From positions 1 through 35,784 of the IMG/VR virus record IMGVR_UViG_3300016476_000957: a stretch of DNA of 35,784 bases, one strand, 5' to 3'. Positions 1 through 35,784 of the stretch are shown here, one piece after another. The DNA comes from a virus (taxonomy: Duplodnaviria; Caudoviricetes). The notes below the pieces were generated by a model, which had not been told where the DNA came from, did no database searches, and was given only the letters and a program-made list of their open reading frames with translations. How positions within the stretch are numbered: the stretch's first letter is position 1; the number at the start of each line of letters is the position of its first letter. A program made the position numbers and the translations under genes.

Positions 1-1
1 A

Positions 2-115
2 AAAAAATCTTTCTGTGCTAGAATGTCAGGCATGAAGAAAAAACTTACCTCTGCTAAAACAGCAAATGATCCTAACTCACGGATTAACAAGAGCTTACGT
101 AAATGGAAATGTTAA
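2..115 (+). CDS. 3' end of a small basic phage protein (SFCARM...SLRKWKC, DUF6321-like), truncated by the window edge
   Basis: Hand translation of frame +2: KKSFCARMSGMKKKLTSAKTANDPNSRINKSLRKWKC*. The motif is recalled from aquatic phage proteins. Confidence 0.75.
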   Translation, partial: KKSFCARMSGMKKKLTSAKTANDPNSRINKSLRKWKC

Positions 116-135
116 CCCCCTAAAACTATAAAACA

Positions 136-267
136 ATGATGAAGAAACCAATGGCGAAAAAAGCAATGCCTGCTAAGAAAGGTGCTGCTATGGCTGCAAA
201 ACCTGCAATGCCAATGATGAAAAAAGGTGGAAAAGCAATGATGCGTAAAGGCGGTAAATCCTGTTAA
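136..267 (+). CDS. 43-aa Met/Lys/Ala/Gly-rich basic protein (histone-H1-like composition)
   Basis: Not in the ORF track. MMKKPMAKKAMPAKKGAAMAAKPAMPMMKKGGKAMMRKGGKSC*, with an A-rich leader, filling the gap between neighbours. Confidence 0.75.
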   Translation: MMKKPMAKKAMPAKKGAAMAAKPAMPMMKKGGKAMMRKGGKSC

Positions 268-269
268 TC

Positions 270-428
270 ATGAAAAAGCACACTGGATTCAAAGCAGTTC
301 AGAGCTCTATCGCAAAGAAGCAAGGCATCAGTAAACAAGCTGCTGGTGCCATTCTTGCTTCTGCTACAAGAAAAGCCTCTCCTGCTGCAAAAAAAGCTAA
401 CCCTCGACTTAAAAAAGTAAAAGGATGA
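270..428 (+). CDS. 52-aa basic protein
   Basis: Not in the ORF track. MKKHTGFKAVQSSIAKKQGISKQAAGAILASATRKASPAAKKANPRLKKVKG*. The stop overlaps the next ATG (ATGA 425-428). Confidence 0.8.
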   Translation: MKKHTGFKAVQSSIAKKQGISKQAAGAILASATRKASPAAKKANPRLKKVKG

Positions 429-709
429 AACAGTTTCTTGCTAATTTTGGTATTGACCTAACCTTAATGATAACTGGTATGTTTGGTTCCCTCCTTATGG
501 TAAGTAAGCAATCTGCTAAGAATTGGAAAACTGCACTTCTTGGTATTGCCACTGGAACCCTCTCTGCTAATTATCTCACACAAATTGCGGTAGATTTACT
601 AGGATTACAAGGAAAAAGTGAGTATGGTGTAGCATTCTTGTTAGGCTACTTTGGTTTAAAAGGAGTGGAGAACTTAGCTGCCACTTATTTAAAGAGACAC
701 GAAAAATGA
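425..709 (+). CDS. Holin-like membrane protein (about 3 TM segments)
   Basis: 94 aa with three hydrophobic Gly-rich segments, a C-terminal GVAFLLGYFGLKGVE motif and a charged tail. Close to the spanin candidate. Confidence 0.6.
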   Translation: MKQFLANFGIDLTLMITGMFGSLLMVSKQSAKNWKTALLGIATGTLSANYLTQIAVDLLGLQGKSEYGVAFLLGYFGLKGVENLAATYLKRHEK

Positions 710-1008
710 TAACAGTTATTAGTTTTATCACACATCTTATCTTGGGGGGATGTCTTACAATGTTCTATTTATATTTGTATGGGGATAATGATAAAATTGT
801 ACATAACTGGGGTTTCATTCGACACTGGACATTGAAGTTTGGAATTATTACTATGATCTTGGGGGCATTGTATGAGATGCTCAAACAAGAAACTCCTACT
901 ATTCCTGCATTACTATTTGATATTGGTCTTACACTTGTATTTGTATGGGCTTATTTGTTCCATAAAAAAATGTTTAAAAAGAAACTAAATGGTAGTAAAG
1001 AAATCTAA
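706..1008 (+). CDS. Small membrane protein (3 TM, basic C-tail), possible holin/antiholin
   Basis: Three hydrophobic stretches and a HKKMFKKK tail; ATGA-coupled to the previous gene. Confidence 0.55.
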   Translation: MITVISFITHLILGGCLTMFYLYLYGDNDKIVHNWGFIRHWTLKFGIITMILGALYEMLKQETPTIPALLFDIGLTLVFVWAYLFHKKMFKKKLNGSKEI

Positions 1009-1183
1009 GTCAAAGGTTAATGCAGCTGGAAATTATACTAAACCTAGTATGAGGAAAAGTTTGTTTAACAAAATTAAAGCTGGTTCAAAAGGAGGAGATC
1101 CTGGTGAATGGTCAGCTAGAAAAGCTCAAATGCTTGCTAAAGAATACAAAGCTAATGGCGGTGGCTACAAAACCAAAAAATAA
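989..1183 (+). CDS. Small basic protein, N-terminal module of a DUF5872-associated protein
   Basis: Motif NYTKPxMRxxLFxxIKAGSKGGxPGEWSARKAQMLAKEYKxxGGGY. Confidence 0.75.
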   Translation: MVVKKSKSKVNAAGNYTKPSMRKSLFNKIKAGSKGGDPGEWSARKAQMLAKEYKANGGGYKTKK

Positions 1184-1419
1184 TGGCAACTAAAAAATCA
1201 ACAACAGCAAAAAAGACGGTGAGCAGAAAATCCTCACCTTCTGTTATTTCTGGACCTAGTAATTCAGAAATGAGAAAATGGGAAATTGAATCTGCAATGA
1301 GTACTTTACAAAGAGCAGTAGAGATTCAAAAAGATGCTAAGCTTATGGCAGATGTCAAAAGAATGGCAGCAGAAAAAGTAAAAGAACTTAACAGTATTGC
1401 AGCTGGTAAAATAAAGTAA
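1183..1419 (+). CDS. Small basic hypothetical protein
   Basis: 78 aa, TAATG-coupled on both sides, Lys/Ser/Thr-rich N-terminus followed by a helical segment. Confidence 0.75.
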   Translation: MATKKSTTAKKTVSRKSSPSVISGPSNSEMRKWEIESAMSTLQRAVEIQKDAKLMADVKRMAAEKVKELNSIAAGKIK

Positions 1420-1661
1420 TGGCAAAAGCAGCACCACAAAAGAGTCTAGACAGATGGACCAAACAAAAATGGAGAACTCCTTCTGGCAAACCTTCCGGTG
1501 AAACAGGTGAGGTATATGCTCCGTCTGCAACTATTTCTAAATTAAAAAGCACTCCTGCAGGTAGAAAAAAACTTGCAGCAGCAAATGCTAAAAAAAGAGA
1601 AGCAACCAAAGCTGGTAAACAATTTGCTAGTCACGGTCTACATAAAGGTAAAAAAAGATAA
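1419..1661 (+). CDS. Small basic protein, DUF5872-like module
   Basis: Motif QKSLDRWTKQKWRT...GEVYAP...KKREATKAGKQF; TAATG-coupled. Confidence 0.75.
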   Translation: MAKAAPQKSLDRWTKQKWRTPSGKPSGETGEVYAPSATISKLKSTPAGRKKLAAANAKKREATKAGKQFASHGLHKGKKR

Positions 1662-1825
1662 TGAAAGGTGTAGCACATTATAAAAAAGATGGGAGTCTTT
1701 ATACAGGTAGTACTCATAAAGATGCTAGTGGTAAACTTATGACTGGAAAAACTCATACTAAGTCTAGTGTTAATCTTTTTCATTTAAAGGAGTTACCTAA
1801 AAAAATAAGGGATAAAATAAAATGA
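1661..1825 (+). CDS. 54-aa His/Lys-rich basic protein
   Basis: Not in the ORF track. MKGVAHYKKDGSLYTGSTHKDASGKLMTGKTHTKSSVNLFHLKELPKKIRDKIK*. TAATG overlap at the start and ATGA overlap at the end. Confidence 0.8.
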   Translation: MKGVAHYKKDGSLYTGSTHKDASGKLMTGKTHTKSSVNLFHLKELPKKIRDKIK

Positions 1826-2325
1826 AAAAGTTAGTTATATTATTAGTATTAAGCAGTCTTTTAACATCTTGTTTTGTAACAAGAAAGCAAAGAGAAAAAA
1901 TCTGTAATGATTGTAAAACACATACAACTGAATATATCAGAGATAGTATTTACATCAAGGATACAGTTGTAACTGTTGAACCGGATAGCTCCTATATTGA
2001 AGCACTGTTAGAGTGTGATAGTTTAGGAAGAGTAAAAATTGTAGAGATGTCTAGTTTACAAGGCAAGCTTGTTAATCTAGAGTTGGCTTTAAAAAATAAC
2101 AAACTCAAAACAAAAGGTAAAATAGATACAGTAAAAATCTATGTACCAGGGAAAACTGAGATCCGTTATAGAACAAAAGAAGTTCAGGTAGAAAAGCCTG
2201 TAACCATCTATAAAGATTATTGGTGGAAATGGCCTTTAATTATTTGGTCTTTAGTAACAACATTGCTTTGTGTTATAACATATAGAAAAACAATATTCAG
2301 TTTTATTAAAACATTAATAGCATGA
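1822..2325 (+). CDS. Lipoprotein with C-terminal TM helix, probable unimolecular spanin
   Basis: Signal peptide MKKLVILLVLSSLLTS|C (lipobox), a beta-rich middle, and a C-terminal TM WWKWPLIIWSLVTTLLCVITY followed by RK. Confidence 0.65.
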   Translation: MKKLVILLVLSSLLTSCFVTRKQREKICNDCKTHTTEYIRDSIYIKDTVVTVEPDSSYIEALLECDSLGRVKIVEMSSLQGKLVNLELALKNNKLKTKGKIDTVKIYVPGKTEIRYRTKEVQVEKPVTIYKDYWWKWPLIIWSLVTTLLCVITYRKTIFSFIKTLIA

Positions 2326-2558
2326 CACCACAATATAGATTAAGAGAAGGAGTAACTACATTTATTGGATTACTCTTTTTGATTTCAGCATTAACAATGA
2401 TTGCAATGAACCTTTTCTATGAAAAGGATTTTGCAGCTTGGTCTACTATTATTCCTATTTCTTTGTTAGGCTGGGTTTTCTTATGGGCAAAAAACTCATT
2501 ATTAGAAGGTATTACCTTAGGACTATTTAAAGTAAAAGGAAATGAAGAAGGATCCTAG
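2322..2558 (+). CDS. Small 2-TM membrane protein (holin-like)
   Basis: Two hydrophobic segments; ATGA-coupled to the spanin candidate. Confidence 0.6.
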   Translation: MTPQYRLREGVTTFIGLLFLISALTMIAMNLFYEKDFAAWSTIIPISLLGWVFLWAKNSLLEGITLGLFKVKGNEEGS

Positions 2559-2847
2559 AATTGAAAGAGCCGGTGTAGAAGGTTTTAATAAACCTAAACG
2601 TACACCCAGTCATCCTACTAAGTCTCACATTGTAGTAGCTAAAGAAGGAGACCAGGTTAAAACAATCCGCTTTGGACAACAGGGAGTTAAAACTAACCAA
2701 ACTGTGGGCCAGAGAGAAGCTTTTAAATCTAGGCATGCTAAGAATATTTCAAAAGGAAAAATGTCAGCAGCTTATTGGGCAGATAAAGTAAAATGGAGTC
2801 CAAGCAAGACAGCATCTTCCAGCAAGAAATGGAAAAAAGGTAGTTGA
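2542..2847 (+). CDS. Small basic conserved phage protein
   Basis: Motifs KSHIVVAKEGDQVKTIRFGQQG, FKSRH and SAAYWADKVKW, recalled from aquatic phage hypothetical proteins. Confidence 0.8.
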   Translation: MKKDPRIERAGVEGFNKPKRTPSHPTKSHIVVAKEGDQVKTIRFGQQGVKTNQTVGQREAFKSRHAKNISKGKMSAAYWADKVKWSPSKTASSSKKWKKGS

Positions 2848-2891
2848 TTTATCAGTAATTATTTGTATATTAATATATAAGCTTATTTAAA

Positions 2892-4331
2892 ATGGCAACA
2901 TTTATCCAAGAAGTATTAGGACTTCTCTCAAAAAAGAAAACAGTAAAGACTCTTGTCCCTAAGAGAGACTACTTTCAGTTAGGAAGACAAAGAGATAGCA
3001 CGTTAGTAACTGGTGGTTACAATCCAGAGATGGATGCTTTAGGTATTAAAGCAGAAGATTTGATGTGTGTAATGCTATCAAATACTTTGCAAGGTGGTGT
3101 AAACTATGTACCTATTTTCTCCCCGGCTATCCCTGGAACTAATTGTGCAAAAGGACCTTTGGTAAATTCTAAGATTTATCAAAATCCTACTACAGGTACT
3201 ATTGAACTTTTAGATGATCTCAAAGTAGGTTTTGGTTTGTTTGATAATGCTGGTTCATTAGGAGCAGCTGGTCAAGTACTTACTTCAACTGCAACAGGTG
3301 TACAATGGACTTCAAATGGTTCTGGTACAGTTAATTCTGTTGATGCTTCCGGAGGTTCAACTGGTTTAACTTTCTCAGGTGGACCGATCACAACAAGTGG
3401 TGTTCTTACTTTAGGAGGTACTCTTGGAGTAGCAAATGGAGGTACAGGTTTAACTGCAACCCCATCTGCTAATCAGCTTCTTTTAGGAAATGGTTCAGGT
3501 TATAGCTTATATACTTTAATTGGAGGTCCCGGTATTTCTTACAATACAAGTGGCACAAACCTATTTATCAATAACACAGCTCCAGATCAAATTGTAACAC
3601 TTACTGCAGGTGCTAACGTAACAGTAACAGGATCTTATCCTAACTTTACTATTGCTGCTACAGGTGGATCAGGATCCGGTACTGTAACAAGTGTTGACGT
3701 TAATGGTGGTACTACAGGTATGACCTTTACAGGTTCTCCTATTACAACCTCAGGTACAATTACTATGGGTGGTACTTTAGGTTATGCTAATGGTGGTACT
3801 GGAGTAGCTGCAGCTGGTTTAGCTCAATTACAAGATCATTTAGGTTTAAAAGAATCTTATGTTAAAGTTAGATGGACTGGAACAAGTGCACCTTATGTAC
3901 TGTTTCCTTTTAATAATCCTTTAGAAATACCTTTTGATTCTACTTATTTTGCATTCACCAAAGGAACAGCGGGTGGTATTAACCTATCTCAAAGCTCAAC
4001 AACTTGCAGATTCCAACCAGCAGATAGTGGTATATATAGAGTTTTCTTATCATTAAATCTTGATAGACAGTATAATCCAAATGTTGAAAAGGTTGAAGCT
4101 TGGTTATTTGATAATACTATAGGGCTGAGAGTTTTGCAATTGATTTCAGCTTCACCCGCATCTGTAACAAGTACTATTCAAATTTATCAAGGTGAAAGTG
4201 ACTTTACATTAACTTCTGGACATGATTATTCAATTATTGTAACAGTTACCGGCAATGCCGGAGGATCTCCAGCATTACCTGTACTTAATTATGCTGCTAC
4301 TGAAGCATCTTTTAGATCAATTAGTATTTAA
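2892..4331 (+). CDS. Gly/Thr/Ser-rich tail fibre/virion appendage protein
   Basis: 479 aa with two copies of a GTVxSV...GxTFxGxPITTSGxxTxGGTLxxANGGTG module, a GQVLTSTATGVQW motif and a C-terminal beta-sandwich-like head. Confidence 0.7.
   Translation: MATFIQEVLGLLSKKKTVKTLVPKRDYFQLGRQRDSTLVTGGYNPEMDALGIKAEDLMCVMLSNTLQGGVNYVPIFSPAIPGTNCAKGPLVNSKIYQNPTTGTIELLDDLKVGFGLFDNAGSLGAAGQVLTSTATGVQWTSNGSGTVNSVDASGGSTGLTFSGGPITTSGVLTLGGTLGVANGGTGLTATPSANQLLLGNGSGYSLYTLIGGPGISYNTSGTNLFINNTAPDQIVTLTAGANVTVTGSYPNFTIAATGGSGSGTVTSVDVNGGTTGMTFTGSPITTSGTITMGGTLGYANGGTGVAAAGLAQLQDHLGLKESYVKVRWTGTSAPYVLFPFNNPLEIPFDSTYFAFTKGTAGGINLSQSSTTCRFQPADSGIYRVFLSLNLDRQYNPNVEKVEAWLFDNTIGLRVLQLISASPASVTSTIQIYQGESDFTLTSGHDYSIIVTVTGNAGGSPALPVLNYAATEASFRSISI
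3318..3803 (+). repeat. Internal 44-aa (132-nt) diverged repeat, copies at 3318-3449 and 3672-3803
   Basis: GSGTVNSVDASGGSTGLTFSGGPITTSGVLTLGGTLGVANGGTG versus GSGTVTSVDVNGGTTGMTFTGSPITTSGTITMGGTLGYANGGTG. Confidence 0.85.
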
Positions 4332-4609
4332 TTTTTTTTAAATCTAGGTGAACAACCAAGATAGATTCCGTTTCTGATAGATTGTTTTATATGTTTAGGG
4401 GCTCTGAATTTTTTCAGGGCCTCTTCTATTATACTATCATGTACACTTTGTTCTATCTCATAATCCATATAAGGAATTACTATCTGCCCTTTTTCATTTT
4501 TAGGAGATTCTTCCATCAGTAATTCAAAGTCTGCTGCAGGTGTAGATGCTGCGTATAACTCACAGTAAATATCCAGCATTAGCTTTTCTATTTTTTCTTG
4601 TCTTGTCAT
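4328..4609 (-). CDS. Hypothetical protein, last gene of the minus-strand block
   Basis: 93-aa ORF whose stop overlaps the convergent fibre gene stop (TTAA 4328-4331). Confidence 0.75.
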   Translation of the reverse strand: MTRQEKIEKLMLDIYCELYAASTPAADFELLMEESPKNEKGQIVIPYMDYEIEQSVHDSIIEEALKKFRAPKHIKQSIRNGIYLGCSPRFKKN

Positions 4610-4947
4610 TTTAGTATTTCTAATACGTAAATGGAATTCCTTGTTCTAAATCTAATCTTGTTCTTCTTTTTATAGAAGATTTCAGTGATGGTTGTTGTTA
4701 GCCAGGTAAAAGATATTCTTGGATCTAGCATAAGTGAATAGCCAACTTTAGGTTCATCATGCTTTGCTTTAAAACTCCCATTAGGATTAAACTCAATCCA
4801 TACTATGCTGCTACCTATTTTAGTAAGGCCATCAGATTCCCTTACAAGTTTATACTTGAATCTTTTGGGAATATTAAGTTTTTGTGTGTTCTGTTCAAGT
4901 ACTCCAGATACAGAATCATCTTTTCTAGATTTTTTATTTACCGTCAT
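4606..4947 (-). CDS. Hypothetical protein
   Basis: ORF track gives 4606..4986. Start moved to the ATG at 4947 (MTVNKK) to minimise overlap with the upstream gene. Confidence 0.7.
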   Translation of the reverse strand: MTVNKKSRKDDSVSGVLEQNTQKLNIPKRFKYKLVRESDGLTKIGSSIVWIEFNPNGSFKAKHDEPKVGYSLMLDPRISFTWLTTTITEIFYKKKNKIRFRTRNSIYVLEILK

Positions 4948-5236
4948 CTTCTTTATATTTAATGATCTCAATGTTATGACTATCACCTACAATTTTATTT
5001 AATAATATTGAAAGAGTGATTACTTCATGGTAATCAATTTGTTTGTTAAGCTTTGTAATAATCTTAACACCATTACCATCATCAAGTATTTCCAGTGCTG
5101 TGGTATCTCTGACACTATCAGACCAACACTGTGATTTACTATATTTTAGTTCAATATGCAGACCTTTGTCTGTTAATCTCTCATGGATAACATATTCTAG
5201 TTCTCCATCAATAATTACAAGTTCTTGTTTTGCCAT
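4934..5236 (-). CDS. Hypothetical protein
   Basis: 100-aa ORF with an A-rich leader, co-oriented with its neighbours. Confidence 0.75.
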   Translation of the reverse strand: MAKQELVIIDGELEYVIHERLTDKGLHIELKYSKSQCWSDSVRDTTALEILDDGNGVKIITKLNKQIDYHEVITLSILLNKIVGDSHNIEIIKYKEDDGK

Positions 5237-5257
5237 GATTTTTTTAAGTTAAGAGAG

Positions 5258-5284
5258 CCCGGATAGGACAGGGATCTATCCGGG
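5258..5284. other. GC-rich intergenic hairpin
   Basis: CCCGGATAG-N9-CTATCCGGG is a perfect 9-bp stem, with a possible outer GAGAG/CTCTC pairing. Confidence 0.55.
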
Positions 5285-5308
5285 GTTGGTTCTCTCTAGT
5301 AGTTTAAT

Positions 5309-5386
5309 CTAAAACCTGTCTTTGTTTTTTGCTAAGCCTCTGATAATTATAATACCAAGAATAAGGCAGATGGGTATCCACAGCAT
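5309..5386 (-). CDS. 25-aa single-TM micropeptide
   Basis: MLWIPICLILGIIIIRGLAKNKDRF*; the ATG overlaps the upstream stop (TAATG). Confidence 0.5.
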   Translation of the reverse strand: MLWIPICLILGIIIIRGLAKNKDRF

Positions 5387-6255
5387 TACTCTAACATCAT
5401 TTTAGAGAACTCAATAGAAGCTAAGTTAGCCTCAATATCTACATCAATTAAATGACTTTCATCAATCAATACATCAAAGTCTGCAATCTTAACTGTATCA
5501 ACAACAGTGTAGTTGTTGTTATTAAGAAATTCAACAGTCATGAAATCATGAAACTCTTTTGTGTTAGCTAACCAGCTTCTTGGATGAGTCTTTTTTAAAG
5601 CATGTGTAACATGATTATAAAAGGCCCATGCATTATCCTGATCAACATTATAGTTAAATGTTGGTTTCTCCATCTCACTTTTGATAATTGTAAGTTGAGT
5701 TGGCTCTAGAATTTCATGTTCATAGTAAAGACGGCCTATAAGTTCTGCTTGTTGCTTCTTAGACAATTCTACATTCTTAAGGTTATCTCTGTCTGCAAGA
5801 ATACGTTTAAATGTTTTCTCTGCATTTTTAATCTGATTAGAAATCTGAGAAATGATATCCATGTCTGCAGTACCTGTATGCTTTCTAGAGAAATTCATCT
5901 CACCACACACCATTCCATTATGACAAACCATTACATAAGCTCCAATTGAACATTGGAATCTAATAGATTTGTCATAAGAGTTTGTCCAGGCAAACATCAT
6001 TCCTAACTCATTCTCATTATTGATCTCTGAGTCTAATGTTGTAGGAGTAATATGATAAATACCCTGTGCAACATTTGCTCCTTGATTAGCTCTAAAGGTT
6101 TCTTTAGTAATCTTGAAGCCGCTATCTGTCAGCATTTTGACAGTATTATCCATCACAAATTTATGTGATATAACTGTGTAAGAGTCTGCATGGTTAGGCA
6201 GACTTGCATTTTCCAGAAACATTCTGGTCACTTCTGTTGGTTTTTTGTATCCCAT
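5386..6255 (-). CDS. DUF932-family protein
   Basis: Motifs SYTVISH, NSYDKSIRF, GAYVMVCHNGM, RKHTG and WAFYNHVTHALK. Confidence 0.75.
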   Translation of the reverse strand: MGYKKPTEVTRMFLENASLPNHADSYTVISHKFVMDNTVKMLTDSGFKITKETFRANQGANVAQGIYHITPTTLDSEINNENELGMMFAWTNSYDKSIRFQCSIGAYVMVCHNGMVCGEMNFSRKHTGTADMDIISQISNQIKNAEKTFKRILADRDNLKNVELSKKQQAELIGRLYYEHEILEPTQLTIIKSEMEKPTFNYNVDQDNAWAFYNHVTHALKKTHPRSWLANTKEFHDFMTVEFLNNNNYTVVDTVKIADFDVLIDESHLIDVDIEANLASIEFSKMMLE

Positions 6256-6275
6256 TGGTTTAAACTTTTATTGTG

Positions 6276-6307
6276 TAAATATAGTAATTAGAACTCAAAC
6301 AAACAAA
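6276..6307 (-). promoter_or_regulatory. Possible Bacteroidota-type promoter (near-consensus)
   Basis: Minus strand TTTG, 20-nt spacer, then TATATTTA (one mismatch to TAnnTTTG), upstream of the DUF932 gene. Confidence 0.35.
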
Positions 6308-7141
6308 TTAAAATATATATCTGATGGTTTTTTCATCAAAATATTTCTTGTATATACCTTTAAACTTGTCTATTAGTTTGTATTTATAGCTCAAAGGATA
6401 CCTCATTATTAGCTCACGGTTCTTAATTTCTGAGCTATATTTCATTAACTCTTGAGCTGCATCTGATGAACGAGCCATCTGTCTAGCATGATTTGTAAGT
6501 GCAATTACTTCACACTTATTTTCTCCTGCATGTTCTTTTACTTCTTTGAAAAGTTCCTCATAAGGTTCTTCCCAACCGGGGTAAAATATAACAGGACTGT
6601 AATTACAATGTACTTCCCATCCAAGATCTTTTAACCTATTGATATCCAGTATTCTATCTGAAATCTTTTGCATTTTAGGTTCCAGTATATCGGAATATAC
6701 TTGGGGCATTAGGCTAACTCTTACCCTAGGTTTTTTATTAAAGTGTCTAACATCAAGCTTTAATAAACTTGGGTACTTAGTAGCCATTGTTGTGTTTAAT
6801 CTTGGGTGATCATCATACCTTTTAAGATAATCAATCAGGGGTTCAGGTAAATGTTTCTGCATTAATACTAAATCTGTATTGCATGCTATATCTACCATAG
6901 TATATATAGGGTCTTGTTGATCAGGAACTTTGATATAATCTTTTTCCCATTCAACTACAGACTGGAATATGTCATCAACATTTGTGTTTACAAAGACTCT
7001 GTCTCCATTATATCTGGACATATAACAGTAAGTGCTAACACATCCACCAAAACAACCATATATTAGGTTAGGTGCAATGCAGTTAGCACTATTGTTATTA
7101 TCCTTAGTATCAAGAGTCTTAGTCTTTTGGACTTTAATCAC
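6308..7141 (-). CDS. Spore photoproduct lyase-family radical SAM protein
   Basis: NSANCIAPNLIYGCFGGCVSTYCYMSR, PDQQDP, DIACNTD, ATKY, RVRVSLMPQ, LEPK, GWEVHCNYSPVI and RY match the SPL-family pattern. Start placed at the GTG at 7141 because 7134-7313 is a separate gene. Confidence 0.8.
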   Translation of the reverse strand: MIKVQKTKTLDTKDNNNSANCIAPNLIYGCFGGCVSTYCYMSRYNGDRVFVNTNVDDIFQSVVEWEKDYIKVPDQQDPIYTMVDIACNTDLVLMQKHLPEPLIDYLKRYDDHPRLNTTMATKYPSLLKLDVRHFNKKPRVRVSLMPQVYSDILEPKMQKISDRILDINRLKDLGWEVHCNYSPVIFYPGWEEPYEELFKEVKEHAGENKCEVIALTNHARQMARSSDAAQELMKYSSEIKNRELIMRYPLSYKYKLIDKFKGIYKKYFDEKTIRYIF

Positions 7142-7313
7142 CTGAGATAATTTCCTGAATATCATTAATAGCAAGTTGACACTCATGATTTTCTGAGCCA
7201 CCTTCTTCTATTTCTGATAGAGCTAAATAATAGACATCCTTTATCTCTTCCTTTTTACTAGGATATTCTAGGATGCATTGTTGAACAAATTTAAATAAAT
7301 CTGATTTTACCAT
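7134..7313 (-). CDS. 59-aa acidic hypothetical protein
   Basis: Not in the ORF track. MVKSDLFKFVQQCILEYPSKKEEIKDVYYLALSEIEEGGSENHECQLAINDIQEIISGD*; overlaps both neighbours by a few nt. Confidence 0.7.
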   Translation of the reverse strand: MVKSDLFKFVQQCILEYPSKKEEIKDVYYLALSEIEEGGSENHECQLAINDIQEIISGD

Positions 7314-7489
7314 CTGCTGTAAGTAAATAGTACTGTAAAATAAAGCCAGCCTAAATGAAGTTTTATTTCTCTAGGTCCTGTCTTTGAGATTGCAAATAGA
7401 GGGATTGGATAAAAATACACATACGGGTATTGTCTCTGCCCTTGTTTTTTTCTAAAGAAGTTGTAGAAGTTTACTTTAATCATTTTCAT
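7307..7489 (-). CDS. Small aromatic-rich hypothetical protein
   Basis: ORF track gives 7307..7507; likely start 7489 or 7483. Fills the gap in the operon. Confidence 0.55.
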   Translation of the reverse strand: MKMIKVNFYNFFRKKQGQRQYPYVYFYPIPLFAISKTGPREIKLHLGWLYFTVLFTYSRW

Positions 7490-8126
7490 TATGCCAGTCA
7501 TTGTCATAACCGGCTTTTCTTTCTAGTGCTTCCAATTGTTTTTCCAATCTTTCAGCACTTCCCCAGATAATAGATGCATTAGGATCTAGTTGTTTAATCT
7601 TATTTACTAACTCTTGCTGTCTGCCTCTAGAATAAAAACCATGTTCTATATCATCAGCTAAGTTTTGTAAATGTTGAGGTCCATGAATAGAAATCCGTAG
7701 ATCATAATCTTCCCATTTAGTCTTCCAGTCAATAAAACCAATACCTCTAGTTAGTCTACGTAGTAAGTTATGCAAGGTCCAGTTACGGACTCTTACAATA
7801 GATCTGTCACTACCAAAGACATGTAAGAATCTAAGAAACCATCTTGGACACCATTTGGGTTTAGCTTCATAATCTAAAGCAAGTACTAAAGGATAAAGAG
7901 CCTTAAAGTAAGCACCTTCTTCATGCCATAGGTGTGTTCCTAGATAACCATATTTCTCAAAGCCCTTGGCAAAAAAGATATACCTAAAGTCATCTAGTTC
8001 AATATCACGTGTATAAATTACACCTTTACTGCGTCCTTTCCAGAATAAAAAGAAATACTTCAGATTTTGTAAACGTTCTTTCAGTGTAGGTTTCTTATAG
8101 AACTTACTTTGTTTATTGTTGCTCAT
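7476..8126 (-). CDS. Hypothetical protein (starts MSNNKQ)
   Basis: 216-aa ORF. Confidence 0.8.
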   Translation of the reverse strand: MSNNKQSKFYKKPTLKERLQNLKYFFLFWKGRSKGVIYTRDIELDDFRYIFFAKGFEKYGYLGTHLWHEEGAYFKALYPLVLALDYEAKPKWCPRWFLRFLHVFGSDRSIVRVRNWTLHNLLRRLTRGIGFIDWKTKWEDYDLRISIHGPQHLQNLADDIEHGFYSRGRQQELVNKIKQLDPNASIIWGSAERLEKQLEALERKAGYDNDWHNEND

Positions 8127-8292
8127 TGTTACCTCCTTGTATTTCGTTTTTAACTACACCAATTAAATACCTAACATTATTGCAATGTTTACATTTTGCT
8201 TCATTAGAATTTGATGTTTTGCTTTTTTCAAAAACGCAAGTGTGCGTTGGCTGTTCTGTGTATAGTTTCATGATTTGTTTATTGTTGCTCAT
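8108..8292. repeat. 19-bp direct repeat at two consecutive gene starts (8108-8126 and 8274-8292)
   Basis: Both copies read ATGAGCAACAATAAACAAA on the minus strand (MSNNKQ). Confidence 0.9.
8113..8292 (-). CDS. 59-aa hypothetical protein with Cys/His residues (starts MSNNKQ)
   Basis: Not in the ORF track. MSNNKQIMKLYTEQPTHTCVFEKSKTSNSNEAKCKHCNNVRYLIGVVKNEIQGGNNEQQ*; ATGA-coupled to the thyX stop. Confidence 0.65.
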   Translation of the reverse strand: MSNNKQIMKLYTEQPTHTCVFEKSKTSNSNEAKCKHCNNVRYLIGVVKNEIQGGNNEQQ

Positions 8293-8909
8293 AGATTAAA
8301 AGCTTTAATTGTTTTCTCAAAAGGGTTACCTGGAATCTCTTTTACAAGCTTAAGCATTTGCTGAGCTAATTCTCTAACTTCTTTTTGAGCATGCTCAGAG
8401 TTACGTAGTTTTAAGAAATGTGCAAAGCTCCTCCAGTTGAACATGACGTCCATGGTAATCTGAGAGTTAAATGTCTTAAAGAATCTAGCTGACTCTTTTG
8501 CTCTCTTTCTACCGATCTTAGGAGTGAGTATTTCAAGAAACTTATGATAATACTCATTAGCTTCCTCTGTGAAATCAATTAAATCTTGCTGAAGTGTTTC
8601 ATCCCAGTCTTCCGGGATGTAGTACTTATCCTCTTTAAGCTCTTTGTACCTAGCAGATTCACCATTAATACTTACACCAATACGATGCTTAAGTAAATGA
8701 ATATGTGTGGCCTGATCAACAGTTACAAGAAAATGTAATGAAGACTTTTCAAAAGGAGTATGATGCCCTTCACTTGCAAGCATATTTAATAATGCTCCAA
8801 CTCTTTCTAACTTCTCATTGGAAAGATCTCTGCTGGTACTGGTCCATGCTGATTGTGCATGAACCAGATCAGTACCATAATAACCTAATAATTCTACCGT
8901 GTTATTCAT
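8289..8909 (-). CDS. thyX: Flavin-dependent thymidylate synthase
   Basis: HHTPFE, KHRIGVSINGESARY (variant of RHRxxSxxxxSxRY), KESAR, NWRSFAHFLKLRNSEHAQKEVR. Confidence 0.92.
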   Translation of the reverse strand: MNNTVELLGYYGTDLVHAQSAWTSTSRDLSNEKLERVGALLNMLASEGHHTPFEKSSLHFLVTVDQATHIHLLKHRIGVSINGESARYKELKEDKYYIPEDWDETLQQDLIDFTEEANEYYHKFLEILTPKIGRKRAKESARFFKTFNSQITMDVMFNWRSFAHFLKLRNSEHAQKEVRELAQQMLKLVKEIPGNPFEKTIKAFNL

Positions 8910-9334
8910 TAAATAAGTTTTTTTTCAATCAATAGTTTTTCAATCTCAACCCAATCTACAAAAGCTCTGTGAGAAAGTTCAGGATCATATTTTAAAGGAC
9001 AACCTAAAGCAGAATCATCAATCATAACCTCAGCAAAAGACTTAGGACTGTTAGTCCAATTTCTTTGTGTTGGGTTTGCTTGAATTCCATATAAAGGAAT
9101 GCCATTTTCTTTAAACCAGTTGACAGCATCAGTTAAAAATGTACCTGTAACATCCTGTATTAAAGGATCTCCTGGATCATTCTTTTCCAATCTGTCATCT
9201 CTCATTGTAAATAAAATCAAATGATGACCTGCAGCAACTAGTTTTTTAAGTACTGGCACTGCTCCTATATCTTTACCTACACGTGGAAAGTCATGTGTTA
9301 CAACTGTTCCATCAAAATCAATATTGAATGTCAT
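8909..9334 (-). CDS. HAD-superfamily hydrolase (BT0820-like)
   Basis: Motif I IDFDGTV, motif II ILFTMR, and SPK...MIDD. Confidence 0.8.
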   Translation of the reverse strand: MTFNIDFDGTVVTHDFPRVGKDIGAVPVLKKLVAAGHHLILFTMRDDRLEKNDPGDPLIQDVTGTFLTDAVNWFKENGIPLYGIQANPTQRNWTNSPKSFAEVMIDDSALGCPLKYDPELSHRAFVDWVEIEKLLIEKKLI

Positions 9335-9969
9335 TACTTGATAATATTTTCAGTTAATAAAATCTCCTTTACTTTGTCAATGAGTTTCTCAAGATTACCA
9401 TCATTTTCAATAACATAATCAAATTCATGTCCGTCTAAAGCTGTTTCACTTGGATGAGCCTCAGCAAGTTCTTTCATAGAATTACCATGGCCAGGACGGT
9501 TAACTCTAATTACAATACCACCTTTTTCTTTGATTGCTTTGAATTCATTTGGAAATCTAACATCTGTGATAACCCACTGTTTGTCTTCTGTGTAATCTGC
9601 AAAGAGTGCATTTACCCAAACATTTTCATGAAGACCATTTCTCATAGCTTCAGTTCCAAGTTTTTGTAATAGATCTCTTACAGACATCATTTCAACAAAG
9701 GTGATATCCTTAAAAGGTTCAATTGCATTTAAAGGATTTTGTTTGGTAGGTCTACCCCACTCAGATCCAAGAATTGTTTTTTTAAATTCTTGATCTTCAA
9801 ACTTTTCTATAGGAATTCCTGTAAGTAAACTGGCAATGATTTTTAATTTACCAGCAAACTTCATGTTTTCCCAAGTGCCTCCGTTGTTTGTAAAGCCCAA
9901 CTGTCTAATAATAATACCAACAGTATCTTTACCGGCACCTATTTTACCACTAATTCCTATCAAGTTCAT
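9334..9969 (-). CDS. Deoxynucleoside monophosphate kinase
   Basis: IGISGKIGAGKDT P-loop, FAGKLK, RDLLQKLGTE, ITDVRFPNE, HPSET. Start 9969 (or 9978). Confidence 0.9.
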   Translation of the reverse strand: MNLIGISGKIGAGKDTVGIIIRQLGFTNNGGTWENMKFAGKLKIIASLLTGIPIEKFEDQEFKKTILGSEWGRPTKQNPLNAIEPFKDITFVEMMSVRDLLQKLGTEAMRNGLHENVWVNALFADYTEDKQWVITDVRFPNEFKAIKEKGGIVIRVNRPGHGNSMKELAEAHPSETALDGHEFDYVIENDGNLEKLIDKVKEILLTENIIK

Positions 9970-10192
9970 CTTCTTCACTAACTAAAATGTCAAAGTGATC
10001 ACCTAATTTTCTTAATGTACTGCCTAGGTGTTTGGCTAAATTTTTTACTGCTTCTGGACCAAGTGAATTTAACCATTCATCTTGTTTTTCTTCAGGGCAA
10101 TCCTCAAAGCATGTTGGTTGTCTACTTTCTTCATCTTCAAATTTGTGGAAGATGTAAACACCACTTAGGTTTCTACGTTTTGTCTGTTCCAT
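9950..10192 (-). CDS. Hypothetical protein
   Basis: ORF track gives 9950..10210; likely start MEQTK at 10192. Confidence 0.7.
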   Translation of the reverse strand: MEQTKRRNLSGVYIFHKFEDEESRQPTCFEDCPEEKQDEWLNSLGPEAVKNLAKHLGSTLRKLGDHFDILVSEEDELDRN

Positions 10193-10514
10193 TTTTACTA
10201 ATATTTTCAATTTGTTTTAGAATATCATTCAAAAGTAAACCTATTTTAACTTGCGTCTTGTGTTTGCTTTTGGGATTATATAACTCACTAAGTATTCTAT
10301 ATTGAGCATTTAACTCTTCTACTTTATGCTTGTGAGAATTATAATTAGATTGGATACTCACTGCAGTAAGTAAATCAAATTGATCACCCTGATTAATTAG
10401 GGCATGCATTGTATCTTGAATTAGACCGGCTATATTTTCAGATACAGAAAGACCTACCATTGCTAGACCAGTAGCCACTTCTTGATTAGTAAGCTTTTTA
10501 GATTCTAATTCCAT
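10173..10514 (-). CDS. Hypothetical protein
   Basis: 113-aa ORF overlapping both neighbours. Confidence 0.7.
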   Translation of the reverse strand: MELESKKLTNQEVATGLAMVGLSVSENIAGLIQDTMHALINQGDQFDLLTAVSIQSNYNSHKHKVEELNAQYRILSELYNPKSKHKTQVKIGLLLNDILKQIENISKNGTDKT

Positions 10515-10893
10515 TATCTTTCCTGTATTGAATTTCTTTTCTAATAAGATTCATATGCCATTCAGGACCACCATAATCTAAAATAGCTTCTAAGTGATCA
10601 TCTTCCATTTCAGATAATGGTATCCATTTAAGCGGTTGTTTACCATCTACACCTCTTGAACCACGTGTAGCATACTGTCTAACGGTTTCATACGGATCAT
10701 CATCATATACTGCAAAGATTTTGATTTTACTCATATCTTTAGCACCATATCTTAAATAATCTGTGCCTCCATCTACCATTGCATTATTAGGGCAAGAGCA
10801 CGTTTTATAATCATGTCTATGGTAACTTACAATTGTTTCATTGCATTCCTGACATGTCACAGAATTATAAACTAGTTGTTTTCTTTCTTCCAT
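10498..10893 (-). CDS. Zn-ribbon phage protein (DUF7695-like)
   Basis: NSVTCQECNETIVSYHRHDYKTCSC...VDGGTDYLR. Confidence 0.8.
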   Translation of the reverse strand: MEERKQLVYNSVTCQECNETIVSYHRHDYKTCSCPNNAMVDGGTDYLRYGAKDMSKIKIFAVYDDDPYETVRQYATRGSRGVDGKQPLKWIPLSEMEDDHLEAILDYGGPEWHMNLIRKEIQYRKDNGIRI

Positions 10894-10988
10894 TATTTAG
10901 GTATTAAAAGTGACAGGCAGAGCATTACTGATAAATAAATCAATAAATAAAGAAATGTTTTTAATTCATCTCTGTCAATATTTTTCAT
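10893..10988 (-). CDS. 31-aa single-TM micropeptide
   Basis: MKNIDRDELKTFLYLLIYLSVMLCLSLLIPK*; TAATG overlaps at both ends fill the gap exactly. Confidence 0.65.
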   Translation of the reverse strand: MKNIDRDELKTFLYLLIYLSVMLCLSLLIPK

Positions 10989-11290
10989 TACTTATCCTTA
11001 ACAAACTGACCATTTACCATTTTACCGGTACGTTTACTGATCACATTATAAGCAGACTCAAGGCAATCTTCTAATTTAAGATTTTGCATCTTGGCCTGGA
11101 TAATTAAAGTAACCATGATATCACCCATTGAGTCAATGATTTCTTCACGGTCATTTGTGTTTACTGCTCTACAAAACTCTGTAGTTTCTTCTAAAGTTTT
11201 AAGAGCTTGAGCCATAGGTGTAGCCTTGGACAAGATTCCCTTGTCCAAAGCCCACTGCTCTACTGCGGATTCTAATTCTGAGTAGTTCAT
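10988..11290 (-). CDS. MazG-like NTP pyrophosphohydrolase
   Basis: QWALDKGI, KTLEETTE, DSMGD, AYNVISKRTGKMVNGQFVK. Confidence 0.85.
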   Translation of the reverse strand: MNYSELESAVEQWALDKGILSKATPMAQALKTLEETTEFCRAVNTNDREEIIDSMGDIMVTLIIQAKMQNLKLEDCLESAYNVISKRTGKMVNGQFVKDK

Positions 11291-11291
11291 A

Positions 11292-13295
11292 TTAAAATAG
11301 TGTAAGTTGATTTGCTGATGCGTTTAAGATGTTGTTAATTTCAGATTCAATTGCTTCAATGTAATATGATTTATCAATACCATAGCTTTCCCACTGTGGT
11401 TTGATTTCTATTTTATTGAATAGCTTTTGCATCCATTTACCAGCTTCAAGCTGGATTTGTCTTCCGTCTACTGTGTTTACTTTGATTATTTTAACTTCTT
11501 GTCTGCCACCTACTTTAGCAACATAGTATCTGTTGATCTTCTGAAGATCTTCTTCATAGTATTCACCATCTCTAATTGCTTTAGCAACTTGTTTCCATTC
11601 ACCTCTAGATTTGCTACCTATACAATAATCAAGAATGTTTCTGTTCTGTTCTAGATAGTCATGAGGTAAAATATCATGGATAAAATAATGATAGATTGCT
11701 TTAGGAATAATCAGTTTAGATTTATTCTTATGCAAGGCTAGATCATAAAAGTCAAATCTACCTTTAAGTTTGGCCGGTGCATACATAAATTTATCACCTT
11801 CAACCTTGAATACATAGTGAGGATACTCTTTCTTAATATTTCTCCAGGTAGTTATATCAACTTGCTTGAAGTTATTTAAACCAATATAGTTGTTTACATC
11901 ACCTAGTACCAATTTTTGGTACTCATCATGTTCTAGAGAGAGATTAGTAATTTGTTCCCACTCTTCACATATCTTCATGTATTCATCAATGTAAATTCTA
12001 GGAATCCTTGTTTCTACACCGTCTGTATTCTGCATTAGAGGTACAGCATTAGGTATTCTTTCCATGATCATTTCATATAACATCATCAGACTTAGCTGAC
12101 CGTTAATTGTAATTCTCATGGTAAGTTCAGGATCATAGAAGAAACTATCTTTGTCATTGCTTAAGCCAAAAGTAGAATTTAAGATAATCTTATAAACATA
12201 ATTCATTGGGTCCTTTTTAGGAATCTTTTTTCTCTCCTCAAAGAACCATTCATACTGGTCACAAAATTCTTGTTTAGGGAAATGACCCGGTGCCCATTTA
12301 TTTCTGATAACAAGATTTGGGTAAAAGCTCACTACGTCAGAACTCATAATCACATATTCATCATCTGATTTATATATGCCTGCTTTTCTAGCACCATGAA
12401 CACCACCTAAACCAAAGTGTGTTGTAACACCTTTATAGTTAACAGAATATTTAAATCCACCTTTCAAGTTATCTGGACTGAGTTCAACAGCCCGGAATCT
12501 TTCTAGCAGAGATTTAAATTCAGGTGACTCAAATTTTACATAAGGTAGAATGACATCTGCTAACTTGATCTTACTTCTGTAAGTTCTCATTGCCTTGATA
12601 TCTTTCTTCTGTATGTTCAGCTTCTCAGACATATAATAAGCAAATAGTTCCTTACTTATCCTTGGTTCTGAGGCACTGTACAAATTAATACCATATGTTT
12701 TAGTTAGTTCTTTCCTTAATCTGATTTGTGATTCTGATCTTCTAAATATTTCTTTGGTAGACTGCACATCATTTATGCAATACTCTACAATAGTATCTAT
12801 CTGTTCTTTAGTTGTAATCAAAGTATTGTGATGAATAGGCATTTCAAGAATGTTATCCCAATCCATACTATACTGTATCCATTTTAAACTGGATCTCTTT
12901 GCGGGATTATCCCAGTGATGCATTTTAAATAAGTCAATCTGACCAATGGACATTTTCCATAAGGGATAGTCCTGGAATTCTTTTGTATCACTTTTACCTA
13001 TGCATTTTGCTGCATAAGCATAAATGATTTCAGCTATCTGGCATCCGCCTAGATTAGCCCATAGATCATGGTTTTCTATAATATAATGAGTAATCTGACC
13101 ATCAAAAGCCAAACCATTATAAGATATATGCCATTCTCTATTCTCTTCATTCTGTTTTAAAAATTGTATAAAGTTTCCAAAGTCATTTTGTAAATCATGA
13201 ACAATGAAAACTTTTCTTTCTGAGGTTTTATAATGTTCAAATACTGCAACAAAGCAATTCCTCAACGTCTCATAATCCATTATCCAGTGATTCAT
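11292..13295 (-). CDS. polB: Family B DNA polymerase with 3'-5' exonuclease (crAss-like type)
   Basis: ExoI DYET, ExoII YNGLAFD, ExoIII YCINDV; motif A SSDVVSFYPN, motif B KIILNSTFG, motif C QNTDG; DVNNY. Confidence 0.93.
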   Translation of the reverse strand: MNHWIMDYETLRNCFVAVFEHYKTSERKVFIVHDLQNDFGNFIQFLKQNEENREWHISYNGLAFDGQITHYIIENHDLWANLGGCQIAEIIYAYAAKCIGKSDTKEFQDYPLWKMSIGQIDLFKMHHWDNPAKRSSLKWIQYSMDWDNILEMPIHHNTLITTKEQIDTIVEYCINDVQSTKEIFRRSESQIRLRKELTKTYGINLYSASEPRISKELFAYYMSEKLNIQKKDIKAMRTYRSKIKLADVILPYVKFESPEFKSLLERFRAVELSPDNLKGGFKYSVNYKGVTTHFGLGGVHGARKAGIYKSDDEYVIMSSDVVSFYPNLVIRNKWAPGHFPKQEFCDQYEWFFEERKKIPKKDPMNYVYKIILNSTFGLSNDKDSFFYDPELTMRITINGQLSLMMLYEMIMERIPNAVPLMQNTDGVETRIPRIYIDEYMKICEEWEQITNLSLEHDEYQKLVLGDVNNYIGLNNFKQVDITTWRNIKKEYPHYVFKVEGDKFMYAPAKLKGRFDFYDLALHKNKSKLIIPKAIYHYFIHDILPHDYLEQNRNILDYCIGSKSRGEWKQVAKAIRDGEYYEEDLQKINRYYVAKVGGRQEVKIIKVNTVDGRQIQLEAGKWMQKLFNKIEIKPQWESYGIDKSYYIEAIESEINNILNASANQLTLF

Positions 13296-13689
13296 TTCTA
13301 TTTAGATTTTTATATTTCTGTTTCACATATGAAGATAAAGGAATGGGATCTCCATTCTCATCAATTCTTACAAACTTAATATTAGTTGAAAGAATTACAA
13401 CCTGATTGCCTGAGTAAACATTGTGAGCTCTTGCTTCCATATAGAATGTTATACTGGTATTTCCTACCTCTTTAACATCCCCATAGATTTTTATAAGCTG
13501 ACCTTCCTTGGCAGGTTTTTTAAATATACACTTATCAATCATAACCGTTACCATTCTAGGTGAATCACATACTTCCATAGCATAGGCTGCCGCAGCAGCA
13601 TCTAACCATGCCAGTAGCTTTCCACCAAATAGATTTGCATGAAAGCCTAAGTCAGATTTTTTAATTGGGTGTGTGGTTATTAATTGCAT
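13270..13689 (-). CDS. HotDog-fold acyl-CoA thioesterase (YciA-like)
   Basis: DLGFHANLFGGKLLAWLDAAAA, MVTVMID, FKKP, VGNTSI, FVRIDENGDPIP. Start placed at 13689 because 13695-13719 is a terminator. Confidence 0.85.
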   Translation of the reverse strand: MQLITTHPIKKSDLGFHANLFGGKLLAWLDAAAAAYAMEVCDSPRMVTVMIDKCIFKKPAKEGQLIKIYGDVKEVGNTSITFYMEARAHNVYSGNQVVILSTNIKFVRIDENGDPIPLSSYVKQKYKNLNRNESLDNGL

Positions 13690-13694
13690 AAGAT

Positions 13695-13719
13695 AAAAAA
13701 AGGGATACAATGTACCCCT
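13695..13719 (-). terminator. Rho-independent terminator
   Basis: Minus strand AGGGGTAC-ATT-GTATCCCT followed by a T-run. Confidence 0.75.
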
Positions 13720-13749
13720 CTAATTACGGTTTTACAAAGGAATAAGAAC

Positions 13750-14169
13750 TTAGGGTAAAATGATACTTGAAGTTTTAGTTTCCTTTACATCAACAAAGAA
13801 AGGAGCAATGTCAAACTGTTCAGCATTTACTGCAAACATATAGACAAATTGTGCAATCTCATCTTTCTCTGTAATATAGATTTCAGAAAATGTTTCAATT
13901 TGAAGTCTCTGTTCCTTTACAGTTTTACCTGCTTCCATGTTTGGAGTCCTAAGTCTAATAGGTTGTCCATTTTCATCAAGTCTAGGCACCATATGCATAG
14001 CTTGCTTCTTTACTTTACTGATGACTGCAAGAATCCCTGATGTTGGATCAAACATTGCCTCTACATAAGGACAATCTTGTGTAACTGGGATCATGCTAAA
14101 GGATTTAACTCCTCTGAATGCTGAAGAAATCAGCATCATGTTCTTTCCAAATGTTGTTTTTTCTGCCAT
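13750..14169 (-). CDS. Conserved hypothetical phage protein
   Basis: 139 aa, flanked by its own promoter and terminator; DCPYVEAMFDP motif. Confidence 0.85.
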   Translation of the reverse strand: MAEKTTFGKNMMLISSAFRGVKSFSMIPVTQDCPYVEAMFDPTSGILAVISKVKKQAMHMVPRLDENGQPIRLRTPNMEAGKTVKEQRLQIETFSEIYITEKDEIAQFVYMFAVNAEQFDIAPFFVDVKETKTSSIILP

Positions 14170-14173
14170 TTTA

Positions 14174-14755
14174 TTATTGGTTTTGCTTCAAAGATATAAA
14201 ATTATCTTTTAAAAATTGCAAGTCTTCTGGTATTTTTTCACACAGTGTTTCTTTAACTATATCAGGTTTACTACACACTTCATAAACTTCCTTGATTAAT
14301 TCTATATTGACACCTAAACTTTCTGCATATACTTCATGAAATCCAGATGGGTTAAGAAAACTTTCAATATAATCAGACGCCTTACCTTTAGAACCAAAGT
14401 ACTGTAAAATTTTGTTCTTTGCTCCAACAGACATTTTAGAATAATGTCCTTGTGTGAACATCATATGATCATGCTTATAGGCTTTAATATCAAACACATA
14501 CACTTGTTTATCACCTAAATCCTGATAAAATTCTAGCATACTGTGATTTTTAAGATACTTGAGCTCAAAGTTTTTAAAGTCAACTGTCTTTTCAGTTCCG
14601 TATACACATATTAGTTTGTAATCTTTAGTGTCAAAGAGTTTATCCCAGCAGATGTAAGTATCTGCCGGGACATATTCAAGGCCTTTCTTTAAACCTAATA
14701 ATGGATAAAGAAAGACTTTACTCTTTTGAAAATACTCTGTGTATACAATTTTCAT
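14174..14755 (-). CDS. Hypothetical protein
   Basis: 193-aa ORF downstream of the exonuclease; KSKVFLYPLLG and GHYSKMS motifs. Confidence 0.85.
   Translation of the reverse strand: MKIVYTEYFQKSKVFLYPLLGLKKGLEYVPADTYICWDKLFDTKDYKLICVYGTEKTVDFKNFELKYLKNHSMLEFYQDLGDKQVYVFDIKAYKHDHMMFTQGHYSKMSVGAKNKILQYFGSKGKASDYIESFLNPSGFHEVYAESLGVNIELIKEVYEVCSKPDIVKETLCEKIPEDLQFLKDNFISLKQNQ
14189..14221 (-). promoter_or_regulatory. Bacteroidota-type promoter (-33 TTG / -7 TAnnTTTG)
   Basis: TATCTTTG at 14196-14189 with TTG 22 nt upstream, about 20 nt before the ATG at 14169. Confidence 0.6.
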
Positions 14756-14756
14756 A

Positions 14757-15755
14757 TTATAGCACTACTTTTCCAACAATAAACTCATAAGGCAATGAAT
14801 AGTTGTTGTTTTTGTAATGATATGCTGCTTTGTTAATTGTCTCTTGAAAATTCTCTGCCCAAATTGCCAATGTTGATTGGGATACATCAAAGGGATATAC
14901 CTGATTATACCTATCAATTACAACAAATTTAAACAAAATATCATAATCCTGCTTTTCTTCAGGGAGATTTTCATAAACTAATTTACAATAAATAGCAGCC
15001 TGCAGCCAGTAATTATAAAATTCAATTGATTCCGGGAAGTCTGCAAGTGCTTTACCGCTGGTCTTTAGGTCACAAATTGTAACCACTTTAGCTTCATCAT
15101 CAATCTGATAGAAGTCAATGAAGCCTTTTAAACCAAATGGTAAATCTTGATTCAACTCACACTCTAAGTATTTCTCTGCAAATGTTTGGATAGGATCTAG
15201 AGCAAAGTCAGTTTCCCTCTTTGCAAAAAGAAGTTTAACCTGCTCATTCTCCATAACTATATTAGCCTGTTCTTTACACTTAGCTAAAGTATCCTGATCA
15301 ATTACATCTACTTTTGGATTATTAATAAATTTCCAGTACTCTAGATTCTCATCACATTGAATCTTAACAACTCTGGCTGAGTCTTCTTTAAGTGATTGAT
15401 ACAGATTCTCTTCTTTTAAGATATCTAGAATAGATTCTTGAAGATCCTCAGACATAAGGTCAATGTTGGTTTTATCCGTCATTAAGACCCTTTCTGCTAG
15501 TTTATGTAGGATTTTTCTAACATTATCCGTTGGTGTTTTACCTGGGACAATTTTAAATTTCTCTTCCAGCTTTTCTGGTTCAAATACAAGGCAGTGAATA
15601 AGCTTGCCTTCAATAAGGTGTTTGTCTAATCTCTCTTCTTTATCACCCAGAATATAATCTCTGTAGAATAATGAAGGTGAGAATATCAGTTTATTCAAAG
15701 ATGAATAACTGAACTTAAATGATTTTGAGTAAAACTCTTTTTCTTTATCTGTCAT
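14757..15755 (-). CDS. PD-(D/E)XK exonuclease (RecE/ExoVIII-like)
   Basis: FSYSSL, GKLIHCLVFEP, KGFIDF, ICDLKTS, YWLQAAIY. Confidence 0.85.
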   Translation of the reverse strand: MTDKEKEFYSKSFKFSYSSLNKLIFSPSLFYRDYILGDKEERLDKHLIEGKLIHCLVFEPEKLEEKFKIVPGKTPTDNVRKILHKLAERVLMTDKTNIDLMSEDLQESILDILKEENLYQSLKEDSARVVKIQCDENLEYWKFINNPKVDVIDQDTLAKCKEQANIVMENEQVKLLFAKRETDFALDPIQTFAEKYLECELNQDLPFGLKGFIDFYQIDDEAKVVTICDLKTSGKALADFPESIEFYNYWLQAAIYCKLVYENLPEEKQDYDILFKFVVIDRYNQVYPFDVSQSTLAIWAENFQETINKAAYHYKNNNYSLPYEFIVGKVVL

Positions 15756-15767
15756 GGTCTGTTAATT

Positions 15768-15811
15768 TTAAAAGAAGGGAGTGGGGAGCTCTCCATATAA
15801 AGAACTCCCCA
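15768..15811 (-). terminator. Probable terminator hairpin closing the AAA/vWA operon
   Basis: Minus strand TGGGGAGTTCT-N8-AGAGCTCCCCA followed by a pyrimidine/T tract. Confidence 0.55.
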
Positions 15812-15828
15812 TCAATTATGGCATCTCC

Positions 15829-16959
15829 CTAAAACGGTAAATAACTGTGAGTATCTATAATTTTGACACCTTTATCATTTAACTTGAGCTTCTCATAGAA
15901 ATGAGGCTTTAACTTAATGTCTTGAAGTTTTAGATCAAATACTGATTCATCATTGAAACCCATAGAATGAGTAAGATAATCTAGCATTTTAATAGATACT
16001 ATTTTAAATGCAAATTCAGTTAAAGCATTTTCACTAATTAAATTCTTGAGCAATCTGTCAAAGTAATGAACATTATAATTACCATAAGGAATAAATTCAT
16101 TGAATCTTTTTCTTAAGCTTTTAATGTTGATACTGGTCCAGTTTGTACTAAAATCTTTTAGTATAGCATGATTCATATAAAAGATCAAAGCAATGATATC
16201 AAATGACTTTTCAACGTTGCAGTTAGCCATCATCTCTAAAGCCAAATTTACATTCTCTTTATCTTTACTATTAATCATTGATAATAGACTATCATATTCT
16301 TTTTCACCAAGAATTACAGAATCCTCAACAGTAACACCAGATAAAGCTGTGTCATATATTAAGTTATCAGAACTCAATATTGCTTTTAAAGTAGATTCAT
16401 CAGATATATAAAGAACTTTATCCTCTATCCAGGGCATTTCTCTGCTTACATCATAGGCTGAAGTATTATGAAAATTCCAAGCCATATTACTTCTAATAGA
16501 TATTGCAACCTTATCTTCTAAATCTACTTGATCTTGAATACTTTTAATAGCATCTTCAACACTCTTTGTATCCCAATGTAGTGATGTACTCTTGTAATAC
16601 TCAATAAACTTATCAAACATTATAGATTCACTCCACTTTCTATCAAGCAGTGAATTGACATAGTCTTCAGAGATAATTTTGTAATCCGCAGTGTCTGATG
16701 TTCTAACTACAGATAAATTATACTTCTCTTTTAATACATCCACCTTTTGCCTAGGCAATGATAACTTAGGATATCTGAAGATAGTTTTGTCTTGCAGTGA
16801 TACTTTTTTAATATCAAGACTTTTAACTCTGAAGTTAATACCATGATCAGAATTCCTTTTGAAAATAATTACCGGCTTTTCTTTTGTTACATGCTTGACA
16901 TATATTTTATGCGTTGCTGCAACAGCTTTTATCTCTAATTGTAATTCAAATGATTTCAT
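15829..16959 (-). CDS. Hypothetical protein (BRCT-like N-terminal segment, helical C-terminus), AAA/vWA operon partner
   Basis: 376 aa; TIFRYPKLSLPRQKV...ADYKII resembles the corresponding segment of the upstream 341-aa protein. Confidence 0.8.
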   Translation of the reverse strand: MKSFELQLEIKAVAATHKIYVKHVTKEKPVIIFKRNSDHGINFRVKSLDIKKVSLQDKTIFRYPKLSLPRQKVDVLKEKYNLSVVRTSDTADYKIISEDYVNSLLDRKWSESIMFDKFIEYYKSTSLHWDTKSVEDAIKSIQDQVDLEDKVAISIRSNMAWNFHNTSAYDVSREMPWIEDKVLYISDESTLKAILSSDNLIYDTALSGVTVEDSVILGEKEYDSLLSMINSKDKENVNLALEMMANCNVEKSFDIIALIFYMNHAILKDFSTNWTSINIKSLRKRFNEFIPYGNYNVHYFDRLLKNLISENALTEFAFKIVSIKMLDYLTHSMGFNDESVFDLKLQDIKLKPHFYEKLKLNDKGVKIIDTHSYLPF

Positions 16960-17981
16960 TTTAAATATTGCTGGTATTTAGGTTTTACTGAAACATTAAA
17001 TACATACAGATCTCTATTGTAAATTTTTATTTCCTTTCTACAGATTGGTTCTAAAAATTTAAATGCAGTACTATCCAGTAAATTATCTTGTTCTAGCTTT
17101 AAGATAAGATCTTGAGCATCCAATCTTTCATAACTATACTTTTTACTAGAAAGCCAAAACTGTACGTCTTTATTTCTATTGAACTTATATAAATAAGTAT
17201 CTATTTTTTTGAACAAATGCCACAGAAGATGATGGTTTTTAGTTAGATTAATTGTTGGTAATAACTTACTTGCAATTTCAAGATCATCATCACTATAGCT
17301 GCCCATCATATTTGATATTGTCTGAACTAGATCTTCTGTTAGATCTTGAATTGTTGCGGATGAATGCATGAAAGTATCAACATCAACCACTCCATTTAAA
17401 GATCCTATTTCTAATGCATAAGCAATATTCATTGCCATTCCTGTAATCATCCATGAATCATAAAGATTGGTTGTGTTACAATTCCAGCTGTTCACATGCT
17501 TACTCCATTTGTCATCATAAATACAAGACATACCACTTGAATCTACAATTGGAAGTCTACCTGATGTATCTTCAATTACATCATAATTCCAAAGCTTTGC
17601 CAAGAGCAATGTTGATTTAATAGTCTCACCATTATTAAGACTTTCATTTATATCATTATGAGATATAATGAAATCTGCTTTTTCATAGTCACCTACTATT
17701 ACAATATTATGCTCTCTTGCAGCAGCTTTTATTCTATCTAGAGATACCGGACATTTAGGCAAGACAAAAGCTCTTTTATAATTCTTCCAGTTTGTACTGA
17801 GAGTTTCTTTTTTAAGAGTAGTTTCTATCTTACTATATAAGTCAGGATCCTGTACACATACTACTGATTCAACAGTATCTAAATTGGAAGAGGAAAGTAC
17901 CCCATATACAGGGGCACTTCCTAATCCAAAGTGTTGTAATACTGTTTGATCCAAATCTTGGTAAACAGATTTACTTGCCAT
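16956..17981 (-). CDS. Hypothetical protein (BRCT-like segment), AAA/vWA operon partner
   Basis: 341 aa; AFVLPKCPVSLDRIK...ADFIIS; TAATG-coupled to the ATPase. Confidence 0.8.
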   Translation of the reverse strand: MASKSVYQDLDQTVLQHFGLGSAPVYGVLSSSNLDTVESVVCVQDPDLYSKIETTLKKETLSTNWKNYKRAFVLPKCPVSLDRIKAAAREHNIVIVGDYEKADFIISHNDINESLNNGETIKSTLLLAKLWNYDVIEDTSGRLPIVDSSGMSCIYDDKWSKHVNSWNCNTTNLYDSWMITGMAMNIAYALEIGSLNGVVDVDTFMHSSATIQDLTEDLVQTISNMMGSYSDDDLEIASKLLPTINLTKNHHLLWHLFKKIDTYLYKFNRNKDVQFWLSSKKYSYERLDAQDLILKLEQDNLLDSTAFKFLEPICRKEIKIYNRDLYVFNVSVKPKYQQYLK

Positions 17982-19252
17982 TACTTCATTGTCATTTTGA
18001 TGATTTCTGGATTCATCATCATTTTGTTAAACTTCTGCTTATTCCCATTAAAGATTGTACGTACAACCAAATACTTCAAATCATTGGTAAAATAATCTTT
18101 AGTAGACAGAGAGATCAAACGATCTGTAATCTTTTGGCTGATTGTATTATCCTTTGCATAAACAACTGCATAGTTAGCTAAACGTGTTGCAAGTGTAGAA
18201 GCAATGTCTGCTCTGAAGTTATCACCACTACCTACACAAGACTTAAGTTCACCCAAGATGTATGACTCATTATCATGTGTCAAAAGATCTTTAGGAGTAA
18301 CTAGCTTATCCAGTTTGTTATTGATAAATACAGTAAACATACTTGCAAATGCATCACCTACAGAACCTTCACCAATCATTTGAATCATGCTTAAGTTATC
18401 CTCAAATGATTCAAAGCTAGAAATAGCATTGAAGAAAGTTGTGATAGATCTTGCATTAGTTTCTGTTGTAACTAATTCAGGATGCATTAACAAGAAGTTA
18501 ATACAACGTGAGTCAATTCCTGCTTCTTCTGCCCAACGTGCCCATACATTAATGTCAAACTTTAAGTTTGCAGTAATATAACGTGTCTTTTGTGCAGCAT
18601 CCACTGAATTAACCATGTAGTCACCATTGTCTGGATTTGATGTCAAGATGATGTGCCAGTCTTTTGGAAGAGACCATGAGATATAAGTTTGACGGTCAAT
18701 TAATTCCATGACAGCCTGAATAAATCTTACATCAGCACGGTTCCAGTCATCTAGCAATAGAATGCCTCCTTCTTTTTTATCTGCAATCCATTCCGGTGCA
18801 CAATAAGACATTCTGTTCTTACCTGTCATCTTATATCCATTCTTTAGATACTCAGATACAGCAAGTTCATCAACCCAGATTCCAACTTTCTTAACAACAG
18901 TACCATTCATATTAGCAAGGTCTGTAGAAGCAGCAGCTCTTTGAGCAGCAGTATAATTAATTGTGTCTTGAGAATTTGCTGAAACAGCTTGTTCCTTATA
19001 CATCTGAAACTGACGTACAGGGAAACCAACTAAATCACCAAGCTCCTCAATCTGTGCTAAGTTTAACTTTACAAAATTTAAATTATGTTCTTTTGCAAGT
19101 TCTACTACAGTAGACGTTTTACCAATGCCAGATTCACCCATTACTTCAATAGCAACTGGTGGTTTACCTTGTGCTTGTAAGAATCTGTTGTTGTTAATAA
19201 TGTGATTTACGAAACCTTTAAGGTCATCAATGTTTAAATTTACTTGTGCCAT
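17981..19252 (-). CDS. MoxR/dynein-related AAA+ ATPase
   Basis: Walker A GESGIGKT, EELGDLVGFP, PEW, Walker B LLLDDWNRA, sensor-1 ILTSNP, DAAQKTR, NARS. Confidence 0.9.
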   Translation of the reverse strand: MAQVNLNIDDLKGFVNHIINNNRFLQAQGKPPVAIEVMGESGIGKTSTVVELAKEHNLNFVKLNLAQIEELGDLVGFPVRQFQMYKEQAVSANSQDTINYTAAQRAAASTDLANMNGTVVKKVGIWVDELAVSEYLKNGYKMTGKNRMSYCAPEWIADKKEGGILLLDDWNRADVRFIQAVMELIDRQTYISWSLPKDWHIILTSNPDNGDYMVNSVDAAQKTRYITANLKFDINVWARWAEEAGIDSRCINFLLMHPELVTTETNARSITTFFNAISSFESFEDNLSMIQMIGEGSVGDAFASMFTVFINNKLDKLVTPKDLLTHDNESYILGELKSCVGSGDNFRADIASTLATRLANYAVVYAKDNTISQKITDRLISLSTKDYFTNDLKYLVVRTIFNGNKQKFNKMMMNPEIIKMTMK

Positions 19253-19258
19253 AATTGA

Positions 19259-20419
19259 TTAATTTAATTGAATTGTTTTACCAGGTAAATAATCTACCAT
19301 TCTTGATTTGCTACTAAGAACCCATAAAGCATTCTTAGGACAACCTACTGGAGCAGAGCATTCACCATCTGTTAAATATATAAGAGCAGTATACCGCCCG
19401 TGTTCATTATAGTGATTTATAACTGGTTGAAAATCAGTACCTCCACGGCCTTTGATATTCCAGTCTTTTTTAGGATTAAAATCTTCTATAGAATTAATCT
19501 GAGTATCACACTGTGCAACTGTAATTTTATGTCCAGTCTTATGCATGTGATTCAACTCATTCATAAATTCTATCAGTTCTGCACTACTTACAGAACCTGA
19601 AGTATCAACACCTACAAGAATATGATTCTTGTGTTTAATCTTTAAGCCAGGGTTCTCCGTATATCTTTTGTTATACTTTCTCCTTAACTTCTTTGTATAG
19701 ACAATAGATGAATTACCAACAAATCTTCTTAGATAGGCTTTCCAATCAAACTTTGGTGGTTCAATTGTAAATAGTCTTCTAAAAATCTCTGCCAGTTCTC
19801 CAGGTAAATGTCCTTGTCTTTTCTCTGTTTGTTCAGCTGCTTCTTTAAGTTGGTGATCAATTTGCTTTTCAATCAACTTCTTTTCAGCTTCAGATAAATC
19901 ATCAAACTCTTGCCATGTCTTGTGATCATAAATACTTTCACCATCCATTTGACTAAGAATGTTTTCCAATGTCTCCGAGGTCCCATTATCACGGGCCTGC
20001 TGTAACAAATCATAGTATGTTTTTGTACCCGCCTTCTTAGGAAGATTCAATTCTGGAAATGTGTCCAGTGTTAAACCTCCTTCAGGCAGATACTGCTCAT
20101 CAATATATTGATTGATCTCAAGATCAGCTGCAATATTGAATAATCTGTGGTCTGGATACATATCCTTAACAGTCAAATGACCAAAGGCTATGTGAAGAAG
20201 CTCATGCTTCAAGAGACCAATTGTGTGTTCTTCTGATAACGGATTAACAAAATCAGGATTTATAGAAAGCTGAACACCAATACCATGTTTACTAACACCG
20301 GCTGTTGGTATATCTTTTCTATATTTTTTGTTAAGACCAATCAAGAACAGTCCATAAAAGGGTTCACTAAATATCAATAGCTTAGAAGCTTTTGATACTT
20401 TGTCAATTACTGCTTGCAT
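19259..20419 (-). CDS. DUF2201-type protein: HEXXH metallopeptidase-like domain plus vWA domain
   Basis: PFYG, PTAGV, HELLH, NIAADLEINQ; MIDAS DTSGS, GRGGTDFQP, YLTDG. Confidence 0.9.
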   Translation of the reverse strand: MQAVIDKVSKASKLLIFSEPFYGLFLIGLNKKYRKDIPTAGVSKHGIGVQLSINPDFVNPLSEEHTIGLLKHELLHIAFGHLTVKDMYPDHRLFNIAADLEINQYIDEQYLPEGGLTLDTFPELNLPKKAGTKTYYDLLQQARDNGTSETLENILSQMDGESIYDHKTWQEFDDLSEAEKKLIEKQIDHQLKEAAEQTEKRQGHLPGELAEIFRRLFTIEPPKFDWKAYLRRFVGNSSIVYTKKLRRKYNKRYTENPGLKIKHKNHILVGVDTSGSVSSAELIEFMNELNHMHKTGHKITVAQCDTQINSIEDFNPKKDWNIKGRGGTDFQPVINHYNEHGRYTALIYLTDGECSAPVGCPKNALWVLSSKSRMVDYLPGKTIQLN

Positions 20420-20796
20420 TTAGGCCATTTAATTTTAATAGATACATCTAGCAATGGTAATGATAGTGCATCTAATGATTGTGTAACTAATTTTTTAATA
20501 GAATGATAGAAGTACTCTTTAAGAACTTCATCCTGGATTAGTTCTGGATTTACTTTAACTTTATCATATAGATTATCAAATGATAATGCTGCAAGATTGA
20601 TAGAGTCAATTCCAAAACTATTCAAGAAATCTCTTCTTTTATAAGAGTTCAGATTCTTAGAAAGAAGCATTACATATACAGGATGAAGATCTAAATTTTT
20701 GATATTGCTTACCGCAATCTCATAATCTTCAGCACCTGCATTAAGCATGCGTTCTAACTCTAATGCTTCTGTAATGGAGATAGTTGTATCAGTCAT
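20407..20796 (-). CDS. Hypothetical helical protein in the AAA/vWA operon
   Basis: 129 aa, overlaps both neighbours. Confidence 0.75.
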   Translation of the reverse strand: MTDTTISITEALELERMLNAGAEDYEIAVSNIKNLDLHPVYVMLLSKNLNSYKRRDFLNSFGIDSINLAALSFDNLYDKVKVNPELIQDEVLKEYFYHSIKKLVTQSLDALSLPLLDVSIKIKWPKCKQ

Positions 20797-21136
20797 TTAT
20801 TTCTAGAGTTTTTTTCATCCAATCCGGACGGGACTTACTATTTAGATGAACTATCCATTCTTTAGCAGAAGGAATGTAATTATTACAGTCTTCTTTTACA
20901 TGTTGTTCACCTACATATCTTGTGTATACTGTTTTACCATCTGAGTTAGTAAAACTTTTTCCAAATAAGATCTCTGCTTCAAAGATTCCTTCAGAATGAT
21001 GACGGAATAACCTATGATTTGAATGACCAAGCCATGCTTTAGTCTCATCAAACCACTCATGAATATGTATATAATCTTCAGGTTTACCGCCAAACTTTCT
21101 TGCAGAGCTTTTAGCATGCAAGTTTGGATGGGCCAT
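20789..21136 (-). CDS. DUF6915-like His-rich protein
   Basis: MAHPxxHAKSSARKFGGKPEDYxxIHEWFDETK...HRLFRHHSEGIF...VGEQHVKED...IPS. Confidence 0.85.
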   Translation of the reverse strand: MAHPNLHAKSSARKFGGKPEDYIHIHEWFDETKAWLGHSNHRLFRHHSEGIFEAEILFGKSFTNSDGKTVYTRYVGEQHVKEDCNNYIPSAKEWIVHLNSKSRPDWMKKTLEIND

Positions 21137-21525
21137 TATATATCAAATATTGATACATCTTCCCAGCTATAGTCATGTGTAGTTCTTTGACTATATTCTA
21201 CGTCAGCTGTCATTGACTCAAGATTAATATCTATTCTGCCATAACCGCCATCATTATTATACCAATCAGCTCCTTCAATACATTCATCAATCAATTCATA
21301 ACATGCATCTCTTAATTTATTGTATTGTTGATCAGATATATAATCATTCAAATGTGGTTTGTCCTCACGTTGATAGTGGCTTATATAGTCTGTGCCTGTA
21401 TAAAATTCTAGTTCATCAATATCACCTGAATCACCAGAACCAGAAAAAGTAATTTCAATTTTTATTACGCCCTTGTCTTTTAGGTTTACTAAAAGGGGTA
21501 GTATCTCTTGACTGAGTTTTGCCAT
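21136..21525 (-). CDS. DUF6878-like acidic protein
   Basis: ITFSGSGDSGDID and DWYNNDGGYG; TAATG-coupled to the DUF6915-like gene. Confidence 0.8.
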   Translation of the reverse strand: MAKLSQEILPLLVNLKDKGVIKIEITFSGSGDSGDIDELEFYTGTDYISHYQREDKPHLNDYISDQQYNKLRDACYELIDECIEGADWYNNDGGYGRIDINLESMTADVEYSQRTTHDYSWEDVSIFDI

Positions 21526-21889
21526 TTGGATTTATTTCAATTATTACTCCTGGTTTATTTTTATCATATTGATAATCAAAAAACACTGGTTTAATGAATT
21601 CAACATTATCATCTTCAATCCATCCGTGTGTAACCATATCATCTTGTACGGTTTGAGCTGGATTAATATAGTCAAACTTGTGTTTGGTTCCCCTAATAAA
21701 TGTTAGGCCTATTTCTACAGGAAATGCATGTTTGGCTAATTCAGTTTTAAATGCTTCAGCATATTGAACATAATATGGTTTGGCAATTTTTCTATAATTA
21801 ACTACTGTTTTACTGGCAATAAAATATTTGCCGGTCCAACGTCTACCATTCTTTGAAGAGGGTACGTTTCCTGGTATAAAAAACTTCAT
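21455..21889 (-). CDS. RusA-like Holliday junction resolvase
   Basis: IPGNVPSSKN, FDYINPAQTVQDDMV...WIEDDN, DKNKPGVIIEI. Confidence 0.75.
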   Translation of the reverse strand: MKFFIPGNVPSSKNGRRWTGKYFIASKTVVNYRKIAKPYYVQYAEAFKTELAKHAFPVEIGLTFIRGTKHKFDYINPAQTVQDDMVTHGWIEDDNVEFIKPVFFDYQYDKNKPGVIIEINPNGKTQSRDTTPFSKPKRQGRNKN

Positions 21890-22866
21890 ACTTTATATAA
21901 TGCTTCCTTTAAAAGCGGTTTTAAATGTTGATGTGTTTGTTCAAAGCCATGTTCCTTTACTGCATCTGATATGTCTTTGCATATAATTAAGGCAGTTCCA
22001 TTAATATTATATGCTTTTGCATATCTTTCAATAGCTTTATGTCCTGCCTCATCATTGTCAAATAAAGTTATTATCTTCTTATATCTGAGTTTTAAGTTCT
22101 CAATGATATAAGGTTTAATAACAGTATTCTCACTGTCAGGTGCAATAACTTCTATATTATAACCAAATCCTTTCAAGCACATTGCATCTTTAAGAGATGA
22201 ACAAATAACTAAATAAGGTTGATCATATTTAAGTTGATCAAGTCCTTGAATATGTGACTTGAGCTTATGAAACTTATGCTTCTTCTTAAATGGTTGATAG
22301 ATTTTATAGGGTGTACCATCTTTATCACAGTAAGCATAAATATGCTCACCTTCAATTTTTAATTTACTGGTAGTCCCATCTTCATCTTTAAGCATAGTAT
22401 AGTATTCAAGAGGCTTGACATTATATTCTTCAAGCATTGTTTTACCTATTCTATAACTCAACCAATAAGCAGAGTCTAAAGTATTCCATTGTCTTGGGCT
22501 AATATTGCCCAGTTCCCATTTATGATGCGGGTTAAGCTCAATAGATTCAGTACCTTGATTCTTTATATAGACATTATAATCATGGACAAGCTTATCACAA
22601 GCTGTGGCATAATCAATATTAAACAACTCCATGACCAGGGTAATCTTATTACCAAACTTACCAGTTGAGAAGTCTTTAAATAAATACTGCATCTGAGCTT
22701 TATCTACATAGATGCAGAAGCTAGGAGTTCTTTCTGCAGAATTCCAAGCAGATTTTATTTTGACATCTTGCCCTGTTAGTTTTTCATGAAGTCCCAAATA
22801 ATATTGAAATACCCAATAGCTTGGAACTTGATTTACTTCAACAATAACGTTTTTTGTGCTAAACAT
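21886..22866 (-). CDS. DNA primase (Toprim, crAss-like)
   Basis: ERTPSF, FKDFSTG, KIYQP, SSLKDAMCL, APDSE, FDNDEAG, KDISD. Confidence 0.85.
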   Translation of the reverse strand: MFSTKNVIVEVNQVPSYWVFQYYLGLHEKLTGQDVKIKSAWNSAERTPSFCIYVDKAQMQYLFKDFSTGKFGNKITLVMELFNIDYATACDKLVHDYNVYIKNQGTESIELNPHHKWELGNISPRQWNTLDSAYWLSYRIGKTMLEEYNVKPLEYYTMLKDEDGTTSKLKIEGEHIYAYCDKDGTPYKIYQPFKKKHKFHKLKSHIQGLDQLKYDQPYLVICSSLKDAMCLKGFGYNIEVIAPDSENTVIKPYIIENLKLRYKKIITLFDNDEAGHKAIERYAKAYNINGTALIICKDISDAVKEHGFEQTHQHLKPLLKEALYKV

Positions 22867-22871
22867 AAATT

Positions 22872-22900
22872 AAAGAGGGAAGGCCCGGAGGCCCTCCCTT
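22872..22900 (-). terminator. Rho-independent terminator/attenuator between the SSB-like gene and primase
   Basis: Minus strand AGGGAGGGCC-TCCG-GGCCTTCCCT-CTTT. Confidence 0.7.
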
Positions 22901-22919
22901 ATTTAATTATTAATACTAA

Positions 22920-23585
22920 TTATAGATCAAAATCATCTCCTGTGTTACCAGTGGTAGGTTCAAAACTACCTGCTGATGTTGTTTCTTTCTTAACAAGTTT
23001 TCTAACATGCTCATCATAGTTAAATGTAAGCAATCTACCTGCAGTAGAACCAACAGCTTCAAGAGGTAAACCTGTTTTGGATAAACGAGGTAAGTGTAAA
23101 TCTACATTTACATAACCATCATTGTTTTCCCACTCACGGCCACCAATGCAAGCATTGATATAATCAGTGTTTTTGAAAATTTGAGCACATGCATTTGAGA
23201 ATTGCTCAAGAGAATTAGCTTCAATCATATCTACCTCATCTCTTTTACCAGTAACATCTGCTAAGAAAGCAATTGCTTTTACCATTTCATCTGCAGCTAC
23301 AATCTTTCTTCCTGTAGGAAGAGTTGTATCTTTGTAAGGATATGGAGACATTCTAACACGACCAACTTGACCTGCATAACGTGGGCCATTAGGATTGTTA
23401 GCATCTACCAAGAAACCTTGGAATTCTCCACCAACTGGTTCTGTTTCTACATTTAATGTGATATTAAATGCTTGTGGATCATAAGGAGTAGCATCAAAGC
23501 TTAAGCTATTGATTTTTACTTTGTGATTACCTGGTCCAATAACTGGACTTACTCTGTTTGCTGATACGTTTTTTGTACTAAACAT
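22920..23585 (-). CDS. Probable ssDNA-binding protein (OB-fold-like)
   Basis: PGNHKVKI N-terminal strand, acidic C-terminal tail GDDFDL, and position between the Sak4-like ATPase and primase. Confidence 0.65.
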   Translation of the reverse strand: MFSTKNVSANRVSPVIGPGNHKVKINSLSFDATPYDPQAFNITLNVETEPVGGEFQGFLVDANNPNGPRYAGQVGRVRMSPYPYKDTTLPTGRKIVAADEMVKAIAFLADVTGKRDEVDMIEANSLEQFSNACAQIFKNTDYINACIGGREWENNDGYVNVDLHLPRLSKTGLPLEAVGSTAGRLLTFNYDEHVRKLVKKETTSAGSFEPTTGNTGDDFDL

Positions 23586-23612
23586 GTGATTTGATTTTAA
23601 AATTTAAAGTTA

Positions 23613-24299
23613 TTATTCATTTTCATACTTCTGGATACATTCTTTGACATATTGAAGATCATTTGGGATCATCTCTTCATCAAACATACCCATTGGGGAT
23701 TTACAGGTTGTCTCACCATCTGTCTGTGTTGCAAACACATAGTTCAACTTACCATCATCTTCTTTAATTACTCTGCCAAACAAAACAATTGAAAACAAGC
23801 CCTCTAAGGTAAGGGAATTATCAATCATTTTACCAACAGTTTTAGCTTTGATCTTACGTTTTCCATTAATATCAGTGCTATCTTCTGAATGTGTTAAGAA
23901 AAACACATATAGATCATCTCTGAGGTCTTTTGGTGCTTTAGCAACAGCTGCAAGGTTTGCAGCAATAGAGGTAAATTTATCATAACCTTTCTCTGTTGCT
24001 TTGTCAAAATACTCAAAGCTTGACATATATTGCCAATCATCAATAACCAAGTTCTTGATGTGTGGCATTTTCTCATTAACATGCATCATTGCTTTTAATA
24101 CACCGGGACCAGAGGAAACACTTAAAAGATTTCCTTTAGGATTTTCTTTATCCAAAGTTGTGTATTTGCTTTTCCAACCTTTAAAAGGTAAAGGTTTGTT
24201 TGCAATGTTAATGATTACTGTTTCATTAGGATCTAAGTTCCTAATGGAAGTTGATTTACCTGAGCCTGACTCAGCAATTACTAATACACTTTGTGCCAT
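23613..24299 (-). CDS. AAA_24 / Sak4-like P-loop ATPase (recombination)
   Basis: AESGSGKSTS, KPLPFKG, VIDDWQY, GYDKFT, FLTHSE, KTVGKMID, KSPMGMF, IPNDL. Confidence 0.85.
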   Translation of the reverse strand: MAQSVLVIAESGSGKSTSIRNLDPNETVIINIANKPLPFKGWKSKYTTLDKENPKGNLLSVSSGPGVLKAMMHVNEKMPHIKNLVIDDWQYMSSFEYFDKATEKGYDKFTSIAANLAAVAKAPKDLRDDLYVFFLTHSEDSTDINGKRKIKAKTVGKMIDNSLTLEGLFSIVLFGRVIKEDDGKLNYVFATQTDGETTCKSPMGMFDEEMIPNDLQYVKECIQKYENE

Positions 24300-24310
24300 A
24301 TTTACTTAAT

Positions 24311-24847
24311 TTACTTTTTCTTGTTGTCTAGTTTACTTTCAATTCTTTCTAACGCATTAGCAATTCTGTCTAAAGCATTCACAATCCCTATATAGGAGAA
24401 TGTTTGATCAGGATCTGGTAGTTCTTGAAGATTTAAGATTTCCTTCACTTCAGATGCATGTCTGTTAGAAGCATCATTAATAACCTTCAACTCATTTACA
24501 GGAATCAAATATCTTTCAAAGCCTGCATTTGAAGTAGTAAGTTCATACTCTTCTTTCCAGTAAGGATTATTCTTCAGCAGATACAAAGTTCTTTTTGGAT
24601 CTTCAGAATCATAATCAATACTTACAAACTCTGTGTAAATATCTTGCCCCTTTTGTAACTCACTTGGGAAAAAACTGATATATAAATCATCTTTTCCAGG
24701 AGGTCTATACGCCATCTTTGGTATAAACAAAGCATCTGGCATTCCTGAAGTATCAAAATAATCTTGATGTTCAGTTCTTAATAAATTGACTTTTGATTTT
24801 CTTTCTTCTGGAGTCATTTGTTTTTCTTGATTTTTTGTGCTTATCAT
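24311..24847 (-). CDS. Hypothetical protein with C-terminal coiled coil
   Basis: 178 aa; ATGA-coupled to the helicase. Confidence 0.8.
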   Translation of the reverse strand: MISTKNQEKQMTPEERKSKVNLLRTEHQDYFDTSGMPDALFIPKMAYRPPGKDDLYISFFPSELQKGQDIYTEFVSIDYDSEDPKRTLYLLKNNPYWKEEYELTTSNAGFERYLIPVNELKVINDASNRHASEVKEILNLQELPDPDQTFSYIGIVNALDRIANALERIESKLDNKKK

Positions 24848-25797
24848 CTGGTTTGTATTGGAGGAGTTGCCATTTCAATAATTTCCATTTGGGCAAATAA
24901 GCCTTTAAAAAAGCTCATTCTTGTATCCCCATTACGTGCTTTTAGAAAATGTAAAACTAATGTTGCATCATCTTCAATTACATATCTATCTGGACCGTAA
25001 TATCTTATTTTTTGCTTAGCTGGTCTGTTAATACCAATTAAAGTATCAGCATGTTGTAACATAGCATCTGAACCAAAAATATCTGATTCAAGAATATAGT
25101 TACCGTATTTACCATCTACAGCTCTGTCAGGGTTATCAATGTTTCTATTAAGCTGTGAGAGCACAATAAATAAAACAGGATAATCCCTTTTAGTTTGTGT
25201 AAAAAACTCACCTAGTTCAAATAACATATCTAAACTGTTATTCTGGTAAGGTGCTCTTTTTACCAACATTGTGTGGTCAAGAGTTATAATGGTCCTTTGT
25301 CCTTTATGAACATCCATGTACATATCAATCTGCTCACGCATTTGATTAACTGTCATTGGAGTGCTAATAATATCAACAGGATATTTAACTCTACCTTTTG
25401 CATACTCATGACATTTATTTAACACATCATTAGTTAGTTTAGATCCGGCACTACATAACTCTTTGTATGTTTTACCAGTGATTGATGAGAACTCTCTTAA
25501 TGCAGAAGTTCTACCAACCATCTCAAATTGAAACTCTAAAGCTCTGAAGTTATCATGAGGATTTAATGAAAAAGATTCTCTGATAATCTGATCTTTAATT
25601 AGAGTTTTACCTGAACCAGGTCTACCTCCTATTACAGTAAGTGTATTCCATTCTAAACCATCTGTTGTAGCATCATTAAATTTTGGCCATGGAGTATATA
25701 TAGACTTCTCTTGTCCTGCAGCTCTTTTCTGCATATACTTAAGTGCTTCATTAAATGAATTATACTGCCCATTCCAGGCTTTTTCTGGTTTACTCAT
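24844..25797 (-). CDS. dnaB: DnaB-like (SF4) replicative helicase, catalytic domain only
   Basis: Walker A GGRPGSGKT, FEM, ITLDH, LSQLNR, SDIFGSDAMLQHAD, LKARNG. Confidence 0.88.
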   Translation of the reverse strand: MSKPEKAWNGQYNSFNEALKYMQKRAAGQEKSIYTPWPKFNDATTDGLEWNTLTVIGGRPGSGKTLIKDQIIRESFSLNPHDNFRALEFQFEMVGRTSALREFSSITGKTYKELCSAGSKLTNDVLNKCHEYAKGRVKYPVDIISTPMTVNQMREQIDMYMDVHKGQRTIITLDHTMLVKRAPYQNNSLDMLFELGEFFTQTKRDYPVLFIVLSQLNRNIDNPDRAVDGKYGNYILESDIFGSDAMLQHADTLIGINRPAKQKIRYYGPDRYVIEDDATLVLHFLKARNGDTRMSFFKGLFAQMEIIEMATPPIQTR

Positions 25798-26399
25798 ACT
25801 ACTTTCTCTGTAAAATGTTGTGTTTCAGTTTGAACACCATCTCTGACCATGTCACAATAATCAGCTAAAGTTGATTTTTTAACTTTATGCTTGTCTTGTT
25901 TTGCAATAAAGTATTGACTTGTTTGCATATAGAGATAATTATTTGCTCTGTATTCATCAACATACATCTTAGTTGCTTTGTGTACTTCTTCCCATGTATA
26001 ATCAAAAGTTTCAAAGAACCATCTAAATGATTCTCCTAAAGCTTTAGTATTATTCCGGGCCGGCATACCACTTGGTAACTTACCTTTTGGGAAGGTGTCT
26101 CTGTACGTCTCAATGTTTTGTACAAATTCTTTTCCCATCAGTTGGATGTTTGTCTTTTTCTTTGCTTTGACAAAATAATTATCCAATAAATAAATAAAGG
26201 CCATTCCCTTTTCTGTGATAGTTATTACTCTTCCTTGATCATTAAGATCATAAGTAATAAACTCTGCATCAATTAATTCATGAATACAATCTTCATGTTT
26301 AACAAAAGGGCACTGGACATTTTCTCTTACTGAAAATAAGAATAAACACGCATTAGGTGATATCCTGTATTCTAGTATTTTTTGTAATAGTTCCCACAT
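25794..26399 (-). CDS. Winged-helix-containing replication-associated protein
   Basis: LIDAEFI...ITITEKG wing motif; first gene after a promoter and ATGA-coupled to the helicase. Confidence 0.6.
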   Translation of the reverse strand: MWELLQKILEYRISPNACLFLFSVRENVQCPFVKHEDCIHELIDAEFITYDLNDQGRVITITEKGMAFIYLLDNYFVKAKKKTNIQLMGKEFVQNIETYRDTFPKGKLPSGMPARNNTKALGESFRWFFETFDYTWEEVHKATKMYVDEYRANNYLYMQTSQYFIAKQDKHKVKKSTLADYCDMVRDGVQTETQHFTEKVV

Positions 26400-26409
26400 T
26401 TTTAGCTAT

Positions 26410-26440
26410 CAAATTTACCAAATTATACTGTCTTTTCCAA
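26410..26440 (-). promoter_or_regulatory. Bacteroidota-type promoter for the replication operon
   Basis: TTG (26440-26438), 20-nt spacer, TAAATTTG (26417-26410), 10 nt before the ATG at 26399. Confidence 0.6.
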
Positions 26441-27113
26441 GCTTATTTAGCTTTTTGTTTATAGTGTTGAAAAGATCATTGCTTTCCCAATGACCTCCTG
26501 AATAAGCTGCTGATGCGGGATGGCTAACCCGGATAACATCCAGATTATCAAGGTATTGTGCCCATTCTTCTGCCTTCTTACCAAGAAGTACGGCTATACA
26601 ATCCTTATGACGTCTATTCACATAATCCAAGAAGAATGCTGTAAAGCCTTTCCAAATGTGATAGTGTGAACCAATCTCCCCAACTCTACATGTAAGTGCT
26701 GTGTTCAGCATAATTATACCCTGACGGGTCCATTTTTGTAGGTTTGGGTCTCTATCATACCCTTCCGGGTATAATTTCTGAACTTCATTAAAGATGTGTC
26801 TTAATGAAGGTTGTTCTTTCATTGTTTTACTACAGCTAAATGATATACCATCAGCAACACCTGCTTGTGGATAAGGATCTTGACCAATCATGATAACTTT
26901 AACATTATCTGAGGGACAAGTTAGAATGCCGTTAAAGGCTTCACTTAATTTAGGAGTAAATTTATGCCCAAGAGTGTGCTCTTGGATTAATTCTTCCATT
27001 AAAATCTGGAATTCAAACTGATCTAGAAAAAAATCCAAAGCCTTCCAATTATGGCTAAGCATTTTTTCAGAAAGTTTTTCTTTTACATCTGGGATATTTA
27101 TTGTTTTTTCCAT
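26415..27113 (-). CDS. ung: Uracil-DNA glycosylase, family 1
   Basis: VKVIMIGQDPYPQ, ADGISFS, PSLRHI, QGIIMLNTALT, SHPA. Confidence 0.92.
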   Translation of the reverse strand: MEKTINIPDVKEKLSEKMLSHNWKALDFFLDQFEFQILMEELIQEHTLGHKFTPKLSEAFNGILTCPSDNVKVIMIGQDPYPQAGVADGISFSCSKTMKEQPSLRHIFNEVQKLYPEGYDRDPNLQKWTRQGIIMLNTALTCRVGEIGSHYHIWKGFTAFFLDYVNRRHKDCIAVLLGKKAEEWAQYLDNLDVIRVSHPASAAYSGGHWESNDLFNTINKKLNKLGKDSIIW

Positions 27114-27120
27114 ATATTTG
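27113..27120 (+). promoter_or_regulatory. -7 element (TAnnTTTG) for the lone plus-strand gene
   Basis: TATATTTG lies 18 nt upstream of the ATG at 27139; no clear -33 box. Confidence 0.45.
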
Positions 27121-27138
27121 TTTTTAAATCATACAATT

Positions 27139-27561
27139 ATGTCTGAAGAAAAATACTCTGGAGGTGAAGTTTATGACTTAACCCAGAATCTTAAGGGATT
27201 GGAGATCAATACCGGTTTTATATTAGGTCTTGAAAGAATCTTACTTTACTTCTTAACAAAGCTAATTGAAGATAAATCTACAATTACTCCTATGTTTAAG
27301 AAGTTTGAAGATTTGTTGTCAGTAGATAGAGCAGGGGATCCACCTCAATTAAATGAGATGGAAGCCCATGTCTATACTCTTTTTGCTTTACAACAACTAC
27401 TTAGAGCTGCAGCTTATGACCAGAATCTTGTTAGAAAGATTGATAATGCCATTAGTGAAGCAGATGTAAAAGATTTGTTGAAAGCATACGTTGAGAATGA
27501 TGCAGTAACAGCTAAAGCTGCCTATGATAAGATCCAACAGGATTTATCATCTAAGGTTTAA
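27139..27561 (+). CDS. Acidic helical hypothetical protein, only plus-strand gene in the early block
   Basis: ORF track gives 27118..27561; likely start at ATG 27139. It fills a 430-nt gap with no minus-strand ORF. Confidence 0.8.
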   Translation: MSEEKYSGGEVYDLTQNLKGLEINTGFILGLERILLYFLTKLIEDKSTITPMFKKFEDLLSVDRAGDPPQLNEMEAHVYTLFALQQLLRAAAYDQNLVRKIDNAISEADVKDLLKAYVENDAVTAKAAYDKIQQDLSSKV

Positions 27562-27930
27562 GTTGTTAAAGTCTCCCATTTCTATACAGGCTTGTATAGC
27601 AAGGTTCAATTCTGATTTATCACAGTCTGCAAAAGACTTACAATATTCAGTATTATTTCTTGTGAAGCACAAGCCTGCATGACGTTTTACCATTAATTTG
27701 ATTTCATCAAAGGTATAGCCAAGTTCATTAGCTATTTCTCTACACATAGCGTGTATTCTTGCAAGTTGTGCATTACTACCTTTATCAGTAGTAACTCCAA
27801 TAAATAAGTCTAGATGAGCACCATCTGGGATGGATTTCAAAAAGTTTTTAAACCTTGTTTCATTAGCCTTAAGAGGAAAATGTAACTCACCGTCCTTGAC
27901 GGTTAGTTTCATGTAAATATTGTCTCTCAT
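27547..27930 (-). CDS. NinB/Orf-like recombination accessory protein (tentative)
   Basis: GSNAQLARIHAMCREIANELGYTFDEIK...KSFADCDKSELNLAI resembles the NinB/YbcN pattern. Confidence 0.55.
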   Translation of the reverse strand: MRDNIYMKLTVKDGELHFPLKANETRFKNFLKSIPDGAHLDLFIGVTTDKGSNAQLARIHAMCREIANELGYTFDEIKLMVKRHAGLCFTRNNTEYCKSFADCDKSELNLAIQACIEMGDFNNLNLR

Positions 27931-28001
27931 ACACTAATTGAAATGTGTGTACCTGGTTGTTCATCACCAGGATCAGAGATAATTATGATATAATTTTCCA
28001 T
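27927..28001 (-). CDS. 24-aa micro-ORF
   Basis: MENYIIIISDPGDEQPGTHISISV*; the stop overlaps the next ATG (ATGA 27930-27927). Confidence 0.4.
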   Translation of the reverse strand: MENYIIIISDPGDEQPGTHISISV

Positions 28002-28275
28002 CTTTAAAATAATTTTGCTTTTTCTTTTCAATTCTAGCAGAAATATAATCAGAATCATACAATTCTGCTAATTTATTTACCCACATTAATACATCAGCAA
28101 TTTCATCTTCAATTTGTTGATCATTCATTGCTCTTCTTTTATTAATACCTTGCATTAATGCAGTAGCTAATTCACAACATTCTTCTGCTGCTTTTCTTTT
28201 AGTATATTCTAAGTCAAAATATTCTGCAGATGGATTCATAAATGATTGAATTGCATCTTTTACTTTCTGTACCAT
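27973..28275 (-). CDS. Second MazG-like protein
   Basis: KAAEECCELA...IEDEIADV. Start moved to 28275 (MVQKV). Confidence 0.7.
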   Translation of the reverse strand: MVQKVKDAIQSFMNPSAEYFDLEYTKRKAAEECCELATALMQGINKRRAMNDQQIEDEIADVLMWVNKLAELYDSDYISARIEKKKQNYFKDGKLYHNYL

Positions 28276-28280
28276 GATTT

Positions 28281-28370
28281 TTACTTGATTAAATAATTTA
28301 AGATTAATTGTCCGAAGCCTGCTCCAGCCAAGAAGTGTATTAGATAGTAATACCATTGTTCTTTCTTCAT
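28281..28370 (-). CDS. 29-aa hydrophobic micropeptide
   Basis: MKKEQWYYYLIHFLAGAGFGQLILNYLIK*; ATGA-coupled to the upstream gene. Confidence 0.5.
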   Translation of the reverse strand: MKKEQWYYYLIHFLAGAGFGQLILNYLIK

Positions 28371-28549
28371 TTTTCTTTAATTGTGATTTCAATATTATTC
28401 AAAAACTCTGTGAACTCTGTATCATTAACCCATTTTGGTTTTTTCAAATACATAATAGGAGAATGAACAGAACCTTCAATTTTATATATGATTATAGCTT
28501 TCCTCAATGTCTGACTTTTGTCAATGTAATACTTTTCAGATTTAGTCAT
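28367..28549 (-). CDS. Hypothetical protein
   Basis: 60-aa ORF in a tightly packed array. Confidence 0.7.
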   Translation of the reverse strand: MTKSEKYYIDKSQTLRKAIIIYKIEGSVHSPIMYLKKPKWVNDTEFTEFLNNIEITIKEK

Positions 28550-28957
28550 TTAACTTTGGGGTATAAATAATATTTTTTTTGTATTCCAAAGAATATTTCC
28601 ATCGGCATTTTTGACATACTGTTTTTCATTAGAAGCCATAATACAATACTCTGTATTACACTTAGAACAATTCACATAGTAATCTTCAAGATCATCACTA
28701 TCTGGTTCAAAATCTTCAAAGATCTCATCCAGATCTTCTACATTATTATGCCCACAAGAACATTGAAACTTTACAGATACTGTGTATGTTGTTTGTTCTT
28801 CAGTTGTAAATACACCTTCAATTGATTTCTGGATTCTCTCTTCTCTGATTTCAGCTTGTTTAATGAGCTGAATCATTTCAAGATTTCCAAATTCTGGAGG
28901 TACTATTTCAGTACCTCTATAAAACTTTCCATCTTTTAAAGTTAGTTTCATAATCAA
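28550..28957 (-). CDS. Hypothetical protein with Zn-ribbon (CSC...CSKC)
   Basis: 135 aa with an acidic insert between the Cys pairs. Confidence 0.75.
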   Translation of the reverse strand: MIMKLTLKDGKFYRGTEIVPPEFGNLEMIQLIKQAEIREERIQKSIEGVFTTEEQTTYTVSVKFQCSCGHNNVEDLDEIFEDFEPDSDDLEDYYVNCSKCNTEYCIMASNEKQYVKNADGNILWNTKKILFIPQS

Positions 28958-28974
28958 AGTTTTAACCGGATAGG

Positions 28975-29154
28975 TTATTTAAGAAAATTGATGTAGGCTT
29001 GTGCAGCTCTTTTGGTATCATATTCAACATCAAGTCCTACATGATTTTTTACAGTCTTCCAGAAAAAATACAATACTTTCTTCTTTACAACATATTTAGA
29101 ATAAAATCCATAATCTACTTCTACTACTTTGTAATTGTTTTTGTTAGTTTTCAT
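28975..29154 (-). CDS. 59-aa basic hypothetical protein
   Basis: Not in the ORF track. MKTNKNNYKVVEVDYGFYSKYVVKKKVLLFFWKTVKNHVGLDVEYDTKRAAQAYINFLK*. Confidence 0.7.
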   Translation of the reverse strand: MKTNKNNYKVVEVDYGFYSKYVVKKKVLYFFWKTVKNHVGLDVEYDTKRAAQAYINFLK

Positions 29155-29389
29155 CTTTTTTAGTTTTAAATTGTCTTTCTATTTTTTCATTAATTGCTTC
29201 TGCAATAAATTTTCCAACTTGGTCTTGAAATTTTGAAGCTTCTTCTGGTGTTTTAAATGCATTTTGTAATGCACCCCAACCTCTTATTTCTCCAACCATT
29301 TGACTACCACCATCTTTATCTTGCTTACTCCACAAATACTGACCATACTGGTCATAATAAACATCCTTAAGCCAATTTTCTAAATTCAT
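29144..29389 (-). CDS. Hypothetical protein
   Basis: 81 aa; EIRGWGALQ...QDQVGKFIAEAINEK motif. Confidence 0.75.
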   Translation of the reverse strand: MNLENWLKDVYYDQYGQYLWSKQDKDGGSQMVGEIRGWGALQNAFKTPEEASKFQDQVGKFIAEAINEKIERQFKTKKDEN

Positions 29390-29567
29390 TTTCTTCTGAT
29401 TTAATAATGTTGATAAATTCTGTAAATTGTTTATCTGTCATTTCAGATGTATCTATTTGATGGTATAAAAATGCATATTTTCCATTTGTTATGCATCCTT
29501 TCTTTTGAACAAATCCATTTAATTCTAATAAATTCAGTCTTTCTGAATAAACATCTACTGCTGTCAT
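29367..29567 (-). CDS. Hypothetical protein (cassette gene)
   Basis: 66 aa; starts inside a junction repeat. Confidence 0.65.
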   Translation of the reverse strand: MTAVDVYSERLNLLELNGFVQKKGCITNGKYAFLYHQIDTSEMTDKQFTEFINIIKSEENEFRKLA

Positions 29568-29786
29568 CTTATTCTGATTTAAAGGTTACTTTTTCTAATT
29601 GTTCAAGTGTTGGAATGTTGCAAGTGTAACTGTCCTTACTTTTTTCAACTCTGTATTGTATTCTTCCGTCTTTATGTCTTCTTGCTTGAAGTAAATACTT
29701 ATACCCCATATAACCCGCAGTTGATAGGTCTGTCCATTGACCCCAATTACTTTTAAATAGTCTCATCTTATTCTGATTTAAAGGTT
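29386..29786. repeat. Gene-junction direct repeat: 24-bp perfect copies at 29564-29587 and 29763-29786, degenerate copy at 29386-29404
   Basis: Minus strand AACCTTTAAATCAGAATAAGATGA (TFKSE-stop-G-ATG). The third copy TTAAATCAGAAgAAaATGA matches 17/19. Confidence 0.9.
29569..29766 (-). CDS. Hypothetical protein ending TFKSE (cassette gene)
   Basis: ORF track gives 29569..29805; true start is likely the ATG at 29766 inside the repeat. Confidence 0.7.
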   Translation of the reverse strand: MRLFKSNWGQWTDLSTAGYMGYKYLLQARRHKDGRIQYRVEKSKDSYTCNIPTLEQLEKVTFKSE

Positions 29787-30166
29787 TCATCAAACTTTTC
29801 TGCAAGCTTAGGAAAAACTTTATATAATCTGTCTTTATATTCTTGACTTATTTCTAAAAGTTTACCTGCTACTATTTTATCAAAATCTGGTTTCCATTGT
29901 TCAGGAACAGAAAAAATATATGTTGCATAAGTGCTATCAAAATCATCATCTTCATCACGTAAGTAATTAGGATGTGCTTGTAACTCTTCTTCACCAAAAC
30001 CACAATTTCTGTTTCCCCCTCCAACTCTTGTGTGTACATGGATTTCTTCTCCATCTATAAAACAATCTCTAAAACGCGGATACTGATCCGGGTGTTTTTC
30101 ACCAAGCATTGGTAAAATAACAAAAGTTGCTGGATTTACTCCATTTAGCATGTTGTATAAGCTCAT
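29768..30166 (-). CDS. Hypothetical protein ending TFKSE
   Basis: 132 aa; PRFRDC, HTRVGGGNR and DDDFDSTYA motifs. Confidence 0.8.
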   Translation of the reverse strand: MSLYNMLNGVNPATFVILPMLGEKHPDQYPRFRDCFIDGEEIHVHTRVGGGNRNCGFGEEELQAHPNYLRDEDDDFDSTYATYIFSVPEQWKPDFDKIVAGKLLEISQEYKDRLYKVFPKLAEKFDETFKSE

Positions 30167-30171
30167 AATTT

Positions 30172-30372
30172 TTAATTTAAGTTTTCTTGTTTTACTTCCT
30201 TATAGCTAATCCAAAATCCAATAGCTACTAATATATTCATTCCAAATGAAGCAATTACTTCATGGATATCTTTATAAACATTTACAGATAGATGAACATG
30301 GCCCACCATCCAAAATGGTATAGATAAGTTTTGACTTATCCAAACTACGGTATACTTGATAAAGTGTTTCAT
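30172..30372 (-). CDS. Small membrane-associated hypothetical protein
   Basis: 66 aa with two hydrophobic segments; begins 2 nt after tRNA-Thr. Confidence 0.7.
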   Translation of the reverse strand: MKHFIKYTVVWISQNLSIPFWMVGHVHLSVNVYKDIHEVIASFGMNILVAIGFWISYKEVKQENLN

Positions 30373-30374
30373 AG

Positions 30375-30447
30375 AGCCACCTATAGGACTTGAACCTACA
30401 ACCTACTGATTACAAATCAGTTGCTCTACCAATTGAGCTAAGATGGC
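30375..30447 (-). tRNA. tRNA-Thr(UGU)
   Basis: Acceptor GCCATCT/AGGTGGC, D-arm TAGCTCAATTGGTAGAGC, anticodon CTGA-TT-TGT-AA-TCAG, T-loop GGTTCAAGTCC; no encoded CCA. Confidence 0.95.
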
Positions 30448-30454
30448 ACAGACT

Positions 30455-30757
30455 TTACTTTCTAATTAATACATTGAAAGTACTGTCTGTTACTAATACG
30501 GGTTTATAATCAGACCCATATGTACCACGTGCCCAATGACTATAGATCATTTGACCTATATCATTATTTCTGATATAGATTAATCCTTCTTGTTCATTGG
30601 TTATAGTGATATTTGATCTTTGTACATAGCATGCTTTTGTTGATGTGCATGATGTAACTAAAAAAACTACAGTAAGAATAGTAACAATCATTATTACAAG
30701 ATAGATTGCTCTATAACTACTTTCTACTTGATCTTTTCTTTTACCTTGCCATTTCAT
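30455..30757 (-). CDS. Membrane/lipoprotein-like hypothetical protein
   Basis: Hydrophobic segment ending VTSC (possible lipobox). Confidence 0.65.
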   Translation of the reverse strand: MKWQGKRKDQVESSYRAIYLVIMIVTILTVVFLVTSCTSTKACYVQRSNITITNEQEGLIYIRNNDIGQMIYSHWARGTYGSDYKPVLVTDSTFNVLIRK

Positions 30758-30758
30758 A

Positions 30759-30965
30759 CTACCGGAATCTTATTGATTTTTCAACTTTAATAAATTCTTG
30801 AGCACATCCTTCACAATATAGATCAACAGCACTGTGTTCTACAAGATTTGTTTTCATACAATTAGGGCACAATATGCCCGAGTCAAATACAGAAGATTGT
30901 TCCAAGTGTTGTTCAAACTCTTGTTTCTCTTCTAATTCCATAAATAGTTCTTTCATTCTACCCAT
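30759..30965 (-). CDS. Zn-ribbon protein
   Basis: CPNC...CEGC; starts MGRMKELFME. Confidence 0.75.
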   Translation of the reverse strand: MGRMKELFMELEEKQEFEQHLEQSSVFDSGILCPNCMKTNLVEHSAVDLYCEGCAQEFIKVEKSIRFR

Positions 30966-31192
30966 TGACCTTTGTGTTTGATTACATAATGAAATAAATA
31001 ACCACAGTCTTCATCATGATGGTCTTCTTCATGTACAGCTAAATATTCAGGGAGTACAGATTGAATGTCATCTACATTCTTTCTCTGCCAATAACCAAAT
31101 CTTAGTGTAAAGAAACCATTAGATTCAGAGTCTACTTGAAATGATCCTGCAACTCTTTTAATTGCTTCAAAAGTTTCAATTTCAATTCTCAT
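30953..31192 (-). CDS. Hypothetical protein
   Basis: 79 aa, ATGA-coupled to the SF2 helicase. Confidence 0.7.
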   Translation of the reverse strand: MRIEIETFEAIKRVAGSFQVDSESNGFFTLRFGYWQRKNVDDIQSVLPEYLAVHEEDHHDEDCGYLFHYVIKHKGQWVE

Positions 31193-32286
31193 ACTGTTAC
31201 ATTTACTATTTTATCTTGATCTAAACCTTCTAGTGCTTTGTTAACCCATTTCTCATCAATGGTATCTTTATAGCATAGAATATGACATGTTGCTACCTGA
31301 GTTGGATTTAGTCTTAATAGACGGCCAATTCTTTGAGCAGACTTTCTTTCATTGCCATAGGCATGCATAATAATACCAACTTGTAAATTAGGTACAGTAA
31401 CACCTTCATTTAATTGCATAACACAAGATAGTTTTTGTATTCTGCCATCCTTAAATAACTGCAAATTCTCATCAGATTTTGGATTATTGGAGTGATAGCT
31501 GTGTTTACAAATTCTATCAGCTTGTTCTTGAGTATTAGCAAATACAATACATTTACTATTTACCTGGTCTAAAATACTTTTAAGATAAATCTCTTTAGTA
31601 TTATAATCCATCATTGCCCGCATTCTAAGAATAGAAAAGAATTGAACTTGTTTTGGTGTATTGGCTTCTGCTAACTGTCTTGTTAGATAGTCATAGTCAT
31701 TCTTTTCAGAAGTATACCATACTCCACCATTTTTATTCTTTTTCTTAAATGCCGGTAACTTACTCAATGCAATCTTGTGAACAAAAATTCTGTAATCATT
31801 TAGAATCTTTTGATCAGTAGCCTGATCTACAGAAAACTTAAATACTATAGGACAGTATTTATATACCATTCTATATTTCTCACTTCCTTTTCTAACTGGT
31901 GGTGTACCAGTCAAACCTAAGATCTTTCCTTTGAACTTCTCTAGAAAGATTTCATGAGTATCCAAAAGACTATGACACTCATCTAGATAGACAATGTCAT
32001 AGTCAGTTGGATCTTGTTTGTTTATAGAAAGATATGTGCTAAATACTATATGATTACTTAACTTTTCTAGATTCATTTTCTTTAGTTCATCTTCCCAAGA
32101 GTCTTTAACAGACAATTTGGGTATTACAACTAATACCTTTATGAGAGGGTGATAGTTTTTCATTAGATGTTTTATGGCAATTCTTGTCTTACCTACACCC
32201 ATTGAAATACCTACACCACATCTTTGATACTTTTCTATCTCTTTTAATGCTTGTTCTTGAACTGAATCTTTTTTAGTTATCATCAA
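31189..32286 (-). CDS. Superfamily 2 DExH helicase (ResIII/UvsW-like)
   Basis: Q-motif VQEQA, MGVGKT, LDECH, GLTGTP, LNEGVTVP, QRIGRLLR. Confidence 0.9.
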   Translation of the reverse strand: MMITKKDSVQEQALKEIEKYQRCGVGISMGVGKTRIAIKHLMKNYHPLIKVLVVIPKLSVKDSWEDELKKMNLEKLSNHIVFSTYLSINKQDPTDYDIVYLDECHSLLDTHEIFLEKFKGKILGLTGTPPVRKGSEKYRMVYKYCPIVFKFSVDQATDQKILNDYRIFVHKIALSKLPAFKKKNKNGGVWYTSEKNDYDYLTRQLAEANTPKQVQFFSILRMRAMMDYNTKEIYLKSILDQVNSKCIVFANTQEQADRICKHSYHSNNPKSDENLQLFKDGRIQKLSCVMQLNEGVTVPNLQVGIIMHAYGNERKSAQRIGRLLRLNPTQVATCHILCYKDTIDEKWVNKALEGLDQDKIVNVTV

Positions 32287-32854
32287 ATAAATCTTTTAGC
32301 TTTTCTTTTTCTACAACCTCTTTCAAGGTTTCAGAATACTTTTTTCCTGTGGAAGCATATGAAGCATCTAATGCATCATAATAATCTTGCTCAGAATCAA
32401 GTTTACTCAAATACCGGCATTGATAGAAAGCATAGTCATATACACTTTCTTGCCAATTATTATAGTATGCATGATTAAGTTGTGTTCCTTTAGCAGTTCT
32501 AATTCTTCTGTTGGCCAACTTCATCCCAAATAAGTTATGATTCTCTTTAAATACAAGGGAAGTCCAGTGACCAGTTTCTACAATAGATTGTGCTAATACA
32601 ATGTGAGGATATTTAATATCCAACTCTTTAATCATATCTACTAAATCATTTTTAGAGAAGGGTTGGTTTTCATCTCTTAATACATGAATGCCACCTTCTA
32701 ACTCAATAACTTGTGCTTCTGCAATATTTTTTCCTACTACAATACCACCTAACAGTGTAGATGCTACAATAATAAAACAAATACTTGCAAATACTATCAT
32801 TTCCCTGTAGATAGGTTCAAACAATAGCTTTTGTTTGTTGTACTTATAAAACAT
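32273..32854 (-). CDS. GH73/glucosaminidase-like peptidoglycan hydrolase with N-terminal TM anchor
   Basis: VLAQSIVETG (catalytic Glu), NHNLFGMK, WQESVYDY, YAS...Y; TM MIVFASICFIIVASTLLGGIVVG. Confidence 0.8.
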   Translation of the reverse strand: MFYKYNKQKLLFEPIYREMIVFASICFIIVASTLLGGIVVGKNIAEAQVIELEGGIHVLRDENQPFSKNDLVDMIKELDIKYPHIVLAQSIVETGHWTSLVFKENHNLFGMKLANRRIRTAKGTQLNHAYYNNWQESVYDYAFYQCRYLSKLDSEQDYYDALDASYASTGKKYSETLKEVVEKEKLKDLFDDN

Positions 32855-32870
32855 AATTATTAGGTTTTAG

Positions 32871-32893
32871 GCTTATAACAGAATATTATAAGC
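32871..32893. other. Intergenic hairpin
   Basis: GCTTATAA-N7-TTATAAGC, a perfect 8-bp stem. Confidence 0.45.
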
Positions 32894-32907
32894 AATGAGA
32901 CTTATAA

Positions 32908-33113
32908 AAGAATAAGAAACTCTCTTGCATGCTAACCATGCTTTTAGATTTGATTGGACATAGTTTACTGTCCACCTGTTGTAGTGCACTACAGAGCAGG
33001 GTCCATCACAGTTCACTTTGGGTCATGTAACTCATTTGGGTAGCTAATCCCAAGAGCCAAAGTTTCTTTCAACGGTGCTAATCCGTCCTCTGTAAGAGAG
33101 TTTTCTTATTCTT
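32908..33113 (-). ncRNA. Putative ~206-nt multibranched structured RNA (unassigned)
   Basis: A ~22-bp closing stem, AAGAATAAGAAAACTCTCTTACA / TGCAAGAGAGTTTCTTATTCTT, encloses four hairpins. No long ORF; starts 2 nt after tRNA-Leu. Confidence 0.7.
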
Positions 33114-33115
33114 AG

Positions 33116-33200
33116 TAGCCGGGATGGGATTTGAACCCACACGGGTATTACTACCCAAGGGATTTTAAGTCCCTCATGTCTACCGTTCCATCACCCAGCT
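33116..33200 (-). tRNA. tRNA-Leu(UAA)
   Basis: Acceptor AGCTGGG/CCCGGCT, anticodon AGGGA-CT-TAA-AA-TCCCT, long variable arm GGGTA-GTAA-TACCC, T-arm GTGGGTTCAAATCCCAT. Confidence 0.93.
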
Positions 33201-33420
33201 AAATTTCCCCACCTTGAGATTACAGGTGAGTAGTTATTTCGGTTTTTTGTTCTGTTCCAAAAACCTGTGAGGCATCCCTCATGAAAACAGTCAACACTAC
33301 TGGGAGGAGTTGTGCGGTTCTCCTTTATCCCACGAAGTCTCACTCTGGCCGTAGACTTTCTGCCAACCTATTTTTAAATGAGTCTTAGGTCAAAGACTGC
33401 TGAGCATCTCTCACTCATTG
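33201..33420 (-). ncRNA. Putative ~220-nt structured RNA with a pseudoknot (unassigned)
   Basis: GC-enriched spacer between two tRNAs, almost fully tiled by hairpins; H-type pseudoknot candidate at 33364-33398. Confidence 0.6.
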
Positions 33421-33492
33421 TTGCGGGTGTGGGAGTTGAACCCACTACCATATGATTATGAGTCATATATGCATCCGTTACACCTACCCGCT
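33421..33492 (-). tRNA. tRNA with CAU anticodon (Met/fMet/Ile2), atypical
   Basis: Acceptor GCGGGT/ACCCGC with an A1-A72 mismatch, anticodon TATGA-CT-CAT-AA-TCATA, T-arm GTGGGTTCAACTCCCAC; A at position 8. Confidence 0.8.
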
Positions 33493-33496
33493 ATAT

Positions 33497-33620
33497 TGCT
33501 TGTCTTTCCAAGCTGTCACGATTTTGCTAGTGTCAGACAATTGTTTTGCCTCTCATTACCTCACTAGTTTTGGGGAGTGTCTACCTGATTACCCACATCC
33601 ATTCCGCACCTGCAGGGGAA
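33497..33620 (-). ncRNA. Possible structured leader RNA
   Basis: CTAGTG/CACTAG stem and a 3' hairpin GCTTG-GAAAGA-CAAGC; non-coding and GC-enriched. Confidence 0.35.
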
Positions 33621-33627
33621 AATATCA

Positions 33628-34068
33628 TTAATAGATTAAACAAAGTTTATCTTCAACTTCAAAAATTTCTTCAGCAGTTAAACCTTCACAATAAAATCTA
33701 CCAAATTTAAACTTAAGCTTAATCTGACTATAAGAAAAGCCGGGTTTTTTAATAAATCCTTGAAACTTTTCATCTAACCAAATAATAAATAAAGGATTAG
33801 ATACAGCTAAGCCATAATGACCTTCTTCAAGATAGTCTTTATACTTGTTGTTAAAGTCTTCAACAGTCATAGTATTATTACGGAGTTTATCCTCCATATC
33901 TAAACTTTGATCAGGACTGTACAATTTAGAACATTTACCACAAATATGAGCTTCACCATCTTCAGACCATGTATTAACATATTCACCCTCTTTTATAAAG
34001 GGTTTGCATGTATCACAACTACATGCATTATGAGTAAAGCAATTGGGACAAATAAAACTTCCTTTCAT
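33628..34068 (-). CDS. Two-domain hypothetical protein with a Cys-rich Zn-binding N-terminus
   Basis: CPNCFTHNACSCDTC...CGKC, followed by a domain with YLEEGHYGL and QIKLKF. Confidence 0.75.
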   Translation of the reverse strand: MKGSFICPNCFTHNACSCDTCKPFIKEGEYVNTWSEDGEAHICGKCSKLYSPDQSLDMEDKLRNNTMTVEDFNNKYKDYLEEGHYGLAVSNPLFIIWLDEKFQGFIKKPGFSYSQIKLKFKFGRFYCEGLTAEEIFEVEDKLCLIY

Positions 34069-34082
34069 AGTTAAAAATTTTG

Positions 34083-34156
34083 TGATCCCACCTGGATTTG
34101 AACCAGGAACCTACAGCTTAGAAGGCTGTTGCTCTATCCAGTTGAGCTATGAGACC
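34083..34156 (-). tRNA. tRNA-Arg(UCU)
   Basis: Acceptor GGTCTCA/TGGGATC, D-arm TAGCTCAACTGGATAGAGC, anticodon ACAGC-CT-TCT-AA-GCTGT, T-arm CCTGGTTCAAATCCAGG. Confidence 0.95.
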
Positions 34157-34165
34157 AATCTTTTG

Positions 34166-34459
34166 TTAATCTTCCAGATCTCTCAATATTTTTTTTAATG
34201 CGGTAGTTACAAGCTCTCTCTTGTATTCTTCAAAAGATTCTATCTTATTCATTATATATTGTGTTGCTACAAATATAAGTTCTGAATAGCTAAGTTCATT
34301 TGCAATTTTTTCAGCAATATGACTTGGTTTAGAGCCATCACCTTTAATAACATCTAAAGTAAGAGTTGACAACTTTGTTGTAATCTCATCAAGATGCTTT
34401 TCAGAAATACCTAAAGCCTCAGCAAGGCTATTTTTATCATGATTGAATTCCATTTTCAT
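34166..34459 (-). CDS. Hypothetical protein
   Basis: 97-aa helical ORF. Confidence 0.75.
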   Translation of the reverse strand: MKMEFNHDKNSLAEALGISEKHLDEITTKLSTLTLDVIKGDGSKPSHIAEKIANELSYSELIFVATQYIMNKIESFEEYKRELVTTALKKILRDLED

Positions 34460-34604
34460 TCTTATTTATTTCTTTGATTTTATAATTTAAATACCGAGTT
34501 GTACAACCTAACGCTTTGGCTGCATCTGTAAGAGTATTATATTTTTTGAGAGCTTTCTTAATCAGTATAATCTTAGCTTCTTCTATTGTTAATGGTTTCT
34601 CCAT
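34437..34604 (-). CDS. Fis-type helix-turn-helix protein (55 aa)
   Basis: Not in the ORF track. MEKPLTIEEAKIILIKKALKKYNTLTDAAKALGCTTRYLNYKIKEINKNENGIQS*; TAATG-coupled; Fis/HTH_8 pattern. Confidence 0.75.
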   Translation of the reverse strand: MEKPLTIEEAKIILIKKALKKYNTLTDAAKALGCTTRYLNYKIKEINKNENGIQS

Positions 34605-34873
34605 TAGTAACGTGTATCAGAATAACCTAATTCCTTTGCTTCATCAGGATGTTTTTCAATCCAGTCATGGCAGCTTCTACATACTGAAAGCCAGGTGGAA
34701 GCATCTAGATGATACTTCCCCCTACCTTTCATGTGATGTATGTCCGTAGATCTAAGAGAGCAGTTATAGACTTTAGCTTGACACATTGGAAACTTTTCCA
34801 AATGAGTCTTCCTCAACTTTGAATATTCAGAGTTGGTCTTAACCATTTTCTTAGATACTTTATTTAGGGACAT
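34604..34873 (-). CDS. Small HNH endonuclease-like protein
   Basis: PMCQ...C...DIHHMKGRG...WLSVCRSCHDWI. Confidence 0.75.
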   Translation of the reverse strand: MSLNKVSKKMVKTNSEYSKLRKTHLEKFPMCQAKVYNCSLRSTDIHHMKGRGKYHLDASTWLSVCRSCHDWIEKHPDEAKELGYSDTRY

Positions 34874-35384
34874 TGCCTTTGAGTGTTAAAAAGTTCTTTG
34901 GAAGCAAACCTTCATACATAAATTTCAGTATTACATCTTCATAGGTCAATCCTAGATCTTTCAGAGAAAGAGTATTCTTATATTCCGGAATGTAGTCTTC
35001 TGCCGGTATATCAATGATTGCTCTGACATTTTCTCCAAAGATTTTATAAAGATAATCATTTATCCTCCTATTAGAAACAGTTTGTTTCCAAATGTTGAGA
35101 ACATCTTGGCCTCTTTGCCATACTTTTTTGATTCTTCTTTTTTTATCCCAGTGGAGTTTAGCTTGTTCTTCTGCAGTATACACATTCAATCCGTGTAGTA
35201 CACGTTTGAAAAGAAAATGTTGATGAGGATTAAGCTTTGCATAATCTAATTTCATCAAGTCTTCTTTAGAATGAAGTTGATACTCTTGAAGTAAGCCATA
35301 ATAAGCATACCTTTCTTCTCTTAACTGTAAAAAGTTAATTTGTTGCTGAGTCTTCAGCTGTTGAATTTGTTCTGGATTTAGCAT
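34860..35384 (-). CDS. Hypothetical protein
   Basis: 174-aa ORF. Confidence 0.8.
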   Translation of the reverse strand: MLNPEQIQQLKTQQQINFLQLREERYAYYGLLQEYQLHSKEDLMKLDYAKLNPHQHFLFKRVLHGLNVYTAEEQAKLHWDKKRRIKKVWQRGQDVLNIWKQTVSNRRINDYLYKIFGENVRAIIDIPAEDYIPEYKNTLSLKDLGLTYEDVILKFMYEGLLPKNFLTLKGNVPK

Positions 35385-35412
35385 AAGTTTGGTTTTAAGT
35401 GAATTTTATAAA

Positions 35413-35441
35413 GAAAAAAAGGGTGAGCACATGCCCACCCT
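35413..35441 (-). terminator. Rho-independent terminator
   Basis: Minus strand AGGGTGGGC-ATGT-GCTCACCCT followed by a T-run. Confidence 0.8.
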
Positions 35442-35466
35442 CTTAATCATATTGGTGCTCTAAAAA

Positions 35467-35784
35467 TTACAGTTCAAATGTATCATCTACATCATCAACA
35501 ATAACTTCTTCAGCTACATCATCTACTTCCTCTTCATTTTTCAAATCAAAGGCTTCTTGAATAGATGCTACTGCTTGAGCAGAAATTTTGTTGTTAGATG
35601 GAGCAACACCATTAGCACTGCGGATTGCATCAACATTGTTATGTTGTACAAATTCATCTTGTTCATTAGGATCAGCTGTGTAATAAGTGATTCTATAAAT
35701 AGGCTCACCATCAATACAGCAAACAATTCCTGTCTCACCTGCAATTTTCAAGTGTTGATCAGGATCTTCTTCACTAAATGGAGT
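35467..35784 (-). CDS. 3' part of a protein with an acidic C-terminal tail (possible nucleic-acid-binding/SSB-like), truncated by the window edge
   Basis: The frame stays open to the window end (TPFSEEDPDQHLKIAG...); ends DDVDDTFEL; followed by a terminator. Confidence 0.75.
   Translation of the reverse strand, partial: TPFSEEDPDQHLKIAGETGIVCCIDGEPIYRITYYTADPNEQDEFVQHNNVDAIRSANGVAPSNNKISAQAVASIQEAFDLKNEEEVDDVAEEVIVDDVDDTFEL

Follow-up and report, generated by a model that had tools for sequence, protein, structure and literature searches.

A phage tRNA island carrying three separately conserved, exchangeable RNA families

The alternating order of tRNAs and non-coding RNAs in the phage sequence analysed here is one arrangement of exchangeable units, each composed of a tRNA and the RNA behind it. 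The conservation of these RNAs, the covariation within them, their held distances from the tRNAs and their modular exchange are observed directly. We consider it rather probable that the stretch as a whole is a phage tRNA island with three separately conserved RNA genes (RNA A, RNA B and RNA C), which occur in other orders and beside other tRNAs elsewhere and which are likely freed by host enzymes.

A gene-free stretch in a freshwater phage contig

The window, i.e. the whole 35,784-nt stretch of DNA that was analysed, is a 35.8-kb phage contig with a G+C content of 33%, in which replication genes and an endolysin-like gene are present. The sequencing runs that contain it are mostly freshwater or aquatic metagenomes. 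The host probably belongs to the Bacteroidota, for which one copy of RNA B in a Bacteroidia bin is the sole direct hint. This copy is one of five matches in bacterial genomes, four of which are due to chance; the fifth, on a 4.4-kb contig (L214), is a real B start following a tRNA. A single copy is too little to fix the host. A metagenome scan for the exact tRNA-Met/B junction returned two matches, both of them chance.

Two open reading frames on the minus strand (32273–32854 and 33628–34068) are separated by 773 nt without a credible gene, and the longest stop-free run on the minus strand of this stretch measures 58 codons. On the same strand, the elements follow one another in the order RNA A, hairpin H, tRNA(CAU), RNA B, tRNA-Leu(UAA) and RNA C (Table 1). 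Their G+C fraction of 0.41–0.44 is higher than the 0.33 of the whole window. Spacers read from the sequence measure 5 nt between hairpin H and tRNA-Met, 3 nt between the tRNA-Met discriminator and the first helix of B, 7 nt between the last helix of B and tRNA-Leu, and 2 nt between the tRNA-Leu discriminator and the closing helix of C. The roughly 750-nt non-coding layout with alternating tRNAs that an earlier note on this DNA had described is thus borne out, with 773 nt, a 220-nt B, a 206-nt C and gaps of 2–7 nt. The structured leader reported in the same note does contain an RNA, but it resolves into two modules, RNA A and the separately spread hairpin H.

Table 1. Elements of the island in window coordinates
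Element	Position	Strand	Description
RNA A, ~104 nt	33520–33623	−	two covarying stems and an invariant 5′ hairpin; no Rfam family
Hairpin H, 22 nt	33498–33519	−	separately spread phage motif, 5 nt before tRNA(CAU)
tRNA(CAU), initiator-like	33421–33492	−	49 bits; weak D arm; CCA not encoded
RNA B, 220 nt with linkers	33201–33420 (helices 33417–33208)	−	no Rfam family
tRNA-Leu(UAA)	33116–33200 (start 33115/6)	−	53 bits; CCA not encoded
RNA C, 206 nt	32908–33113	−	closed multi-helix RNA with two palindromic loop tips
Freshwater-1 (RF02979) part of C	32949–33010	−	83.3 bits against a gathering score of 72; E 3.4e-18
A+U-rich hairpin	32871–32893	−	after RNA C, ahead of the endolysin-like gene; from folds

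Rfam matches in the stretch comprise both tRNAs and freshwater-1, which lies inside C. A hairpin similar to the A+U-rich one also comes after RNA C in the relative L219, as judged from its sequence by eye. Sigma-70-like promoter sites occur at chance level with none outstanding, and Bacteroidota-type −7 boxes number 27 on the minus strand against 23 on the plus strand, with one at 33709. Short open reading frames overlapping the island were rejected as a group, a 50-codon GTG frame among them, on account of the many 1–2-nt indels in the alignment.

Contigs of relatives (at least 85% alike) cover parts of A, B and C in four out of four RNA libraries, with little cover over the open reading frame upstream of the island. 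Such libraries can hold DNA, and their contigs reveal neither ends nor strand nor level, so that they hint weakly at expression. The upstream frame itself is shorter in L188–L190, L192 and L196–L198 and in runs X4 and X5 (joint at 33605–33898) and, as seen by eye, reads on in frame beyond the start of RNA A, into its 5′ half. The window's own upstream frame ends just before RNA A, unlike those of L188–L190, L192 and L196–L198.

Elsewhere in the window, the protein encoded at 6308–7201 (minus strand) matches the Pfam spore photoproduct lyase family PF20903 (E 4.5e-19). In the region 15829–20419 (minus strand), a gene for an ATPase has as neighbours a DUF2201 metallopeptidase/VWA-like gene and two open reading frames of 340–380 aa without a known family. 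A 479-aa open reading frame at 2892–4331 (plus strand), located where two gene directions meet, has no Pfam or PHROG match.

Structure and conservation of the RNAs

When single-sequence folds were compared with those of shuffled sequences, RNA C reached a z-score of −5.0, with values of +0.53 for A and −0.09 for B. As the single-sequence folds of A and B are no better than shuffles, the structure models of these two RNAs rest on homologues.

A search for RNA B with a 19-nt 5′ motif yielded at least 120 loci (about 170 estimated), and 94 distinct contexts among the matches listed. The search pattern demanded the two A's that precede the first helix and thereby favours short gaps between tRNA and B. 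The alignment comprises 57 copies of 205–228 nt that are less than 93% alike, longer forms and near-copies being left out, and its columns are on average 64% identical. In the model, which was drawn from the window copy and the alignments, three covarying pseudoknots follow one another after a 5′ hairpin. Next come two more stems and a 3′ hairpin, and the loop of this 3′ hairpin is invariant and shows complementarity to the 5′ hairpin. Across the 57 copies, 83% of cells pair, compared with 39–50% when the sequences are slid, and double changes occur in 43 of the 68 pairs. Each loop was additionally scored against its own target and against those of other copies. Cognate pairing won 0.96, 0.79 and 0.73 of the comparisons for the three pseudoknots, and controls scored 0.42 and 0.31. 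The putative end-to-end clasp never varies, so that it draws on complementarity rather than covariation. RNA B has no Rfam match in 16 loci at the gathering score, nor in the window at E up to 10.

Two further pairings in B were considered and dropped. A fourth pseudoknot scored 0.42 in the cognate test, at the level of the controls. A long-range pair that would connect a small loop with the 3′ linker has changed on both of its sides in 25 of the 57 copies, but takes essentially two forms, which one event could explain. Long forms of B (~260–295 nt; L053, L055, L058, L062, L067, L072, L077, L094 and L152) carry an extra domain inserted in the 3′ half. At one locus (L119, 1001–1220), only the first 20 nt of B are left, followed by tRNA-Leu and RNA C; this stub is a natural internal deletion.

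Judged by its sequence, RNA C represents the full-length form of freshwater-1, of which the Rfam model covers under a third. The 62-nt model RF02979 is matched in full (positions 1–62) inside RNA C, conservation spans ~200 nt, and a long closing helix has its arms at 32908–32929 and 33091–33113. Freshwater-1 reportedly stems from the GOLLD and ROOL paper PMC5737381, the main text of which does not carry its name. A 19-nt core located 48 viral loci of RNA C. Double changes are present in 28 of 47 predicted pairs (24 of the 32 distinct copies used). One hairpin tip is palindromic in all 32 copies, with its central four bases occurring in four forms, and a second tip is palindromic in 29 of the 32. 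Switching between palindromes in OLE and GOLLD loops has been put forward as evidence of cross-chain pairing (bioRxiv 2024.12.08.627333). By analogy with GOLLD and OLE, copies of RNA C probably join one another through their palindromic loops.

RNA A is represented by 22 genuine loci among 24 pattern matches. In 15 distinct copies, much of the alignment is invariant, 98% of cells are paired and double changes occur in 7 of 31 pairs, hairpin H included. A loop–loop pairing is predicted between the invariant 5′ hairpin and stem 2. Searches of Rfam gave no credible match for A in the window (E up to 10), in four loci at the gathering score or in three loci at E up to 1.

Hairpin H comes after RNA A in all 22 of its loci and is also spread separately, with ~470 stretches estimated in viral contigs. 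Its variable stem pairs are complementary in 101 of 104 contexts. H lies 3–9 nt ahead of a tRNA-shaped RNA in 27 of the 104 contexts compared with 13 of 416 controls; this position is thus enriched, but it applies to a minority of copies. The phage contigs that hold H (L271–L390) are of very different G+C content, and by the test used here, 77 of 104 copies do not directly precede a tRNA-shaped RNA. A loop of A (33581–33591, minus strand) and the 3′ loop of B (33215–33223, minus strand) start with the same six invariant or common bases; in both, the bases that come next have predicted partners in a 5′ hairpin loop. The shared start is possibly one recurring motif.

tRNA junctions and modular exchange

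Among the matches listed, the first helix of B begins exactly 3 nt after the discriminator of a tRNA or tRNA-shaped RNA in 75 of 94 contexts and 3–5 nt after it in 79; the other 15 have no T arm within 3–5 nt, and about six contexts are preceded by plain A+T-rich sequence. A stricter version of the T-arm test gives 41 positives among 2783 control positions. ARAGORN names a tRNA upstream of B in 47 of these 94 contexts, covering 12 types and one tRNA without an assigned type. Downstream, a tRNA follows in 50, a tRNA-like start in 16 and neither in 16 of the 82 contexts among the matches listed that have a located 3′ end and enough sequence. On a tree of B, the label of the upstream neighbour changes 29 times against a shuffled mean of 30.2, which suggests that tRNA partners were often swapped while the junction was held; recombination within B may blur this tree, and the label 'tRNA-like' includes some true tRNAs missed by ARAGORN. 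CAA is the commonest trailer between ordinary tRNAs too (73 of 156; gaps mostly 4–10 nt), so that B may simply be packed like any other gene of a cluster.

For RNA C, 45 of 48 loci have a tRNA named by ARAGORN whose end lies some 100 nt upstream of the core. Of 31 distinct contexts, 29 have an upstream tRNA and the other two a T loop at that place, and the upstream tRNAs are of six types (Leu-UAA 13, Glu 6, Tyr 4, Leu-UAG 4, Gly 1 and Ala 1). The check proposed in the earlier note, i.e. whether homologous RNAs adjoin tRNAs of varying identity in other phages, was run and came out in its favour, with 12 named types for B and six for C at a held distance. Downstream of C, a tRNA is found in only 10 of 31 contexts, with a tRNA-like start in two more, and ARAGORN detects one directly upstream of RNA A in only 3 of 22 loci. 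Punctuation by tRNAs therefore cannot give every end. The idea of ends defined by tRNAs holds for B, which is bounded on both sides here, but not for the 5′ end of A and the 3′ end of C, where there is no tRNA.

The tRNA(CAU) of the window was compared with the annotated T5 tRNAs for fMet, Met and Ile2. It has a 1–72 mismatch, and its acceptor pairs 2–7 and anticodon loop are the same as those of T5 tRNA-fMet. Initiator tRNAs are recognised by three G-C pairs in the anticodon stem. The stem of tRNA(CAU) is A+U-rich and does not have them, and neither does that of T5 tRNA-fMet.

Many neighbours resemble tRNAs in part only. Among 27 picked for inspection, most have a 7-pair acceptor stem and a T arm, and their bodies of 71–174 nt contain no regular anticodon arm, so that they cannot decode. 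In L219 and L220, whose endolysin-like gene is 81% identical, such a mimic sits directly before C in place of the window's tRNA-Leu. The junction preserves the shape that processing enzymes read, not the decoding function; that enzymes read it here we infer. If the mimics are processing handles, this would explain why phages retain tRNA-shaped genes that are unable to read codons. The tRNA-shaped RNAs form a large family with a common acceptor stem and T arm and freely variable bodies of 71–174 nt, with members in L049, L053, L059, L064, L074, L076, L109, L113, L115, L219 and others. At another place in the window, a tRNA-Thr (30374–30447, minus strand) stops 1–2 nt ahead of the start codon of the open reading frame 30172–30372 (minus strand), and processing would thus leave the mRNA of this frame nearly leaderless.

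A different explanation of the junction is that B (or C) is a cis-acting, self-cleaving or cleavage-directing RNA of a new fold, which makes the 3′ end of the upstream tRNA as proposed for theta ribozymes. Such an RNA could account for the 3-nt offset, for the invariant 5′ end and pseudoknot-rich fold of B, and for its travelling with the upstream tRNA, and theta ribozymes are described at phage tRNA 3′ ends with apparent Bacteroidota and Bacillota hosts (PMC10879173). Yet a trailer ribozyme would have no need of the tRNA or tRNA-like RNA that also stands at the 3′ end of B in 66 of 82 contexts, and the majority of the island tRNAs are not followed by an RNA of this sort. Rough descriptors, run with no positive control, detected the HDV-like nested double pseudoknot with a catalytic C in none of 57 copies of B, none of 24 copies of C and nowhere in the island, and a hammerhead core in 1 of the 57 B copies. 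We regard the cis-acting ribozyme as very unlikely. Just as slim are the chances of a more far-reaching proposal, according to which the 215-nt B, with its three pseudoknots clasped end to end, represents a novel ribozyme class and makes or guides the cut at the tRNA 3′ junction, the mimics are dedicated processing handles that release exchangeable ornate RNAs, and C forms RNA-only oligomers.

The fixed polycistronic cassette suggested in the earlier note is not found: among 211 other loci listed (flanks of 300–1500 nt), none holds A, B and C, and A and B never co-occur. B and C are found together in 9 of the 48 C loci, and A and C in 2. In contigs from three studies (X3, X4 and X5), position 33201 is joined to 33496, exactly without tRNA-Met and B. 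Among close relatives, tRNA-Met and B have thus been gained or lost as one precise unit of 294 nt, which ends in a short match common to both tRNA starts. Run X2 contains the full layout on two overlapping contigs with 2 differences in the island against 17 in the 511 nt upstream; the downstream gene is also nearly identical, so that the low divergence of the island is not evidence of selection.

Gain and loss of this kind could also be expected of modules that are near-neutral or selfish and that spread when tRNA genes recombine with one another, with the tight junction as a by-product of crossover. The RNAs are indeed optional in close relatives, the 294-nt unit ends in the match shared by the two tRNA starts, and one B stub exists (L119). 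Furthermore, of the 50 loci that carry the neighbouring endolysin-like gene, 48 are without the RNAs, C being present in 2 and A or B in none. The compensatory changes over many helices and pseudoknots, the invariant loops and the 64% identical columns speak otherwise, as compensatory changes and invariant loops in diverged copies need selection on the folded RNA. In addition, no transposase, reverse transcriptase or open frame lies inside the island. Spread as near-neutral or selfish modules thus appears improbable.

Proposed release and comparison with known systems

Based on the geometry of the junctions and on precedent, we think with good confidence that the RNAs are released by tRNA processing. 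Read-through transcription would make a single precursor, in which RNase P would cut at the 5′ ends of the tRNAs and so produce the 3′ ends of A plus H and of B. An RNase Z-type endonuclease would cut within the 2–3 nt that follow the discriminators of the CCA-less tRNAs and generate the 5′ ends of B and C. Any later cut would damage B, as its first helix begins just 3 nt after the discriminator. The 3′ end of C would not be set by a tRNA but made by termination or trimming at the U-rich closing helix. The freed RNAs probably act in trans as protein-free folded particles, C in the form of oligomers and B as a compact pseudoknotted fold clasped end to end. As a tentative best guess, they would serve during infection as a decoy or scaffold that engages RNA-binding proteins or nucleases of the host.

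Free RNAs would be unneeded if the elements acted in cis on the long transcript, by protection from exonucleases, antitermination or pacing of tRNA release. Tandem pseudoknots can block nucleases, hairpin H is short, widespread and sized like antitermination sites, and C lies just ahead of the endolysin-like gene both here and in L219/L220, all of which would suit this idea. It fits poorly with the free shuffling of order and neighbours and with the many copies of C that are located deep inside tRNA arrays with no adjacent gene; the closed ends and palindromic tips of C suit a discrete RNA better. Action in cis is thus unlikely in our view.

The proposed release by tRNA processing is reminiscent of mitochondrial tRNA punctuation, where RNase P and RNase Z cut out the tRNAs and thereby release the RNAs that lie between. 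In contrast, the products proposed here are small phage RNAs, and only some of their ends are defined by tRNAs. A relation to RNase P RNA or tmRNA is not apparent: neither the CR-I/CR-V motifs nor those of tmRNA occur in the 57 copies of B and the 24 of C, Rfam gives no match to either, ARAGORN reports no tmRNA, and the frame from the AUG of B varies from 6 to 52 codons. Theta (HDV-like) ribozymes are likewise described at phage tRNA 3′ ends (PMC10879173), whereas B and C are far longer and B is tRNA-bounded at its 3′ end as well.

GOLLD and ROOL are described as phage RNAs near tRNA islands that are rich in pseudoknots and kissing loops (PMC5737381; bioRxiv 2024.12.08.627333). RNA C resembles GOLLD, ROOL and OLE in that its self-complementary loops switch between palindromes. 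There is, however, no Rfam match to any of the three among the stretch and the homologue loci searched. At 104–220 nt, A, B and C are small compared with many GOLLD RNAs of more than 800 nt, and the oligomers of C are predicted. With respect to freshwater-1, RNA C contains the whole RF02979 model, but its conservation and covariation reach ~200 nt and include the closing helix.

A search of 50,697 annotated phage records gave tRNA matches only and no homologue of A, B or C. A word-based literature search turned up no description of A, B or full-length C; the candidate RNAs in the supplements of PMC5737381 or PMC10690425 may include A or B.

The closest parallels are the RNAs of the T4 and T5 tRNA clusters. 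T4 rnaC and rnaD (species 1 and 2) and T5 RNAI, RNAIII, RNAIV, RNA2H, RNAX and the tRNA-like RNA1/RNA2 are cluster RNAs that lie 0–6 nt from tRNAs or tRNA-like RNAs. In the T4 record, rnaD starts 1 nt after tRNA-Arg and rnaC 6 nt further on, and in the T5 record, RNAIII and RNAX adjoin tRNAs and RNAI adjoins the tRNA-like RNA1. According to the description in PMC2330249, the species I and II RNAs of T4 derive from the tRNA precursor. A, B and C are non-coding elements of the same T4/T5 kind, a few nucleotides from tRNA genes on the same strand. Whereas the earlier note had seen a candidate for an undescribed system, the arrangement as such is found in the T4 and T5 records, and C contains a family already in Rfam. 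The link to tRNAs is strong, and the layout is of a known kind rather than a fixed unit.

On the level of the individual RNAs, there is little similarity: profile searches of A, B and C against the T4/T5 regions gave a best E of 0.2 or worse, and the B model has no match in L217 and L218. The pseudoknot chain of B and the palindromic tips of C set them apart from the T4 and T5 RNAs as described, as does the swapping of modules among many tRNA types. New here are two RNA families missing from Rfam, the complete extent of another one, an exact junction that is independent of the tRNA partner, and a precise natural deletion. The stable RNAs of the T4 and T5 clusters are described as unexplained in function (PMC3014915, PMC9697503) and are still listed as puzzles; next to them now stand three natural families with tens to more than 100 variants, covariation-based models, predicted exact ends and a natural deletion variant.

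What the first reader, a model, noticed from the sequence alone, without database searches (positions are those of the whole stretch)
32908..33113. Unassigned ~206-nt multibranched RNA with a long closing stem and repeated GGAUUAGC loops
Seen on the minus strand: a ~22-bp terminal helix encloses four arms. These are ACGG-ATTAGCA-CCGT; ACTTTGG/CCAAAGT extended by CTC/GAG and TTGGG-ATTAGCTA-CCCAA; CCTG/CAGG extended by TGTAG-TGCA-CTACA; and TGGACA-GTAAACTA-TGTCCA. Two loops carry the same GGATTAGC, and a related GGTTAGC lies in the 3' joining strand. The single non-identical position between the arms (besides a 1-nt bulge) gives a G-U pair on the minus strand. I cannot assign it to tRNA, tmRNA, RNase P, 6S or a small ribozyme. 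Inference: a novel phage ncRNA, possibly a multivalent protein sponge (for example against an anti-phage protein) or a ribozyme.
Basis: partly seen in the sequence, partly recalled or inferred. Interest (0 to 1): 0.75.

Follow-up and report, generated by a model that had tools for sequence, protein, structure and literature searches.

The report
Self-kissing full-length freshwater-1 phage RNA
This is a real, conserved ~200-base folded RNA gene that an uncultured phage carries right behind a tRNA gene; a third of it is already catalogued as the function-unknown 'freshwater-1' motif, and two of its hairpin tips stay self-complementary as they mutate, so copies of the RNA likely stick to each other, possibly as a protein-free scaffold or decoy during infection.

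Summary
The structure is real but not unassigned. Rfam freshwater-1 (RF02979) matches 62 of its 206 nt (83.3 bits, cut-off 72). I found 160 distinct full-length members (93 at <90% identity), all on phage or metagenome contigs. 66 of the 93 start directly behind a called tRNA. In a structure-blind alignment 47 of 55 proposed pairs change on both sides.

Its strand argument is reversed, and it missed three helices.

The conserved signal is self-complementarity. One tip is a perfect 6-nt palindrome in 157 of 159 members (eight different hexamers). At a second tip, two adjacent bases switch together between GC and AU (91 of 91). Published cryo-EM work ties this signature to kissing between chains in OLE and GOLLD.

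Best reading: a processed, non-catalytic RNA that self-associates; its role in infection is inferred only. An RNase P-like tRNA-elbow module was tested and rejected. This scan already reported the same full-length family on at least five other windows. Two further unannotated conserved elements flank the neighbouring tRNAs.

The parts
32908..33113 (-). Full-length freshwater-1 RNA gene, 206 nt here because of a long terminal helix; family median about 193 nt
   Evidence: model R1 190.7 bits (the window was in the training set)
32949..33010 (-). Part covered by Rfam freshwater-1 (RF02979): P4/P4b and P5
   Evidence: 83.3 bits, cut-off 72, model 1-62 of 62
33094..33113 (-). P1 5' strand of the terminal helix (19 bp + 1 bulge); sequence free to vary in the family
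   Evidence: 61 different 8-mers in 93 members, median 11 bp; 7 of 7 aligned pairs change on both sides
32908..32926 (-). P1 3' strand
33090..33093 (-). ACAG, 5' strand of helix Pa, pairing with CUGU 33011-33008 and closing the 5' three-way junction
   Evidence: G-C 48, U-A 42, U-G 1 of 91 at one pair; A-U 88, U-A 2 at the next
33071..33087 (-). P2 hairpin with 7-nt loop AUUAGCA; loop G33078 and C33077 likely dock on C33022 and G33024
   Evidence: 4 stem pairs covary; C-G 89 and U-A 2 of 91, G-C 91 of 91; the U-A cases may be one event
33012..33066 (-). P3 arm with extension and internal loops (P3, P3b, P3c)
   Evidence: 8 of 9 pairs change on both sides
33041..33046 (-). P3c tip UAGCUA, second self-complementary site
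   Evidence: adjacent central bases GC 65, AU 26 of 91; about 17-19 parsimony changes; imperfect UCGCAA in 52 of 155
33002..33004 (-). GGA, 5' strand of helix P7, pairing with UCU 32948-32946 and closing P4 and P5
   Evidence: 3 of 3 pairs change on both sides, 97% of cells paired
32975..33000 (-). P4 arm with a conserved asymmetric internal loop (GCUCU*ANC) resembling a C-loop
   Evidence: 87 of 91 keep GCUCU*ANC; the C-loop consensus is recalled, not from a call
32980..32993 (-). P4b tip: 14-nt perfect palindrome centred on GUGCAC (32989-32984), main self-pairing site
   Evidence: perfect hexamer palindrome in 157 of 159 parsed members, 8 different hexamers; predicted intermolecular duplex in the two-copy fold
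32955..32974 (-). P5 hairpin, 6 bp, 8-nt purine-rich loop (two classes, GUAAACUA and GGAACAAA)
   Evidence: 6 of 6 pairs change on both sides; loop classes
32927..32941 (-).
   Evidence: absent from a subgroup in alignment A1; a hairpin below -2.5 kcal/mol in this stretch in 78 of 93 (loose test)
33115..33200 (-). tRNA-Leu(UAA) directly upstream, same strand, no encoded CCA; likely co-transcribed

Best explanation
The stretch is the full-length gene of the freshwater-1 RNA, a conserved ~190-205-nt phage RNA that is likely cut out of a tRNA precursor, folds into two compact domains on a terminal helix, and is predicted to pair with copies of itself through two self-complementary hairpin tips. 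Shown: the gene, its strand, its helices, its place behind tRNAs and the palindrome-keeping substitutions. Inferred step 1: co-transcription with tRNAs and release by host tRNA-processing nucleases, with the terminal helix protecting the ends. Inferred step 2: symmetric kissing or strand exchange at the P4b tip (about 0.85) and at the P3c tip (about 0.6), giving a dimer or a larger RNA-only oligomer. Inferred step 3, the weakest (about 0.3): the oligomer is a stable scaffold or decoy that presents the conserved purine-rich junctions and the P5 loop to a host factor during infection. It is unlikely to be a catalyst or an antisense RNA.
For: Covariation on a structure-blind MAFFT alignment of 91 sequences: 94% of cells paired, 47 of 55 pairs change on both sides, slid controls 32-43% paired. 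P4b tip: perfect hexamer palindrome in 157 of 159, eight sequences, about 29 parsimony changes of the hexamer and 12 of its central two bases. P3c tip: adjacent bases GC or AU in 91 of 91. Control arms P2 and P5 have a palindrome of 6 nt or more in 2 of 92 each, against 91 of 92 for P4b. The two tips vary independently, so they do not pair with each other in one molecule. Kretsch et al. (PMC12286853, passages) use adjacent-base covariation as support for cryo-EM-observed symmetric kisses in OLE and GOLLD, both linked GOLLD half-shells using two such kisses. manA and EGFOA RNAs under 200 nt form cages, trimers and strand-exchanged dimers (bioRxiv 10.64898/2026.07.01.735769, parts 1-2 of 5). 66 of 93 members begin within 35 nt behind a called tRNA of 12 anticodon types, 55 of the 90 with enough downstream sequence are followed by one, and 0 of 333 nearby tRNAs lie on the other strand. 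In 51 of 73 cases P1 starts within 3 nt of the discriminator base. Contigs of relatives cover the element in 7 of 8 RNA libraries laid.
Against: No experiment shows oligomers, processing or a partner. The P3c tip is thermodynamically weak (median self-duplex -2.3 kcal/mol, no better than the P2 loop) and is imperfect (UCGCAA) in 52 of 155 members. Parsimony counts come from a tree built on the short RNA itself and may be inflated. The expression evidence is assembled contigs, mostly 85-99% alike, from runs chosen because they held part of the region. They give no strand, ends or level, DNA could contribute, and run X1 did not cover the element. Bases fixed by my search patterns look more conserved than they may be. 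The host is not established, and nothing points to a specific bound protein.
Confidence: 0.6

Rival explanations
1. A monomeric structured RNA (protein-binding or ligand-binding) whose palindromic tips are just unusually tight hairpin ends or a double-helix mimic.
For: Conserved purine-rich junction strands and a likely loop-to-junction contact could form a pocket or protein site in a monomer. The P3c tip is weak as a dimer interface.
Against: Adjacent bases cannot pair within one chain, yet they stay complementary through all four Watson-Crick combinations at P4b and through GC/AU switches at P3c. There is no fixed downstream gene, as a riboswitch would need.
Confidence: 0.15
2. A trans-acting small RNA that pairs with host or phage mRNA (Rfam's generic 'sRNA' label).
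For: Stand-alone gene with no fixed neighbour; Rfam type Gene; sRNA.
Against: Nearly all conserved sequence is tied up in helices or short junction strands. The exposed tips change sequence while keeping self-complementarity, which a fixed target would not allow.
Confidence: 0.07
3. A new ribozyme, for example one that frees the upstream tRNA's 3' end, as tRNA-associated theta ribozymes do (recalled, not from a call).
For: It abuts tRNA 3' ends, most without encoded CCA (63 of 73), and has a complex conserved core.
Against: No ribozyme family at E<=10. The tRNA junction is separated from the core by a helix of free sequence and variable length (8-21 nt to the first conserved base), so no conserved bases surround a cleavage site.
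Confidence: 0.07
4. One reading: a multivalent protein sponge built on repeated GGAUUAGC loops.
For: Two exact copies and one near copy in this window.
Against: Two copies in only 3 of 93 homologues. The second copy is one state of a palindromic tip; the third is a minor variant of the loop of an optional hairpin, usually GUGAG.
Confidence: 0.04
5. A tRNA-elbow binder with an RNase P-like interdigitated double T-loop (ACAGAAG ... UGAAAG), or a detached RNase P piece. This was my own early idea.
For: UGNNA in 91 of 93; ACAGA(A/G) resembles RNase P J11/12 in host-type genomes; lives among tRNAs.
Against: The defining AGNNA half (PMC3664808, part 2 of 5) is found in 0 of 93. ACAG is base-paired, with G-C/U-A covariation. 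RNase P catalytic signatures: GGAAnGUC in 1 of 93 against 28 of 28 RNase P RNAs; GGCUUA-type in 9 of 93 against 27 of 28.
Confidence: 0.03
6. A DNA-level element (miniature transposon with terminal inverted repeats, operator array or cruciform), or palindromes made neutrally by template switching.
For: Long inverted ends, positions next to different tRNAs, equal folding of both strands.
Against: The terminal arms share no sequence across members. G·U outnumbers A·C 45 to 5 on the tRNA strand. The orientation is that of the nearby tRNAs. The other hairpins are not palindromic.
Confidence: 0.03

Closest known systems
freshwater-1 RNA motif, Rfam RF02979 (attribution to Weinberg et al. 2017, PMC5737381, is recalled and repeated in earlier scan notes; the main text has no 'freshwater' and its supplement could not be read)
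   Same: Direct family match over the whole 62-position model, above the curated cut-off.
   Different: The Rfam model holds only P4/P4b and P5. The conserved gene is about three times longer, with a terminal helix, a 5' three-way junction and an optional last hairpin. Only 5 of 20 loci scanned (most carrying a full-length member) reach the Rfam cut-off.
GOLLD, ROOL and OLE RNAs (PMC12286853)
   Same: GOLLD and ROOL are phage or prophage RNAs near tRNA islands. Symmetric kissing loops with adjacent-base covariation are described for OLE and GOLLD, and GOLLD half-shells are joined by two self-kissing loops per chain.
   Different: They are several hundred nucleotides long, with no model match here at E<=10. 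Oligomers are shown for them and only predicted here.
manA (RF01745) and EGFOA (RF02955) RNAs (bioRxiv 10.64898/2026.07.01.735769)
   Same: Under 200 nt, multibranched, function unknown; manA occurs in cyanophages; they form RNA-only cages, trimers and strand-exchanged dimers.
   Different: No model match. The manA contacts described are between different loops (such as L5-L7'), whereas here each tip is predicted to pair with the same tip of another copy.
Retroviral dimerisation loops (HIV-1 DIS; MMLV H3)
   Same: A 6-nt palindromic kiss, or as little as two G-C pairs, links two identical RNAs (PMC8570644, passages). That GUGCAC is an HIV-1 DIS variant is recalled.
   Different: An analogy of mechanism only; no homology, and this is a stand-alone phage gene rather than a genome signal.
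RNase P specificity domain (interdigitated double T-loop)
   Same: Superficial likeness of two strands flanking a hairpin.
   Different: AGNNA signature absent, first strand base-paired, no catalytic domain.

Membership tests
freshwater-1 (RF02979) | Covariance-model score at or above the gathering cut-off over the full model | tested here: met
   83.3 bits against 72, positions 1-62
freshwater-1 (RF02979) | Two adjacent hairpins, the first with an internal loop | tested here: met
   P4/P4b and P5 pair and covary
freshwater-1 (RF02979) | Occurrence in aquatic metagenomes (implied by the name; original description not seen) | tested here: inconclusive
   contigs of relatives in freshwater, riverine and estuary RNA runs; the window's own source is not given
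RNA-only self-assembling RNAs (OLE, GOLLD, ROOL, manA, EGFOA) as a working class | Self-complementary loops with covariation of adjacent bases | tested here: met
   criterion as used in PMC12286853
RNA-only self-assembling RNAs (OLE, GOLLD, ROOL, manA, EGFOA) as a working class | Protein-free oligomer seen at cellular concentrations | not testable with these tools
   needs mass photometry or cryo-EM
GOLLD, ROOL, OLE, manA, EGFOA as sequence families | Match to the family's covariance model | tested here: not met
   none among matches with E<=10 over 32800-34250
RNase P RNA / double T-loop module | AGNNA ... UGNNA pair of unpaired T-loops | tested here: not met
   AGNNA 0 of 93, UGNNA 91 of 93; first strand paired
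RNase P RNA / double T-loop module | P4 catalytic signatures | tested here: not met
   1 of 93 and 9 of 93, against 28 of 28 and 27 of 28 in RNase P RNAs (patterns recalled)
tRNA or tmRNA | Cloverleaf or tRNA-like domain with tag frame | tested here: not met
   ARAGORN and Rfam call nothing within 32908-33113
6S RNA | Model match; long duplex with one central bubble | tested here: not met
   no match; covariation shows nested multiway junctions
Known self-cleaving ribozymes | Match to a catalogued catalytic core | tested here: not met
Known self-cleaving ribozymes | Protein-free cleavage | not testable with these tools
   bench assay needed

The most novel reading that the evidence does not exclude
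With two independent two-fold interfaces per chain, this ~190-nt RNA builds a closed RNA-only cage or a filament in infected cells. The assembly tethers or shelters the phage tRNAs it is transcribed with, or soaks up a host tRNA-directed defence nuclease. That would make it one of the smallest tRNA-array RNA assemblies and a tractable model for what GOLLD- and ROOL-type RNAs do.
Probability: 0.2. Interest if true: 0.8.

Novelty: new member of a known kind. Interest (0 to 1): 0.5.

Why it matters
Phage tRNA arrays carry several structured RNAs of unknown function, and the few solved so far turned out to be protein-free multimers. This family is short, has at least 160 natural variants with palindrome-swapping tips, and gives a sharp, cheap test of self-assembly. 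The Rfam entry is a one-third fragment, so anyone working from it would study an RNA lacking its terminal helix and 5' domain. I found no paper on the full-length RNA, but two relevant supplements were not fully readable. Within this scan the family has been reported before.

Tried and rejected
Cultured phages: no meaningful blastn match among 50,697 GenBank phage records with the window RNA or a divergent member (two chance hits at E 8). The DNA polymerase has only distant (<60%, best rows about 32-34%) relatives, so no laboratory model phage or host was found.

Host: TAnnTTTG (recalled Bacteroidota promoter element) is not clearly enriched (27 on minus, 23 on plus, shuffle mean 20.8).

Cellular copies: one exact-pattern scan of 185,579 GTDB genomes gave 5 loci, 2 of them true members. 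The Chitinophagaceae-bin contig carries terminase, portal and major head genes, so it is phage DNA. The Micavibrio-bin contig is 2.9 kb and was not checked for phage genes. Model R1 found no other copy in 140 further genomes of that phylum; that means not found in those searched, not absent.

Obligate partnership with neighbouring elements: R1 hit 6 of 80 loci of the 33201-33421 element (up to 5 kb flanks; two hits are the same sequence) and 1 of 18 loci of the 33493-33630 element. They travel independently.

Cis-kissing between the two tips: rejected because the tips vary independently.

The swapped terminal helix in the two-copy fold is a by-product of the strand exchange at P4 and is not evidence. 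Hairpin-versus-duplex energy had no control arm and was not used.

The coding flanks had little or no cover in RNA runs; parts without cover prove nothing.

Rows dropped: 2 of 93 non-redundant members (L287, L304, wrong ends) were left out of alignment A1. 1 of 93 failed the parse. In one search, 5 of 160 (P3c) and 1 of 160 (P4b) were unparsed and two P3c tips were mis-parsed.

The supplement of PMC5737381 was unreadable, and 3 of 9 supplementary files of PMC10690425 were not searched. Either may describe parts of this RNA.

Full report
Context. The window is a complete 35,784-nt virus record. It carries a phage replication module (DNA polymerase, primase, DnaB-like helicase, thymidylate synthase) and an endolysin-like gene just downstream of the finding. 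Four tRNA genes lie on the minus strand. The finding starts 1-2 nt behind tRNA-Leu(UAA), which has no encoded CCA. No ORF of 60 aa or more overlaps it.

Observation. The arms are as described and the fold beats 200 of 200 shuffles on both strands. Several details are wrong. The terminal helix is 19 bp plus a bulge. The mismatch cited as G·U is A·C on the minus strand and G·U on the plus strand. The third motif lies in a fifth hairpin. Rfam freshwater-1 matches 32949-33010 at 83.3 bits against a cut-off of 72; nothing else but tRNA is significant nearby.

Family. This gave 160 distinct full-length members including the window, 93 of them under 90% identity (mean 61%, minimum 36%), with median length about 193 nt. 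The two true members among 5 GTDB pattern hits sit in bins. One of those contigs is plainly phage; the other is 2.9 kb and was not checked. No cultured phage has it. 66 of 93 members begin within 35 nt behind a called tRNA of 12 anticodon types. 55 of the 90 with enough sequence are followed by one, and none of 333 nearby tRNAs is on the other strand. There is no fixed protein neighbour.

Structure. ACAG pairs with CUGU (G-C 48, U-A 42 at one position) and closes a 5' three-way junction of P2 and P3. GGA pairs with UCY and closes P4 and P5. With an optional P6 these sit on the terminal helix P1. For this structure 94% of cells pair and 47 of 55 pairs change on both sides, against 32-43% paired for slid controls. 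The structure was partly derived from these sequences, so the controls flatter it. G·U outnumbers A·C 45 to 5, fixing the strand. The P2 loop probably docks at the base of P3 (G-C 91 of 91; C-G 89 and U-A 2). P4 holds a conserved asymmetric loop (87 of 91) that resembles a C-loop. The consensus is recalled; PMC8570644 (passages) says C-loops twist a stem so that its loop can make tertiary contacts. Bases used in my search patterns are conserved partly by selection; the two tips below were in no pattern.

Two GGATTAGC copies occur in 3 of 93 members, so the repeat is incidental and the sponge-by-repeats idea fails. No ribozyme model matches, and the tRNA junction is held away from the core by a helix of free sequence and length.

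My first alternative also failed. ACAGAAG and UGAAAG resemble the RNase P double T-loop that binds the tRNA elbow. The published signature is AGNNA ... UGNNA (PMC3664808, part 2 of 5; PMC4810234, passages). AGNNA is present in 0 of 93, the strand is base-paired, and RNase P catalytic motifs are missing, compared with 28 of 30 RNase P loci fetched.

What is conserved instead. The P4b tip is a perfect hexamer palindrome in 157 of 159 parsed members, in eight sequences with all four central dinucleotides, about 29 changes on a tree. Control arms reach a 6-nt palindrome in 2 of 92 each. At the P3c tip two neighbouring bases are GC in 65 and AU in 26 of 91, with about 17-19 changes and one single-mismatch case among 155. 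Neighbouring bases cannot pair in one chain. PMC12286853 (passages) makes the same argument for OLE and GOLLD kisses seen by cryo-EM. The two tips vary independently, so each would pair with its twin in another molecule; a two-copy fold exchanges the whole P4 arm. Against this, the P3c tip is weak (median -2.3 kcal/mol) and imperfect in a third of members, and the tree is built from the short RNA itself. RNAs under 200 nt do form cages and strand-exchanged dimers (bioRxiv 10.64898/2026.07.01.735769, parts 1-2 of 5; review PMC12990946, passages).

Expression. Ten runs held small shares of the region and eight were laid. Contigs of relatives cover the element in 7 of 8 (6 of 7 studies), including pieces of 107 and 89 nt without differences. 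These are assembled contigs from runs picked for holding the region. They are consistent with transcription but give no strand, ends or level.

How it most likely works. Shown: a conserved folded RNA gene in tRNA arrays, with palindrome-keeping tips. Inferred: release from the tRNA precursor by host nucleases; self-association at P4b (about 0.85) and P3c (about 0.6); and, least certain (about 0.3), a scaffold or decoy role toward a host factor. The host is not established.

Novelty. It is a member of a catalogued, function-unknown family whose model covers one third of the gene. Searches for 'freshwater-1' found no paper, and related searches found no account of the full-length RNA (the last seen as a listing only). 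PMC10690425 (passages) lists IMG/VR candidates up to 151 nt; six of its supplements held none of my motifs and three were not searched. The PMC5737381 supplement was unreadable. The scan itself has noted this full-length family and its self-complementary tips on other genomes. I had written the palindrome reading down before seeing those notes and tested it here; their agreement is not independent evidence. Verdict: real, partly known, worth a bench test; interest 0.5.

Noticed in passing
window 33201-33421 (-): A second conserved non-coding element of about 215 nt between tRNA-Met and tRNA-Leu, with no Rfam match. About 160 viral stretches match its 3' pattern; 64 distinct sequences were extracted. 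It starts right behind a tRNA. A 5' GAGAU is complementary to AUCUC in the 3' hairpin loop, suggesting a kiss or pseudoknot. RNA contigs cover parts of it. It usually occurs without freshwater-1 nearby. The scan's index returned no note describing it. It may be more novel than the finding itself.
   Followed up: partly
window 33493-33630 (-): A third conserved element of about 130 nt upstream of tRNA-Met, no Rfam match. A pattern for its 3' end hit 19 viral loci, most sharing the whole element; RNA contigs cover it.
   Followed up: partly
run X2 contig, joint 33201 to 33496; run X8 contig, joint 33143 to 33499: Relatives lack or replace the tRNA-Met plus 33201-33421 block, so the array's RNA genes are gained and lost as modules.
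   Followed up: no
window 32858-32884 (-): A 10-bp AU-rich hairpin between the RNA's 3' end and the endolysin-like gene; no homologue among the fetched loci.
   Followed up: partly
L120 about 1160-1388 (-): A member whose P3c arm carries an insertion of roughly 60 nt while the rest of the fold is kept.
   Followed up: no
L355 and L419: Apparent internally deleted members: L355 keeps P1 and the 5' domain only, L419 keeps P1 and the 3' domain only. These are natural domain deletions or assembly artefacts.
   Followed up: no
L328 398-868 (-): A tmRNA match directly beside a freshwater-1 member.
   Followed up: no
L084, L120, L220 and others, just upstream of the RNA: tRNA-like elements that ARAGORN does not call stand where a tRNA usually does, so tRNA adjacency is probably under-counted.
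   Followed up: no
G001:C26 (L475, L476): A 45-kb phage contig (terminase, portal, major head, tail fibres) binned into a Chitinophagaceae genome carries the RNA; a weak host hint at best.
   Followed up: yes
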